A stretch of 64,000 bases of DNA from an uncultured bacterium (GTDB lineage Bacteria > Fidelibacterota > Marinisomatia > Marinisomatales > JACNKV01): NCBI GenBank assembly GCA_964422145.1, contig CAYQZV010000010.1, forward strand, positions 694 through 64,693. Direction: 5' to 3'. Below are positions 1-64,000 of this stretch, piece by piece. The position numbers were made by a program, and so were the translations under genes. The number at the start of each line of letters is the position of its first letter. The stretch's first letter is position 1. A model generated the notes under the pieces. It saw only the letters and a list, made by a program, of their open reading frames with translations, had not been told where the DNA came from and searched no databases.

Positions 1-770
1 ATTCGGACGATCGTATCCACTCCGTCAATATAGAGCCAATACGCCAGTAAGAACATTCCAACCACTTTTAAATGCCGGATATCTTTTAATGTGTCCATTA
101 ATTGTTTCCAACCGAGTCCGATTGCTTTTCCCATGCCGACCGGTTCGTAGATCTCCGGTTCATCAACCCAGAGCCATACCGGGATCGTAAACACAGCCCA
201 CCAAACGGCAACGGAGACAAATGACAGACGGATCGCCGTTGCTCCGTCAGGAATGCCAAATAATTCCGGTTTGAGATACATCAATACGTTGACAAGGAAA
301 AGTATTCCACCCCCGATGTATCCTAATGCAAAACCAAGAGAAGAGACATAATCGACTTTCTTTTCAGATGCGACACCAGGAAGAAGTGAATCATAGAAAA
401 TGTTACTGCTGGAAAATCCGATTGTTGCTAACACGTAGAGTAGAACCGCCATCTGCCAATGACCCTGTGCAACGATCCATAATCCGCCTGTCATGACAAT
501 TCCGAGAAAAGCGAACAGGATCAGGAATTTCTTTTTAGCTGTTCCCCGGTCAGCGATCGCTCCAAGGAAGGGAGCCATGGCTGCGACAAAAATAGATGCA
601 ATGGAATTTGCCCATCCAAGATAAAATGTACTTTCTGCCGGGTTGTTTGGATTTGCCCAGTAGGCTTTAAAAAACAATGGAAAGAAACCGGACATCACCG
701 TTGTTGCAAACGCCGAATTCGCCCAATCATACAATGACCAACCCCAAATGGATTTTCTTTGATCAAGCAT
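1..770 (-). CDS. MFS transporter, UMF1/ATG22-like family (3' end runs off the window)
   Basis: Not in the ORF track; translated by hand from ATG (CAT at 768-770) with AGGAGG upstream: MLDQRKSIWGWSLYDWANSAFATTVMSGFFPLFF...APFLGAIADRGTAKKKF. The YDWANS motif and hydrophobic helices fit this family. Confidence 0.85.
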   Translation of the reverse strand, partial: MLDQRKSIWGWSLYDWANSAFATTVMSGFFPLFFKAYWANPNNPAESTFYLGWANSIASIFVAAMAPFLGAIADRGTAKKKFLILFAFLGIVMTGGLWIVAQGHWQMAVLLYVLATIGFSSSNIFYDSLLPGVASEKKVDYVSSLGFALGYIGGGILFLVNVLMYLKPELFGIPDGATAIRLSFVSVAVWWAVFTIPVWLWVDEPEIYEPVGMGKAIGLGWKQLMDTLKDIRHLKVVGMFLLAYWLYIDGVDTIVR

Positions 771-979
771 ATTACCTCCTTGGTTAGTGCTTCATGGTAT
801 TGATTATTCGATGGAATTTACAATAAAATAATTTCAAAACAACTTGAAGATATTTATCGTGGAAATAACGAGAATTATCAATCAAACGGTTTAAAATAAA
901 AACAATGCATTTCTTGTAAAATCTTGTGAAATTCTTAGGCTTATTCATTTCAATAATCACCCTTTATCAAGGAGGTACA

Positions 980-2278
980 ATGAAAACACTAAGACGAGTC
1001 AGCTTAACGGTTATCATCTTGATGATGATCAGTTTAGTCTTTGCACAGGAAGAAAGTAAAAATCCGACCGGTTGGAGCTTTGGCGGTGTCCCTGCGGTTG
1101 CCTACAATTCTGACACAGGATTTTTGTACGGGATCATTCTTAATCCGTACAACTACGGCGACGGTTCTATGTATCCGGATTACAATTACCAGATCTACCT
1201 TGAATGGTCACGGACCACCAAAGGCAGCGGGATTAATCGTGTACAATTTGACTCCAAATATTTACTGCCGTTTGGACTGAGAGTCACCGGAGAATTAGCA
1301 TATATGACGGAACAAACCCTTCCGTTCTATGGATTTAACGGGTATAATGCTCAATATAATCCAAATTTCGTAGACAGTGAGCATGAGGATTATATTACTC
1401 GAGTCTATTATCGTCACGAGAGAAATGTATTCAAATTCACATCCGATTTTCAGAAAAAAGTATATGGGGATAATCTGAATGGATTGTTCGGTTTAGGGAT
1501 TATTAATACCGAAATTGCATCAGTTGATGTCGAATTATTAAATGAAGGAAAAGATGAAGATCTCTTACCTGTTTATTCAGACCCCGATAGTATAGGTTTA
1601 TATGATAAATATGTTGATGATGGTATCATTAGCACTGATGAAAAAGACGGCGGAAGCACAAATTACTTAAAGTTTGGTGCAGTTTATGATACCAGAGATA
1701 ACGAAGCCAACCCGATGACAGGAATGTGGACAGAAGGACTTGTGCAAGTCGTGCCGGGTTTCTTAGGAAGTGATTTTGATTATTCGGTGTTCACCTTTAC
1801 CCATCGTCAATACTTTTCAATCATTCCGAATGATTTGTCTTTCGCATACAGAGTTGGATACCAGCAAGTGTTAAGTGGAGATATTCCTTTCTTTATGCTG
1901 CCCTATTACCAGAGCAGCTATCAAACTCAAGAAGGATTCGGCGGCTCAAAAACCATGCGCGGAATTATGAAAAACCGTGTTGTCGGAAACTCTGTTGCAT
2001 TATTTAACACCGAATTACGCTGGAAATTCTTCCGGACTAAAGTTGCAGGTCAAAATCTGTATTTAGCTCTGAATGCATTTGTTGACGGCGGTCAAGTCAT
2101 GGACAATTATCCTACAACAAGTGATGCATTTGCTGATGAATCACTACATTTATCCTATGGCGGCGGTTTCAGAATCGCGTTAAATGAAAACTTCATTGTT
2201 GCTGTGGATTATGGTATGGCTGCTGATGAGCAAGACGGTTCAAGCGGACTGTACATCGGTTTAGGATATCTTTATTAA
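980..2278 (+). CDS. Omp85/BamA-TamA family outer-membrane beta-barrel protein, apparently without POTRA domains
   Basis: AGGAGG then ATG at 980; signal peptide MKTLRR...VFA; YDTRDN and TMRG (VRGY-like) motifs; C-terminal strand GLYIGLGYLY. Confidence 0.75.
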   Translation: MKTLRRVSLTVIILMMISLVFAQEESKNPTGWSFGGVPAVAYNSDTGFLYGIILNPYNYGDGSMYPDYNYQIYLEWSRTTKGSGINRVQFDSKYLLPFGLRVTGELAYMTEQTLPFYGFNGYNAQYNPNFVDSEHEDYITRVYYRHERNVFKFTSDFQKKVYGDNLNGLFGLGIINTEIASVDVELLNEGKDEDLLPVYSDPDSIGLYDKYVDDGIISTDEKDGGSTNYLKFGAVYDTRDNEANPMTGMWTEGLVQVVPGFLGSDFDYSVFTFTHRQYFSIIPNDLSFAYRVGYQQVLSGDIPFFMLPYYQSSYQTQEGFGGSKTMRGIMKNRVVGNSVALFNTELRWKFFRTKVAGQNLYLALNAFVDGGQVMDNYPTTSDAFADESLHLSYGGGFRIALNENFIVAVDYGMAADEQDGSSGLYIGLGYLY

Positions 2279-2349
2279 GGTATCCCGACAGGATTAAATG
2301 AAACCTGCGTCCTGCACATTTGAAACATTAAACCATTGAGGAATTTAGT

Positions 2350-3324
2350 ATGAACGTTCTTTCAAGCGGATCCGGAAAGTTGATTCAACCACCGGATTTG
2401 GATGCGTTCAGAGAGTGGAATCGAACACATAAATCGAGAGAGCTTGTTGATAAAAGAATGACGGAAAAAGAAGCTGTCTCTCGATTCATAGAGGATGGGA
2501 ATTACATCGGAATCGAGTTGTACGGTACAGTTCGTGCCCCGATGTCCCTTGTCAGAGAGGTCATTCGTCAGGGGTTCCGTGAGTTGAAATGTGCAGGACA
2601 AGGGGTGTTTGAATCAGACCTCCTTGCGGCTGCAAATGTGGTGAAACAACTGGATTGGACCTATATCGGGTTTGAGGTGTACGGGCTCTCCAAAAACGCC
2701 CGCATTTCGGTTGAACAGGGATATGTTGAGTCGCTGGTTGAGTGGTCAAATGCGGCGCTGACCTGGCGGTTCAAAGCAACGGCAATGGGTGTTCCGTTCC
2801 TGCCGACGCGTGTGATGCTGGGAACCGATACATACAAATTCAGTGCAGCGAAGGTAGCAGAATGTCCATTCACGGGGCAGAAAGTCTGTTTATTGCCTGC
2901 GCTAATCCTGGACACGGGTTTGATTCATGTCAGCCGAGCAGATAAATATGGTAATTGCCAAATTGACGGAATCAGTGGTTTTGCAGCAGAGATGGCACGA
3001 GCATCCAAGCGGTTGATTATTTCAGCTGAAGAGATCGTGGATGAAGATCTGATTCGCAATCAACCGGATAAAACCATCATCCCTTACTATTTAGTGGATG
3101 CAGTGATCGAAGCTCCATTTGGTGCGCATCCCGGTGAAATGACAAATTGTTATGAACGGGATGAAGATCATATACGATCGTATATAAAAGCAGGAAAAAA
3201 CTCGACGGATTTACAGAAATATTTTGATCAATGGATTTACAAAGTCAGTGATCATCAAACCTATTTAGGAAAGGTTGGAGCGGAAACCTTAAATCAGCTT
3301 CGCATCGGGAGTAAAAATGAATAA
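2350..3324 (+). CDS. CoA-transferase subunit A (glutaconate CoA-transferase-like)
   Basis: AMGVPFLP, CPFTG, IHVSRADKYGN and APFGAHP motifs; overlaps the B-subunit gene. Confidence 0.85.
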   Translation: MNVLSSGSGKLIQPPDLDAFREWNRTHKSRELVDKRMTEKEAVSRFIEDGNYIGIELYGTVRAPMSLVREVIRQGFRELKCAGQGVFESDLLAAANVVKQLDWTYIGFEVYGLSKNARISVEQGYVESLVEWSNAALTWRFKATAMGVPFLPTRVMLGTDTYKFSAAKVAECPFTGQKVCLLPALILDTGLIHVSRADKYGNCQIDGISGFAAEMARASKRLIISAEEIVDEDLIRNQPDKTIIPYYLVDAVIEAPFGAHPGEMTNCYERDEDHIRSYIKAGKNSTDLQKYFDQWIYKVSDHQTYLGKVGAETLNQLRIGSKNE

Positions 3325-4087
3325 ACCCAGATATAATTCATCTGAATTGCTCATTTGTATTTCTGCCCGATTAATGGAAGATGGCGCAACTTGTTTTATT
3401 GGCACTGGTATTCCGATGCTGGCAGCATCATTGGCACAAAAATTATACGCACCGAATCTCATATCCATTTTTGAGTTTGGCGGTGTCGGTGCCCAACTAA
3501 GCAAATTACCGCTTGCCGTCGGTGATATGCGGACATTCCACCGTGGTGTTGCGGCTGCAGGGATTTGCGACATTATGGAAACAGCGCAACGTGGATTTGT
3601 CGATTACGGTTTTCTCGGGGGGGCACAGATCGATATGTACGGCAATCTCAATTCAACGATGATCGGAGATGATCATAGTAATCCAAAAGTGCGTTTACCC
3701 GGATCGGGCGGAGGAAATGATGTAGGGAGTACCTGTTGGAGAACCATTGCGATTATGCAGCATGACATTCGTCGGTTTATCCCGAAAGTGGACTTCATTA
3801 CTACACCGGGTTATCTAACGGGACCGGGCGCAAGAGAAGAAGCCGGATTGCCGTCAAATACCGGTCCGTACCGAGTAGTAACCAATCTCTGCACGATGGG
3901 ATTTGATCCTGAGACAAAATGGATGACATTAGCAGCATTAAATCCCGGTGTGACCGTTGATGATGTAGTCCAAAATACCGGATTTGAGTTGATAATCCCT
4001 GAGGATATTGAAACAAATCATGAGCCAACGAGCGAAGAATTAAAAATATTACGGAACGAAGTCGATAAAGACAGGTACTATATTTAA
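3317..4087 (+). CDS. CoA-transferase subunit B (glutaconate CoA-transferase-like)
   Basis: FIGTGIP; candidate catalytic Glu53 (IFEFG); GGAQIDMYGNLNST; RLPGSGGGND; VDFITTPG. Confidence 0.85.
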   Translation: MNKPRYNSSELLICISARLMEDGATCFIGTGIPMLAASLAQKLYAPNLISIFEFGGVGAQLSKLPLAVGDMRTFHRGVAAAGICDIMETAQRGFVDYGFLGGAQIDMYGNLNSTMIGDDHSNPKVRLPGSGGGNDVGSTCWRTIAIMQHDIRRFIPKVDFITTPGYLTGPGAREEAGLPSNTGPYRVVTNLCTMGFDPETKWMTLAALNPGVTVDDVVQNTGFELIIPEDIETNHEPTSEELKILRNEVDKDRYYI

Positions 4088-4135
4088 TACGATGAATATT
4101 AACCAACTAAACCAAATTTAGGTTTTAGGATACAC

Positions 4136-5371
4136 ATGAAAAATAGTTTACAAGATCAAATACAATCATTAATGAAATTTAATGAAGAGATCAGTCAAAT
4201 CCAGGATTTGGATGCGGTTCTCGACTTTTTATTGACAAAAGCCCGTGAACTAACCAATGCTGACTCGGGAACACTTTATTTGACAACCGGAGATCAATTA
4301 GTTTTTAGTTATACCCAAAATGACACGCTGTTCAAATCAAATTTGGATAATAAAAATTTATATAATGCGTTTAAAATTCCGATCAACGACGAATCGATAG
4401 CTGGTTATGTTGCCAATCGGAAAAAATTGTTAAACATCCCTGATGCGTACCAAATAGAAAATACTCGGCCCTTTGGGTTTAATTCATCATTTGATAAAAG
4501 CTCAGGATATAAAACGACATCCATTTTAACTACGCCCATTGTAAATGTTGCCAATAATGTTGTTGGCGTTCTTCAATTAATCAATGCCAAAGATGAGAAT
4601 AATAAGGTAATTGCATTCGATGAAAATGATGAAGTCCTTATCACATTTTTTGCAGGGAATGCCTCAACGCATATTGAACGAGCTGAATTGACCAGAGAAC
4701 TGATCATGCGGATGATCAAAATGGCAGAGTTGCGGGATCCGAAAGAAACAGGCGAACATGTTAATCGAGTTGGAGCGATTGCCGCGGAATTGTATGTCCA
4801 TTGGGCATTAAAAAAGGGTGTTGATCTGATGGAAATTAAAAAACAAAAAGGTAATATCCGATTGGCCGCTATGCTGCATGATGTCGGTAAAATTGCCATT
4901 TCGGATGTCATTTTGAAAAAGCCCGGCCGCTTTGATGATGATGAAAGATTTGTCATGAATTTCCACACGATTTTTGGAGCCCGCCTGTTTAAGAATTCAA
5001 AATCTGAAATCGATCAATTGAGTAAAGCAATTGCATTATCCCACCATGAACGATGGGACGGTAAGGGATATCCCGGCGACGTTGGCAATATTCATCAAGA
5101 TATCAACGCTATGGGGCAAGGATACAAAGGGAAAGAAATTCCTCTGGGCGGAAGGATTGTAGCCATCGCGGACGTTTACGATGCATTAATGTCATCCCGT
5201 GTGTATAAAAAAGCATGGAGTGAGGAAGACACATTGCACGAATTATTGAAATGCAGCGGGACTCAATTTGACCCTGATCTGATGGATTGTTTTTTGGAAA
5301 TATATGATACCGTCAAAGCAATTTATCAAAAATACCAAGACAGTGCTTCAACAGTATTGATGTACGATTAA
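4136..5371 (+). CDS. GAF + HD-GYP domain cyclic-dinucleotide phosphodiesterase
   Basis: N-terminal GAF (SIAGYVA, FDKSSGYKTTSILT, GVLQLIN); HDVGK, HHERWDGKGYP and ADVYDAL motifs. Confidence 0.88.
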   Translation: MKNSLQDQIQSLMKFNEEISQIQDLDAVLDFLLTKARELTNADSGTLYLTTGDQLVFSYTQNDTLFKSNLDNKNLYNAFKIPINDESIAGYVANRKKLLNIPDAYQIENTRPFGFNSSFDKSSGYKTTSILTTPIVNVANNVVGVLQLINAKDENNKVIAFDENDEVLITFFAGNASTHIERAELTRELIMRMIKMAELRDPKETGEHVNRVGAIAAELYVHWALKKGVDLMEIKKQKGNIRLAAMLHDVGKIAISDVILKKPGRFDDDERFVMNFHTIFGARLFKNSKSEIDQLSKAIALSHHERWDGKGYPGDVGNIHQDINAMGQGYKGKEIPLGGRIVAIADVYDALMSSRVYKKAWSEEDTLHELLKCSGTQFDPDLMDCFLEIYDTVKAIYQKYQDSASTVLMYD

Positions 5372-5419
5372 TCGTAACCATTTAATTCATAACACCTAAA
5401 ATCTAAGAAAAGACACGGA

Positions 5420-8284
5420 GTGATAACTGTGAAACATTTTACCAAATTATTAGGAATACTCTTTTTATTAACTATTCTAAGTTGTACATCGGTATGCCAC
5501 AAAAATACATGCCCGAATGAAACAAAAAAAGAGTGCCATTCAACCCAATTAATTCTCGACCCTGATGTAAAAATTGGAACGCTTAACAACGGACTCAAAT
5601 ATTACATCCGTCAAAACCAAAAACCAGAGAATCGTGCAGTACTTCGTTTGGTGGTCAATGCCGGATCGGTATTAGAGGATGAAGACCAGAAGGGGCTGGC
5701 TCACTTTATTGAGCATATGGCGTTTAACGGAACCGTCCATTTCAATAAGTCTGAATTAGTCGATTACCTCGAAGGGATCGGAATGAAATTCGGTGCAGGA
5801 TTAAATGCATACACATCATTTGATGAAACGGTATATATGCTGCAGGTTCCCATGGATGATCCTGAAGCTATCCAAAGTGCGTTTCAAATATTGGAAGACT
5901 GGGCTCACGGAATATTATTTGAAGAAGAAGAAATTGATAAAGAACGCGGCGTCATTAAAGAAGAATGGCGGCTAGGGCAAGGAGCCTGGAAACGGATGTG
6001 GAATCAGCATGCGCCGAAACTGCTCAATAATTCAATGTATTCAAAACGGCTGCCCATTGGTGATGTTGCGGTTATAGATACAGCACACTATGAAACCTTC
6101 CATCGGTTTTATAACGATTGGTATCGGCCGGATTTGATGGCTGTAGTTGCCGTTGGTGATTTTAATGCAGATGATATTGAGCAATTAGTTCATAAGCATT
6201 TTGAAGGTATCCCGGTGAAGGATTCACCGCGTGAACGAATTGAATTTGAGATTCCGGATCATGAGGAGACGATCGTTGCCATTGCATCCGATCCTGAAGC
6301 GACTCGAACAAACGTCAACGTATATTTTAAACGTCCCGTGGAAAAAGTAAAAACAGAAGATGCTTATCGTCAATGGATATTGGAACGGTTGTACTCGGGG
6401 ATGATCAACGCCAGATTTAGCGAAACGACTAAAACACCGAACTCTCCTTTTATGTATGCTTATTCGTACACATCAAATATTGTGAAAACGAAGTCAGCAC
6501 ATGTGTTAATGGCCGGTGTAAAAGAAGTCGGGATTTTAGATGGATTAAAAGCACTATTGACCGAAGCTGAAAGAATCGACCGTTTTGGATTCACATCGTC
6601 TGAATTAGAACGGCAAAAGATGGAGATCATGCGATCAATCGAACAAGCATATGATGAGCGGGATAAAACTGAATCGAAACTCTACGCCGGTGAATATGTC
6701 AGACACTACCTTCAGGAAGAACCCATTCCGGGAATTGAACAGGAACTGGCGTTATATCAAAAATATTTACCGAGCATTCATGTAGATGAGATCAATCAGA
6801 TGAACCCGAGAATGCTTTCACAGGAAAATAGAGTAATTACCGTTGGCGCACCGGAAAAAGATGGATTGACTCTGCCGACGGAAGAAGAATTGCTGAGTCA
6901 ATTCCAATTGGTGAAAGAAATCGATATTTTACCGTACACGGATGTAGTGTCCAATGAGCCGTTAGTGGCTGAGTATCCTAAACCGGCTGAGATTGTTTCG
7001 ACAAAAATATATGAAGATATTGGCGTTGAAACTCTGACGTTGACTAACGGTATTCATGTGATCTTAAAACAAACTCAATTCAAAAATGATGAAGTCTTGT
7101 TTAACGCATTCAGTCAAGGCGGAACCTCTTTAATTGATGACGAGGATTTTGCTTCGGGTGATGCCGCTGCTGATTTGATAGAAACCGGTGGATTGGGAAC
7201 CTTAAGTCAAATTGAGTTAGAGAAAAAATTGACCGGGAAGGTCGTGTCAGTATCGCCGTACATTAATCAATTGTACGAAGGATTGTCCGGGTCGGCTTCT
7301 CCAAAGGATCTTGAAACAATGTTTCAATTGATATATCTCTACTTTACATCACCCCGCATGGATGAGGAAGCGTTTACAGCAACACTATCCCGTTGGAGAG
7401 GATATTTAGAAAATAGAAGTTCAAGACCTGAATCCGCATTTCAGGACACAATTCAAGTAACGATGGCACAGCATCATCTCCGTGAACGTCCATGGGACTT
7501 AGATTTTTTACAGGAAATTGATCCTAAAAAAGCGTATGCGTTTTATCAAGATCGGTATTTAGATGCTGGAGATTTCACCTTCACATTTGTGGGTAATTAT
7601 GATTCGAATGTCATAATTCCTTTAGTTCAGACGTGGCTTGGGGGATTACCCACCAACCAGCGGAAAGAATCCTGGGTGGATCATGATATTCAGTATCCGA
7701 TTGGTGCGATAAATAAATCGGTGTTTAAAGGTGTCGATGAAAAAAGTATGACGCAAATGATGTTCACAGGTCCTTTTGAATGGAGTAACAAAAATAATTA
7801 TTTACTGCAATCGATGGTACAAGCATTTCAAATTAAACTGCGTGAAATTCTTCGAGAGGAACTTGGCGGTGTTTATGGTGTTGGAGTTTGGCCGTCAATT
7901 AGTCATTATCCGGACGAAGAGTATAAGATTACAATTTCATTCGGGTGTGCTCCTGACAGAGTCGATGAGCTCACTAATGCTGTCTATGATCAGATTGATA
8001 GTCTAATGACCCTTGGTACAACAGATAAATATTTGAATAAGGTAAAAGAAACACAGAAAAGAGAACGTGAGACATCCCTGCTGGAAAATAATTACTGGTT
8101 GAGAAAACTAACCTATATGTCAAAACATGAAGTAGATTTCTCATTGTTTGATATTTTTAATGACTATGTTGAAGACTTATCCTTATCGGATATTCAGAAA
8201 ACAGCTAAAACCTATTTCGACACTGAAAATGTTGTGCAGATAACCTTGTATCCTGAAGATCGTGCAAACAAAGAGGACAATTAA
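5420..8284 (+). CDS. pqqL: M16 family zinc protease (PqqL-like), probable lipoprotein
   Basis: Inverted zinc motif HFIEH; NAYTSFDETVY; duplicated M16 architecture; lipobox-like ILSC. The start could instead be the GTG at 5429. Confidence 0.88.
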   Translation: MITVKHFTKLLGILFLLTILSCTSVCHKNTCPNETKKECHSTQLILDPDVKIGTLNNGLKYYIRQNQKPENRAVLRLVVNAGSVLEDEDQKGLAHFIEHMAFNGTVHFNKSELVDYLEGIGMKFGAGLNAYTSFDETVYMLQVPMDDPEAIQSAFQILEDWAHGILFEEEEIDKERGVIKEEWRLGQGAWKRMWNQHAPKLLNNSMYSKRLPIGDVAVIDTAHYETFHRFYNDWYRPDLMAVVAVGDFNADDIEQLVHKHFEGIPVKDSPRERIEFEIPDHEETIVAIASDPEATRTNVNVYFKRPVEKVKTEDAYRQWILERLYSGMINARFSETTKTPNSPFMYAYSYTSNIVKTKSAHVLMAGVKEVGILDGLKALLTEAERIDRFGFTSSELERQKMEIMRSIEQAYDERDKTESKLYAGEYVRHYLQEEPIPGIEQELALYQKYLPSIHVDEINQMNPRMLSQENRVITVGAPEKDGLTLPTEEELLSQFQLVKEIDILPYTDVVSNEPLVAEYPKPAEIVSTKIYEDIGVETLTLTNGIHVILKQTQFKNDEVLFNAFSQGGTSLIDDEDFASGDAAADLIETGGLGTLSQIELEKKLTGKVVSVSPYINQLYEGLSGSASPKDLETMFQLIYLYFTSPRMDEEAFTATLSRWRGYLENRSSRPESAFQDTIQVTMAQHHLRERPWDLDFLQEIDPKKAYAFYQDRYLDAGDFTFTFVGNYDSNVIIPLVQTWLGGLPTNQRKESWVDHDIQYPIGAINKSVFKGVDEKSMTQMMFTGPFEWSNKNNYLLQSMVQAFQIKLREILREELGGVYGVGVWPSISHYPDEEYKITISFGCAPDRVDELTNAVYDQIDSLMTLGTTDKYLNKVKETQKRERETSLLENNYWLRKLTYMSKHEVDFSLFDIFNDYVEDLSLSDIQKTAKTYFDTENVVQITLYPEDRANKEDN

Positions 8285-8298
8285 GTGACTAAAGGAGT

Positions 8299-9513
8299 AT
8301 GCCTATGAGGTATATCATAAAACTTATACTCATTTTTCTTGTCGGTTATTCTTGCGGACAGGACGCTACTCGGAATAAAGGTGAATTCATTGAAAGAGAA
8401 TCTGGGTTCTATCAAGTCATCAAGGATGAATTAGAAGAATATTATGGTGATGATGATGAATCAAATCTTCGCTTTAAAGTGAATTTGGACGGCGTTGAAA
8501 TTCCTGTTGATACCAGTGATTTTACAATCTTTTGGCATAATCCTCCTGTCTCTCAGGGAAAAACCGGAACATGCTGGTGTTTTTCAGGAACATCATTCTT
8601 AGAATCTGAAATTTACCGCCTTACCGGGAAAAAGCTCCGACTTTCAGAAATGTACACGGTATACTGGGAAACAGTTGAAAAAGCCAGGAGATTTGTCCGG
8701 GAGAGAGGTGACTCGGAGTTTTCTCAAGGATCGCAGCTTAATTCTGTGACTCGAATGTGGGAAAAGTACGGTATCGTTCCATATTCCGTTTATCCAGGGA
8801 AAAGCGAAGAACAGCCGTTCCCGGATCATAGTCAGATGTGGGATGAAATGACGGATTATTTGAAATCGGTCGAAGAAACAAACGCGTGGAATGAAGAAAC
8901 GGTAATCCAAACTATTCGATCAATCTTGGATCATCATTTAGGCACACCACCGGAATACGTGACGGTCCATGGTGCAAGACTGACACCCAAAAAATATTTC
9001 GAACGGATTGTAAAAGTAGATGTAAACGATTTTGTCAGTTTAATGTCTTTGATGGAAAAACCCTACGGTGAGTATGCAGAGTACGATGTTCCTGATAATT
9101 GGTGGAACAGTGAGGAGTATTTGAATTTACCGTTAGACAATTTTATGGATATCCTCAAACAGAGTATTCGAGACGGGTATACATTTGGTATTGGAGGTGA
9201 TGTCTCTGAAGCCGGTCTGCGTTCGGTTGAAGAAGTCGCGATTGTCCCGACGTTCGATATCCCTGCGGAGTACATTGACGAGAATGCCCGCCAATTTCGA
9301 TTCAGCAATCGATCTACAACGGATGATCATGGGATTCATGTCGTTGGATATTCAACCTTTGGCAATACGGATTGGTTTCTCATAAAAGACTCCGGCGCTG
9401 GCGGTCATACTGGTCCGACCAAAGGATATTCGTATTATCACGAAGACTACATTAAGTTAAAGATGATGTCTGTGATCATTCACAAAGATGCCGTAAAAGA
9501 ATTAAAGAAGTAA
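8299..9513 (+). CDS. C1B cysteine aminopeptidase (PepC/bleomycin hydrolase-like), probable lipoprotein
   Basis: QGKTGTCWCFS (catalytic Cys); TTDDHGIH (His); IKDSG; signal peptide ending GYSC. Confidence 0.85.
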   Translation: MPMRYIIKLILIFLVGYSCGQDATRNKGEFIERESGFYQVIKDELEEYYGDDDESNLRFKVNLDGVEIPVDTSDFTIFWHNPPVSQGKTGTCWCFSGTSFLESEIYRLTGKKLRLSEMYTVYWETVEKARRFVRERGDSEFSQGSQLNSVTRMWEKYGIVPYSVYPGKSEEQPFPDHSQMWDEMTDYLKSVEETNAWNEETVIQTIRSILDHHLGTPPEYVTVHGARLTPKKYFERIVKVDVNDFVSLMSLMEKPYGEYAEYDVPDNWWNSEEYLNLPLDNFMDILKQSIRDGYTFGIGGDVSEAGLRSVEEVAIVPTFDIPAEYIDENARQFRFSNRSTTDDHGIHVVGYSTFGNTDWFLIKDSGAGGHTGPTKGYSYYHEDYIKLKMMSVIIHKDAVKELKK

Positions 9514-9538
9514 TCACAAAACCGAAGTAAATTAGTCT

Positions 9539-9928
9539 ATGACAGTAGAAGACAGACCATTTCGTTTAACAGACGATGATAAATTGAAATACAAAGATGG
9601 CATTGATGCAATTGATCTATCAGAAAAGCAGACGATTATGAGTAAAATTCCGAACAAGTTGAATGCTCTGTCTGAGAAACAAGAATTGAATATTTTTGAA
9701 GCAGAAGTCGTTGAGGGCGTTTCCGTTTTATATTCGCTGCTGAATACCCATCCTGAAATGAGTGAACAAATTCAGAAAAAAATCTTATTTGCGTTGAATT
9801 ATTTCGCCGAAACGAAAGATGAAGTTCCGGATAGTATTTCCGGAATCGGTTTTATGGACGATGCTGCGGTCATCCTATGGATTATTGAGGAAATTCAATT
9901 CAAATATCAACAATATTTTGATGCGTAA
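9539..9928 (+). CDS. YkvA/DUF1232 family protein
   Basis: ALNYF...DEVPDSISGIGFMDDAAV matches the DUF1232 signature. Confidence 0.7.
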   Translation: MTVEDRPFRLTDDDKLKYKDGIDAIDLSEKQTIMSKIPNKLNALSEKQELNIFEAEVVEGVSVLYSLLNTHPEMSEQIQKKILFALNYFAETKDEVPDSISGIGFMDDAAVILWIIEEIQFKYQQYFDA

Positions 9929-9949
9929 GAAAGGACATAATATAGAACG

Positions 9950-11017
9950 ATGAAACATCCGATAAGAATTGCCGTTGATGCGATGGGGGGAGATCACGGA
10001 CCAGACGTTGTTGTAAAAGGTGTAATCGCCGCCCTGAAAAACCATCCGCTGCATGTCATTTTGGTCGGAGACAAGATCAAAATTGAAGATGCATTGAAAA
10101 AATTTCACTATTCCGATGACAGCATTGAAATTGTTCATACGGTTCAAACAATCAAAATGGGTGAAAATCCCAAGGATGCCGTACACAATAAGCCAGACGC
10201 AAGTATCGTTTTGGCTGCTAAGATCGTTTCAGAAGGCCGGGCGGATGCATTAGTGTCCGCAGGAAGTACGGGAGCTACCGTTCTATCATCTGCAAAATAT
10301 ATCCCAAGGATTCTCGGTGTACGTAGAACAGCTATCGCAACCGTCTATCCAACCATGAATGAGTTTCAACGAAATGATCACTTAGCGTTTATGCTGGATG
10401 TCGGAGCGAACGTCCACTGCACCGCTGAAGAATTGGTTCAGTTTGCGATCATGGGAGCAAGTTATGTGTCAGAGGTTCGCGGTATTTCTAATCCGGCAGT
10501 CGCCTTGCTGAATAATGGAGAAGAACCATCCAAAGGCGGTGAGATCATGCAAAAAGCATACCGGATGCTTTCCGAAACACCGGGTGTTAATTTCTTTGGA
10601 AACGTTGAAGGGAAAGACATCTTGAGGGGTGTTGTTGATGTCATTGTCACGGAAGGATTTGTCGGCAATATCGTTATCAAGACGTTAGAAGGTGCTGCGC
10701 ATACGGTCGGGCATTTAAGTAAACTGGCATTCAAAATGAAATGGTCTTGGAAAATGGGACTGCTGATGCTGAGGAAGGGAATCAAAACCTTGAAAGAAAT
10801 CACCGATTATGCTGAATATGGCGGTGCTCCATTGCTTGGATTTGAGAAAATTGTAATTGCTGCTCATGGCCGATCAAATGAAAAAGCGATCTCCAATGCG
10901 ATCGTGTTAGCCGGGAAGTGCGTCAAAGATGATGTCTGCGGTCAGATCGAAAATCGAATTCGGGATTTTGAAATGCGGTCTCACAGTGAATACGACCGTA
11001 TGACGGAAGAGTTTTAA
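9950..11017 (+). CDS. plsX: Phosphate acyltransferase PlsX
   Basis: IAVDAMGGDHGP, SAGSTGA, LDVGAN, GNVEG, EYGGAPLLG and HGRS motifs. Confidence 0.95.
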   Translation: MKHPIRIAVDAMGGDHGPDVVVKGVIAALKNHPLHVILVGDKIKIEDALKKFHYSDDSIEIVHTVQTIKMGENPKDAVHNKPDASIVLAAKIVSEGRADALVSAGSTGATVLSSAKYIPRILGVRRTAIATVYPTMNEFQRNDHLAFMLDVGANVHCTAEELVQFAIMGASYVSEVRGISNPAVALLNNGEEPSKGGEIMQKAYRMLSETPGVNFFGNVEGKDILRGVVDVIVTEGFVGNIVIKTLEGAAHTVGHLSKLAFKMKWSWKMGLLMLRKGIKTLKEITDYAEYGGAPLLGFEKIVIAAHGRSNEKAISNAIVLAGKCVKDDVCGQIENRIRDFEMRSHSEYDRMTEEF

Positions 11018-11070
11018 GGCACAAATAAATTATTAAGTATACGTTTGCTTAGCTCGGGGTTTGTCTCCGG

Positions 11071-11517
11071 TTAAAGCATCCACAGCAAATACAAGACTAA
11101 ACTTGTAATTAAAAATCCGGTAATATAAGTCACAATCTGTTCCTGTCGAATTTGCTGGAACTCACTTTGATGAATATCGTAAATCAATGAAACGGTAATT
11201 GTATCATTCGCAGGGACATACACTCGCTTGACAGCTTCGGGAAGACGATCTTTGATCGATGGAATTTCAAAGTTAGCGGGGAGATAACTTATCTCATGGA
11301 TGCCGTTGTCGATCGGAATGGGTTCTTTAATCGGAGTTTTTCCAATATAAACACCGTTAATAAAAATAGGTGTATTCAAACTGTCTGACTCAGGAAGAAT
11401 ATATCCGATTTGCTGATAACTCTGTTGGTTGAGCTCGACAGTTTCTGAAGAATTATCCTGCCCAACCATCACGGAAAACCCGCAAAACAAAAGTAAAATA
11501 GGGAACCATTGTTTCAT
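11071..11517 (-). CDS. PEGA-like domain protein with signal peptide and C-terminal TM helix
   Basis: IFINGVYIGKTPI...GIHEI is PEGA-like; hydrophobic N- and C-termini. Confidence 0.6.
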   Translation of the reverse strand: MKQWFPILLLFCGFSVMVGQDNSSETVELNQQSYQQIGYILPESDSLNTPIFINGVYIGKTPIKEPIPIDNGIHEISYLPANFEIPSIKDRLPEAVKRVYVPANDTITVSLIYDIHQSEFQQIRQEQIVTYITGFLITSLVLYLLWML

Positions 11518-11645
11518 AGAATAAGTTACATCGAACAGATAACTGGAGACGAGCGAATTTTATACACATTAAGTTCTCGGAGTTTTTTCCATAAGAAATC
11601 AACTTGTTTATTGTCGTAAACATAGTGAATTTCCATGAACATTCT

Positions 11646-13547
11646 ATGCGTAGAAAAACCATTTTATTCATTATCTCAATATTCCTGATCGGATTCCCGA
11701 CAGGATGTGCCTATTTCAATACATACTACAATGCAGAGCAATATTTTGAAACGGCTGAGCAGTCTCGGTTAGAAAAGACAGATGAAACACTTCCGACGAC
11801 AGCCAGAGACGCTTATGAAAAGGTAATTCAGAAAACCCGTCGAGTGATTGAGAAATATCCTGAGAGTAGATATGCTGATCAGGCAAGACTGCTTATGGGA
11901 ATTTCGCAATTCCATCTCAAACAGTATTCGTATGCCGAACAAATGTTTCGCCACCTGATACAAAATGGTGAAGAATCAATTCAACCTCAAACACGTTATT
12001 GGCTGGCAATGTGTAAATGGAAACAGGGTTTACCTCAGCCTGCTTTGGATGATCTGATCGAATTGATTCAAGAAGATATTTCAGACGAATTATTATCGAC
12101 GATTTATCTGTCCATTTCTGAATTGTATTTAGAGAGGGAAGACTCAAAGAACGCACTCGATATGCTGGAAAAAGCTGCGACATTGGTCAGTTCATCCAGA
12201 AAAAAAAGTCAAATTTATTACCGCCTATCCAACTTAGCTGAAGAAAAAGAAGATTGGGAAAAAGCCGTCCATGCCAATAAACAGGTGATTAAACACTCGC
12301 TGGCAAAAAGCCGGATCATGGAAGCCCATAAGTCAATCATTCGGATTTACAGATTATCTGAGCAAGAAGACCAGGCATATAGTAAAACAATTAAACTGTT
12401 TAAAGATGATAATTACACCGACATCCATGCAGATTTAAAATTAGAACTTGGAAAAATCGCTCAGTTAAAAGGTGATTTCGAAGCATCAGTGAAACAGTTT
12501 AGTGATGTCTCGGTTGATTATCCCGGAACCTTAGCCTCAGCGGAAGCTAAATATTTATTAGGGGAATACAACATCCACATAGACTGGGATTTGGAAAAAG
12601 CGAAATCTGAATATGAAGCGGTAGCAACCGAAAACAGGCAATCGCCTTTTTCGTCCTCAGCGCAAGACTTATTGAAATATATTAACAAAATGTTGTCAGA
12701 AATAGATGCGATCCGTGAATTGACATTGTCCATGACGGTAACAAATGATTCCACAGCGACAGATACAACGGGTGTAGACTCACTTGATGTTGAAAAAATA
12801 TATGAACAACTTGCCGGGCATCGCTACATCTTAGCCGAAATTAAAAACTTCCAATTCGATAAGTCAGACTTAGCCTTGCAAGAGCTTGATACATTATTGG
12901 CTTATCCAAAGACCGTAAGTGAGTATCCCAAAGCTGTTTACTTAAAATCTCATATTTTACGGAGGTTAGGAAAAACCGACGAATCAAATCTGCTTGAAGA
13001 AGAAATTCTTGCCAAATGGTCTGATTCCGAATTTGCTATGGAAATCAACCGATCACGAAATAATGTTGAAGAGGATGACCCGATTGAAATAAAGTTTAAT
13101 CTTGCTGAAGAAGTATGGTTTATCGATAAAGATTCATCTTTGACCTTACTGAAAGAAATTGTCTCTAAGGATTCTGTGAGTACCGTTTCGGCATCTGCCC
13201 TATATTTCTTAGCCTATCAATATGATCGAGCTTTTTATGAAACTGACAGCGCATTAAAGTACTACGAACTGCTGGAAAGATGGCATCCCCAAAGCGAGCA
13301 AAATGAAGTATCAAGAACCCAATTAAGCATTATTCGTTCTACCTTTGCTGAACTCAATGTGGATACGACATCTGTCACAGTTAAGGACTCACTTCAAACG
13401 GAATTACCCGTAGATTCATTGCTGACTCCGGTTAGCAATGGATCGCTCCGCCCGATCAGTGTTCAGCCGACGGATAAAGAAAAAACTGACACTGAAAATG
13501 GGGTGACGGATATTCCGGAGAAACCGGAAAAAGTACTCGATAAATAA
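11646..13547 (+). CDS. TPR-repeat outer-membrane lipoprotein (BamD/SprE-like)
   Basis: Start MRRKTILF; lipobox PTGC followed by AYFNTYYNA; KYPESRYADQA and many helical TPR-like repeats; acidic low-complexity tail. Confidence 0.7.
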   Translation: MRRKTILFIISIFLIGFPTGCAYFNTYYNAEQYFETAEQSRLEKTDETLPTTARDAYEKVIQKTRRVIEKYPESRYADQARLLMGISQFHLKQYSYAEQMFRHLIQNGEESIQPQTRYWLAMCKWKQGLPQPALDDLIELIQEDISDELLSTIYLSISELYLEREDSKNALDMLEKAATLVSSSRKKSQIYYRLSNLAEEKEDWEKAVHANKQVIKHSLAKSRIMEAHKSIIRIYRLSEQEDQAYSKTIKLFKDDNYTDIHADLKLELGKIAQLKGDFEASVKQFSDVSVDYPGTLASAEAKYLLGEYNIHIDWDLEKAKSEYEAVATENRQSPFSSSAQDLLKYINKMLSEIDAIRELTLSMTVTNDSTATDTTGVDSLDVEKIYEQLAGHRYILAEIKNFQFDKSDLALQELDTLLAYPKTVSEYPKAVYLKSHILRRLGKTDESNLLEEEILAKWSDSEFAMEINRSRNNVEEDDPIEIKFNLAEEVWFIDKDSSLTLLKEIVSKDSVSTVSASALYFLAYQYDRAFYETDSALKYYELLERWHPQSEQNEVSRTQLSIIRSTFAELNVDTTSVTVKDSLQTELPVDSLLTPVSNGSLRPISVQPTDKEKTDTENGVTDIPEKPEKVLDK

Positions 13548-13551
13548 TATA

Positions 13552-14334
13552 ATGATAAAAGAAGACTGTAAAATAATTTACAATGATCAGATTGCACACA
13601 CTTTGTGGAAGATGATTTTTAAATCAGATCGGATTGCACCATCCTATAAAGGTGCAGGTCAATTCATTTTACTTCTTCCAAATGACTCTCTTGATCACCC
13701 TCTGCGTCGTCCGATGAGTATTGCAGGCGTTGAAGGTGATCAATTTTCCATCATTTATAAAACGGTTGGACCCATCACAAACGCTATGAGTCAAATGAAA
13801 CCCGGAGAGACGATCAATGTGCTCGGTCCTCTGGGAAATACATTTACAACAACTGACGATGAAACCACACCAATATTGATCGGCGGCGGTGTTGGGCTGG
13901 CTCCAATTCTAAATTTGCAGAAACTACTGAATGATTCCATAACAATCATTGGAGCGCGAACTGCCGAAGAACATTTTTTAACTCATTCCCCCAAGGATGG
14001 ATTGATTTTATCGACCGACGATGGATCGGCTGGAATTAAAGGAAACGTCATTACCGCATTAGAAAGTGTGATCAATAAGATTAAGAATCCGATAATTTAC
14101 GCATGTGGTCCGGAACCGATGTTAAAAGCATTACAAACATTTTCGATTACAAATGACATACCCGCTCAGTTATCGGTTGAGAGTTATATGGCCTGCGGTA
14201 TCGGAATTTGTCAAGGATGTGTGATTAAAAAAACATCAGCAAACGTAAACACGGAACCGTCTTATCATCAGAGATTTGATCTCGTGTGCAAGAACGGCCC
14301 CGTTTTTTCAGCAGGGGAGATTCGTTTTGGTTGA
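13552..14334 (+). CDS. pyrK: Dihydroorotate dehydrogenase electron-transfer subunit
   Basis: LRRPMS, GPLGN, IGGGVGLAP, CGPEPM; 2Fe-2S motif MACGIGICQGC...VCKNGPVF. Confidence 0.92.
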   Translation: MIKEDCKIIYNDQIAHTLWKMIFKSDRIAPSYKGAGQFILLLPNDSLDHPLRRPMSIAGVEGDQFSIIYKTVGPITNAMSQMKPGETINVLGPLGNTFTTTDDETTPILIGGGVGLAPILNLQKLLNDSITIIGARTAEEHFLTHSPKDGLILSTDDGSAGIKGNVITALESVINKIKNPIIYACGPEPMLKALQTFSITNDIPAQLSVESYMACGIGICQGCVIKKTSANVNTEPSYHQRFDLVCKNGPVFSAGEIRFG

Positions 14335-15247
14335 TCTTACAATTAAATTAGGCGGCGTTTCGTTTAACAATCCGGTCTTCACTGCTTCCGGGACGTTTGG
14401 GTATGGAACGGAAGTCTCTACGTTAACGGATGTATCCAAACTTGGAGCGATCATCACCAAATCCGTGACGCGGTATCCCAGGGAAGGAAATCCTCCGCCG
14501 CGAATAGTCGAAACACCATCCGGGATGATCAATTCGATCGGCTTGGCAAATATCGGGGTGGAAGACTATATCAAGGATATGCTGCCGTTGTACCAAAATA
14601 TCGGTACAAAAGTGATCATGAACATTGCAGGAACCACGATTGATGAATATTGCGAAGTTCTGGAAAAAGTGGAATCAGTTTCATCAGATATCGTCGGGTA
14701 CGAGATCAACATCTCCTGCCCAAATGTAAAAGAAGGCGGGATGCAGTTTGGCGTGGACGTATCCATGACGGAAACATTAACCGCAGCGATGAGACAGCGT
14801 ACGCAACGTCTTTTGATCATGAAGTTAAGCCCGAATGTCACAGACATCACATCCATCGCAAAAGCAGCTGAAAACGGGGGTACTGACGCGGTTTCAGCGA
14901 TCAATACGGTTGTAGGCATGAGTATCAATGCTGACACAAAATACAGTCAAATTTATACTACATTCGGCGGATTATCGGGGCCGGCCATCAAACCCATAGG
15001 ATTAGCCGCAGTATTTAAGGTGTATCAAACGGTGAATATTCCGATCATCGGTCTAGGCGGTATCAGTAACGGAAAGGATGCAGCAGAATATCTCTTAGCC
15101 GGTGCGTCAGCCGTTCAGGTCGGAACAGCGAATTTCAGACATCCGGATGCAGGAGAGCAAATCATTCGGGAATTAACCGATTATGCCAAGAAGAGTAATG
15201 TTCAGTCGATCTCGTCTTTAACCGGAAAGGTCATTACACACTCGTGA
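14327..15247 (+). CDS. pyrD: Dihydroorotate dehydrogenase B (NAD+), catalytic subunit
   Basis: TASGTFG, NISCPN, KLSPN and GGLSGPAIKP motifs; probable TTG start at 14327 after GGGGAG. Confidence 0.94.
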   Translation: MVDLTIKLGGVSFNNPVFTASGTFGYGTEVSTLTDVSKLGAIITKSVTRYPREGNPPPRIVETPSGMINSIGLANIGVEDYIKDMLPLYQNIGTKVIMNIAGTTIDEYCEVLEKVESVSSDIVGYEINISCPNVKEGGMQFGVDVSMTETLTAAMRQRTQRLLIMKLSPNVTDITSIAKAAENGGTDAVSAINTVVGMSINADTKYSQIYTTFGGLSGPAIKPIGLAAVFKVYQTVNIPIIGLGGISNGKDAAEYLLAGASAVQVGTANFRHPDAGEQIIRELTDYAKKSNVQSISSLTGKVITHS

Positions 15248-15711
15248 GATTCACCATCAAATCATTTTTCCCGATTTGGATCACCTTTTTATGCGGATAT
15301 TTACTTGTGTCTTGTACAAGTTCACCGCGATACGGAACAACGACAAGGGGTAAAAAGATCAAAAGTAAACATCAGGTTGCGCGGAAAAAAGAATTAGTCG
15401 GTGTCAGTTCCTATTACGGGAAGGATTTCCACGGGAAACTCACCGCAAATGGGGAAGTGTATGACATGTACGGTATTACCGCCGCACATAAGACATTACC
15501 ACTGAATACAATTGCCCGTGTGACAAACTTATCTAATAATCAATCGATCATTCTTCGCATCAACGACCGAGGTCCATTTGTGAAGGGCCGAATTTTGGAC
15601 TGCTCCTACGGTGCGGCGGTAAAATTGGATTTTGTGAATGAAGGAACTGCAAAAGTAAAAATTGAGATTATTGAACTCGGTGATAATAAATATATGAAAC
15701 ATAAAGATTAA
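15244..15711 (+). CDS. rlpA: RlpA family septal ring lytic transglycosylase lipoprotein
   Basis: SYYGKDFHGKLTANGE, TAAHKTLP and RINDRGPF motifs; lipobox LVSC. Confidence 0.92.
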   Translation: MRFTIKSFFPIWITFLCGYLLVSCTSSPRYGTTTRGKKIKSKHQVARKKELVGVSSYYGKDFHGKLTANGEVYDMYGITAAHKTLPLNTIARVTNLSNNQSIILRINDRGPFVKGRILDCSYGAAVKLDFVNEGTAKVKIEIIELGDNKYMKHKD

Positions 15712-15738
15712 AGCTACGATTTAATAAAAGGAAATACC

Positions 15739-16626
15739 ATGAAACGATACATCCTCATTCTAAATCCTCATGGCGGCGTAAAAACCGGTCGCACTATTTT
15801 GAAAAAGATCAAGCCTGTGTTTGACGCTGCCGGGTCTGAGTTAAATGTGTACGAAACCGAGCATGCAGGACATGCAAAAGAGTTAGCTTATTCACTGGAT
15901 TACACCGGATACGAAGGTTTGTGTGCCATAGGCGGAGACGGAACGATGCACGAAGTAGTGAATGGGATGTTAGCAAGACCCGATAAAAGACAATTGCCCA
16001 TCGGTTTGATCACCGGAGGAACGGGCAACTCGTTTATGCGGGATGTCAATTGCCTTGATTCGGTCGTCGCAGCAAAGCGAGTCGTAACGGGAAGAAAACG
16101 TCCGGTGGATGTCGCCAAAGTGGATGCGAATGGTGAAACACTATATGCGTTTAATATCATTGGATGGGGCATGCCGACCGAGATCAACCGGATATCTGAA
16201 AAGCTTCGTTGGATGGGAGGACAGCGGTACAATGTTGCTTCGATCATTGAAGTGATGAAAAACAAACAGCGGTTGGCGACATTGGTTATCGATGGAAATC
16301 GTATCGTTGGTAACTTTGGTTTTATCATGGGATGTAATACAATTCATACCGGAAAAGGGATGAAAATGGCACCCTTGGCTCAGGTAGATGACGGATATAT
16401 TGATCTGATCATTGTCCATAAAGCCGGTCGAATGAAGCTGTTGAACATGTTCCCGAAAGTCTTTTCCGGTTCTCATATTGGTGACCCGGCGGTTCAATAT
16501 AAACAGGTAACAGAGTTTTCGATTATCCCCGATGAGCCGCATGAATTAAACATCGATGGTGAGATGATCGGGAGTACGCCAATCCACGTTGTTGTGCTTC
16601 CAAAAGCAATCGAAATGCTTGTATGA
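15739..16626 (+). CDS. Diacylglycerol/sphingosine kinase family lipid kinase
   Basis: NPHGG, GGDGTMHEVVNG, GGTGNSF and IDGE motifs. Confidence 0.9.
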   Translation: MKRYILILNPHGGVKTGRTILKKIKPVFDAAGSELNVYETEHAGHAKELAYSLDYTGYEGLCAIGGDGTMHEVVNGMLARPDKRQLPIGLITGGTGNSFMRDVNCLDSVVAAKRVVTGRKRPVDVAKVDANGETLYAFNIIGWGMPTEINRISEKLRWMGGQRYNVASIIEVMKNKQRLATLVIDGNRIVGNFGFIMGCNTIHTGKGMKMAPLAQVDDGYIDLIIVHKAGRMKLLNMFPKVFSGSHIGDPAVQYKQVTEFSIIPDEPHELNIDGEMIGSTPIHVVVLPKAIEMLV

Positions 16627-16668
16627 TTCGCTGTCGAATTGGATGAAAAACACAAAACTGAAAAACAT

Positions 16669-16700
16669 TTGCACATAAAATATTTTTTAATTTAACTTTG
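16669..16700 (+). promoter_or_regulatory. Putative promoter TTGCAC-N18-TAACTT
   Basis: Same 18-nt spacing as the promoters before uvrB, groES and tRNA-Leu; also fits TTTG-N21-TAnnTTTG. Confidence 0.5.
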
Positions 16701-16708
16701 ACTAGGAT

Positions 16709-16805
16709 TTGTGAGAGGCCCCGTTGGTACGGCGTGCTCTTCAGGGAAAAAAGATTTTCTCGAGGGTAAACTGGCGGGGCTTTTGTATTGACGGAGATTT
16801 CACAG
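16709..16805 (+). ncRNA. Candidate structured RNA (long hairpin), family unknown
   Basis: AGAGGCCCCGTTGGT pairs with ACTGGCGGGGCTTTT, TGCTCTT with GAGGGTA, and GGGAAAA with TTTTCTC around an AAGA loop. G-U pairs favour the + strand. Confidence 0.4.
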
Positions 16806-16880
16806 CACCTTAACGAAATTCGCTATCTCGAGTTTCAGTCCATTATCCAAAATATTTTGCATTAAAAAAGAGAGATTATT

Positions 16881-17276
16881 ATGTCGACCGTTGCCCATTA
16901 TTCCCAATTAGTCATGCCCGATCATTTAAATAATGTAGGAACTTTGTTCGGTGGACAGATGATCTCATGGATGGACATTGCCGCAGCAAAAACATCCTAT
17001 CGTTTTTTAAGAGGAACCGATGCCTGGGGTTCTGTCACACGAGCAATTAACAGCGTAGAATTCACTGAACCTGTGTATGGCGGTGAGTGGGTGACCTTTA
17101 CCGGGACAGTGATTCAAGCCGGTAAATCATCCATTAAAGTTAAAGTGGATGCGCATGCCGAAAGCCGCCATCATGAAAAAAGACTGGCGTGTACTGCCGT
17201 GATTACAATGGTGTCCGTGAAAGAAGATTCAAAAGGCGAGTTTTCAAAATACGACCACAATATCGAAGTAAAATAA
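16881..17276 (+). CDS. Acyl-CoA thioesterase (hotdog fold, YciA-like)
   Basis: VMPDHLNNVGTLFGGQMISWMD; VEFTEPV; GKSSI. Confidence 0.88.
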   Translation: MSTVAHYSQLVMPDHLNNVGTLFGGQMISWMDIAAAKTSYRFLRGTDAWGSVTRAINSVEFTEPVYGGEWVTFTGTVIQAGKSSIKVKVDAHAESRHHEKRLACTAVITMVSVKEDSKGEFSKYDHNIEVK

Positions 17277-17460
17277 TTTCGAATTCTTAACTACACATAT
17301 TTTATATAGATTTAAGTTATAAAAACAAAACAGGATAAGTCTATCCTTATTTGTTGTTCGCCGTTAGTAAACTAATTAAATTTGTCCCTCGAAATATACT
17401 TTTTTTCGAGAAATTGAATACTATTATTATTAATCACAGTTAAGTTACTGGAGGAATCAG

Positions 17461-19398
17461 ATGTCTACGAACGTCTACAAACCAAGTGCTGAATTTTCTA
17501 AGAATGCATTGATTTCTGATCTGGATCAATATCGGGAATTATATGATCAATCTATTCAAGATCCTGAAGGATTTTGGGCTGGAATAGCCGAAAGAATTAC
17601 TTGGTTTAAAAAATGGGATACTGTCCGAAATTTTGATTTTGTAAAAGCTCAAATTAAATGGTTTGAGGGCGGAAAATTAAATGTTGCATACAACTGTCTT
17701 GACCGACATATTGAAGAAGGGCACGGAGATCAAACCGCATTAATTTGGGAAGGAAATAATCCTGAAGAAGATAAAGCATTTACATTTAATGAACTCAAAG
17801 ATGAAGTATCTAAATTTGCAAATGTGTTGAAGGCAAGAGGAGTTGTCAAAGGCGATCGTGTTTGTCTTTATATGCAGATGATTCCTGAATTAGCTGTTGC
17901 TATGCTTGCCTGTGCACGGATCGGAGCAGTTCACTCCATCGTATTTGGTGCGTTCAGTTCTGACTCCCTGCGTGATCGGATCAATGACTCATCCTGTAAG
18001 ATTTTAGTCACACAGGATACCGGAGTCCGCGGAACAAAATTAAATATAGCCATGAAAACAAAAGCAGATAAAGCATTAGATGAAACTCCGTCTATCGAAC
18101 ATGTTTTTGTTGTAAAACGGACTGGCGAAGATGTTCCGATGACAGAAGGCCGTGATCTTTGGTGGCATGAAGAAATGGTGAACGCCAGTACAGATTGTCC
18201 GCCGGAAGAAATGGATGCAGAAGATCCGTTGTTTATCCTTTACACGTCCGGATCTACCGGAAAACCTAAAGGTGTACTTCATACAACAGGCGGATATTTA
18301 GTATACACATCATACACACATGAAAAAATCTTCGATTATCAAGAAGGCGATATCTACTGGTGCACAGCAGACATCGGTTGGATCACCGGTCACTCTTACA
18401 TCGTCTACGGACCGTTAGCAAATCGCGCGACAACAATGATGTTTGAAGGTGTTCCTAATTATCCGGATTTTGGCAGATTTTGGGATATCGTTGATAAGCA
18501 TAAAGTGAATTCGTTCTACACCGCTCCAACTGCACTCCGTGCATTGATGAAAGAAGGAAATGACTGGGTTGAAAAACGAGATTTATCCACATTGAAATTA
18601 CTCGGAACCGTCGGAGAGCCGATCAAAGAACCCGAGTGGAAGTGGTATTATAACATCGTTGGTAAAGGAAATTGTCCGATTGTTGATACATGGTGGCAAA
18701 CAGAAACGGGCGGAATTTTGATCACGCCATTACCCGGCGCAACACCGCTTAAACCCGGGTCTGCAACGCTTCCGTTCTTTGGCGTAGAGCCTGTTCTTCT
18801 GACTGAAGAAGGAAAAGAAATCGATGGAAATGATGTTTCCGGGTTGTTAGCGATCAAAACATCATGGCCGGGACAGATGCGGACACTTTACGGTGACCAT
18901 GACCGTTTCATTCAAACGTACTTCTCCATGTATCCAGGGTATTATTTCACCGGTGATGGTGCTCGCAGAGATGAAGACGGATACTACTGGATCACAGGAC
19001 GTGTCGATGACGTACTGAATGTATCAGGCCATCGTATCGGAACAGCTGAAGTTGAAGGCGGAATCGGTAAAGCAAACGGCGTTGCGGAAGCTGCTGTCGT
19101 TGGATATCCTCATGACATTAAAGGACAGGGCATTTATGCATATGTTACACTGATGTCAGGTGTTGAAGAAAGTGATGGTATTGTGAAAGATATTTTAGCA
19201 ACAGTTACGGCTGATATCGGCCCACATGCGAAACCGGATAAAATCCAGTTTACTCCTGCACTTCCGAAAACTCGTTCTGGAAAAATCATGAGACGAATTC
19301 TCAGAAAGATTGCAGAAGGAGATATTTCCAGTTTAGGAGATACATCGACATTAGCCGATCCTTCCGTTGTAGATCAACTGCTTGAAGGCCGTCAGTAA
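17461..19398 (+). CDS. acs: Acetate--CoA ligase (AMP-forming acetyl-CoA synthetase)
   Basis: [20 protein letters not shown] and [12 protein letters not shown] motifs; GGAGG RBS. Confidence 0.97.
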
Positions 19399-19413
19399 GG
19401 TCGAAATAGAATC

Positions 19414-19449
19414 AAATAAAAAGGGCTCCGTTCGGAGCCCTTTTTTATT
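19414..19449. terminator. Bidirectional rho-independent terminator between acs and the yecH-like gene
   Basis: AAATAAAAAGGGCTCCG-TT-CGGAGCCCTTTTTTATT: GC-rich stem flanked by A and T tracts, between convergent genes. Confidence 0.9.
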
Positions 19450-19464
19450 GGTGTTAATTTTAAA

Positions 19465-19695
19465 TCAGGAATGACCGCAGATATTTTCTTTGATCACGGA
19501 TATGCCGGTCTGAGTAACGGTGATCTTTCCCCGAGCGGAAAGAAATGAAATCAATTCATCAAGAGTGAAAAGAACTTCCTGACAGTTTTGAAATCTGGCT
19601 TCTTCTCCAAAGACTTCCCGTAAATCAGAGATAGATCGTTCAGTGTCTGAATCCGCTAAGTAGTGTAAAACTTTGTGTGCATGGTAAATTTTCAT
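19465..19695 (-). CDS. YecH/DUF2492 family putative metal-binding protein
   Basis: Start at MKIYHAHKVL; FGEEARFQNC...LISFLSARGK...ICGH parallels the YecH pattern HGHEVL / FGEQARFHTC / FLAAKGK / ICRH (recalled). Confidence 0.75.
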   Translation of the reverse strand: MKIYHAHKVLHYLADSDTERSISDLREVFGEEARFQNCQEVLFTLDELISFLSARGKITVTQTGISVIKENICGHS

Positions 19696-19764
19696 GGCGA
19701 ATATTACAATATAATTTGATGGATTAAAAATAGAAATATTAAATATATGAATTAAACTCTGCCA

Positions 19765-19794
19765 TTGCAGACAATAAAACAACCGTCGTAAATT
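19765..19794 (+). promoter_or_regulatory. Putative uvrB promoter TTGCAG-N18-TAAATT
   Basis: The -10 box ends 7 nt before the uvrB ATG and there is no Shine-Dalgarno. Confidence 0.55.
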
Positions 19795-19801
19795 CGCCAA
19801 T

Positions 19802-21799
19802 ATGGCAGAGTTTCAAATACATTCTAACTTCACTCCATGCGGTGATCAGCCCAAAGCAATTCGCGAATTGACGGATGGAATACATCACGCCAACCCGCAT
19901 CAAATACTGATGGGAGTCACCGGATCCGGGAAGACATACACAATGGCAAAGGTGATTGAATCCGTTCAAAAACCGACATTAATTATTTCACATAATAAAA
20001 CGTTGGCTGCACAGTTGTATGGTGAGTTTAAACAACTCTTCCCAGATAATGCCGTGGAATATTTTATCAGTTATTACGATTATTACCAGCCTGAAGCATA
20101 TATGCCGGTAACGGATACATTTATAGAAAAAGACTTTTCAATGAATGACGAAATTGACAAACTTCGGTTAAAAGCAACCAGCTCACTCATTGAAAGAAAT
20201 GATGTGATCGTTGTGAGTTCTGTCAGCTGTATTTACGGTATCGGTTCTCCGAGTGAGTACAAAGATCAAGTTATACATTTGCACAAAGGAAAACCGTTAG
20301 CGAGAAAAGAATTTTTCAAGAAACTGATCAATATCCATTATTTAAGAAACGATACATCGTTGGAACGAGGATCGTTTCGCGTCCGAGGCGATGTCATTGA
20401 ATTATTTCCAGCATATGAAGATAGTTGTCTACGCATTGAACTTTTCGGAGATACCATTGACGGACTTCATTCATTCGATTATTTGACCGGTGAAGTCTAT
20501 AAAGAATATGACACGAAATTGATTTACCCTGCTAAACATTTTGTGACGGATACTGAAACGGCATTGAAAGTAGTTTCAGAAATCCGGGATGAACTAAATG
20601 AACAGTTAAGCGTTTTACGGGATGCTGGCAAACTATTAGAAGCACAGCGTTTAGAGCAGAGAACAAATTTTGATATCGAGATGATCCAGGAAGTCGGGTA
20701 TTGTTCTGGGATTGAAAATTACTCTCGGTATTTCTCACAACGAAAAGCCGGTGAACGTCCTTGGACTTTAATTGATTTCTTTCCGGAAAAATTCTTAACG
20801 ATCATTGATGAGTCGCATGTGACGTTGCCCCAAATTGAAGGGATGTATAACGGAGACCGTGCAAGAAAAGAGGTGCTGGTAGAACACGGATTCAGGCTTC
20901 CTAGTGCATTGGATAATCGTCCGCTAAAAAGTGATGAATTTTTTCAGATACAGAAACAAATTATATATTCTTCAGCGACACCGGCTGTCAGAGAGTTATC
21001 CAGAACCGGCGGTGCTGTTGTTGAACAGATCATTCGACCCACCGGCTTGATTGATCCCGAAGTGGAAGTCCGTGAAACCGAAGGACAAATTGATGATCTG
21101 ATCGGTGAAATCCGTATTCGGACATCGCGAAATGAGCGCGTTTTAGTCACCACATTAACCAAAAGAATGTCTGAAGATTTGACTGAATATTTGACCGGAC
21201 TCAATCTCCGCGTAAAATATCTTCATTCTGAGATCAAAGCGTTAGAACGGGTAAAAATTTTACGGGATCTTCGGTTAGGTGAATTTGATGTGCTGGTCGG
21301 GATCAATTTGCTTCGGGAAGGATTAGACCTTCCTGAAGTGTCTTTGGTGGTTGTTTTGGACGCAGATAAGCAGGGATTCCTTCGCTCAAAAAGTTCGTTG
21401 ATGCAGGTCGCCGGTCGTGCAGCCCGGAACATTGAAGGGAAGGTCATCTTATATGCCGATCAAGTTTCTGAAGCAATGGAATTTCTGATCAAAGAGACGG
21501 CTCGAAGACGGAAGATCCAAATGGAGTATAATATCGAACATCAAATTGTGCCGAAAACAGTTTATAAATCCATGGATGACGTCTTACATTCGACAGCCGT
21601 TGCAGATTCATACAAGGATCATGAAGATTATGGCCCATATCGGAAGTTATCGGACTTTGAAAAAATGGATAGACAAATGGCATTGGATATGATGCGGGAA
21701 GAGATGCTTGAAGCAGCCAAAGATCTGGATTTTGAACATGCTGCTCATCTCCGGGATGAAATCAAAAAAATTGAAAAAGAAATTTTATTAGTATCCTAA
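19802..21799 (+). CDS. uvrB: Excinuclease ABC subunit B
   Basis: GDQPKAI, GVTGSGKT, YYDYYQPEAY, DESH, GINLLREGLD; C-terminal UVR domain. Confidence 0.98.
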   Translation: MAEFQIHSNFTPCGDQPKAIRELTDGIHHANPHQILMGVTGSGKTYTMAKVIESVQKPTLIISHNKTLAAQLYGEFKQLFPDNAVEYFISYYDYYQPEAYMPVTDTFIEKDFSMNDEIDKLRLKATSSLIERNDVIVVSSVSCIYGIGSPSEYKDQVIHLHKGKPLARKEFFKKLINIHYLRNDTSLERGSFRVRGDVIELFPAYEDSCLRIELFGDTIDGLHSFDYLTGEVYKEYDTKLIYPAKHFVTDTETALKVVSEIRDELNEQLSVLRDAGKLLEAQRLEQRTNFDIEMIQEVGYCSGIENYSRYFSQRKAGERPWTLIDFFPEKFLTIIDESHVTLPQIEGMYNGDRARKEVLVEHGFRLPSALDNRPLKSDEFFQIQKQIIYSSATPAVRELSRTGGAVVEQIIRPTGLIDPEVEVRETEGQIDDLIGEIRIRTSRNERVLVTTLTKRMSEDLTEYLTGLNLRVKYLHSEIKALERVKILRDLRLGEFDVLVGINLLREGLDLPEVSLVVVLDADKQGFLRSKSSLMQVAGRAARNIEGKVILYADQVSEAMEFLIKETARRRKIQMEYNIEHQIVPKTVYKSMDDVLHSTAVADSYKDHEDYGPYRKLSDFEKMDRQMALDMMREEMLEAAKDLDFEHAAHLRDEIKKIEKEILLVS

Positions 21800-21823
21800 A
21801 TGGATAATTTTGGAAAGGTTTAT

Positions 21824-22795
21824 ATGAAAATATTAGTCACAGGCGGAGCAGGATATATCGGATCACATGTTGTGTTGGACCTCTTGGATGCCGGTCATGA
21901 GGTTATTGCACTGGACGATCTATCTCTCGGTCACCGGGGGAATGTTGATCCTCGAGCTGAATTGATTGTGGGCTCAACATTAAATAATTCCGATTTACAA
22001 AATGTAATGAAAATGAATCCTGATGCTGTGATCCATCTCGCTGCATGGAAAGCGGCCGGAGAATCAATGGACGTTCCTGAAAAATATGCTCACAATAACA
22101 TCATGGGGACGTTAAACCTTCTCAATATGATGAGTGAATACGGTATAAAAAACTTTGTGTTCTCTTCGACGGCTGCGGTATACGGCTATCCTCAGTATTT
22201 GCCGGTGGATGAAAATCATCCGGTAGAACCGATCAATTACTACGGATACACAAAATTATCCATTGAAGAGAATTTGAAATGGTTCAGTCAATTAAAAGGA
22301 ATTCGATTCGGTGCGTTGCGGTATTTTAATGCAGCAGGGTATGACGTCAAAGGACGGATTACCAAACAGGAGAAAAGTCCTCAGAATTTATTACCGATCG
22401 TGATGGAAATTGCATCCGGAAAGCGCGAGAAACTGTACATTTTCGGAGATGATTATGATACACCCGACGGAACCGGTGTTCGGGATTATATCCATGTGAA
22501 TGATCTGGCATCGGCTCATGTGAAAGCGCTAAACTATTTACAGCAGCACGATCAAGATATTATCGTGAATTTGGCAACAGGTGTCGGATATTCTGTGTTT
22601 GACGTGGTACATATAGCGGAAGAGATTACAGGAAAACCGATCCCGTATACGATCGTTGATCGCCGTGCAGGGGATCCGGCCGAACTGACCGCCGTATCGA
22701 AGAAAACAATACTTCTAGAAGGGTGGAAGCCAATCCATTCTGATTTAGGGACGATCCTCAAAAGTATGTGGCAATTATATTCTAAACTGACATAA
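21824..22795 (+). CDS. galE: UDP-glucose 4-epimerase
   Basis: TGGAGYIGSH, YGYTK (YxxxK), RYFNAAG and DGTGVRDYIHV motifs; start taken at MKILVTGG after GGAAAGG. Confidence 0.92.
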   Translation: MKILVTGGAGYIGSHVVLDLLDAGHEVIALDDLSLGHRGNVDPRAELIVGSTLNNSDLQNVMKMNPDAVIHLAAWKAAGESMDVPEKYAHNNIMGTLNLLNMMSEYGIKNFVFSSTAAVYGYPQYLPVDENHPVEPINYYGYTKLSIEENLKWFSQLKGIRFGALRYFNAAGYDVKGRITKQEKSPQNLLPIVMEIASGKREKLYIFGDDYDTPDGTGVRDYIHVNDLASAHVKALNYLQQHDQDIIVNLATGVGYSVFDVVHIAEEITGKPIPYTIVDRRAGDPAELTAVSKKTILLEGWKPIHSDLGTILKSMWQLYSKLT

Positions 22796-22822
22796 CCAGA
22801 TCATGATATTAAATAATTATCA

Positions 22823-24034
22823 ATGGAGTCAATTATGATCGATATCAATCGATTACAGAAACTATCAGGGATCCTCGGGAATTCTGATCAAATACGTGAA
22901 GTCCTTGGAATGATCCTCCAAGTTGGTTCGGTCGATATTTCCGTACTGATCACAGGTGAATCCGGAACGGGGAAAGAGATGGTAGCCAAAGCGCTTCATA
23001 AAGTCAGCCGACGATCAAATGAAGCGTTGGTCACCGTCAATTGCGGTGCAATTCCTGAAGGTATTATCGAAAGTGAATTATTCGGGCATAAAAAAGGTGC
23101 ATTCACCGGAGCGGGAGAAGATCGAAAAGGCTATTTTGAATCCGCACATAAAGGAACGATATTTCTCGATGAAATTGGCGAGACACCTCTGGAAACGCAG
23201 GTAAAACTGTTACGTGTTCTTGAAAGCGGTGAGTTTATGCGCGTTGGTGACTCAAAAACACTGTATTCTGATGTTCGCGTTATTGCGGCGACCAATAAAG
23301 ATTTGGGCGAGTTGGTTAAAAACGGGAAGTTTCGACAAGACCTATATTATCGGCTGAAATCCGTGACAATTAACATTCCTGCATTTCGGCATCGGATTGA
23401 GGATATGTCCCTGCTGGTGGAACGGTTTGCATTGGAATTTACACGATCCAATGATATTCCGTACCGCGGATTTATGCCGGAAGCTATCCGATCGATGAAG
23501 CAATATGACTGGCCGGGAAATGTTCGCGAATTAAAGCATTTTGTTGAACGAATCCTTGTCCTTGAAAAAGGAGAACGGATCACAGCTGATATGGTTGAAC
23601 AGCAGTTGAATCTATCACGTCCGATCGGCGGAGCGAATTCGAATCTTCCGATATTAATCGATCAATCACCCGAGCGGGCTGAAATGGAATTGATTTTACG
23701 TCAGCTGTTCCTTCTGCGGCAGGATATGGAGTCCGTCAAGCATTTACTGGGAGACCGACCGGCGGCTTATAATGAACCGATCCCGGTTTTACCAACGAAT
23801 CAGGCGATTGATCAGGTTCCGATGGAAATTGACGAAAGCTCCCAGCATTTTATCCGAAATGATGCAGTCGGTGAAATGACGTTAAAGGAGATTGAGGAAG
23901 AAGCCATTTGCCGTACGTTAAAGTATTTTAATAATAATCGGAGGGCAGCGGCTAAATCACTTGGGATGAGTGAACGAACACTTTACCGAAAAATCAATGA
24001 ATACGGTTTAGAGAGAAAGATAAAAAAATTATGA
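22823..24034 (+). CDS. Sigma-54-dependent transcriptional activator (AAA+ plus Fis HTH, no N-terminal sensor)
   Basis: [21 protein letters not shown] and WPGNVREL motifs; C-terminal [18 protein letters not shown]. Confidence 0.92.
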
Positions 24035-24594
24035 AAAAATTATTCATCATCATTGCGGTTGGTTTAACATCATTTCACCTGATGAATTGCGGATATTACT
24101 CGATGGCCGGATCGATTCCTCCTCATATCAAGAGTGTCGCGATTCCGCTGCTGGAAAACCAAACCGCAGAATATGGGGTTTCCGAAGAGATCACCGATAA
24201 TTTGATTGGGATGTTTACAGAGGAAAACATTTTAAATATCAGGGAAGAGGACAACTCGGACTCCATTTTACGGGGACGCATTATCAGCGTAAAAGATTCA
24301 CCGTTCACGTACAGCCAAATGGAAGCCGTATCTGAATTTCGCCTGACGATTAAAATTGATGTGGAATGGTATGATATCCAGAATGATAAAGTGATCTTAG
24401 ACAAACAATACTCAGGTTGGGGTGCTTATGGTTTTGGCGAAGATATCAGTTCTGACGGTGTAGATAACGATGGAGACGGTGTGATGGATGAAGACGATTC
24501 TGATGAAGTCGGTGACGCAAGAACTTTTGCAACAAAAGTGGCTGTGGAGAAAATTGCACAGGATATTATTAACGATATTTTGTCCGATTGGTAA
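24031..24594 (+). CDS. lptE: LptE family LPS-assembly lipoprotein
   Basis: Lipobox MNCGYYS; SIPPHIKSVAIP; C-terminal IAQDIINDILSDW. Position after the sigma-54 activator matches the Bacteroidota arrangement (recalled). Confidence 0.75.
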   Translation: MKKLFIIIAVGLTSFHLMNCGYYSMAGSIPPHIKSVAIPLLENQTAEYGVSEEITDNLIGMFTEENILNIREEDNSDSILRGRIISVKDSPFTYSQMEAVSEFRLTIKIDVEWYDIQNDKVILDKQYSGWGAYGFGEDISSDGVDNDGDGVMDEDDSDEVGDARTFATKVAVEKIAQDIINDILSDW

Positions 24595-24629
24595 ATTGAC
24601 AAGATTATAGAGATGATACGTACACAACC

Positions 24630-25793
24630 ATGAGTAAAATTGAAAAATATATACTGATGATCACGGGCGGGTCTCATTTGACCGTTCATGCCATTATGCT
24701 AGTGTTCCCCAGTATTTTATTAACCGTTCAGAAAGATTATAATGTCGGGCTGGATACACTTGGATATCTCGCGATGTTAAGTGCATTCATGTTTGGGGTG
24801 GGAGCTATTCCCACAGGATATTTTGAGTCGAAGATCGGCGGGCGAAATTTACTGTTGATCTATCTGCTCGGTTCTGCTGCCTCGACGATCATTATTCTAC
24901 TGTCCAAAACGCTGTTTACATTTGGTGTTGGGCTGACACTATTAGGACTGTTTTGCAGCATCCATCACCCTGCGGGATTAACGATCATCTCCAAACGCAT
25001 TACCGATATCAACCGAGGGATGGCTTTTCATGGGATTGCCGGTTCCATCGGATTGGCCATCGGTCCTTTTGTAACAGCGATCATCGCCGATTGGATATCG
25101 TGGAAAGCAGCATATGCAGTCTTTGCTATGATGAATTTGGGATTGGCGATAAGTATTGTTACATTGATCCCGATTCGTAAAGGCTCACATGAGATGACGG
25201 ATTTAGCCGGAACAAAGGTAACAAATCGCGGTGCGTTAATGGTTTATTATGCGATTGGAATTTTTATCGGTTTATCCTTTGCCGGATTCACAACGTTCAT
25301 GCCCACGCATTTTGCCATCAAAACCCGTGAGTTGATCACTGCATTCTCTGATACGGTTCGCGGCGGTGTATTTACCACTGCTGTGTTGCTTGCAGGGATC
25401 GTGGGGCAGATCATTGGCGGCATTCTGGGGAAACGGTATCAAAAAGCAAATGTGTTATTGTGGATCATTTTAACAAGCATTCCGCTATTGGTGTTGATTG
25501 GTATTTTAAATGGATGGATACTGATTATAGTCGCCGTCATGTTTGGTATCGTTCATTTTGCATGGCAGCCGGTTGCCAATTCACTGCTGGCCACCTTAAC
25601 GATAAGCCGGCATCGGGGAGTCGGGTACGGGATCAGTTTCTTTTTCAGCTTTGGAGTGGGTTCTATTGCAGCCGGTGTCAGCGGTTGGGTCTCGGAATAT
25701 TTTGGTGTGGCTTATGTGTTCCCGGTGATGGCAATGGTATTGCTTCCGGCCGGTATACTGGCTTACGTTCTGAAAAGAAAAACAACGATTTAA
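24630..25793 (+). CDS. MFS transporter
   Basis: About 12 hydrophobic segments; KIGGRN loop; SIHHPAG; GMAFHGIAGSIG. Confidence 0.85.
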   Translation: MSKIEKYILMITGGSHLTVHAIMLVFPSILLTVQKDYNVGLDTLGYLAMLSAFMFGVGAIPTGYFESKIGGRNLLLIYLLGSAASTIIILLSKTLFTFGVGLTLLGLFCSIHHPAGLTIISKRITDINRGMAFHGIAGSIGLAIGPFVTAIIADWISWKAAYAVFAMMNLGLAISIVTLIPIRKGSHEMTDLAGTKVTNRGALMVYYAIGIFIGLSFAGFTTFMPTHFAIKTRELITAFSDTVRGGVFTTAVLLAGIVGQIIGGILGKRYQKANVLLWIILTSIPLLVLIGILNGWILIIVAVMFGIVHFAWQPVANSLLATLTISRHRGVGYGISFFFSFGVGSIAAGVSGWVSEYFGVAYVFPVMAMVLLPAGILAYVLKRKTTI

Positions 25794-25820
25794 TATGAAT
25801 CTAATGAAAAGAAAAATACT

Positions 25821-27194
25821 ATGAGTAAAAATCCTTTCATCAATTTACCATCGGTTTCAGAAGTTTTGAATGAAGTTCCCTCTGAGATTAAACTGCACCA
25901 TCGTTATTTGACAAAGATCATTGATCAAGAGATCAAATCGATACGCGGTAGAATTCGCAAAGATCAAACAGAGTTTTCCCGCAAAGAGATCATTGAAAAT
26001 ATTCTTCAACAAATATGGGAATTTTCCGTGCCGTCTATGAAGAATGTGATTAACGGTACAGGTGTTGTTTTGCACACCGGATTCGGGCGCGCCCCGCAAT
26101 CCGGGAAATTGTTGCGAAAAATCGCCAAACGATTGGAAGGGTACGTAAATCTTGAGTTTGATTTGGAGTCAGGGAAACGCGGCGAAAGACAGGATCATGT
26201 TTCATTTATGCTGAATGCTTTAAGCGGAACAGATGCAAGTTTAATGGTAAACAATAATGCTGCTGCTGTGTTATTAGCGCTGAATACCGTTGCTGAAGGA
26301 AAAGAGGTGATCATATCCAGAGGGCAGCAGGTTGAGATCGGCGGGTCGTTCCGTATCCCTGATATTATAAAAAAAAGCGGCTGCAGCATGAAAGAGGTCG
26401 GAACGACAAACCGAACGCACCTAAAAGATTACGAAAAGGCAATTACAAAAGAAACCGGGTTGCTGTTATGGGTGCATACAAGCAACTACGTGGTGGAAGG
26501 ATTCACCAAAGATGTTTCTCTTCAGGAATTGGTTCAACTTGGCAAACGGAAAAAGATTCCGGTCATGGCTGATCTGGGCAGCGGTGCGTTGATTGACTGG
26601 TCGGAAAAGGATATCCCGAAAGAACTTCCGGTGTCTGATATTGTGAAAACCGGTGTGAATTTTGTGACATTTTCAGGCGATAAACTACTCGGAGGTCCGC
26701 AAGCTGGTATCATTGTTGGTAAGAATACGTTTGTGAAGAAAATGTATGCAAATCCGCTGTATCGAGCCATCCGCTGTGATAAAGTTTGTATCGGTATGAT
26801 GGAAGAAACCCTGAAGATGATCTATGGAGATAATTTATCCAAAGACAATTTGACATATACATTATTGACATCCAAACCCTCTACACTGATGAAACGGGGA
26901 GAGGATATTGTATCATCCCTGTCAAAGAAAACGATTCGGGAATTAAAAATTCAGTTGGTTGACTCTCAGGTGGAAGCAGGCAGTGGATCACTTCCGGTTA
27001 AGACCATTAAAAGCGCGGCGTTGAAATTTCAGCCGAAATCGATGAAAGTGAGTCAGCTTTCTCAACACTTCAGACTGGGATATCCACCCGTTGTCGGATA
27101 TATTTCCGGGAACGCATTTTATATCGATCTGAAAGCGATTCTGTCAAAACAAATTAAACAGTTATCCCAACGGATTGAGCACATAGTCAAATGA
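25821..27194 (+). CDS. selA: L-seryl-tRNA(Sec) selenium transferase
   Basis: VINGTGVVLHT, VNNNAAAV, EIGGSFRIPD, EVGTTNRTH; PLP-Lys motif FSGDKLLGGPQAG. Confidence 0.96.
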   Translation: MSKNPFINLPSVSEVLNEVPSEIKLHHRYLTKIIDQEIKSIRGRIRKDQTEFSRKEIIENILQQIWEFSVPSMKNVINGTGVVLHTGFGRAPQSGKLLRKIAKRLEGYVNLEFDLESGKRGERQDHVSFMLNALSGTDASLMVNNNAAAVLLALNTVAEGKEVIISRGQQVEIGGSFRIPDIIKKSGCSMKEVGTTNRTHLKDYEKAITKETGLLLWVHTSNYVVEGFTKDVSLQELVQLGKRKKIPVMADLGSGALIDWSEKDIPKELPVSDIVKTGVNFVTFSGDKLLGGPQAGIIVGKNTFVKKMYANPLYRAIRCDKVCIGMMEETLKMIYGDNLSKDNLTYTLLTSKPSTLMKRGEDIVSSLSKKTIRELKIQLVDSQVEAGSGSLPVKTIKSAALKFQPKSMKVSQLSQHFRLGYPPVVGYISGNAFYIDLKAILSKQIKQLSQRIEHIVK

Positions 27195-29044
27195 CTCAAG
27201 TTGTCATAGGAACATCCGGGCATATCGACCACGGAAAAACAGCTTTAGTCAAAGCATTGACAGGAGTTGATACTGACTATTTGGGGCAGGAAAAATCCCG
27301 CGGGATGACCATCGATCTTGGTTTCGCATTTCTGAATGATTCCATCACGATGATTGACGTGCCGGGGCACGAAAAGTTTATTCGAAATATGGTCGCCGGA
27401 GTTTCAACAATTCATATTGCATTGTTGGTCATTGCCGCAGATGACGGGATCATGCCGCAAACCCGTGAACATCTTCAGATCATTTCGCTGTTGGGCATCC
27501 CCAAAGCAGTGATTGCACTGACGAAAACCGATCTTGTCAATGAACCGGAATGGATTGATCTGATTGAAGAAGAGATTCGTGAGGTTTTATCAGAGACACG
27601 GTTTCAGGATGCTCCCATTGTACGAACATCGATCAATCCTGAATCAGGGATTGAGGAATTAAGAAATGTGCTTATTGAATCCGCAGCTTCCGTACAAAAT
27701 ACTCAAGATAGAGGATTCTTTCGAATGCAAGTGGACCGAGTCTTTGTTAAAACCGGTTTCGGACTGGTGACCACCGGAACGGTTATCTCCGGCGGATTAA
27801 AAACCGGAGATGAAGTGATGACACTGCCAACCGGTGAAAAAAGAAAAGTTCGGGGAATCCAAAGCCACGGAAAGACGGTTCAATCCGTGCAAATGGGTGA
27901 CCGGGCTGCGGTGAATATCGCTGGATTATCGAAAGAACACGTTTGGAGAGGATCAGAAATAGTCAGTACGGGATATTTAGAACCCGTGACCAAATTTATC
28001 GCCAATCTTTCGATGATCGGAGATACTGTATGGAAGATCAAATCAAAACAGCGGGTTCGTGTTCATATCGGAACGTCAGAAATTCTTGGGCGGGTTACTC
28101 TGCCCGAAAAAACACTTTCCGCCGGTGAAACCGGAAACTGCGTGCTATCACTGGAAGAATCCGTCATCGCGGCGATGGATGACCGGTTTGTCCTTCGATC
28201 CTATTCCCCGATGGAAACCATCGCCGGCGGACGTGTATTGGATCCGAATCCAAACGGGTCATGGAAAGAGATTAGGGCTTGGGCGAAAGATTTACCCGTG
28301 GACCCGGAACAAAGATATTTGCAATTCATCAATCAGTCCTGGCGATCACCCAAATCTATATTGGATTGGAGCCAATCGTTTCATATCAGTCAGGATGATT
28401 TAGCACAAATTCTATCTCCGCACACGGATATGATTGACCATCTATGCATCACAAAAGGCAATATTAATCTATCTAAAGATCTGTTTCTTGAAGCGATTGA
28501 AAATTTTCATCAACAAAATCCTTATAGAGCATTTATTGGATTAAAATTTCTTCAAAATCAGCTTCAATTCAGTGTGCAGTGGTTTGATATCATCGCTCGC
28601 TTGCTAATTAAAGATCATAAAATTAAACACGTTGAGTCAGGATTCGCATCTGCGAGTCATGAAATTTCATTTTCGACCACCGATCAAGAAAAAGCGACTC
28701 GTGTCATCTCTGCATTAAACCGTACTGAAAACCTTGCTTTGAGTGAATCAGAATTGATCTCGGTTGTGGACGCATCAATCGTTCCTATTTTACACGCATT
28801 TAAAGCACAGAAAAAAGTGATTGAAATTGAAGCCGGTTTATGGATGAGCAATCAAACGTTTCAACATATCATGGCAATGGTAAAAACATGGTTCAATTCA
28901 CATACTGAATTAACGGTTCCGGTCTTTAAAGACAAATTAGGATTGACCCGAAAAACAGCGATCCCGATCTTGGAGTACTTGGATAAAAAACAATTCACGG
29001 AGCGAAGCGGAAATATTCGTTTGAAAGGAGAACATCTCGAATGA
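27191..29044 (+). CDS. selB: Selenocysteine-specific translation elongation factor
   Basis: GHIDHGKT, RGMTIDLGF, DVPGHEKF; C-terminal winged helix TRKTAIPILEYLD; ATGA overlap with selA. Confidence 0.96.
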   Translation: MTQVVIGTSGHIDHGKTALVKALTGVDTDYLGQEKSRGMTIDLGFAFLNDSITMIDVPGHEKFIRNMVAGVSTIHIALLVIAADDGIMPQTREHLQIISLLGIPKAVIALTKTDLVNEPEWIDLIEEEIREVLSETRFQDAPIVRTSINPESGIEELRNVLIESAASVQNTQDRGFFRMQVDRVFVKTGFGLVTTGTVISGGLKTGDEVMTLPTGEKRKVRGIQSHGKTVQSVQMGDRAAVNIAGLSKEHVWRGSEIVSTGYLEPVTKFIANLSMIGDTVWKIKSKQRVRVHIGTSEILGRVTLPEKTLSAGETGNCVLSLEESVIAAMDDRFVLRSYSPMETIAGGRVLDPNPNGSWKEIRAWAKDLPVDPEQRYLQFINQSWRSPKSILDWSQSFHISQDDLAQILSPHTDMIDHLCITKGNINLSKDLFLEAIENFHQQNPYRAFIGLKFLQNQLQFSVQWFDIIARLLIKDHKIKHVESGFASASHEISFSTTDQEKATRVISALNRTENLALSESELISVVDASIVPILHAFKAQKKVIEIEAGLWMSNQTFQHIMAMVKTWFNSHTELTVPVFKDKLGLTRKTAIPILEYLDKKQFTERSGNIRLKGEHLE

Positions 29045-31629
29045 CCGAAAAACAAGCCGGTACACCTTTAATGCGCCAATATCTGGATATTAAACATCAA
29101 CACCCGGATTCCATCGTATTATTCCGCATGGGAGATTTTTTCGAGACCTTTCAAGAAGATGCAAAGATCACGGCAAAGATCTTGGGCATTGTGTTAACGA
29201 AGCGTGCAAACGGTGCAGCTGCGGATGTTCCACTGGCCGGGTTTCCGCATCATGCTTTGGATAATTACCTCCCTAAATTAGTTCAGGCAGGGTATCGCGT
29301 GGCGATCTGCGAGCAGGTTGAAGATCCAAAATTAGCCAAAGGCATTGTAAAACGCGAAGTAACTGAAGTTGTCACCCCCGGGACGCTGGCCTCTGATCGG
29401 GCATTAAGCGACAAATCGAATCAATATTTAGTTTGTATGCAAATCCATCGGGGAGTTGCTGGTTACGCCGTTTTAGATCAATCAACCGGTGAATTTCTCA
29501 TCGGGGAATCACCGGTAGATACATTGACGGAATCCCTGCGTAAATACTCTCCGAGAGAAGTGTTGATCGCCGAAAGCGTTTCATACTCACTGGAACCATG
29601 GTACAAAGAATTCTTACCCTTCATCACTCAAGTTGAAGACTGGGTATTTAATTTTGACCAAAGTTATCGCACATTAACGACTCATTTTCAAACCACATCG
29701 CTGAAAGGCTATGGCTGTGAAGAGTTTCAGCAGGGAATTACCGCGGCGGGTGTGATGTTTTATCATCTTCGTCAAACGTTAAATACATCGTTGAAACATA
29801 TATCTACTGTACAGCCGATCCTCAATGACGGCGCCATGGGTTTGGATGGATTTACCATTCGAAATCTGGAAGTCTTCAAATCTCTGGCGACTCAGGGAAC
29901 GCATGGAACATTGATCGACATTTTGGACGAGACGAAAACATCCGGAGGGGGACGGCTGTTGAAACAATGGCTGAACCGGCCGCTAACGGATATCGATAAC
30001 ATCAATAGCCGATTGAATATTGTTCAGGCTTTCTTTCGAAGCAAACGCCTGTTGAATGAGATTCGGAAACATTTGGGTGACATATCGGATATAGAACGGA
30101 TTCTCGGGAAAATTAATCGGATGAAAGCCAGTCCGAGAGATATCATCGCACTGGGACTGAGTTTACAAACCATCCCTGTAGTTTCTGAGCGAATGATCGC
30201 CGACGATTCAGAAGAACTGAAAGGATTTACCGATCAGTTCGTGGATACTTCGAATAGTGTTGATACAATCACAAAAATGATGAATCCGAATCCGCCTGCT
30301 CAACTAAAAAACGGAAATGTAATCGCTACGGGAATCGATGACGAACTGGATGAATTACGGAAACTGGCTTCCGGAGGGAAAGAATGGTTGACGGATTTTG
30401 CTCAAACCGAGCGGGAAGTGACCGGAATTCCGTCTTTGAAGATCGGGTACAATAAAGTTTTCGGCTATTATATTGACGTGACTAAAACTCATCAAGAAAA
30501 AGTTCCGGAGACATATATCAGGAAACAGACGTTAGTGAATTCAGAACGGTACATCACACCGGAATTAAAGGAATATGAAGAAAAGATTCTTTCAGCTGAG
30601 GAAAAAATAGAAGAGATCGAAACGAGGTTATTCCAGGATCTGTGCCAGTCTATTTTAGATAATGTATCCGATATACAGATCAATGCAAAATTACTAAGCC
30701 GACTCGACGTTTTGTGTTCATTCGCACATACCGCCAAAACGAATAAATACTGCCGTCCGGAATTGACCAATGATGTCGTTCTCAACATTCGTAAAGGACG
30801 CCATCCTGTCGTTGAAAAACTGCTGCCGCCAACGGAACGCTTCGTCCCGAATAATCTTTTCATGGATGCAGAGACAGAACAGATCCATTTGATCACCGGA
30901 CCAAATATGGCCGGAAAGTCGACTTATTTACGGCAAATCGGGTTGTTAGTTCTGATGGCACAGATCGGATCTTACGTCCCTGCAAAATCGGCTTTGATCG
31001 GTGTGGTGGACAAATTATTCACCCGTGTTGGTGCGAGTGATAATCTTGCCGGAGGAGAGAGTACTTTTCTGGTGGAGATGAACGAAGCGGCGAATATTTT
31101 AAATAACGTGACACCTCGCAGCGTCATCCTTTTGGATGAAATCGGGCGGGGAACTGCTACGTACGACGGACTATCATTGGCATGGGCGATTACTGAATAT
31201 CTTCATAACATTCCCAAAGTGGCTGCCCGAACGCTGTTTGCCACTCATTATCATGAACTGACGGACTTAGAAACGACACTGGACCGTGTAAAAAATTATC
31301 ACGTTGCCGTTGAGGAATTTGGCGATAAAGTCATCTTTCTCAGAACGATTCAGCAAGGTTCAGGTGATAAAAGTTACGGAATCCACGTCGCTAAGATGGC
31401 AGGATTACCGACGGCTGTGATTCATCGAGCAAATGAGATATTGCAATATCATTTGGATCACTCAGACGGAAAAACGGGATCACCGCCACCGTCTGAAAAC
31501 CAGCTGTCACTTTTCGAAAAACAAGATCAAGCGCTGAAAAAAGCGTTGGAAGATCTGGATATCAACGAAATGACTCCACTTGAAGCTCTACAAAAATTAG
31601 ATGAATTGAAAAAGGAACACGGACAGTAG
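29041..31629 (+). CDS. mutS: DNA mismatch repair protein MutS
   Basis: TPLMRQY, FRMGDFFE, GPNMAGKST, STFLVEM, DEIGRGT, THYHEL and SYGIHVA motifs. Confidence 0.98.
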   Translation: MTEKQAGTPLMRQYLDIKHQHPDSIVLFRMGDFFETFQEDAKITAKILGIVLTKRANGAAADVPLAGFPHHALDNYLPKLVQAGYRVAICEQVEDPKLAKGIVKREVTEVVTPGTLASDRALSDKSNQYLVCMQIHRGVAGYAVLDQSTGEFLIGESPVDTLTESLRKYSPREVLIAESVSYSLEPWYKEFLPFITQVEDWVFNFDQSYRTLTTHFQTTSLKGYGCEEFQQGITAAGVMFYHLRQTLNTSLKHISTVQPILNDGAMGLDGFTIRNLEVFKSLATQGTHGTLIDILDETKTSGGGRLLKQWLNRPLTDIDNINSRLNIVQAFFRSKRLLNEIRKHLGDISDIERILGKINRMKASPRDIIALGLSLQTIPVVSERMIADDSEELKGFTDQFVDTSNSVDTITKMMNPNPPAQLKNGNVIATGIDDELDELRKLASGGKEWLTDFAQTEREVTGIPSLKIGYNKVFGYYIDVTKTHQEKVPETYIRKQTLVNSERYITPELKEYEEKILSAEEKIEEIETRLFQDLCQSILDNVSDIQINAKLLSRLDVLCSFAHTAKTNKYCRPELTNDVVLNIRKGRHPVVEKLLPPTERFVPNNLFMDAETEQIHLITGPNMAGKSTYLRQIGLLVLMAQIGSYVPAKSALIGVVDKLFTRVGASDNLAGGESTFLVEMNEAANILNNVTPRSVILLDEIGRGTATYDGLSLAWAITEYLHNIPKVAARTLFATHYHELTDLETTLDRVKNYHVAVEEFGDKVIFLRTIQQGSGDKSYGIHVAKMAGLPTAVIHRANEILQYHLDHSDGKTGSPPPSENQLSLFEKQDQALKKALEDLDINEMTPLEALQKLDELKKEHGQ

Positions 31630-31648
31630 TTCCTTCGTATGAATTACC

Positions 31649-32752
31649 ATGACCATTAAAATGAAATATCAATTAACACCAATCCTCTTTGCAGGAATAT
31701 TTGCTTGCAGTTCGATTATTAATGCTGAAGATATCAGCTGGGTAAAATACGGTTGGCAGGCGTTTCGAAACAGCGGAGATGCGTCATCAATGTCTTTGGG
31801 CGGCACAATGACTGCTTTTTCGAACAGTTCGGCTTCAGTGTTGCACAACCCGGCTCACATCGGTACCGACCATATTCATTCGTTCATTTATGCTCATCAA
31901 AACCGGTTTAACGGAGTGGTGGAGACTGACTTGTTGTTCATGAAGTATCAGACCCAATCTAAACGGAATATCGGTTTGGCAATTCTTCACGAATCGGTTT
32001 CCAATATCATGGATACGAGAAGCAGTTTGCTGGATTGGGGATTAGACGGAATTCCGAATACCGGTGACCCGGGTGAAGGAAACGGGATCATTGATGAAGG
32101 TGAGCGTCTGGATGTAAATCGGCTGAAGGCTTTTAATCAGCATCAATGGGCACTCCATTTTACCACCGGATGGCAATTAAAAGGCTATCAAATTGGTGTA
32201 GCAACGAAAGGGTTGTTCCATTCATTAGGTGAACATACTGGAACAGGATTTGGATTCGATTTAGGTGTGGTAAAAGCCTTTACACCGCGTACACAAATAG
32301 GTGTTTCCGTTTACGATGTTTTGACATCTTGGGTGATATGGGATAACGGCTCAAAAGAGGTTACTTCACCAACAGCAGCCGTCGGGGCATCACACCAACT
32401 TGATTTTTCACGTTTACCCGTCCATATTGCGGTAATGGGAGATGTTTTACTGCATACTGAAGGACGCTCTCTAAGCGACCATTTTCATATCGGGGATGTC
32501 GGCGGGAGTTTCCGGTTTGGTATTGAAACCGTGATTAATCATTATACCGTGTTACGATTAGGCAAGAATGAACATGATATTTATTCCGCCGGTTTAGGCG
32601 TGCAATGGGAAGCAATCGATATTAATTATGCCTATCAGATTAGTACAGTCGATGCTGATTTAGGAAATAGTCATGTTTTGTCGTTTGCAGTGGATCCGGT
32701 AACACTGTTCCGGTTAGTGACGGATTCGATGTCGTCCGTGACGACCGACTAA
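31649..32752 (+). CDS. PorV/PorQ-like outer-membrane beta-barrel protein
   Basis: Signal peptide; SMSLGG...SVLHNPA N-terminal motif; GFGFDLG; alternating beta-strands; DLGNSHVLS near the C-terminus. Confidence 0.65.
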   Translation: MTIKMKYQLTPILFAGIFACSSIINAEDISWVKYGWQAFRNSGDASSMSLGGTMTAFSNSSASVLHNPAHIGTDHIHSFIYAHQNRFNGVVETDLLFMKYQTQSKRNIGLAILHESVSNIMDTRSSLLDWGLDGIPNTGDPGEGNGIIDEGERLDVNRLKAFNQHQWALHFTTGWQLKGYQIGVATKGLFHSLGEHTGTGFGFDLGVVKAFTPRTQIGVSVYDVLTSWVIWDNGSKEVTSPTAAVGASHQLDFSRLPVHIAVMGDVLLHTEGRSLSDHFHIGDVGGSFRFGIETVINHYTVLRLGKNEHDIYSAGLGVQWEAIDINYAYQISTVDADLGNSHVLSFAVDPVTLFRLVTDSMSSVTTD

Positions 32753-33735
32753 TCCAATACCGTTCCAACTCGATCAAACCGCGGGACCCAAAACCCGGAC
32801 GGGTGATCCAAATCCAGTGAGAAATAAACGAAGAGAGCTTCACCTAAAATATTCTCATGTGGAACAAATCCCCAGAATCTTGAATCTAAACTGTCATCGC
32901 GGTTATCGCCCATCGCCCAGTAGTAATCCTGTTTGATGGTATATGATGTCATCTCGTGAACCGGAACACCGTCAATATGCAGGTGAGCAAAATCCGCATC
33001 TCGGATTGTCGGTGACCACGGGGTGAGAAAACTTCCCTTGGGATAGTAATCATCAAAGACATCCGTGGTTCCTTTTCGTCGATATAAATCATTTGGGTCG
33101 GTTGTCGTAAACTCAAATCGTACCGATGCATTCTCTAGCGTTGCAGTATGGCCGTCCATCAAAATAAGCGGGAGTATAAACCGCCAGTCGGTGTTTTCGT
33201 CAATGGAAAATACATCACCCATTTTCGGAACGGTAATAGAAGAGAAGTGATCTTTATTGCCGTAACGATCGAGGTAAATGCCGGGTTGAGTTTTCCCTTT
33301 CGGAAACTCCGAATAAACGAATTTTCCGTTTTCAGATAACGGATATTCCTCTCCGTCTACAAATAATTTTCTGTTCTGAATCTCAATTGTATCTCCAGGA
33401 CCGGCTATGCATCGTTTGACGTATTTATGAAACGGATCTCTCGGATATCTAAAGATGATAATATCGCCTTGCGTTGGTTTTTTAAACTCCGGGAATCGGA
33501 GGTAGGGGACGTAAAAACCGATGTCGGTGTACGGAATACCAATCCAATCCGGAGTTCGCGTGCCATACGTGAGTCGTGAACCGATGAGAAAATCCCCTGT
33601 CATGATCGTGTTTTCCATACTTCCAGTGGGAACAATGTAGGCTTCAACAATCGTTACCTTCAGTAATAAGGCAATGATAATGATCGTAACCCACGAACGG
33701 ATCTCAAGCAGTATTTTTCTCACTTTATCAGACAT
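32749..33735 (-). CDS. lepB: Signal peptidase I
   Basis: IVPTGSMENT (Ser), YVKRC (Lys) and MGDNRDDSLDSRFWGFVP. Confidence 0.95.
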   Translation of the reverse strand: MSDKVRKILLEIRSWVTIIIIALLLKVTIVEAYIVPTGSMENTIMTGDFLIGSRLTYGTRTPDWIGIPYTDIGFYVPYLRFPEFKKPTQGDIIIFRYPRDPFHKYVKRCIAGPGDTIEIQNRKLFVDGEEYPLSENGKFVYSEFPKGKTQPGIYLDRYGNKDHFSSITVPKMGDVFSIDENTDWRFILPLILMDGHTATLENASVRFEFTTTDPNDLYRRKGTTDVFDDYYPKGSFLTPWSPTIRDADFAHLHIDGVPVHEMTSYTIKQDYYWAMGDNRDDSLDSRFWGFVPHENILGEALFVYFSLDLDHPSGFWVPRFDRVGTVLD

Positions 33736-33799
33736 AGAGGATTCCTTTTGGAATGAATACGAGTAGAAAAAAAGAAAGTTCCTTCTATAGAACTCATTG

Positions 33800-33883
33800 T
33801 ACCGGGAGAGGGACTCGAACCCTCACTCCATTGCTGGAATCGGTTTTTGAGACCGACGCGTCTACCAGTTCCGCCACCCCGGC
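33800..33883 (-). tRNA. tRNA-Leu (CAA)
   Basis: Reverse complement GCCGGGGTGGCGGAACTGGTAGACGCG-TCGGT-CTCAAAA-ACCGA, long variable arm, GAGGGTTCGAGTCCCTC-TCCCGGTA; CCA not encoded. Confidence 0.96.
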
Positions 33884-33899
33884 ATGAAATAAGCCCGAA

Positions 33900-33929
33900 A
33901 AATTACCAGTACATTCTGACGTGAGTCAA
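33900..33929 (-). promoter_or_regulatory. Putative tRNA-Leu/lepB promoter TTGACT-N18-TAATTT
   Basis: Minus strand reads TTGACTcacgtcagaatgtactggTAATTT immediately upstream of the tRNA. Confidence 0.6.
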
Positions 33930-34013
33930 CCACAGAAAAATAACGGATTCAGATTGTATTTTTCAGTAATTCATCTATAGATTCTATGTATTAAAACTGA
34001 GAGGAATTACATC

Positions 34014-35810
34014 ATGACCTGTTCTACTATTTCAGAAATGTTTTCAACGTCGGTAAAAGCGTATAATGATAAACCGGCATATTTCCATAAAATTGACGGA
34101 AACTGGATTCCCGTTACGTTTAGTGAGACCGAAACGATGGTTGAGCGTTTTGCAGCCGGGCTCGCCAGTCTGGGCATCGGCAAAGATGATAAAGTCGCCA
34201 TCCAGTCCACGAACCGGGTTCGCTGGGCGATCAGTGATTATGCCATTGCCGGATTAGGTGCGGTGTCAGTCACGATCTATCCGACGCTGATTCCGTCGCA
34301 GATCCAGTACATCGTTGACGATTCTGATACGGTGTATGTGATCACAGAAGATCGTGAACAAACTGAAAAAGTATTGTCTTTCATCGGTTCGTCACCCAAA
34401 CTAAAAGGTGTGATCGCAATGGATGATGAACATGACCCGGATAAAAATGTATTCAGCTTTGACTATATTATGAAACAGGGTGATGCGTATATCAAAGAAA
34501 ATGGATTCTCAATCCATGAATCTGCAAAGACTGCAACTCCGGATGATCTTCTGACCTTGATCTATACAAGCGGAACAACCGGTAATCCAAAGGGAGTGAT
34601 GCTGACACATAATAATTTATTGTCAAATATGAACTCCGGTAAAAAAGCCATTGATATCGGTACGGAAGATGTGTTTTTGTCATTCCTTCCTCTCAGTCAC
34701 GTTTTTGAACGAATGACAGGGCATTATACCGGGTTTTATTCCGGGTCGACAACTTATTATGCAGAAAGTGTTGACACGGTTGCCGAGAATATGGGTGAAG
34801 TCAAACCGACGATCATGGTTGCGGTTCCGAGATTGTATGAAAAGATCAATGCAAAGGTTCTGGACAAAGTCAGTAAAGATCCTGCTCTTCGTCAAAAAAT
34901 CTTTTGGTGGGCGCTCCGTACCGGGGAAAAAGCTGCTGAATTCCTTACCAGAGGACAACAACCCAGCGGATTTCTTGCCTTTAAATTCAAAATTGCTGAT
35001 AAGCTCGTCTTTTCAAAATTAAAAGAACGGGTCGGCGGACGTCTTCGTTTCTTCGTTTCCGGTGGTGCGCCGCTCTCAGCTGAAGTCGGTAAATTCTTTG
35101 CTTCGGCAAACATCCCGATTCTTGAAGGATATGGATTAACTGAAACCAGTCCTGTGATCACATGTAACCGTGAAAATCTATTCAAATTCGGAACGGTTGG
35201 CTGCGCGATCGAAGGGGTTGAAGTCAAAATCGCTGAAGACGGTGAAATCCTTTGCAAAGGGGATAATGTCATGGTCGGCTACTACAAAAATGAAGAAGCC
35301 ACAAAAGAAGCGATTGATGAAGACGGATGGTTCCACACCGGTGATATTGGAACGTTCGAAGATCAGGACGGCTATCTGATGATCACGGATCGGAAGAAAA
35401 GTCTGCTGGTAACCTCCGGAGGAAAGAATGTTGCTCCGGCTCCGATTGAGATCGCATTGACCTCTTCGAAATATATTGAGCAATGTCTTGTCATTGGTGA
35501 TAAACGAAACTTCATTTCAGCTTTGATCGTTCCGTCGTTTGAATCTCTGGATGAATGGGCTGCCGAACAGGGAATCCCTGCAGACGATCGCGATGCGTTA
35601 GTGAAAGATCCGAAAGTGAATGAGCTATATGAAGCTGAAGTTGCGTTTGCCATGAACTCATTCTCACGATATGAGCAGGTCAAAAAATTCGCTTTATTGA
35701 CGAAAGAATGGACCGTCGAAAGCGGTGAAGCAACACCGAAACTTTCCGTAAAACGTAAAGAAGTTATCAATAACTATTCTGATGTGATTGACGGCATTTA
35801 CGCTGGATAA
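34014..35810 (+). CDS. fadD: Long-chain fatty acid--CoA ligase
   Basis: IYTSGTTGNPKG, FLPLSHVFER, GYGLTET, WFHTGDIG and ITDRKK motifs. Confidence 0.92.
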   Translation: MTCSTISEMFSTSVKAYNDKPAYFHKIDGNWIPVTFSETETMVERFAAGLASLGIGKDDKVAIQSTNRVRWAISDYAIAGLGAVSVTIYPTLIPSQIQYIVDDSDTVYVITEDREQTEKVLSFIGSSPKLKGVIAMDDEHDPDKNVFSFDYIMKQGDAYIKENGFSIHESAKTATPDDLLTLIYTSGTTGNPKGVMLTHNNLLSNMNSGKKAIDIGTEDVFLSFLPLSHVFERMTGHYTGFYSGSTTYYAESVDTVAENMGEVKPTIMVAVPRLYEKINAKVLDKVSKDPALRQKIFWWALRTGEKAAEFLTRGQQPSGFLAFKFKIADKLVFSKLKERVGGRLRFFVSGGAPLSAEVGKFFASANIPILEGYGLTETSPVITCNRENLFKFGTVGCAIEGVEVKIAEDGEILCKGDNVMVGYYKNEEATKEAIDEDGWFHTGDIGTFEDQDGYLMITDRKKSLLVTSGGKNVAPAPIEIALTSSKYIEQCLVIGDKRNFISALIVPSFESLDEWAAEQGIPADDRDALVKDPKVNELYEAEVAFAMNSFSRYEQVKKFALLTKEWTVESGEATPKLSVKRKEVINNYSDVIDGIYAG

Positions 35811-35837
35811 TTTTTCGAAACGTACTTAAACAGATTT

Positions 35838-36830
35838 ATGAACATTACGGTACTGGGGACTGGTTCCTGGGGCGGAACCATTGCACAGCATTTAGCCGGA
35901 TTAGGTCATTCTGTCTCTGCATGGAGTAAATTCCCCGAAGAAATCCAACCGCTGAACGACCAAAGAACCCATCCGCTGGTTCCGGGGTTGATCTTTTCAG
36001 ACGCCATTCGATTTACATCCGATCTCAATGAAGCAACAGGTCATACGGATGTAATTATCGTTGCCGTTCCTTCCCATATTGTTCGTCCGTTGATGAAGGG
36101 TTTACGTGATCAACTGTCAAAAGAGACGTTGGTCGTCAATTTGGCGAAAGGGATTGAAAACGATTCCCTGAAGACCATGAGCCAGGTCATTCACGATACC
36201 GGAGATATTTCCTATGACCGGATCGTCACTTTGTACGGCCCGAGCCATGCAGAAGAAGTAGCCGCACGGATGCCGACCACCATCGTTTCAGCCTGTCCGT
36301 CATTGGATACAGCAGTATCGGTGCAGAATATCTTTTCATCTGAAACATTAAGAGTGTACACCAATACGGATATTCTCGGGGTTGAACTCGGCGGATCTCT
36401 GAAAAATGTGATCGCAATCGCTGCGGGGATCATCGATGGAATTGGGTTCGGTGATAACACAAAAGCTGCTTTGCTGACCCGTGCCATGACGGAAATGACG
36501 CGATTGGGTGTCAAGATGGGAGCTGACCAAAAAACCTTTTCCGGATTAAGCGGGATCGGTGATTTGATCGTTACCTGTCTAAGCAAACATAGTCGGAATC
36601 GTTACGTCGGTGAGGAGATAGGGAAGGGACGGAAACTGGATGATATCCTTGCGGAAATGAAAATGGTTGCCGAAGGAGTCAAAATGACGGTTTCGGTTCG
36701 TCAGTTGAAAGAAAAATACGATGTATCCATGCCGATCTCGACTGCGGTGGATGAAGTGTTGTTCGAAGGGAAAAACCCTAAACAAGCCGTAACGGAATTA
36801 ATGACGAGAGATTTGATCACCGAGCATTAA
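35838..36830 (+). CDS. gpsA: NAD(P)H-dependent glycerol-3-phosphate dehydrogenase
   Basis: GTGSWG, AKGIE, GPSHAEEV, LKNVIAIAAG, GDLIVTC and HSRN motifs. Confidence 0.96.
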   Translation: MNITVLGTGSWGGTIAQHLAGLGHSVSAWSKFPEEIQPLNDQRTHPLVPGLIFSDAIRFTSDLNEATGHTDVIIVAVPSHIVRPLMKGLRDQLSKETLVVNLAKGIENDSLKTMSQVIHDTGDISYDRIVTLYGPSHAEEVAARMPTTIVSACPSLDTAVSVQNIFSSETLRVYTNTDILGVELGGSLKNVIAIAAGIIDGIGFGDNTKAALLTRAMTEMTRLGVKMGADQKTFSGLSGIGDLIVTCLSKHSRNRYVGEEIGKGRKLDDILAEMKMVAEGVKMTVSVRQLKEKYDVSMPISTAVDEVLFEGKNPKQAVTELMTRDLITEH

Positions 36831-36858
36831 GTCGGTTCTATTATTAATCAGAGATTTT

Positions 36859-38241
36859 CTATTTCAGCAGAGTAACAGGCCGTGAGTGTGTTCCGGCTTC
36901 GGTTTTCAAGTGAAGAATGTACATCCCGCTTGCTAAGTCTTTTGTATTAAACGTAATGGTGTGTTCACCCATTTTATAATAAGCATCAACTAACTGATCC
37001 ACAAGTCGACCGCTGATATCATAAACAGATAGATTTACCTGACCGGATTTTGGTATTTGATAAGTTACGGTAGTAGAGTTATTAAACGGGTTCGGATAGA
37101 TTGATTGAATCGCGACATTGACCGGAAATACCCAATCTGTTTGCCCGGTACTAACTGAAGGTTCCCATTCATAAGCACCGATATCGGGAGCAGACCCGTA
37201 ATAGTCATCGGGAGACATATTAACGATGGTATCTTCGCCAATGGCATAAAAAGCTGTTCCGGCATCAATGCAGGGGGAGAATTCAGATAGATAGTAATTT
37301 CCATTTTCTGCATTTGCAAATAATGGATCTTGATTTATATTGCCTTCTTCCCAATTTACTGAACCGTTACCATTGGTAATAATACCAGCTTCACCACCTT
37401 GCACATCAGAATATGCAATTGTGATTGAATTGGCAAAATAATTCTCAGCAAAATAAATCTCATAAAGTGAGCTGTTCCACAAAATACAGTTTACAAGGAC
37501 CGGATTTGAGTTATTGAAACAATAAATTCCACCACCATTTTCGCTAGCATTATTATTAACAATTGTTACATTCTTTAAATTGAAACTATACGAAGCTTCA
37601 CAAGCTATTCCGCCACCACTAGTTAAAGAATAATTATTCGCAATTAATACATTTTCCAATAATGGCTCACTATAGTGATATATAAATAGACCTCCACCAT
37701 AAAATTCAGCAAAATTATTGATAATTTGAACATTTCTGATAATTGGGCTGGAATAGTTATCTAATTGAATGCCAGCACCACCTTCTACTAAATACTTAGC
37801 TTCATTAGATTTTTCAGTATTACGTGATAGATATTGGTAATTATTTTTTATAATTAAATTCTCTAATAAAATTTGGTTTTCCGACCTTAAAAAAATTCCA
37901 GCACCTTGTTTCGAATAACCATTTTGAATGGTAAAGTCTTTTATTATCGTTGATGAATCATGGATAGTAGACCAGATTTCGTAATGAATGACTGAACCTG
38001 AACTATTTCCATCGATAATACAATCATTTTCGCCACTTCCAATCAGTTTAATACTATTTACAGACGGCCAAGTGATATTTTCAAAATAGGTTCCAGATGC
38101 AACCAGTACCGTATCACCTTCGTTTGCATTATCAATCCCTGCTTGAATCGTTGGTTGATCAGTTGGTACATTGATTACTGTTGAAAGTAGAAAATTGAAA
38201 GTGCAAAGTACTAGAGTAATTAATAATGCCATTTTTTTCAT
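36859..38241 (-). CDS. Secreted right-handed beta-helix (Pmp/pectin-lyase-like) protein with T9SS type-A-like C-terminal sorting domain
   Basis: Signal peptide; INVPTDQPTIQAGID; GGGI repeats; DPLF...SPCIDAG; PDIGAYE; CTD YPNPFN...VYDISGRLV...LASGMYIL...VTLLK. Confidence 0.8.
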   Translation of the reverse strand: MKKMALLITLVLCTFNFLLSTVINVPTDQPTIQAGIDNANEGDTVLVASGTYFENITWPSVNSIKLIGSGENDCIIDGNSSGSVIHYEIWSTIHDSSTIIKDFTIQNGYSKQGAGIFLRSENQILLENLIIKNNYQYLSRNTEKSNEAKYLVEGGAGIQLDNYSSPIIRNVQIINNFAEFYGGGLFIYHYSEPLLENVLIANNYSLTSGGGIACEASYSFNLKNVTIVNNNASENGGGIYCFNNSNPVLVNCILWNSSLYEIYFAENYFANSITIAYSDVQGGEAGIITNGNGSVNWEEGNINQDPLFANAENGNYYLSEFSPCIDAGTAFYAIGEDTIVNMSPDDYYGSAPDIGAYEWEPSVSTGQTDWVFPVNVAIQSIYPNPFNNSTTVTYQIPKSGQVNLSVYDISGRLVDQLVDAYYKMGEHTITFNTKDLASGMYILHLKTEAGTHSRPVTLLK

Positions 38242-38531
38242 TTTATCATCTCCTTATTATAAAAGTAATAATTTAATAGTTTAAGTAACTGCCCTCCTGT
38301 ATCGTAATAGCCTATTCCGTATCCATCATTATTATCATATAAATCGGATGTATTTTGTAGAAACTTGAAATAATCATCGGCATCATCGTAGTTATCCATA
38401 TTGTCAAACCAGTCTTGATATTCGCCGACAGTATGTCCATTCTGTGCTATCATTGCGATATAATCGCATTCGCTGTAACCGAATGTTGTTATAGTGAAAA
38501 GGACGATTAGAGTTAATATGATTTTATTCAT
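38238..38531 (-). CDS. Small secreted hypothetical protein, possibly the truncated N-terminus of a class II glutamine-amidotransferase-like (Ntn) protein
   Basis: Signal peptide, then EC-DYIAM...NNDGYGIGYY, resembling the C...NxDGWGIxxY motif of YafJ/EgtC; ORF ends shortly after. Confidence 0.4.
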   Translation of the reverse strand: MNKIILTLIVLFTITTFGYSECDYIAMIAQNGHTVGEYQDWFDNMDNYDDADDYFKFLQNTSDLYDNNDGYGIGYYDTGGQLLKLLNYYFYNKEMIK

Positions 38532-38577
38532 TGTATACCCAAGCCCAATATAAGACGAAATTATGATTTATGTTTGT

Positions 38578-38601
38578 TAATTATGGTTTAAACCATAATT
38601 A
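38578..38601. promoter_or_regulatory. Perfect 24-bp palindrome, candidate operator
   Basis: TAATTATGGTTTAAACCATAATTA is its own reverse complement and lies between divergent genes. Confidence 0.5.
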
Positions 38602-38647
38602 TAGTAATTCCATACCGAACTTCATAAAAAACGCTGTAAATTTTCCT

Positions 38648-39079
38648 ATGAAAAAGACACAGTATTCTCGTCAGGATTTTGATTTTTGGTCTAAAGCTCG
38701 TACTCGATGGAATGATATGGATGGGCTTCGCCATATTAACCACGCCGCGTATTTAGCCTACATGGAAACAGCGCGCCTTGATCTCTATTATTCCCTCGGG
38801 CAGGATCTAGCCCGGTGGGATGCAGATATCAGCACCATCCTTGCGTCAGCAAACATAGATTATTTGGCACAAATTACTCACCCGACTGAGTTGGAAATTG
38901 GTCAGCGCGTCTCTCGAGTGGGTCATAAAAGTTTTGATCTGTTTACCGGTATTTTTGCCAAGGATAGTGACACGCCCATTGTCATTGCGACGTTTACGCT
39001 GGTTGCCTATAATTACAAGATAGCTCAGACAATCCCGGTTCCGGAGATGATACAAAAACACCACCGCCCGTTTACTTAA
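38648..39079 (+). CDS. Acyl-CoA thioesterase (4-HBT/FadM-like hotdog fold)
   Basis: RWNDMDGLRHINHAAYLAYMETAR; start at MKKTQY. Confidence 0.85.
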   Translation: MKKTQYSRQDFDFWSKARTRWNDMDGLRHINHAAYLAYMETARLDLYYSLGQDLARWDADISTILASANIDYLAQITHPTELEIGQRVSRVGHKSFDLFTGIFAKDSDTPIVIATFTLVAYNYKIAQTIPVPEMIQKHHRPFT

Positions 39080-39084
39080 CCGCC

Positions 39085-41856
39085 ATGCCGGACCTCATTT
39101 CAACAAATTGGATCGATCGGATCTCCTATGCGAGAGATGCATCGATCTATCGGCTAATTCCAGCAGGGATAGCTCGGCCGAAAAATGAAAAAGAGGTCAT
39201 TGAACTATTTCGGTATATCCGCAGGGAAGATACATCCGTCACCTTCCGTACCGCAGGAACATCCTTATCCGGGCAATCGGTTACAAACGGAATTGTTGCT
39301 GAATCTGTTCGGGATTGGAAGAAGATTGCCATCCTGAATAGCGGGATGTATATACAGCTTGAACCCGGTGTAATCGGCGAAACCGCCAATCGATTCTTAG
39401 CACCGTATCAGCGCAAAATCGGACCGGATCCAGCTTCCATAAAAGCAGCAATGATAGGAGGAATTGTAGCCAATAATGCGTCCGGGATGTGCTGCGGAAC
39501 GGAACATAATTCCTACCACACACTGAAATATATCAGGTTCATTTTACCGAACGGAAACACATATGACACCTCAAATCGTAATGATTATGATCGATTTTCT
39601 ACAAATGAAAAAACACTTTCAGATGGATTGATCAGCTTAAAAAGCAAGATTGAATCGGATGAAAATATTGTTCATAAGATACGGCATAAATATCGAATAA
39701 AGAACACGATAGGCTATACACTTAAAGCACTACTTGATTATGATCATCCGTTAGATATCTTTGCTCATCTTTTAATTGGCTCCGAAGGAACGCTGGCATT
39801 TATATCTAATGTGACATTGAAAACCGTTCCTGATCCACCGAATAAAACGACTGGATTGATTTTATTTGATTCAGCACAGAAAGCCTGTGATTTTATTCCG
39901 GTTCTGAAAACACATGAAGCTGATGCGGTTGAGTTGATGGATTATGCTTCCTTATCTACAGCCGCCTATCTTAAAGAATCGCCGTATGATGTGAATCAGT
40001 TGTCAAAAGGATCGGTTGCGCTGCTAACTGAATTCCAGCGAAATGACGATGAGCAAATCCAACAGATCATGTCTGATTTACATCGAGATATCAACGATGC
40101 CGGCAGTATAACGGCAGGCGGGTTCCAAACGAATAGGGCGACACAGCAAAAACTATGGGATATTAGAAAAGGTTTATATCCGACAGTCGGATCGCTTAGA
40201 AAGATCGGAACGAGTGTAATCACCGAAGATCTATGTTTTGATGTCCCTCACTTATCCGGTGCGATCTACGATTTACAGGATTTATTTAAAAAATGGGCGT
40301 TTAATGACAGCGTGATTTTTGGCCATGCCAAAGACGGAAATCTGCATTTTGTTACATCCGTTGACCTGGAATCATCCGATGGGAAAGATCGGTATGACGG
40401 AATGATGAATGATATCGTTGAAATGACCATCGGCAAATATGATGGATCACTGAAGGCGGAACACGGCACAGGGCGGAATATGGCACCTTTCGTCGAAATG
40501 GAATGGGGACCGGAATTGACCGAAATCATGTGGTCAATCAAATCGTTGGCTGATCCGGAGCATCGATTGAATCCCGGTGTGCTTTTAACCAAGGATAAAG
40601 AGACGCATACCAAAAATCTGAAAACGATTCCGAAAGTTAATGATATCATTGATTTATGTGTCGAGTGCGGGTTTTGCGAAAAGGTTTGTCCGTCCAAAGA
40701 ATTGACGTTGACTCCGCGTCAGCGGATCATCCTTGCACGTGAAAACGCAAACGGTGTTATTCCACAGAAATTGATGAAAACCTTGGAGTATTGCACGGAG
40801 GAGACATGCGCAGCTGACGGGATGTGCGAAACAGTTTGTCCGGTTAATATTGATACCGGGCTATACATTAAAACATGCCGGCAAGATCGTACGACTGCAT
40901 TTTCGCGCACTATTGCAAATTGGACGGGAAACCATTATCGTTTTTCGCAAGCAATCTTAAGATCAATTTTGACAGTTATGCGACTGAAAACGACGGTATT
41001 CGGTCATCAAATTTTAATCCGTTTAAGTTCGTTTTTCAATAAACTGACTTCACGATCAACCCCGATATGGAATCGGCATATACCGGGTCCTTCACCGAAA
41101 AGAATAAAACAAACCGACGCTAAAAACGCTGATTACATCTATTTTACGACCTGTATCAATCGAATCTATTCTGCCGGAAAAACTCCGATAAACCTGGCTG
41201 ACGTGATCATTGATATTTCAAAACACGTTGGTATTTCAATTCATATTCCGGAAACAATTTCAGATTATTGCTGCGGAATGCCGTACACATCCAAAGGATA
41301 TCGCGATACCGGAACGAACATGATCGAAAAGACGATTCACCTTTTATATCAATCATCTGACAGTGGGAGAATCCCGATTTTGATTGATACTTCTGCATGT
41401 GCATATCAGTTGATCCAGTCTGGCAATTATCTGTCCGGAGAAATTTTAAATAAATATAAAAAACTGACGTTCGTCGATATCATCCCGTTTTTGATGAAGT
41501 GTGTTGGAGAACAACCCAAGCAAAAACTTGACCGAACCGTCATTTTGCATCCAACCTGTTCAACAAAAAAAATGACATTGGATGCAGACATGAAACGTTT
41601 AGCCAAAATCTGCGTTAACAAAGTGATCATCCCTGAAGAAAACGAATGCTGTGGCTTTGCTGGAGATCGAGGATTGTTGTTCCCGGAATTAATTCGTGAA
41701 GCTGCAAAAAGGGAAGCAGCATCATTGGAAAAGGTTGATCCAAACGCGATAGGATATTCAACCAGCCGAACCTGTGAGATCGGCATGATGAGTGCAACAG
41801 ACCGACCCTATGAATCCATCGCCATTTTGGTGAGGGAATATCTTTCACAGAATTGA
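39085..41856 (+). CDS. FAD-binding Fe-S oxidoreductase (Dld-II-type D-lactate dehydrogenase-like)
   Basis: GTSLSGQ, GPDPAS, NNASGMCCG, GSEGTLAF, GHAKDGNLH, SLKAEHGTGR; CVECGFCEKVCP and CAADGMCETVCP; CCG domains. Confidence 0.88.
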   Translation: MPDLISTNWIDRISYARDASIYRLIPAGIARPKNEKEVIELFRYIRREDTSVTFRTAGTSLSGQSVTNGIVAESVRDWKKIAILNSGMYIQLEPGVIGETANRFLAPYQRKIGPDPASIKAAMIGGIVANNASGMCCGTEHNSYHTLKYIRFILPNGNTYDTSNRNDYDRFSTNEKTLSDGLISLKSKIESDENIVHKIRHKYRIKNTIGYTLKALLDYDHPLDIFAHLLIGSEGTLAFISNVTLKTVPDPPNKTTGLILFDSAQKACDFIPVLKTHEADAVELMDYASLSTAAYLKESPYDVNQLSKGSVALLTEFQRNDDEQIQQIMSDLHRDINDAGSITAGGFQTNRATQQKLWDIRKGLYPTVGSLRKIGTSVITEDLCFDVPHLSGAIYDLQDLFKKWAFNDSVIFGHAKDGNLHFVTSVDLESSDGKDRYDGMMNDIVEMTIGKYDGSLKAEHGTGRNMAPFVEMEWGPELTEIMWSIKSLADPEHRLNPGVLLTKDKETHTKNLKTIPKVNDIIDLCVECGFCEKVCPSKELTLTPRQRIILARENANGVIPQKLMKTLEYCTEETCAADGMCETVCPVNIDTGLYIKTCRQDRTTAFSRTIANWTGNHYRFSQAILRSILTVMRLKTTVFGHQILIRLSSFFNKLTSRSTPIWNRHIPGPSPKRIKQTDAKNADYIYFTTCINRIYSAGKTPINLADVIIDISKHVGISIHIPETISDYCCGMPYTSKGYRDTGTNMIEKTIHLLYQSSDSGRIPILIDTSACAYQLIQSGNYLSGEILNKYKKLTFVDIIPFLMKCVGEQPKQKLDRTVILHPTCSTKKMTLDADMKRLAKICVNKVIIPEENECCGFAGDRGLLFPELIREAAKREAASLEKVDPNAIGYSTSRTCEIGMMSATDRPYESIAILVREYLSQN

Positions 41857-41927
41857 ACTGCAATCAATGCGAAACTTTGTTAAATTAAACAGAACGAAAT
41901 CGGTGTTTTAACAAAAAGGAGTCCATC

Positions 41928-44180
41928 ATGAAACATAAATTATTCACCCTTTATTTGACCACCGCCCTTACTTTATTTGTCCAGGCAGGGTACGGAAACG
42001 CCATTGCACATGTGATGAAATCCGATGGAGATGTCTTACTAAAACGAATGGGAACCGAGTCATACAGTGAGGCGGTGACTCCCGGTACAGCAATTAATGA
42101 CGGGGATGCCATTCAAGTTGGACCGGGAAGTTTTGCAACGATTATTTACATAGATGATAGGTCAGTCATTAAAGTTAAAGAGAAAACACAATTCCATTTT
42201 ATTGATACACAGAATACACGAACGTTGAAATTAGAAATCGGTACGCTGCTCAATGACGTTAAGAAAAATCCGCAGGGCAGAACTTTCCGGATTGAGACTG
42301 CAACGTCGGTGGCTTCCGTCAAGGGGACACAGTTTTCTGCCGTTGTTGATCCATCTGGGATTGACCAATTTTACGGATTAGAAGGACAAGTTGAAATTTT
42401 TAATATGATCAGCGGTCAGCTCGCGACCTTACTCCCGGGTCAGAAAGTTATTTCTAACGCGATGGGAAATTTGATGACAGCCCCAGCTGGTCCGAATGAA
42501 TATCCGGAGGATCCTGATCCGTCTGAAGAGGTTGAACCTGAAGCCGAACCTGAACCAGAAGCCGAAGAGCTGGAAGAAGAACAGCCTGCAAACGAACCGG
42601 CTGATGAACCCGTTGAAACGCCTGAGAGTATCGGAGAAACTCCCATGAATGAAGCGGAAACACCCGGACAAACCGAATCCCCTGTAATGGAAGGAACGGA
42701 CAGTCCTGCTGAAGAACCGCAAAGCCAATCCCAGAAACCATACGGTATAGGATTAGGGATCGGATCTGCGACGATAAACGGAACGTTATACAATCAGTTG
42801 GCGTTTCGTCCTGAACTCACATTCGGTAAATTAGGATTGGGGTTAGACCTTGTCTTTTACATCGATAATGAAGGAAACTTTTGGAACGGTCCATGGAATT
42901 TTAAAGATGAACCCGGACTGATCTTAGACAAAATTCTCTTCATCCGATGGGGAGAAAAAACCGACCCATTCTGGTTTAAATGGGGCTCACTCGAAAATGT
43001 AGTATTGGGTTACGGCGGATTGGTGAGCGGATACTCGAACATGATGGAATTTCCGTCAGTACGCCGAGTCGGAGTGAACGGCGGATTTAATGTCGGACCG
43101 TTCGGTGGTGAAGTCTTCTTTGCTAATATCAAGGATTTAAGCCGCGGCGGTACATTATTGGGGCTCCGTACAACGTATACAGTTTCGAAGTCATTCCCGC
43201 TTACCGTCGGTGTCAATTTCGTATCTGATATAAATCAATTCTCCGGATTGAAGGACAAGGATGGAGACAGCTATCCGGATATTTTTGATGACTTCCCGGA
43301 TGATAAAACCATTTGGAATGACACCGATAATGATGGAACTCCGGATCCTCATGACGGAATTGATTCATTATTGTGGGATATCGATGCAGACGGAGATAAT
43401 GTCTATGATAAGGATGATGACGAAATCGTCTTGAAAGCAACACCGTTTAGTATCAAAGAGAATCAAGGTTCTGCCACCGGATTTGCCATCGATATTGGAT
43501 ATCCGGTATTCTCCGGAAAATTGTTCAGCTTAGCCGTCTTTTCAGAATACAATATGATGTCATTCCCTGAGGTTAAAGAGATAGGAAGACCTGAAAGATC
43601 AGGAAGCGGTATCACGGTTCCGGGAATTCGCGCATCCATCTTAAGGACATTCCATGTAAGTTTGGAATATCGGATCAAGCAAGAATACTTCGTTCCGCAG
43701 TTTTTTGATCAGGGATATGATCTGAATCGTGTTATTGCTGTATATGATTCGAGTTCTGCAAATGCACAAATATTCACTAAAGATATGCTGATGTTTGCCG
43801 ATTCTTCTTCGGTGGTCAACACAAGCGGAATATTTGGCTCGGCATCGATGTCTGTCTTTAGTCTTGTGGACTTTTCAGCAGCCTACGCAAACATGGTTGC
43901 AGATAGCGTAACGTATCAGAGTTTCTTTGCCCAGTTGAATCTGAATACGGAAAATATTCCAAAATTGAGTGTTGCATCAGCTTACTATCAAAGGAATAAT
44001 GATGAAAATCCGTTTGATTTTGCGAATCCGTCTGTGAATACTGTGCTTGGATATCGCGTCGGATATGAAATCAGTGACGGTGTCAGTTTGATCTGGGATT
44101 ACCAGCAATATTACCGCGACGTAGGGAATGGTTTAGAACCCGTGAAGCAAACCTCAATTGAGACAGCTTTCACATTTTGA
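41928..44180 (+). CDS. FecR-domain protein with acidic linker and probable C-terminal outer-membrane barrel
   Basis: Signal peptide; FecR motif FRIETATSVASVKGTQF; E/P-rich linker; amphipathic strands ending in F (TSIETAFTF). Confidence 0.65.
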   Translation: MKHKLFTLYLTTALTLFVQAGYGNAIAHVMKSDGDVLLKRMGTESYSEAVTPGTAINDGDAIQVGPGSFATIIYIDDRSVIKVKEKTQFHFIDTQNTRTLKLEIGTLLNDVKKNPQGRTFRIETATSVASVKGTQFSAVVDPSGIDQFYGLEGQVEIFNMISGQLATLLPGQKVISNAMGNLMTAPAGPNEYPEDPDPSEEVEPEAEPEPEAEELEEEQPANEPADEPVETPESIGETPMNEAETPGQTESPVMEGTDSPAEEPQSQSQKPYGIGLGIGSATINGTLYNQLAFRPELTFGKLGLGLDLVFYIDNEGNFWNGPWNFKDEPGLILDKILFIRWGEKTDPFWFKWGSLENVVLGYGGLVSGYSNMMEFPSVRRVGVNGGFNVGPFGGEVFFANIKDLSRGGTLLGLRTTYTVSKSFPLTVGVNFVSDINQFSGLKDKDGDSYPDIFDDFPDDKTIWNDTDNDGTPDPHDGIDSLLWDIDADGDNVYDKDDDEIVLKATPFSIKENQGSATGFAIDIGYPVFSGKLFSLAVFSEYNMMSFPEVKEIGRPERSGSGITVPGIRASILRTFHVSLEYRIKQEYFVPQFFDQGYDLNRVIAVYDSSSANAQIFTKDMLMFADSSSVVNTSGIFGSASMSVFSLVDFSAAYANMVADSVTYQSFFAQLNLNTENIPKLSVASAYYQRNNDENPFDFANPSVNTVLGYRVGYEISDGVSLIWDYQQYYRDVGNGLEPVKQTSIETAFTF

Positions 44181-44208
44181 TGAAATAAATAAGTAATATA
44201 GGAAAGAT

Positions 44209-44430
44209 ATGCGCATTACAATCGAATATTGCTCGATGTGAAATTATTTACCTCGAGCTGCCAGGATGGCAACTGATATACTGGAAAAATATGGTACAAA
44301 AATCAAGGAAATGACACTGATCCCGTCCGGGGGAGGTGTGTACGAAGTGACCATTAACGGAAAGTTAATTTATTCAAAAAAAGCCACAGGACAGTTTCCT
44401 GAATTAAACGATATTGTTGCTCACATCTAA
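44209..44430 (+). CDS. SelW/SelT/SelH (Rdx) family selenoprotein, CxxU motif (UGA = Sec at 44239-44241)
   Basis: Hand translation MRITIEYCSM-U-NYLPRAARMATDILEKYGTKIKEMTLIPSGGGVYEVTINGKLIYSKKATGQFPELNDIVAHI* (73 aa); AGGAAAG upstream; selA and selB are in the window. Confidence 0.9.
44256..44274 (+). promoter_or_regulatory. Candidate bacterial SECIS stem-loop
   Basis: AG-C-TGCCA-GGA-TGGCA-A-CT hairpin; G-containing apical loop 22 nt after the UGA. Confidence 0.6.
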
Positions 44431-45190
44431 TTATCCTAAAATCATACACACCGCACTCATTTGGCTGAGCATTGGATCTGCTCAGACGGGTGAGATCGTT
44501 TCGCTCAGTGAAAATGTCGGTACGGTAATTGATTTGGAAGAAAACTATTTCTATGGCGTCTTTCCGGATATTGATGGGTTTGAGAGTGCTCAGTTTTATG
44601 AAGTGAACCCAGACCTCTACATTGCCCGGGTCGTTGCCATGGATTATTCACGGCGGAAAGTGATTCAAAAAAAATACGATCTGCGCGGATTCTTTGACAT
44701 ACAGACTTATGTTGGTCAGCAACCGATGATCACCGAAGAAGATCGAGCTAATGCAGGGATCGATATTTCCTTTCTGCATGGCGATAAAATATTGAGCGAG
44801 ATTGAAACCGGGACGAAAGTAACCATTAGACGAAAAAAAGGGTTGTGGATATCAGGATCGTTACTATTTTATGAAGATCATATACTGCATTTGAAAACAC
44901 TTTGGGGAAAGCGGACTGTCCCGATTTATGATATTAAACGTATCGCTTATCGTGAATCTGTTATTGATCGAACATCCTGGAAACCCTACATATACGGTGT
45001 CACAGCCGCTCTGGGTGTATCAGCGGCGGAAGCCTGGACACAAAGCCGTGATCATCGTACGGAGATTGTTTGGTTTCATCGATCTGTAGGTGTGGTTGGC
45101 GGATTATTCTTTGCACCACAATTATATAGGAAAATAAATGTAATTTTTACCCCGAAAAAAAGTTATACATTAGCGGTTACCAAACATTAA
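44414..45190 (+). CDS. Hypothetical exported/membrane protein
   Basis: 258-aa ORF with a signal-like N-terminus and two C-terminal hydrophobic Gly-rich segments; start uncertain. Confidence 0.6.
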   Translation: MLLTSNYPKIIHTALIWLSIGSAQTGEIVSLSENVGTVIDLEENYFYGVFPDIDGFESAQFYEVNPDLYIARVVAMDYSRRKVIQKKYDLRGFFDIQTYVGQQPMITEEDRANAGIDISFLHGDKILSEIETGTKVTIRRKKGLWISGSLLFYEDHILHLKTLWGKRTVPIYDIKRIAYRESVIDRTSWKPYIYGVTAALGVSAAEAWTQSRDHRTEIVWFHRSVGVVGGLFFAPQLYRKINVIFTPKKSYTLAVTKH

Positions 45191-45202
45191 TATGAGGGAA
45201 TC

Positions 45203-45607
45203 ATGATGATAGAGAAAAAAAATAATGGGACGGACCCATATAAAGATTATTTAAAAGAAAAATTTGACTCTTTGCTTGAGAAAGTCGGAGATGGTTATGG
45301 TCCATCCCTGCAGGAAGAACTGATCAGACGATTAGAATTAACCATTGATCATTTCCATTCTGAAGTCACCGAATTAATTCAGACGTTGAAAGCGCAATCT
45401 GAAGCGCGGGAAACCTCATTAAAAAAATTGCTTGAACAGGATACAGCGAGTCCTGTAATAACGGAAGCTGAGGAACCCTCCGTCGAGGTGAGTGACTGGG
45501 AGAAGCGGTTAGAAGATAGAGAAAAAAAGAAGACCAAAACAGGCCCTCCAACAATCAAAAGCACTGAAAAGCCGAAGAAAGGGTTGTTTGGTCGTAAGAA
45601 ATCGTGA
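45203..45607 (+). CDS. Hypothetical coiled-coil protein
   Basis: GAGGGA RBS; charged helical sequence; basic C-terminus KKGLFGRKKS. Confidence 0.65.
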   Translation: MMIEKKNNGTDPYKDYLKEKFDSLLEKVGDGYGPSLQEELIRRLELTIDHFHSEVTELIQTLKAQSEARETSLKKLLEQDTASPVITEAEEPSVEVSDWEKRLEDREKKKTKTGPPTIKSTEKPKKGLFGRKKS

Positions 45608-45993
45608 AAAAACATCTGTGGATAAGACGGCCAATTTACCGTTTCCTTTTATGCTTTGTCTTTGTGCAGATTGTGTATCCTCAAGTTCATTCTCACTTTA
45701 CAGAGCATAGTACATTTAAAAAACGTGTTTATCACTTCACTAAAGTAGAATTCATTACGGAAGAAGGTGAATTTAATGAAGCGATTTGCACCCTGCCAAT
45801 TCAGGATTTAAAAGAAGATAATCCCCCGTATGTGGCGATTTATTATAAACGTGAAAATTCTGAATGGTTTACAGAATCACTATATCGAAAACGAGTACGG
45901 TTTAGCTTTCGGGACGGCGTTCTGAGATTAGACCGAACAAATTTTTGGGATTGGTTTGAGTTAGAAGAAATCAAGGTTGTCGTCATCTATTAA
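45604..45993 (+). CDS. Hypothetical exported protein
   Basis: GTGA overlap with the previous gene; signal-peptide-like N-terminus. Confidence 0.55.
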   Translation: MKKHLWIRRPIYRFLLCFVFVQIVYPQVHSHFTEHSTFKKRVYHFTKVEFITEEGEFNEAICTLPIQDLKEDNPPYVAIYYKRENSEWFTESLYRKRVRFSFRDGVLRLDRTNFWDWFELEEIKVVVIY

Positions 45994-46006
45994 CCAAAAT
46001 TAGGCA

Positions 46007-48103
46007 ATGATTATGAAACAATTAATTTTAATACCGATTTTATTCGTCTCCACTTTTTCACAAAACTTAGAGCATGAAGAAGCAACGTGCTCAAGACTGA
46101 AGATGATGAGAACGATGATTGAGAATCCAAGAGAAGCGACTCGAAATCAACTGGCTTATGATGTTTTGTTTTATGATTTAGATTTAACCTTAGATCCTGC
46201 CACAGAAACAGTGGCAGGTACGGTCGGCGTAAGGCTTCAATCAGTAGTCAATGGATTATCAGTTGTTGAGTTGGATTTGTATCAAGGATTGAATGTCAGT
46301 GCAGTGACCTACGGATCCGGAATCAACTTAGACTTTACACATTCAGCTCAAAATCTTTTATCGGTTACATTACCAACTACGTTGAATACAGACGACACTC
46401 AAGAATTTACGGTGCACTATTCAGGTAATCCGGGAAGTTCCGGTTTTGGATCATTTGGATTTGACAGTTATGCTGGCCAAGACATGATTTGGAGTTTAAG
46501 CGAACCGTACGGTTCCCGCAATTGGTGGCCGTGTAAAGATACACCAATGGATAAAGCAGATTCAGTCGATATCTCGATTACCGTTCCAGAAAACCTTATT
46601 GTGGCATCAAACGGTTTACTCGTCGATGAAATCACCGAAGACGGGTGGACAACCTTTCACTGGGAAGAACGATATCCGATTGCAACTTATTTAGTATCGG
46701 TTGCGATTTATCCGTACTCCATTTATCATGATTGGTATGTATACGGAGAGAATGACTCGATGCGGTTGGATTACTATGTGTTTAGTTCTCTCCCTTCAAA
46801 TTATGCACTGACGGATGATATGCTAGCAGCGTTTTCCGAACGATTTGGGCTGTACCCATTTATTGATGAAAAATACGGTCACGCGGATTTTGTCTGGGGC
46901 GGCGGGATGGAGCACCAAACAATATCTAGCATGGGTGGTTCGTCTCAACATTTGATATCACATGAATTAGCTCATCAATGGTGGGGTGATATGGTCACGT
47001 GTAAAAACTTTCATCATATTTGGGTGAATGAAGGATTCGCTACATATAGCCAGGCAATGTGGTGGGAAATGCGTCCGGGCGGAGGAATGGATGCACTGCA
47101 CAGCAATATGGCTGGAAAATCGTATTGGGGACCCGGAACGATATATGTAACAGATACAACCAGCGTATCCACGATCTTTAACGGAAACTTATCCTACAAT
47201 AAAGCGTCATGGGTTCTGCATATGCTGCGGCATATTGTGGGTGATGATACATTTTTCGAAGGACTACGAGTTTTTGGTGATGCCTACCGTTTTGATTCGG
47301 CAACAACAGAACAATTTAGAGATGTGATGGAATCAGTCTCCAGCATGGATCTTGATGCATACTTTGAGCGATGGATTTATGGCCAATTCTACCCGGAATA
47401 TCGATCGACAACCCTTTGGGGAGATGCAGGAGATAATACCAGTATTGTTCAAGTGACAATCCATCAGGATCAAACCAGCGATCTTTTTCAAATGCCTGTG
47501 GATGTGCAAATTCAAACAACAGCAGGGTCGTACATGTTTGTTGCAAATGTGATGGAACAGAGTCAAGTATTTGAATATACCGTTCCTGGACTTCTCACAA
47601 GCGTCAATCTTGATCCTGATCATTGGATTTTACGGCAAGTTCAGGACGTAACGCCTGTTCAGGTTCCAACAATGAGTTACAATGAAGGATGGAATCTCGT
47701 CAGTCTTCCGACGGATGAAGAAAATATAGACTATCATTCGGTGTTCCCTGAAGCCGTTGAAGGAACTTTTTATCAGTTCAGCAGCGGAGTTTATATCGGT
47801 GCTGATGTGTTTCAATCCGGTGTGGGATACTGGATCCGGAATACAGATAGCGGGGCAGTATTAGTGGATCAGAATCAAATAAATTCCTTAACCTATGAAT
47901 TACAGGAGGGATGGAATCTGATAGGCAGTATAGCAACTGAGATTCCGATCACGATGATTTACGATCCTGATAACGTTGTAGTTATGAGTTCGATTTATAC
48001 TTACGATGCGAGTTATCAATCGGTTGACTTACTACAGCCGTGCAAAGCATATTGGGTCAGAGCCAATACCTCCGGAACGATTTCAATTATTTTGACGCCA
48101 TAG
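46007..48103 (+). CDS. M1 family metalloaminopeptidase, secreted
   Basis: GGMEH exopeptidase motif; HELAHQWWG...NEGFATY zinc motif; YNKASWVLHMLR; C-terminal duplicated GWNL(V/I) module. Confidence 0.9.
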   Translation: MIMKQLILIPILFVSTFSQNLEHEEATCSRLKMMRTMIENPREATRNQLAYDVLFYDLDLTLDPATETVAGTVGVRLQSVVNGLSVVELDLYQGLNVSAVTYGSGINLDFTHSAQNLLSVTLPTTLNTDDTQEFTVHYSGNPGSSGFGSFGFDSYAGQDMIWSLSEPYGSRNWWPCKDTPMDKADSVDISITVPENLIVASNGLLVDEITEDGWTTFHWEERYPIATYLVSVAIYPYSIYHDWYVYGENDSMRLDYYVFSSLPSNYALTDDMLAAFSERFGLYPFIDEKYGHADFVWGGGMEHQTISSMGGSSQHLISHELAHQWWGDMVTCKNFHHIWVNEGFATYSQAMWWEMRPGGGMDALHSNMAGKSYWGPGTIYVTDTTSVSTIFNGNLSYNKASWVLHMLRHIVGDDTFFEGLRVFGDAYRFDSATTEQFRDVMESVSSMDLDAYFERWIYGQFYPEYRSTTLWGDAGDNTSIVQVTIHQDQTSDLFQMPVDVQIQTTAGSYMFVANVMEQSQVFEYTVPGLLTSVNLDPDHWILRQVQDVTPVQVPTMSYNEGWNLVSLPTDEENIDYHSVFPEAVEGTFYQFSSGVYIGADVFQSGVGYWIRNTDSGAVLVDQNQINSLTYELQEGWNLIGSIATEIPITMIYDPDNVVVMSSIYTYDASYQSVDLLQPCKAYWVRANTSGTISIILTP

Positions 48104-48135
48104 GACACGTAATCTTGTTGTTTGATAAACAGAGA

Positions 48136-49788
48136 ATGTTCTGTTTCCTCTTCGTCATTTTAATTTTTATCACAGGATGTACCCCGGTCATTCCGCTTGT
48201 CACGGAAAATCATACGCAGGGTCAGGATAAAACCGTTAAATGGGTGAAAATTCATAATTCGGATACACTTCTCACAAAAGTTCAACAATTCTATCCCGAT
48301 GGATCACCAGCTTATATACAGGAATATTACCATGGATATCCTGACGGTCAGTATCAAGAATGGTATTCAAATAATGCTGTTTATGTGTTAGGGAAATACC
48401 GTAAAGGATTCCGCCACGGTAAGTGGACTTACTTTGATCCGCAGGGAAGAATTGATTCCACTTTACGATATAAAAACGGGAAACTGAATGGAAAGTATTC
48501 TCATGACAGTGATGATGGAATTCGTTTGGTGTCCGGACAGTTCCGAAAAGGAAGAAAACATAAAGCGTGGAAATGGAGAGGAAAAGACGGATTGACCGAC
48601 TCCGTTAGGACATTTTCTTCCGGAAAACTAAATGGAGCTTTCAAAGATTACTATCCCAATGGATCATTAAAGATTAATACAAATTATTCATCGAATCAAC
48701 GTCATGGGTCTTACCGTGAATATTCTGAATCAAAAGAGATGATCACCAAAGGGCAGTACAACCGTTCATTGCCAAACGGTATATGGACATGGCGGGCAGA
48801 AGGGAAAAAAGTTCGAACCATTACGTATGCCAACGGTGTCAAAAACGGAGACTTTCATCTTTGGTATCCCAATGGTAGTGATAACGTAATAGGTTCGTAT
48901 AAAAATGATCTGAAAAACGGGGTTTTCAAATATCGGAATTCAAATGGAATGCTTGATTCTCTTCGATGTTATCTCTCGGGGAAATTGCACGGAGCTGCGG
49001 AAGACTATGAGAATCAATCAAGTCGTTTCAAAGGAAACCTAAGAACCATCTTTGCACTGACACATTTGGGGACAGACTTATTTACCCAGGCGTCCGGTGT
49101 GACAAAACGCAGTATTTATATTGATGGTCAGTTAGTCGGTCCAATGATCGAATGGTATCCAAACGGGAATAAAAAAAGTATCATTAACTATGTAAATGGT
49201 ATAAAGGAAAACATGTATCAGTATTGGTCATCAAACGGACAATTGATAGAGCAAGGATATTATCAAAACGGTAACTACCACAGCATTGCAAAACGGTGGT
49301 ATTCGAATGGAATTCTGTCTTCAGAAAGTATCTTTGTAGATGGTATACAAAACGGATTAACAAAGGTATTCAGTCCAAACGGTCATTTGAAAAAAGAAAT
49401 ATTATTCAATTCCGGTGAGCCCGTTTTTATCTTTGAGTATTATGTGAATCTACGTCTAAAAGAATTTACTTACTATCAAGATGGTGAGGAGAATTGGTCA
49501 GTCCAATGGGATCAATATGAACAGATGATTAGTCAAGATGAAGACAGTTACTCAGTCATTGAGGATGTATATCCGTCGGGCTGTCCGAAGAAGAAAGTGT
49601 TTTCAGAGAACGAAAGCCGATTTCGGTTAGAATTTGAGTACGATCTAAACCGAAGACCAAATCAAATCAAACTTTTCAAAGGGAACAAAAAACTAGTCGG
49701 AAGACACTTTTCAGAGAAGGGACAAACATCCGTTGAAAAAATTTATAAAGACGGAAGTATATTGACTTTTGGAGAAGATGACGAATAA
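48136..49788 (+). CDS. MORN-variant (YwqK-like) repeat lipoprotein
   Basis: Lipobox ITGC; many repeats of Y.NG..(H/N)G.(W/F)..(W/Y)Y.NG. Confidence 0.75.
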   Translation: MFCFLFVILIFITGCTPVIPLVTENHTQGQDKTVKWVKIHNSDTLLTKVQQFYPDGSPAYIQEYYHGYPDGQYQEWYSNNAVYVLGKYRKGFRHGKWTYFDPQGRIDSTLRYKNGKLNGKYSHDSDDGIRLVSGQFRKGRKHKAWKWRGKDGLTDSVRTFSSGKLNGAFKDYYPNGSLKINTNYSSNQRHGSYREYSESKEMITKGQYNRSLPNGIWTWRAEGKKVRTITYANGVKNGDFHLWYPNGSDNVIGSYKNDLKNGVFKYRNSNGMLDSLRCYLSGKLHGAAEDYENQSSRFKGNLRTIFALTHLGTDLFTQASGVTKRSIYIDGQLVGPMIEWYPNGNKKSIINYVNGIKENMYQYWSSNGQLIEQGYYQNGNYHSIAKRWYSNGILSSESIFVDGIQNGLTKVFSPNGHLKKEILFNSGEPVFIFEYYVNLRLKEFTYYQDGEENWSVQWDQYEQMISQDEDSYSVIEDVYPSGCPKKKVFSENESRFRLEFEYDLNRRPNQIKLFKGNKKLVGRHFSEKGQTSVEKIYKDGSILTFGEDDE

Positions 49789-49832
49789 TCCTATCGCTAT
49801 GTTAATCAAATAAAAATATGTAATTTTCAACT

Positions 49833-50879
49833 ATGATGAGTGATAAATTAATTTCAATGTTATGGTTATGGGGTCCGGCGGTTCTCACAATTCTTGTGGG
49901 GATCGGTTTAGGATGGTTAGTCAAAAACCTCGTTCACAAACGACTCACAAATTTTGCAAAAAAAACTGCATGGAAATGGGATGACATTCTTTTGTCGTCT
50001 ATTGAATCCCATATCATTTTATGGTTTTTCCTTGCGTCCTTTTATATGGTTTTCAATCAATTGAAAATCGGAGAACCCTTCGGACAGTATATCAGTATTT
50101 TAGCCCTATCGGCACTTATATTATCCGTTACATTTGCCGTTGCACGTTTATTAACAGGGATTCTGGACCTATGGGCCCTAAAGCAATCGGGAAGTTTTCC
50201 ATCTACAAAAATATTCAGTAATCTGATTCGTATTACAGTGATCTCCATTGGTGTCCTCACTTTGCTGCAATCGTTGGGTGTTTCTATTACATCTTTCCTG
50301 ACGGCTTTGGGTGTAGGGGGACTTGCCATTTCTCTTGCATTGAAAGACACATTAGCTGATCTTTTCAGCGGATTGCATATCCTACTTAGCCAAAAAGTGA
50401 AACCCGGCGATTTTATTCAGCTTGATTCAGGTGAAATGGGCTATGTGTCGAATATCACTTGGAGAAATACAACATTAGTTGAACGGACGAATAATGTTGT
50501 ATCTATTCCAAATTCACGTCTCTCAACTGCAATTATTCGCAATTTTGATACGATTGAATCCTCTTATCGAGTTTCGATCCCAGTAGGTGTTGCCTATGAC
50601 AGTGATCTTGAGTTGGTTGAAAAGGTGACAAAAGAAGTCGCTCAAGACGTGATCGCAGATATAGAAGGTGCCGTGAATACGGAAGACCCCATCATTCGTT
50701 TCAAAGAATTCGCCGATTCAAGTATCAATTATATGGTTTATCTTAAAGCCAAGGTTTATGGTGATCACCATTTATTAATTCATGAGTTTGTGAAACGACT
50801 GCATAAGCGGTTTGAGCAAGAAAATATTGAAATCCCATTCCCGATTCGTACGATCGTTCAGAAACAGGAGAAGGAATGA
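49833..50879 (+). CDS. MscS family mechanosensitive channel
   Basis: TALGVGGLAISLALKDTLADLFSG; GDFIQL; ITWRNT; IPNS; GVAYDSD; IEIPFP. Confidence 0.92.
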   Translation: MMSDKLISMLWLWGPAVLTILVGIGLGWLVKNLVHKRLTNFAKKTAWKWDDILLSSIESHIILWFFLASFYMVFNQLKIGEPFGQYISILALSALILSVTFAVARLLTGILDLWALKQSGSFPSTKIFSNLIRITVISIGVLTLLQSLGVSITSFLTALGVGGLAISLALKDTLADLFSGLHILLSQKVKPGDFIQLDSGEMGYVSNITWRNTTLVERTNNVVSIPNSRLSTAIIRNFDTIESSYRVSIPVGVAYDSDLELVEKVTKEVAQDVIADIEGAVNTEDPIIRFKEFADSSINYMVYLKAKVYGDHHLLIHEFVKRLHKRFEQENIEIPFPIRTIVQKQEKE

Positions 50880-51250
50880 AAGCGTGGATTATCATCGGAG
50901 CTGTTTTGGCAGGAATTTCGGTTATCTCAGGTGCATTCGGCGCTCACGGACTTAAACCAAAAATAACGCCCCATGATTTGGCGATCTATGAAACGGCAGT
51001 TCACTATCATATGATCCATGCTTTAGCGTTGATCTTACTGGGATTGATCGGGTTTTACTTTAATGCAGATGTTGTATACTTACCGGGAATATTTATACTT
51101 ACCGGAATTTTAATTTTTTCCGGGAGTTTATACACACTTGTTTTAACTAATTTACGATGGTTTGGTGCAATTACACCGATCGGCGGCGTATCATTCGTCA
51201 TTGGTTGGGGATTGCTCGCCTATAATTTATGGAGGAATTCAGGTTCATGA
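50876..51250 (+). CDS. DUF423 (YgdD/TMEM256) membrane protein
   Basis: GAFGAHGL; TAVHYHMIHA; FSGSLY; GAITPIGG. Confidence 0.9.
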   Translation: MKAWIIIGAVLAGISVISGAFGAHGLKPKITPHDLAIYETAVHYHMIHALALILLGLIGFYFNADVVYLPGIFILTGILIFSGSLYTLVLTNLRWFGAITPIGGVSFVIGWGLLAYNLWRNSGS

Positions 51251-51684
51251 ATTTGTTGATTAAAGCGCATTCATTCGAAGTCAAAACGATGTACGAAGAG
51301 CACGGTCATTTCCATGACGGAGATGCCGGACTAGATTTATTTATCGTCTTTTCTCAGACGATTCAGCCGGGTGAAACAGCGTTTATCCATCTGAATATAT
51401 CCTGTGAAAATCTTGACCTTAAACCGTATTTGCTGATGCCGAGATCAAGTATCTCCAAAACACCGCTGCGGCTTTGTAATTCAATCGGATTAATCGATGC
51501 AGGATACCGCGGGGAAATCATTGCAGCCGTTGACAATATAAAAGAAGAACCCTATACTGTTGAACCGGGACATCGTTTGTTTCAGCTCGTTGCAATGGAT
51601 GGTTCTCCGATCCATTATAAATTGGTGGACGAATTATCCGATACATCAAGAGGGACCGGTGGGTTCGGCAGTACCGGATCTTGA
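51247..51684 (+). CDS. dut: Trimeric dUTP diphosphatase
   Basis: AGLDL, PRSS, GLIDAGYRGEI, FQLV and RGTGGFGSTG motifs; ATGA overlap with the DUF423 gene. Confidence 0.95.
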   Translation: MNLLIKAHSFEVKTMYEEHGHFHDGDAGLDLFIVFSQTIQPGETAFIHLNISCENLDLKPYLLMPRSSISKTPLRLCNSIGLIDAGYRGEIIAAVDNIKEEPYTVEPGHRLFQLVAMDGSPIHYKLVDELSDTSRGTGGFGSTGS

Positions 51685-51729
51685 TTATTTTATATCGTTT
51701 TCCGTTTTAGTTTGTAACCTATCAACCCA

Positions 51730-51756
51730 TTAGCACTCTAAATAGGAGAGTGCTAA
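51730..51756. promoter_or_regulatory. CIRCE element (HrcA operator)
   Basis: Exact consensus TTAGCACTC-N9-GAGTGCTAA upstream of groES-groEL, followed by TTGTAT-N18-TAAATT (51764-51793). Confidence 0.97.
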
Positions 51757-51852
51757 ATATTAGTTGTATACACAAAACGTATTTAAGTAAATTCAGCGCT
51801 CCATATTGGAGAATATAAGAAAGAAATCAGCAATTAAAATTTGGAGAAAGAT

Positions 51853-52143
51853 ATGAGTTTGAAAATGAAACCATTAGCGGATCGCGTTGTTGTAGAATCT
51901 GCTATTGCCGATGATGTATCTAAAGGCGGTATCATTCTGCCGGACACAGCCCAAGAAAAACCGCAGCAAGGAACTATTGTTGCCGTTGGTCCTGGGAAAG
52001 CAAGTGATTCCGGTGCGATTATTGCTATGAGTGTAAAAGTTGGAGATTTAGTTTTGTACGGAAAATACTCAGGTACAGATGTAACCATCGATGGTAAAGA
52101 ATATATGATTATGCGTGAAAGCGATATTTTAGCAATTTTATAA
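51853..52143 (+). CDS. groES: Co-chaperonin GroES
   Basis: KPLADRVVV, GGIILPDTAQEKPQ, VKVGD, MRESDILA; GGAG RBS before the ATG at 51853. Confidence 0.97.
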   Translation: MSLKMKPLADRVVVESAIADDVSKGGIILPDTAQEKPQQGTIVAVGPGKASDSGAIIAMSVKVGDLVLYGKYSGTDVTIDGKEYMIMRESDILAIL

Positions 52144-52163
52144 TATTGAGTAGAGGAGATTAA

Positions 52164-53792
<1,629 letters not shown>

Positions 53793-53812
53793 CCCATCCT
53801 TTCGACTCTATT

Positions 53813-53843
53813 AAAAGCCCCGCATATTTGTGGGGCTTTTTTA
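53813..53843 (+). terminator. Rho-independent terminator after groEL
   Basis: AAAAGCCCCGCA-TATT-TGTGGGGCTTTTTT. Confidence 0.88.
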
Positions 53844-53908
53844 TTTTATAAAACGAAATAACCAAAGAATTCTGTATATTCTTACTAACAATTTTCGTTT
53901 AAATTAAT

Positions 53909-56272
53909 ATGAACTCTTTTTTCGTAATATATCAAAAAAATCCCTTAGCGTGGATTGTCTTATTTTTTATCGCAGGGATATATTTATCAACTGTCTATCC
54001 TGGAATAGCGCTTCCGATTTTAACAAGTTTAGTTTTGATCATTGGTTTATACATCTTAAGACGAACGGAATATGATATTATTTTTGTTCTGACAATTTTA
54101 TTATTTATTGGATGGGGATGGGCATCTTATTGTCAAATAGTTCAGAATAGCCATATAGAAAAAGTAGAGAAGAATCATAACAAGGATATCCGTTTTACCG
54201 GTGTGGTAACAGAAACAAAAGAAACAGAATATGGTGCTCGTTGTTTGTTAAGAAATGTGAATATGGAAACATCAACTACGGGTATAATTGATCGTTTCTC
54301 GCTGTTGCTATATTTAAAAGAAGAAATCCACTTTGGTTTTGGTGATACCCTGATCATTTCAGGTAAATATGTGAAATTAACTCCGGTTCGCAATCCGGGT
54401 TCGTTTGATTTTCGTTCTTGGGCGCATCGGCAAAAGATCTACGGAAAAATCCGAATTACTAATGAAGATGATATTGCAATTCGGTTCTCGGATGGAAAAG
54501 GATGGGAAAATAAACTCGAATCGGTTCGAGATGGAATCCGTTCACATCTTTCAAAATCGACTGATGGAAAAACAACCGGGATTTTGCTTGCGCTCATCCT
54601 TGGAGATAAATCAGACGTAGATCTTGAATTGAGAGAATCTTTTATCGAAACCGGAGTGATTCATGTGTTAGCAGTTTCAGGATTACATGTTGGTTATATT
54701 CTGCTGATATTGATGATCTTAACATCCATGCTGAGAATTCCGTGGGGATGGGATAGGGTTGTGATCATTATGGGGTTGGTTAGCTATGTTTTACTGACGG
54801 GAGGGAAACCGAGTGTATTAAGAGCATCTATTATGGCAGCTCTTTATGTGATCGCTCCGGTTGTAAATCGACCGAGAAGTATTTGGAATATCATTGCAGC
54901 TTCTGCGTTCATCATTCTTATTTCTAATCCGCATATGCTGTTTGATCTCGGTTTTCAATTAAGTTATTCCGCCGTGATCTCCATTGTCTATTTTTATAAT
55001 CTAATAGAAAACAATCTCACGGATAAACTTAAACCAAGTCATATTTCGAATACTGTTATCAGCAAAACATGGAGTTTATTCTTAGTCTCTTTCTCAGCAC
55101 AAATTGGAACATTATTATTTACCGTATTTTATTTTCATCGTATTCCGCTGATTTCCTTGATCGCAAACATCATTATTGTCCCTTTGATTGGAATAATGGT
55201 AGCTCTCGGGATATTAATATTGACAATCGGTTGGCTACCTTACTTTGGAACCATTATTGGGCAAACAGCCTGGTTAAATACACAGATCATCGATTGGTTT
55301 GCATCCTTCTTCAGTTCTTTGCCATTTGCATCTATTGAAATATTGCATACCGGGCCTCTCTTTTTCATCTTATATGGACTGGGTGTTTCGATATTTATCA
55401 TGGCTCTTCATCACAAACTACGTATGATTCAATACTTAGCAGGGATGGTGGTAGTTATCTTGATTTGGAATTGGGCTTTAAAACCAAACGATACTAATAT
55501 TCTCTTCCTGGACGTTGGACAAGGAGATGCAGCGATCATTCAATTTCAAGATGGACGCACGATGCTTATCGATGCAGGGCAGAAAGATCATTTCCAAGAT
55601 TATGGAGAACGTGTAGTGATCCCTGCAGCAAAGTATCTGGGTGTAGATCGTTTTAATTGGATTGTCTGGAGTCATCCGCATAATGATCATATTGGCGGAA
55701 TGAGTTCAATTTTGGAAACAATCCCTGTCGATACGGTTTGGGATACACATACAACTTACGGGTCTCGAAACTATAATTATCTTCTTGATCGAGTGAATAC
55801 AAAAAATATTGTATATCAGAGGCCGCACCGCGGAGATGTGATCATCCTTGATCATAAAACCTATATCCAAGTTTTATCTCCGGACTCTGTTTGGAGTAAA
55901 GGTCAAAAGAACATCAATAATGTCAGTTTAGTGATGCGTCTAGTTATTGGGGAAATTGAGTTTCTATTTACGGGAGATATTGAGAAAGAAGTTGACGAAA
56001 TGATCTTACCGTTTAAACATCATCTGAATTCAGATGTACTAAAGGTGGCTCATCATGGGTCTATTACCAGTACTACCGAAAAGGATTTATACTATATTCA
56101 ACCGAAAATTGCTGTGATTTCTGTAGGAGAGGGGAATAAATTCAAACATCCGTCTGAGGTTACAATAAAGCGATTAGAAGAAGCAGGAGCCATGATACAC
56201 CGAACTGACTTACAAGGAGCGCTATGGCTTCGAACAGATGGAAAACAAATAAAGGAAGTCCAATGGCAATAA
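53909..56272 (+). CDS. comEC: DNA internalization competence protein ComEC/Rec2
   Basis: RNPGSFDF; HVLAVSGLHV; FQLSY; metallo-beta-lactamase domain DVGQGDA, SHPHNDHIGG, LFTGD, KVAHHGS. Confidence 0.94.
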   Translation: MNSFFVIYQKNPLAWIVLFFIAGIYLSTVYPGIALPILTSLVLIIGLYILRRTEYDIIFVLTILLFIGWGWASYCQIVQNSHIEKVEKNHNKDIRFTGVVTETKETEYGARCLLRNVNMETSTTGIIDRFSLLLYLKEEIHFGFGDTLIISGKYVKLTPVRNPGSFDFRSWAHRQKIYGKIRITNEDDIAIRFSDGKGWENKLESVRDGIRSHLSKSTDGKTTGILLALILGDKSDVDLELRESFIETGVIHVLAVSGLHVGYILLILMILTSMLRIPWGWDRVVIIMGLVSYVLLTGGKPSVLRASIMAALYVIAPVVNRPRSIWNIIAASAFIILISNPHMLFDLGFQLSYSAVISIVYFYNLIENNLTDKLKPSHISNTVISKTWSLFLVSFSAQIGTLLFTVFYFHRIPLISLIANIIIVPLIGIMVALGILILTIGWLPYFGTIIGQTAWLNTQIIDWFASFFSSLPFASIEILHTGPLFFILYGLGVSIFIMALHHKLRMIQYLAGMVVVILIWNWALKPNDTNILFLDVGQGDAAIIQFQDGRTMLIDAGQKDHFQDYGERVVIPAAKYLGVDRFNWIVWSHPHNDHIGGMSSILETIPVDTVWDTHTTYGSRNYNYLLDRVNTKNIVYQRPHRGDVIILDHKTYIQVLSPDSVWSKGQKNINNVSLVMRLVIGEIEFLFTGDIEKEVDEMILPFKHHLNSDVLKVAHHGSITSTTEKDLYYIQPKIAVISVGEGNKFKHPSEVTIKRLEEAGAMIHRTDLQGALWLRTDGKQIKEVQWQ

Positions 56273-57195
56273 CAGCCGGAGTCGATGAAGCAGGAAGAGG
56301 ACCGTTAGCCGGTCCTGTTGTTGCAGCCGCCGTCATTTTACCGGATGATCATCCCATCGTAGGATTACGAGATTCAAAAAAACTCACTCCAAAGAAACGT
56401 GAGCATCTTTATGAAGAAATCCATCAGTTTGCTTCTGGAATCGGAGTAGGTATTATTGATGAAAAGGAAATTGATGCGACCAACATTCTGAAAGCAACTC
56501 ATAAAGCCATGCAGATCGCTTTAGGAAAGTTGGGCGTCCGGCCGGATAAAGCTTTGATCGACGGATATGCGTTACCAAACCAAGTCATCCCAAATGAAGG
56601 AATCATCGGAGGAGATAATAAAGTAGATTCCATCCGTGCGGCATCTATTATTGCAAAAGTGACGCGAGATCGTATCATGGAGCAATATGATGTTATTTTT
56701 CCGGAGTACGGATTTGTTAAACATAAAGGCTATGGCACGAAACAACACATGGAGTCTTTGAAACAACATAAAGCTTCTCCCATTCATCGAAAATCATTCC
56801 AACCGGTATCTGAATCATTACCTACCATGTCGTGGTTCAGGCAAAATCGGTTGATCGGATCACTTGGCGAACGTCTTGCAGCCGTGTATTTAGTTAATAA
56901 GGGCTATGCGGTAAGAGATATGAATGTACGGTGTCTGCCTTATGGAGAAATTGATATCATTGCCGAGAAAGATAAAACAATTGTTTTTATCGAAGTGAAA
57001 ACGATTTCTAAAGTATCAATTGGTTCACCGGAAGAGAAAGTTTCAGAATCTAAACTTGCGAAGCTGGAGCAAGCGATCCACAAATATTTACTTGAACATG
57101 AAATAAAAATGGATATCAGATTGGATGCGATTACTGTAAAAATTGAGAGTGGAAGTCACAAAATATCTCATTATAAAAATGTCGAATTGGATTAG
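56263..57195 (+). CDS. rnhB: Ribonuclease HII fused to a C-terminal YraN (UPF0102) nuclease domain
   Basis: GVDEAGRGPLAGPV, DSKKL, ASIIAKVTRD, HKGYGT, IHRKSF; then GSLGERLAAVYL...GEIDIIA...VFIEVKT...IRLDAI in the same frame. Confidence 0.92.
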   Translation: MAITAGVDEAGRGPLAGPVVAAAVILPDDHPIVGLRDSKKLTPKKREHLYEEIHQFASGIGVGIIDEKEIDATNILKATHKAMQIALGKLGVRPDKALIDGYALPNQVIPNEGIIGGDNKVDSIRAASIIAKVTRDRIMEQYDVIFPEYGFVKHKGYGTKQHMESLKQHKASPIHRKSFQPVSESLPTMSWFRQNRLIGSLGERLAAVYLVNKGYAVRDMNVRCLPYGEIDIIAEKDKTIVFIEVKTISKVSIGSPEEKVSESKLAKLEQAIHKYLLEHEIKMDIRLDAITVKIESGSHKISHYKNVELD

Positions 57196-57278
57196 ATTAA
57201 TTCACCAATGACATGAAATAAATTGCATGCTAAAATCTCAGAATAACCGTAATTTAAATACTTAAATAAAAGAGAACT

Positions 57279-58091
57279 ATGACAAAGAACTCATCGAACA
57301 GAACACTCGTAAATGTTTTAGGAATTCCAACCATTCTTTTCCTCATTTGGATAGGCGGTATTTTCTTTGCTTTGCTTATCACGGTAGCAATGCTGTATGC
57401 GATAAGAGAATTCTATTCAATGAACCGGAAACATGATACTTTTCCGACTATTTGGATAGGATGGCTTGCAACACTGATTATCGGCCATTTGTATTTTTAT
57501 CAGCCGTTGATAACCGCTGTGGAATTAGTTTCCGGTATCATTTTATTTATCGTGATTACGCTATTGATCGAATTATTCAAAAATAAGTCTAATCCGACTT
57601 GGAATGTAGGCGTAACTCTGATGGGAATCCTTTACGTCCCGGTTTTACTTGGGACATTAATCGCCCTGCGAGAAATGACGATGATCAATGGTTTGAACAT
57701 GACATTGAGTGTTATTCTGGGTATTTGGGCATGTGATTCCGTTGCATATTTCACCGGGAAAAAATGGGGAACCGTAAAGATATTTAAACGGGTTAGTCCA
57801 AAAAAATCAGTTGTTGGAAGTATCTCCGGACTATTAGGATCGTTTTTGGTATTTATCGTAGCAAAAGAATGGGGATTCTTACCGATTTCATGGTTTGATG
57901 TTATCATATTTACGGTTATTACGGGTGTTTTTGGTCAACTGGGCGATTTTACGGAATCTTTATTTAAACGGGATGCCGGAGTAAAAGACTCCGGGACCAT
58001 CCTTCAAGGACACGGCGGGATGCTAGATCGTTTCGATTCGCTGATCTTTGCCAGTCCGCTGGTCTACATTTATTTGAATTTGATTTACTGA
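57279..58091 (+). CDS. cdsA: Phosphatidate cytidylyltransferase
   Basis: VSPKKS; GDFTESLFKRDAGVKDSG; GHGGMLDRFDS; multiple TM segments. Confidence 0.95.
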   Translation: MTKNSSNRTLVNVLGIPTILFLIWIGGIFFALLITVAMLYAIREFYSMNRKHDTFPTIWIGWLATLIIGHLYFYQPLITAVELVSGIILFIVITLLIELFKNKSNPTWNVGVTLMGILYVPVLLGTLIALREMTMINGLNMTLSVILGIWACDSVAYFTGKKWGTVKIFKRVSPKKSVVGSISGLLGSFLVFIVAKEWGFLPISWFDVIIFTVITGVFGQLGDFTESLFKRDAGVKDSGTILQGHGGMLDRFDSLIFASPLVYIYLNLIY

Positions 58092-58104
58092 TTACAGGGA
58101 GATT

Positions 58105-59919
58105 ATGAAACTCAGATCTATTCTTGCCACGGATTGCGGCAGTACAACCACAAAAGCAATCCTAATTGAATATGTTGACGGTGAATACCGGTTACGCTTT
58201 CGAGGAGAAGCTCCGACGACCGTTGAAGCACCATTTGAAGATGTCACAAAAGGAGTGTTAAATGCGGTCGGTGAGGTCGAAGAGCTTTCCGGGCGTAAAT
58301 TGCTTAACGAAGGACAAATCCTTACACCGCAAAAAGAAGATGTCGGTGTCGATATTTATATTTCTACAAGCTCGGCAGGCGGCGGATTACAGATGATGGT
58401 TGCCGGTGTGGTGAAATCCATGACCGGAGAAAGTGCTGAACGTGCCGCTTTGGGCGCAGGATCAATCGTAATGGACGTTCTTGCAGCAAATGATGGAAGA
58501 ATGCCTCATGAAAAAATCCAACGGATACGGCAGCTTCGCCCTGATATGATATTACTGTCCGGAGGGATTGACGGCGGAACAACAAAACATGTTGTGGAAC
58601 TTGCAGAAATTTTACATGCTGCAAATCCGAGACCCCGCTTAGGTCAGGATTATAAACTGCCTGTGATTTTTGCCGGAAATAAAAATGCCCAAGGAGAGAT
58701 CGAAAAAACACTGGATGAGATGACAGATCTGACCGTCGTCGAAAATATTCGCCCCGTCCTTGAACGTGAAAATCTGAATCCTTCCAGAGATAAAATCCAT
58801 GACTTATTTATGGAACATGTGATGCAACAGGCACCCGGATATAAAAAATTAATGTCATGGACGGATGCACCTATTATGCCAACACCGGGTGCTGTAGGCT
58901 CATTGATTGAGATGATTGCCGAACAAGAGAAGATAAGCGTTGTTGGTGTTGACATTGGTGGTGCGACAACGGACATTTTTTCCGTATTCCAAGGGCAGTT
59001 TAACCGTACGGTGAGTGCGAATTTGGGTATGAGTTACTCGGTATGTAACGTACTGGCTGAAGCGGGAATGGAGAACGTTTTGCGCTGGGTGCCGTTTGAT
59101 ATCGATGAAAAAGAATTAAATAACCGGATCGGAAATAAGATGATCCGTCCAACTACCGTTCCACAATCCTTAGAAGAATTGGTGATTGAGCAGGCGATTG
59201 CACGCGAAGCACTTCGATTATCTTTCATTCAGCATAAAGCTTTTGCTGTGAACTTAAAAGGTGTCCAGAAAGAACGAACCATCTCAGATGCTTTTGAACA
59301 ATCTGAATCTGGAGAATCTCTTGTCGATATGATGGAATTAGATCTGCTTGTAGGATCCGGCGGGGTATTATCCCATGCTCCGAGACGTGAACAATCTGCA
59401 CGGATGCTGATCGATGCATTTTTACCCGTAGGAATTACTGAACTGGCAGTTGATTCGATCTTCATGATGCCGCAGTTAGGTGTTTTAGCCAATATTGAAA
59501 AAGATGAATTCAAAGAAGACGGCCGAAAAGCCGCAGTAGAAGTTTTTGAAAAAGATTGTTTGATCCGTTTAGGGACTTGTATTGCTCCTATAGGAAAATA
59601 TAAGTTAAACCAAACCGTGATGACGGCCGAGTTTACATTTTCTGACGGAAAAAAAGAACGATACGATGTGAACACCGGTGACTTGATCATGATAAAAATT
59701 CCATATGAACCAATTGAAGCTGTACTGACACCAGGACGTGGATACGATTTGGGTGCAGGTAAGGGAGAGATCATCAATACGACGGTTTACGGTGGTGTAA
59801 CCGGATTGATCTTAGACGGACGTGGAAGACCACTTGAACTTCCTGAAACCAAAGAAGAAAGAATCGCACATTTATCAAAATGGTCTAAAGAAACAAATGA
59901 GTATCCTGAACTCGGATAA
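58105..59919 (+). CDS. GlmL (glutamate mutase L)-like ASKHA/actin-fold ATPase, 604 aa
   Basis: Phosphate-1 motif DCGSTTTK; STSSAGGGL; LLSGGIDGG; MPTPGAV; phosphate-2 motif DIGGATTD; RTVSANLGM; GSGGVLSH. Confidence 0.8.
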   Translation: MKLRSILATDCGSTTTKAILIEYVDGEYRLRFRGEAPTTVEAPFEDVTKGVLNAVGEVEELSGRKLLNEGQILTPQKEDVGVDIYISTSSAGGGLQMMVAGVVKSMTGESAERAALGAGSIVMDVLAANDGRMPHEKIQRIRQLRPDMILLSGGIDGGTTKHVVELAEILHAANPRPRLGQDYKLPVIFAGNKNAQGEIEKTLDEMTDLTVVENIRPVLERENLNPSRDKIHDLFMEHVMQQAPGYKKLMSWTDAPIMPTPGAVGSLIEMIAEQEKISVVGVDIGGATTDIFSVFQGQFNRTVSANLGMSYSVCNVLAEAGMENVLRWVPFDIDEKELNNRIGNKMIRPTTVPQSLEELVIEQAIAREALRLSFIQHKAFAVNLKGVQKERTISDAFEQSESGESLVDMMELDLLVGSGGVLSHAPRREQSARMLIDAFLPVGITELAVDSIFMMPQLGVLANIEKDEFKEDGRKAAVEVFEKDCLIRLGTCIAPIGKYKLNQTVMTAEFTFSDGKKERYDVNTGDLIMIKIPYEPIEAVLTPGRGYDLGAGKGEIINTTVYGGVTGLILDGRGRPLELPETKEERIAHLSKWSKETNEYPELG

Positions 59920-59960
59920 AATTAGATAATTATTAAAATTAAGAAAAAGTTAAGTACATT

Positions 59961-61088
59961 ATGGCACATGCATATACACCCGGTTTAAAAGTTTTACACG
60001 AAGCAAAAGTAGTAAAGGAACGGCGACTCCCGCTAAGAGGGAATGTGGTTGTATCTGAAAATCAAATTCTATCTCCTGATGATATTGTTGCTACGACCAA
60101 TCTTCCGGGGAATGTTCGGATGGTGAATGTTGCGAATCTCTTGAATATCGATGCACAGGATATTCGTGAAGTGATGATTTTAAAAGAAGGTGATGAAGTC
60201 CAAAAAGACGGAATGATGGCAGAAACAAAAGGAATCTTTGGATTATTCAAATCACAAGCTGTATCTCCCATCGATGGTACGATCGAAGCGGTATCTGAAA
60301 TAACCGGACAAGTGACCCTTCGTGAAGCACCGATCCCTGTGGAAGTGGATGCTTACGTTTGCGGATGTTGTAAAGAAATATTACCTGATGAAGGTGTCAT
60401 GGTTGAAACCGATGCGGTTTTTATTCAAGGGATTTTCGGAATCGGCGGTGAGAACCGGGGAGATTTGAAAGTGGTTGTGGATTCAAGAGAAGACGCTTTG
60501 ACCGAAGATTTGCTCACACCGGATTTGAAAGGAAAAATAGTTGTCGGTGGATCCTTTATCAGTCTGGAAGCTTATAAAAAAGCGATGGATTTGGAAATCG
60601 CCGGAATCGTCATCGGCGGATTTAATTACCATGATCTTGAAGACATTTTAGGGTATACGTTAGGAGTTGCCATCACCGGTTCAGAGGATCTGCCAACTTC
60701 ACTTATTGTTACTGAAGGGTATGGAAATATTCGAATGGGAAGTCGGACGTATGATCTGCTTAAACAGCATGAAGGAAAATTTGCTTCCGTCAACGGAGCT
60801 ACCCAGATACGAGCGGGAGTGATTCGACCGGAGATTGTGATTCCATTATCCGAAGATGAATTAAAGGGGGACCATAAAGATATCCACGCGTCGGAAGGAA
60901 TTCAACCGGGGAGTATCGTCCGTGTTATTCGTGCTCCATACTTCGGAAGAATGGGAACGGTATCCGCATTACCTGCACCGCTGCAGAAAATGGAATCTGA
61001 GACGATGGTTCGAGTAGCTGAGGTTGAAATTGACGGAGAGAATATTTTGATTCCGCGTGCAAACCTTGAGATGGTTGAAACGGATTGA
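59961..61088 (+). CDS. Conserved-looking hypothetical protein with barrel-sandwich-hybrid-like N-part and C-terminal KOW-like motif
   Basis: LKEGDEVQKDGMMA...SPIDGTIEAV (hybrid-motif pattern); IQGIFGIGGE; TEGYG; IQPGSIVRVIRAPYFGRMGTV (KOW-like). Confidence 0.7.
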   Translation: MAHAYTPGLKVLHEAKVVKERRLPLRGNVVVSENQILSPDDIVATTNLPGNVRMVNVANLLNIDAQDIREVMILKEGDEVQKDGMMAETKGIFGLFKSQAVSPIDGTIEAVSEITGQVTLREAPIPVEVDAYVCGCCKEILPDEGVMVETDAVFIQGIFGIGGENRGDLKVVVDSREDALTEDLLTPDLKGKIVVGGSFISLEAYKKAMDLEIAGIVIGGFNYHDLEDILGYTLGVAITGSEDLPTSLIVTEGYGNIRMGSRTYDLLKQHEGKFASVNGATQIRAGVIRPEIVIPLSEDELKGDHKDIHASEGIQPGSIVRVIRAPYFGRMGTVSALPAPLQKMESETMVRVAEVEIDGENILIPRANLEMVETD

Positions 61089-61095
61089 TTACCAA

Positions 61096-61425
61096 ATGAT
61101 AAATACAGTGAACCAACCGGATATAGCACAAATACAGACAGAAGACAGTGCGGATATTTTATTTATCCGGAGGGTAGCAAAACGAATCTATGATTCAGGT
61201 TTCGTCACACCCGCTGTATTTTTTTTGGAAATGAGCAAACCGCTTGCCTTATTGGGTAGTCATGCGATGGTGTTTTTCGGTCCGATCATTTCAGCTTTTA
61301 TCAATGCTGAAGGTTATTATAAAGCGGCAGAAATTTTTGAAGAACCTAAAAATGTTGAAAAATTAATTGAAGAAATCGAGAGATTTGCTGCAGATGAGAA
61401 AAAAACAGAGACATCAAATCAATGA
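61096..61425 (+). CDS. Small hypothetical protein of the GlmL-like cluster
   Basis: Starts 7 nt after the previous stop; VTPAVFFLEMSKPL; one moderately hydrophobic stretch. Confidence 0.65.
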   Translation: MINTVNQPDIAQIQTEDSADILFIRRVAKRIYDSGFVTPAVFFLEMSKPLALLGSHAMVFFGPIISAFINAEGYYKAAEIFEEPKNVEKLIEEIERFAADEKKTETSNQ

Positions 61426-61464
61426 TCTGTTTCATTTCTGCAGTATTAAACATAAGGAGAACCA

Positions 61465-62328
61465 ATGAAAGATAAACAATTTTGGATCACAGGTGCGGTG
61501 TTAACCGTCGCCTTTTTGATCTATTGGATCTTGGGACATCCCGGATTCAACAGTGACCGGATTGTCATGTTCATTGCGATTGTCATCATGGCTGGTACAT
61601 TGCTGTACTATATCCGTATGGCACATCGCGGGGACAAATTTTTTCTGCGCACAATCCCGGGTTTGAAAGCCGTCGAAGAAGCGGTCGGACGATCCACAGA
61701 GATGGGAAAACCGGTTTTATACGTTCCGGGTATTATGGATATGGATCAGGTTGAGACTGTCGCCGGGGTGATCGTTCTTGGACACGTTGCCAAGATGACC
61801 GCACGGTATGAAACGTCACTCAATGTGCCTGTTTCACGGTCCATCGTGATGAAAGCCGGAAGGGAAGCGGTACGGGAATCGTACACACTTGAAGGCCGCC
61901 CGGATTTATTTCATGAGGACATCGTGCATTATCTGACAGATGACCAGTTTGCTTATGCCGCAGGGGTGAACGGAATCATGAATCGGGAAAAGCCCGCAGC
62001 ATGTTTATATATGGGTAAATTTTTCGCCGAATCGCTTATTCTTGCTGAAACTGGGAACTCAATCGGTGCTATCCAAATCGCCGGAACAGCTTCTCAGTCC
62101 CAGATCCCTTTCTTTGTCACAGCCTGTGACTACACACTTATTGGTGAGGAATTTTTTGCAGCGAGTGCTTACTTGTCCCAAAAACCCGAATTGCTTGGTG
62201 GAGTCAAAGGACAAGATATGCTGAAAGCCGGGATCACATTTGCGATTATTCTCGCGGTTATTTTTAGACTTCTCCACGATCTGGGATGGATCTCATGGAG
62301 CGTCACAAACTTTTTAACGGTACAATAG
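61465..62328 (+). CDS. DUF6754-like membrane protein
   Basis: AAGGAG RBS; two N-terminal TMs; LRTIPGLKAVEEAVGRSTEMGKPVLYVPG; PFFVTACDYTLIGEEFFAASAYLS; C-terminal TM. Family name is from recall. Confidence 0.7.
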   Translation: MKDKQFWITGAVLTVAFLIYWILGHPGFNSDRIVMFIAIVIMAGTLLYYIRMAHRGDKFFLRTIPGLKAVEEAVGRSTEMGKPVLYVPGIMDMDQVETVAGVIVLGHVAKMTARYETSLNVPVSRSIVMKAGREAVRESYTLEGRPDLFHEDIVHYLTDDQFAYAAGVNGIMNREKPAACLYMGKFFAESLILAETGNSIGAIQIAGTASQSQIPFFVTACDYTLIGEEFFAASAYLSQKPELLGGVKGQDMLKAGITFAIILAVIFRLLHDLGWISWSVTNFLTVQ

Positions 62329-62338
62329 GAGGGATATC

Positions 62339-63157
62339 ATGCTTTGGAAAAGACAAATACCAATTCTCATTGTCACTGTTGTTGGATTCTTGACCTTATT
62401 CGGTTGGTTCATTGAAAATCCAACGATTGAATCCTTTGTCAATGATGATGCAACACAATGGTATGACATCCTTGCGAGTTTTGCGATCATTCTGGGTGCA
62501 TTGAACTTACTGAAATTGCAGGGGCGGAAGATTATTAAAAAGCAATCAGGATGGTTCTACAGTATTTTTGCCATCGGAGGATTTATTTTTGCGATGACCG
62601 CCGGATTCATTGTTAAGGGAAGTGAAACCGTGGCATGGGGTTCCCATGTAACGAGTGAAGGAACACTCTTCAAATGGATGTTCGAATTCATGTTCACACC
62701 CCTCTCAGCTACGATGTTCGCGCTGTTGGCTTTCTTCGTAGCGTCAGCATCGTACAGAGCTTTCAGAATCCGCAATTTTGAAGCCACTTTGCTGCTGGTT
62801 TCAGGAATTATCATCATGCTTGGGCGCGTCCCTCTTGGAAGCAGCATTTCATCTTGGTTTGTGATGTATCTCCTTGTCTTGATCGCTGGGATTGCTGTGA
62901 ATGCCAAGTGGGCCAATAAGCAGATCACCTTTGGAGTTGTCCTTGCCGGCGTTGTGATCGTAACGATTGCCGGAGTAATGACAGGATGGCCTCTGGATCA
63001 GCCGGGAATCTTTTACCTGCCTATCCTTCAAGAGTGGATTTATAATAACCCCAATGTTGCCGGTGCTCGTGCGATTATGATCGGTATCGGATTGGGAATT
63101 TTTGCAACCTCGATTCGATATATTCTTGGAATCGAAAAATCTTATATCGGGGAGTAA
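62339..63157 (+). CDS. Polytopic membrane protein of unknown function
   Basis: GGAGG RBS; about 8 hydrophobic segments; PLSATMFALLAFFVASASYRAFR; AGARAIMIGIGLG. Confidence 0.75.
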   Translation: MLWKRQIPILIVTVVGFLTLFGWFIENPTIESFVNDDATQWYDILASFAIILGALNLLKLQGRKIIKKQSGWFYSIFAIGGFIFAMTAGFIVKGSETVAWGSHVTSEGTLFKWMFEFMFTPLSATMFALLAFFVASASYRAFRIRNFEATLLLVSGIIIMLGRVPLGSSISSWFVMYLLVLIAGIAVNAKWANKQITFGVVLAGVVIVTIAGVMTGWPLDQPGIFYLPILQEWIYNNPNVAGARAIMIGIGLGIFATSIRYILGIEKSYIGE

Positions 63158-64000
63158 ATGATGAAATATCTAAGTGAATTAATCTTACAATTAGGAAAAG
63201 TAGATCGCAGATGGATCTTCCTGATTATTGCTCTTGTAGTATTATTGCCGTTGTTTTTCCCGATTGGGCTGCCTATCCGTCCAACGGATTCAACTCAAAC
63301 CGCTTATAATGCGATGGATGAACTCGAACCCGATTCGAAAGTATTGATTTCGTTTGAATACGGCCCCAGTACAAAACCGGAAATTCATCCCATGACTTTC
63401 GCCATTCTTCGGCATCTGTTCTCCAAAGGACACAAAGTTTATATCACGTGTCTCTGGCCGGACGGACAGTTCATGGCTGAAGATGCTATCGAGCAGATCG
63501 CTGAAAATGAATTTAACCTGACCTACGGTGAGGATTATGTCCTTTTGGGATTCCGTCCGGGAAATGAAGCGGTTATAAAAGGGATCGTCAGCAATATGCG
63601 GAAACTCTATACGACTGATGCTCGCGGTAATTTGGTGGATGATATCCCATTGATGAAAGATGTGAATCAATTAGCTGATTTTGATTTTATCTTCTCTGCA
63701 TCAGCAGGATTCCCCGGAACCGTTGAATGGGTTCAATACGGTGCGGATCCGACCGGTGTTCCGATGAGTACAGGTGTGACATCGATCCAAGTGAACGAAG
63801 TGATGCCTTATGTGCAAAGCGGACAGGTTAACGGTATTTTAGCCGGGATGCCGGGTGCAGCAGAATATGAAGCGCTTGTGGGTGTTCCCGGTATTGGTAC
63901 CAGCGGGATGGATGCCCAATCGGTTGCGCATTTAGTGATTGTACTTTTCATTGTTTTTGGTAATATCGCGTTTTTCATTGAACGCGGACGACAGAAAAAA
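63158..64000 (+). CDS. Membrane-anchored hypothetical protein (stop lies beyond the window)
   Basis: Not in the ORF track; hand translation MMKYLSELILQLGKVDRRWIFLIIALVVLLPLFFPIGLP...FEYGPSTKPEIHP...YGEDYVLLGFRPG...EWVQYG...PYVQSGQVNGILAGMPGAAEYEAL...MDAQSVAHLVIVLFIVFGNIAFF; open for 281 codons. Confidence 0.8.
   Translation, partial: MMKYLSELILQLGKVDRRWIFLIIALVVLLPLFFPIGLPIRPTDSTQTAYNAMDELEPDSKVLISFEYGPSTKPEIHPMTFAILRHLFSKGHKVYITCLWPDGQFMAEDAIEQIAENEFNLTYGEDYVLLGFRPGNEAVIKGIVSNMRKLYTTDARGNLVDDIPLMKDVNQLADFDFIFSASAGFPGTVEWVQYGADPTGVPMSTGVTSIQVNEVMPYVQSGQVNGILAGMPGAAEYEALVGVPGIGTSGMDAQSVAHLVIVLFIVFGNIAFFIERGRQKK

Follow-up and report, generated by a model that had tools for sequence, protein, structure and literature searches.

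A conserved seven-gene module pairing a long-form GlmL/MutL-family ATPase with DUF6754 and further membrane proteins in Marinisomatota

A close-packed seven-gene locus

Analysis of a 64,000-nucleotide stretch (the window) of a marine Marinimicrobia genome (Marinisomatota) uncovered seven close-packed, co-oriented genes, A to G, lying 3′ of cdsA (57279..58091, + strand; phosphatidate cytidylyltransferase, PF01148, E 2e-59), a neighbour outside the module. Gene A (58105..59919, +) encodes a long-form GlmL/MutL-family ASKHA ATPase of 604 aa (PF13941, E 1e-123), gene B (59961..61088, +) a soluble partner of 375 aa with weak KOW and RnfC_N profile matches, and gene C (61096..61425, +) a small protein, 109 aa from its ATG, with one hydrophobic segment. 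Gene D (61465..62328, +) encodes a 287-aa member of DUF6754 (PF20539, E 1e-113), gene E (62339..63157, +) a 272-aa protein that is polytopic by hydropathy, and gene F (63158..64000, +) a 282-aa protein with an alpha/beta domain between two transmembrane (TM) segments. The gaps from cdsA to F measure 13, 41, 7, 39, 10, and 0 nt; the open reading frames, lengths, and gaps of a preliminary description all agreed on re-check. The cluster had been described as leaving the window, and F indeed ends 6 nt past the edge, followed after 17 nt by the seventh member, gene G (G000 C10:64717-65547, outside the window), a polytopic membrane protein of 276 aa. The gene 3′ of G, near the contig end, also encodes a membrane protein, presumably MarC-like.

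No terminator lies in the intergenic gaps, as originally reported; all + strand matches are intragenic, and terminator-like sites in the region occur at chance level (11 versus 8.9 ± 2.9 expected). The top + strand sigma-70-like site, an extended -10 site in the rnhB–cdsA gap (57208..57236, +; 10/12 matches with TG), is a possible but weak candidate for the operon promoter. Since the region contains fewer such sites than shuffled sequences (18 versus 27 ± 5.2), this site is no evidence of function.

Co-inheritance and gene order

A four-gene test (A, B, D, and G) across 151 Marinisomatota genomes found all four genes in 98, none in 51, and a partial set in 2, both of them fragmented (~360 contigs each). 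Counted singly, A over its cut-off was found in 99 genomes, B in 99, D in 98, and G in 100, and the G-bearing set coincides with that of A, B, and D. The genes therefore strictly co-occur, a point on which the preliminary description had left room for the opposite outcome. Loss of the module recurs in several genera and families, with whole families lacking it, and it persists in 11 of the 12 genomes of one genus whose genomes measure 0.8–1.1 Mb.

Among the 57 non-Cloacimonadota loci fetched, 41 extend 6 kb or more downstream of A, and every one of these keeps the order A-B-C-D-E-F-G, so the clustering exceeds chance. Relatives were found in Cloacimonadota, Zixibacteria, Eremiobacterota, Planctomycetota, and Hydrothermota, and distant metagenome loci hold the seven genes together in five different orders (L115/L122, L153, L165, L177, and L178). 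Four Cloacimonadota genomes encode A-B and D-G modules that are unlinked, with two A copies each (a standard A and an A′B′ fusion); the loci read in three of these genomes hold two D-E-F-G cassettes and one extra D. Gene C, which matched no Pfam family in profile searches, stays beside A-B in Cloacimonadota (11/11 loci), whereas in L088 and L099 it accompanies D-G at a distance from A-B, and we infer that it is a candidate adaptor linking A-B to D-G. D-G genes are within reach in 9–11 of 80 metagenome loci recovered with distant B sequences, and in 5–7 of the 30 that span at least 12 kb; with so few, A-B may act alone or be unlinked.

Neighbouring genes

The lipid linkage first proposed from cdsA is not supported, as cdsA adjoins the module only in Marinisomatota loci and is missing both from Cloacimonadota A loci and from the neighbours listed for 22 distant loci. 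A lipid-modifying complex partnered with CdsA would fit the position of cdsA, which directly precedes A here and is found upstream in the majority of Marinisomatota loci, as well as the plsX- and fabH-type genes 3′ of G in one distant locus (L145), but is highly improbable: oppABC often separates cdsA from A in several Marinisomatota families, and cdsA diverges much faster than the module, with a median identity to orthologues of 47% versus 57–79% for module genes (58 loci picked by A likeness).

Peptide-related genes, which would fit an importer of peptides, lie around the module in several lineages. It sits inside or next to an opp operon, with oppB and oppC in 8 Marinisomatota loci, most Marinisomatota loci being kin, and oppD lies beside or around it in 23 loci. 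A dipeptide-epimerase-like gene of the enolase family is found near the module in L088 and L099, and peptidases of families C26, S58, M20, and M24 in L139, L143, L162, and L168. Neighbours at many loci are unrelated (L112, L115, L122, L145, and L178), and no peptide gene adjoins the module in this genome.

Gene A is a distinct ASKHA ATPase

Gene A scored 413.8 bits against PF13941 (MutL, GlmL-like), above the gathering threshold of 27. Its phosphate-1 and phosphate-2 motifs are intact, in agreement with the preliminary description, as is the adenosine motif, and VIA fold searches further support the ASKHA fold. Assignment to GlmL was rejected on scores of 227.5 (NF040745, cut-off 475) and 158.4 (TIGR01319, cut-off 204.05), and to Or-4 on a score of 209.3 (NF040744, cut-off 600). 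A shares its family and nucleotide motifs with GlmL/MutL and Or-4, at 27–32% mean identity over ~460 residues, but has ~140 extra C-terminal residues, reads RTVSANLG in place of RTVEGD(I/L)G, never adjoins glmS/E in the loci read, and has an obligatory partner B and a membrane module, with B-G missing from 3/3 true GlmL/Or-4 loci. It falls in a separate clade (FastTree support 0.96, with three short sequences as outgroup).

Homology to GlmL/Or-4 raises the possibility that A is a B12-enzyme helper, reactivating methylmalonyl-CoA mutase (MCM) or, with D-G, taking up and delivering cobalamin. MCM is present in 100/100 module-bearing genomes, and at 3 of 80 metagenome loci, genes that we take to be MCM-like are located close to B. 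According to a fusion model and fold searches, A ends in a C-terminal beta domain and contains an insert (~residues 100-250) similar to flavodoxin-like folds, the B12-binding subunit 4r3u_D among them (Z 9.8). MutL/GlmL itself is described as a reactivation chaperone (PMC4682846). However, REC and flavodoxin domains tie with the insert match, MCM is also present in 42/51 module-less genomes, and the GlmL/Or-4 loci without B-G count against this role. The absence of glutamate mutase noted at first extends from the window to the downstream genes and the whole 94.5%-complete genome, where neither glmS nor glmE was found; strict co-occurrence with glmS/glmE, raised as a possibility at that stage, is contradicted by the presence of glmE in only 1/151 genomes, and that one lacks the module. 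The only GlmE-profile match in this genome is sub-cut-off and falls on MCM, while its only B12-binding domain is a stand-alone 134-aa protein that we read as the MCM small subunit. Lysine aminomutase (PF09043, which we assume also detects ornithine aminomutase) was found in 0/151 genomes, with a positive control of 4/5. A B12-related role is thus distinctly improbable.

Fold searches connect A with two further groups of ASKHA proteins. The top Foldseek matches to the A+B model were NMHase (9h03, E 9e-10), acetone carboxylase (5svc/5m45), the acetophenone carboxylase Apc (5l9w), and caprolactamase (6yra), with TM-scores of only ~0.2, and acetone carboxylase also gave the longest VIA alignments (351-355 residues, Z 12.4-12.9). 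A match to PF01968 (hydantoinase A/oxoprolinase) exceeds the cut-off (28.4 versus 22.9 bits) but spans just 41 residues. ATP subunits of hydantoinase A, oxoprolinase, and acetone carboxylase activate their substrates by phosphorylation, and their first rank in Foldseek points to a chemical rather than a mechanical role. The module could accordingly be a membrane-bound ATP-dependent enzyme, in which A would phosphorylate an amide, lactam, or carboxyl substrate and D-G would deliver it or complete the reaction, possibly by group translocation. We consider this unlikely: FtsA outscores these proteins by VIA (Z 14.1), and a hydantoinase-B-type catalytic partner is absent from the seven genes (by Pfam for A-F, G being a membrane protein), which encode membrane subunits in its place.

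The top VIA matches were FtsA (Z 13.5-14.1) and PilM (Z 12.1-12.3), within a range of Z 11.3-14.1 for FtsA, PilM, and the diol dehydratase reactivase DdrA (1e4f, 5eou, and 2d0o). These ASKHA ATPases work on partner proteins, in two cases at membranes, but none has a B partner or DUF6754, and A differs in its flavodoxin-like insert. Together with the very high conservation of A (59% mean across 44 sequences), these matches are compatible with envelope biogenesis or protein export, A being a PilM/FtsA-like nucleotide-bound scaffold in the cytoplasm that serves membrane partners. This role, too, is unlikely, as the scores are tied with those of unrelated ASKHA proteins (9gai, Z 13.0; HgdC-type activators, Z 12.3-12.8), the module is missing in 51/151 genomes and lost by whole families, and outer-membrane or pilin genes do not recur among its neighbours in the metagenome loci.

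Gene B and its fusion to A

Gene B combines a barrel-sandwich hybrid, a swivelling-type alpha/beta domain, and a KOW domain, with weak PDB profile matches to NusG/Spt5 KOW (E 0.003), lipoyl domains (E 0.13), and RraA (E 1.2). Its homologues form 2306 clusters at 50% identity. Natural A+B fusions were found in several lineages, and the A+B fusion was modelled confidently (pLDDT 89.3, pTM 0.88). The A-B fold and interface are predictions of this kind, and A and B are likely to form one cytoplasmic motor unit.

Membrane subunits D to G

Gene D scored 378.8 bits against PF20539 (gathering threshold 27), a Pfam family without function, and a literature search found no paper naming DUF6754. Its AF2 model (pLDDT 92.7) gave generic Rossmann fold matches (Z up to 10.3), and the topology comprises two TM segments, a Rossmann-like domain predicted to be cytoplasmic, and a further TM segment. 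The many invariant polar residues (R62, R76, E79, R174, E195, C221, D222, E228, E229, and K254) would suit a membrane-bound enzyme. D relatives have signal-like N-termini and swappable exported domains (FN3, a PQQ-type/BamB-like beta-propeller, or PPIase), and this variability suits capture or sensing better than catalysis. PPIase and BamB-like domains fused to D would also agree with envelope biogenesis or protein export, in which these exported domains and FN3 would chaperone the cargo.

Several D paralogues with different ectodomains within one genome, along with the KOW domain on B, might instead indicate transmembrane signalling, with D and its variable ectodomains as receptor and A-B as a nucleotide switch read via KOW. 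Signalling is nevertheless improbable: the window's own D has no ectodomain, the module contains no DNA-binding or kinase output gene, and two polytopic subunits exceed the needs of a receptor.

Gene E has 8 hydrophobic segments here and 5-6 in compact relatives, and its homologues number 4064 at E ≤ 0.001 among 7995 candidates, yet no Pfam, NCBIfam, or PDB family matched it. F places an alpha/beta core, predicted to be periplasmic, between its two TM segments, with Lys/Arg-rich N- and C-tails; its conserved N-terminal DRR motif, predicted to be cytoplasmic, would again fit an envelope role. No family matched F and no PDB entry matched G, and across the membrane subunits D-G no solved structure or characterised family was matched. 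The predicted topology puts the D core inside and the F core outside, and has E and G make up the helical core.

Known membrane machines were considered for the complex. No ABC_tran or permease profile matched A-F or one G homologue, and an ABC or ECF transporter identity was rejected; no subunit resembles a known transporter, an observation that speaks against import. A Rnf/Nqr-type redox complex was likewise rejected, as E (54 sequences) and G (51 sequences) have zero Cys/His conserved at ≥90% that could act as ligands, and the RnfC_N likeness reflects only the hybrid motif of B.

Discussion

Co-inheritance, gene order, A-B fusion, the nucleotide motifs, and the absence of glmS/E show at the genomic level that A-G form a single conserved module. 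The earlier interpretation is thus supported in seeing a conserved unit that does not depend on glutamate mutase, but not in its lipid/cdsA link. Searches of the literature found no description of the module and, on a point raised at the outset, no prior functional characterisation of the cluster, and A-G likely form an undescribed ATP-powered membrane machine.

A-B probably energises D-E-F-G, the two being physically coupled in an ATP-dependent complex at the membrane. If A-B works as DdrA/GlmL-type ASKHA proteins do, ATP binding and hydrolysis would lead it to grip D by its cytoplasmic Rossmann-like domain and then let go, perhaps via C. This cycle would in turn drive the E/G core, while substrate would be captured outside by F and by the exported domains that vary among D proteins. 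The most likely function, which we propose tentatively, is import of peptides or amino-acid derivatives. ECF/ABC importers offer a working analogy only: they too have a cytoplasmic ATPase module that is separable from, and duplicated with, membrane cassettes, but the ATPase here is actin-fold, with neither a P-loop ABC domain nor a permease family.

The module may, on a judgement somewhat short of even, represent primary active transporters of a new class, in which an actin-fold ATPase takes the place of ABC, P-type, or F/V ATPases. A reactivase-type partner-prying cycle would then have been repurposed to move solute through D-E-F-G with swappable capture domains. Two-thirds of the sampled Marinisomatota, highly streamlined marine genomes included, retain the set despite its unmatched membrane subunits. 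The 'glutamate mutase L' label is misleading for the long form and can yield false calls of glutamate fermentation. If the new-class interpretation is true, the transporter would have a wide distribution among uncultured phyla that are abundant, possibly extending to archaea, and would be retained even in 0.8 Mb ocean genomes. Whether transporter or membrane enzyme, an ASKHA-driven system would couple energy by a principle new to biology and may account for organic nitrogen uptake by these organisms.

Organisation and conservation of the module

The six genes that follow cdsA (57279..58091) were recovered with the same number, lengths and gaps (13, 41, 7, 39, 10 and 0 nt) as in the preliminary description. 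They encode a GlmL-like ASKHA ATPase (A, 58105..59919), a soluble partner (B, 59961..61088), a 109-aa protein (C, 61096..61425), a DUF6754/PF20539 protein (D, 61465..62328) and two membrane proteins (E, 62339..63157, and F, 63158 onward). The cluster does leave the window: the end of F lies 6 nt past the window end, and 17 nt beyond it begins a seventh gene, G, encoding a membrane protein of 276 aa. Next comes what we take to be a MarC-like gene. Nothing terminator-like was found in the intergenic gaps, as previously described, and a promoter-like site upstream of cdsA is not above chance. That the module is a lipid enzyme linked to CdsA is highly improbable. Further upstream (56224-57195, +) lies what we presume from motifs to be an RNase HII-like gene with a YraN-like domain apparently fused to its C terminus, starting near residue 200; loci L001-L003 contain a 310-aa homologue.

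The module genes, present in one copy apiece in this genome, are co-inherited. Genome-wide co-occurrence, covering A, B, D and G in 151 Marinisomatota genomes, placed these genes in 99, 99, 98 and 100 genomes, respectively, where the count for A leaves out eight more genomes with weak PF13941 matches below the cut-off. All four are present in 98 genomes and none in 51, and the sets are partial in G088 and G080, assemblies of approximately 360 contigs each. These genomes include kin and are not independent; the module has nonetheless been lost repeatedly, in several genera and in entire families, and the set is retained in 11 of 12 members of a genus with genomes of 0.8-1.1 Mb.

Gene order is ABCDEFG in all 41 informative loci outside the Cloacimonadota (57 fetched), while Cloacimonadota-type loci contain C-A-B alone (11/11 informative, 23 fetched), with D-E-F-G encoded elsewhere. 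Four Cloacimonadota genomes each contain three copies of D, which in the three genomes read correspond to two complete D-E-F-G cassettes and one extra D, and two copies of A, the second being a diverged A'B' fusion (L195:7115-10036, L196:2468-5377, L197:1527-4418 and L198:6954-9482). The B part of this fusion has a duplicated hybrid region and stops before the KOW domain. Querying metagenomes with distant B sequences recovered 80 loci, of which 44 contained A, 15 C, 9 D, 11 E, 10 F and 10 G; the low share of D-G counts against obligatory linkage, tempered by the many short contigs and by the fact that modules can be unlinked. In metagenome loci the seven genes are co-located in five different orders, and three of the rearranged loci (L153, L165 and L177) look archaeal. 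One locus contains a block with restriction-modification-like ORFs, recognized by eye, between D and E (L084:1188-7535, genome G105). No A was found in phages, and no relative of D in viral contigs or plasmids.

The earlier view that the system is undescribed agrees with a literature search, with subscription journals outside its reach, that returned no description of it, no literature on DUF6754, PF13941 or MutL/ornithine aminomutase reactivation, and nothing related to "glutamate mutase L". We regard the system as real, conserved and, as far as searched, undescribed, with a mechanism that we infer.

Gene A and B12-dependent enzymes

A belongs to PF13941 (E 1e-123, profile search) yet qualifies as neither GlmL nor Or-4, falling under the cut-offs of NF040745, NF040744 and TIGR01319, all of which match 44/44 aligned long forms (604-aa type). 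Mean identity of GlmL/Or-4 proteins to long forms is 27-32%, versus 59% among the long forms themselves, which make up one clade (support 0.96, in a tree with three outgroups only). The long forms carry RTVSANLG where the short GlmL/Or-4 forms carry RTVEGD(I/L)G, and homologues of B-G were not found in three true GlmL/Or-4 loci. The Dtur_1345-1347 genes of Dictyoglomus turgidum, a candidate further carrier, are named "glutamate mutase" in PMC5167688.

The preliminary description saw no glutamate mutase in view, and this extends to the whole genome: glmS and glmE are absent, the nearest match to glmE in this 94.5%-complete genome being a sub-threshold one to methylmalonyl-CoA mutase (MCM). Profiling against glmE, which had also been proposed, found this gene in only 1/151 genomes of the phylum (G133), without the module. 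A lysine aminomutase profile matched none of the 151 genomes and 4/5 control genomes. The one B12-binding domain in the genome belongs to a stand-alone 134-aa protein, read as the MCM small subunit. A is probably not a glutamate mutase helper. MCM itself is found in 142/151 genomes, including 100/100 with module genes and 42/51 without; its presence in all of the former counts against full independence from B12, and a role of A as a B12 helper is nevertheless quite improbable. MCM is split in this genome, with two large-subunit paralogues (C2:196859-198358 and C9:2056-3597) and the B12-binding subunit (C1:125475-125879); two large-subunit matches are also present in the majority of genomes from this order.

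The A-B pair

A carries nucleotide motifs and is found naturally fused to B. The predicted fold of one such fusion (L081, 993 aa; pLDDT 89.3, pTM 0.88) is confident and thus predicts a defined A-B arrangement. Foldseek searches with this model placed hydantoinase-A-type ATP subunits on top, and VIA searches retrieved FtsA (Z 14.1), benzoyl-CoA reductase ATPase (13.0) and acetone carboxylase (12.9), with HgdC-type activators, PilM and DdrA nearby. The ASKHA part filled these lists, so the B domains were scarcely probed. Residues ~100-250 of A are modeled as an inserted flavodoxin/REC-like domain (Z ~10-11).

B belongs to a large family (2306 clusters) and weakly matches lipoyl-type hybrid, RraA-type and KOW domains. 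No histidine is conserved in B. In the alignment used (A11), ~5-8 B residues per row are misplaced. Tandem paralogous pairs in the order X-A'-B'-C-A-B, where B' is ~450 aa with an extra hybrid motif, occur in L139, L143, L144, L154 and L153, the last with a degenerate phosphate-1 motif in the second A. The tandem A-B and A'-B' pairs suggest a heteromeric ATPase module.

Membrane subunits, C and gene X

In its confident predicted fold (pLDDT 92.7), D has a pair of TM helices, then a Rossmann-like domain of six strands, then a single TM helix, and fold searches returned generic matches only. We take one motif of D to be ETF/transhydrogenase-like. Assignment as a DHS-like NAD/FAD-binding protein did not stand out from others, with no Foldseek match at E <= 0.001 and VIA scores (Z 8.8-10.3) tied over GT-B, Sir2, RCK and transhydrogenase dIII. 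N-terminal extensions are present in all but five of the 120 listed long forms of D, mostly with a signal-like start (by eye), which would place the D core in the cytoplasm. Some extensions carry FN3, PQQ-propeller or PPIase domains. Individual DUF6754 fusions include a parvulin PPIase (P0364), a PQQ/BamB propeller (P0302) and ~250-290 unannotated C-terminal residues (P0272 and P0276). No natural fusion between D-G members was found among the 120 long-form D matches listed (of 1359).

F has two TM helices flanked on both sides by Lys/Arg-rich tails, and its alpha/beta domain is therefore predicted to be periplasmic. Both E and G are polytopic proteins. Conserved positions, Arg and Glu among them, are R141, E149 and R201 in E and D27, N28, E35, R192 and R199 in G (L107 numbering), and neither alignment contains conserved Cys or His. 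Pairing of D/F and E/G as inverted paralogues was unsupported by profile comparison (probability 1.5% or less, controls run) and is not adopted; similar-looking loops of E and G are both cytoplasmic by the positive-inside rule. No meaningful PDB profile match was obtained for A, D, E, F or G, and an ESM Atlas search returned own-family clusters only.

C accompanies either A-B or D-G and is a candidate adaptor. An eighth gene, X (~140 aa; L081:5538-5987, L085:4773-5198, L087:8928-9344, L088:6322-6762 and L178:7321-7740), lies upstream of C or A in several lineages and has a hydrophobic N-part and a weak bacterial PH-domain match (E 0.006). X was not found in this genome.

Genomic context and proposed function

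The module fails membership tests for ABC/ECF and Rnf/Nqr systems. By analogy, it may resemble an ECF importer in layout and may work like a reactivase, by prying at a partner. Raw neighbor counts place oppB and oppC in 8 loci of the phylum, and oppD in 23 loci. Peptidases (C26, S58, M20 or M24) or an epimerase-like gene stand beside the module in other lineages. This peptide-related context is partly common by descent and missing in this genome, and loci with unrelated neighbors contradict it. Fidelibacter multiformis IA91, a cultured representative of this phylum, is described as living on muropeptides and as making no use of peptone or casamino acids (PMC11652737). In 25-28 Marinisomatota loci (L004-L098) the module lies near aldehyde dehydrogenase and class-III aminotransferase genes, which we assume probably belong to lysine catabolism (Pcd/Lat), and L083 contains a saccharopine-dehydrogenase-like pair.

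A-B probably energizes D-E-F-G. Import of peptides or amino-acid derivatives is tentatively favored, since exported domains are swappable and cassettes multiply, the module is enclosed by oppABC and oppD in a number of Marinisomatota families, and its neighbors in other lineages are peptidases or the epimerase-like gene. Among the alternatives, a membrane-bound phosphorylating enzyme and an envelope or export scaffold are each unlikely, and a signalling system is improbable.
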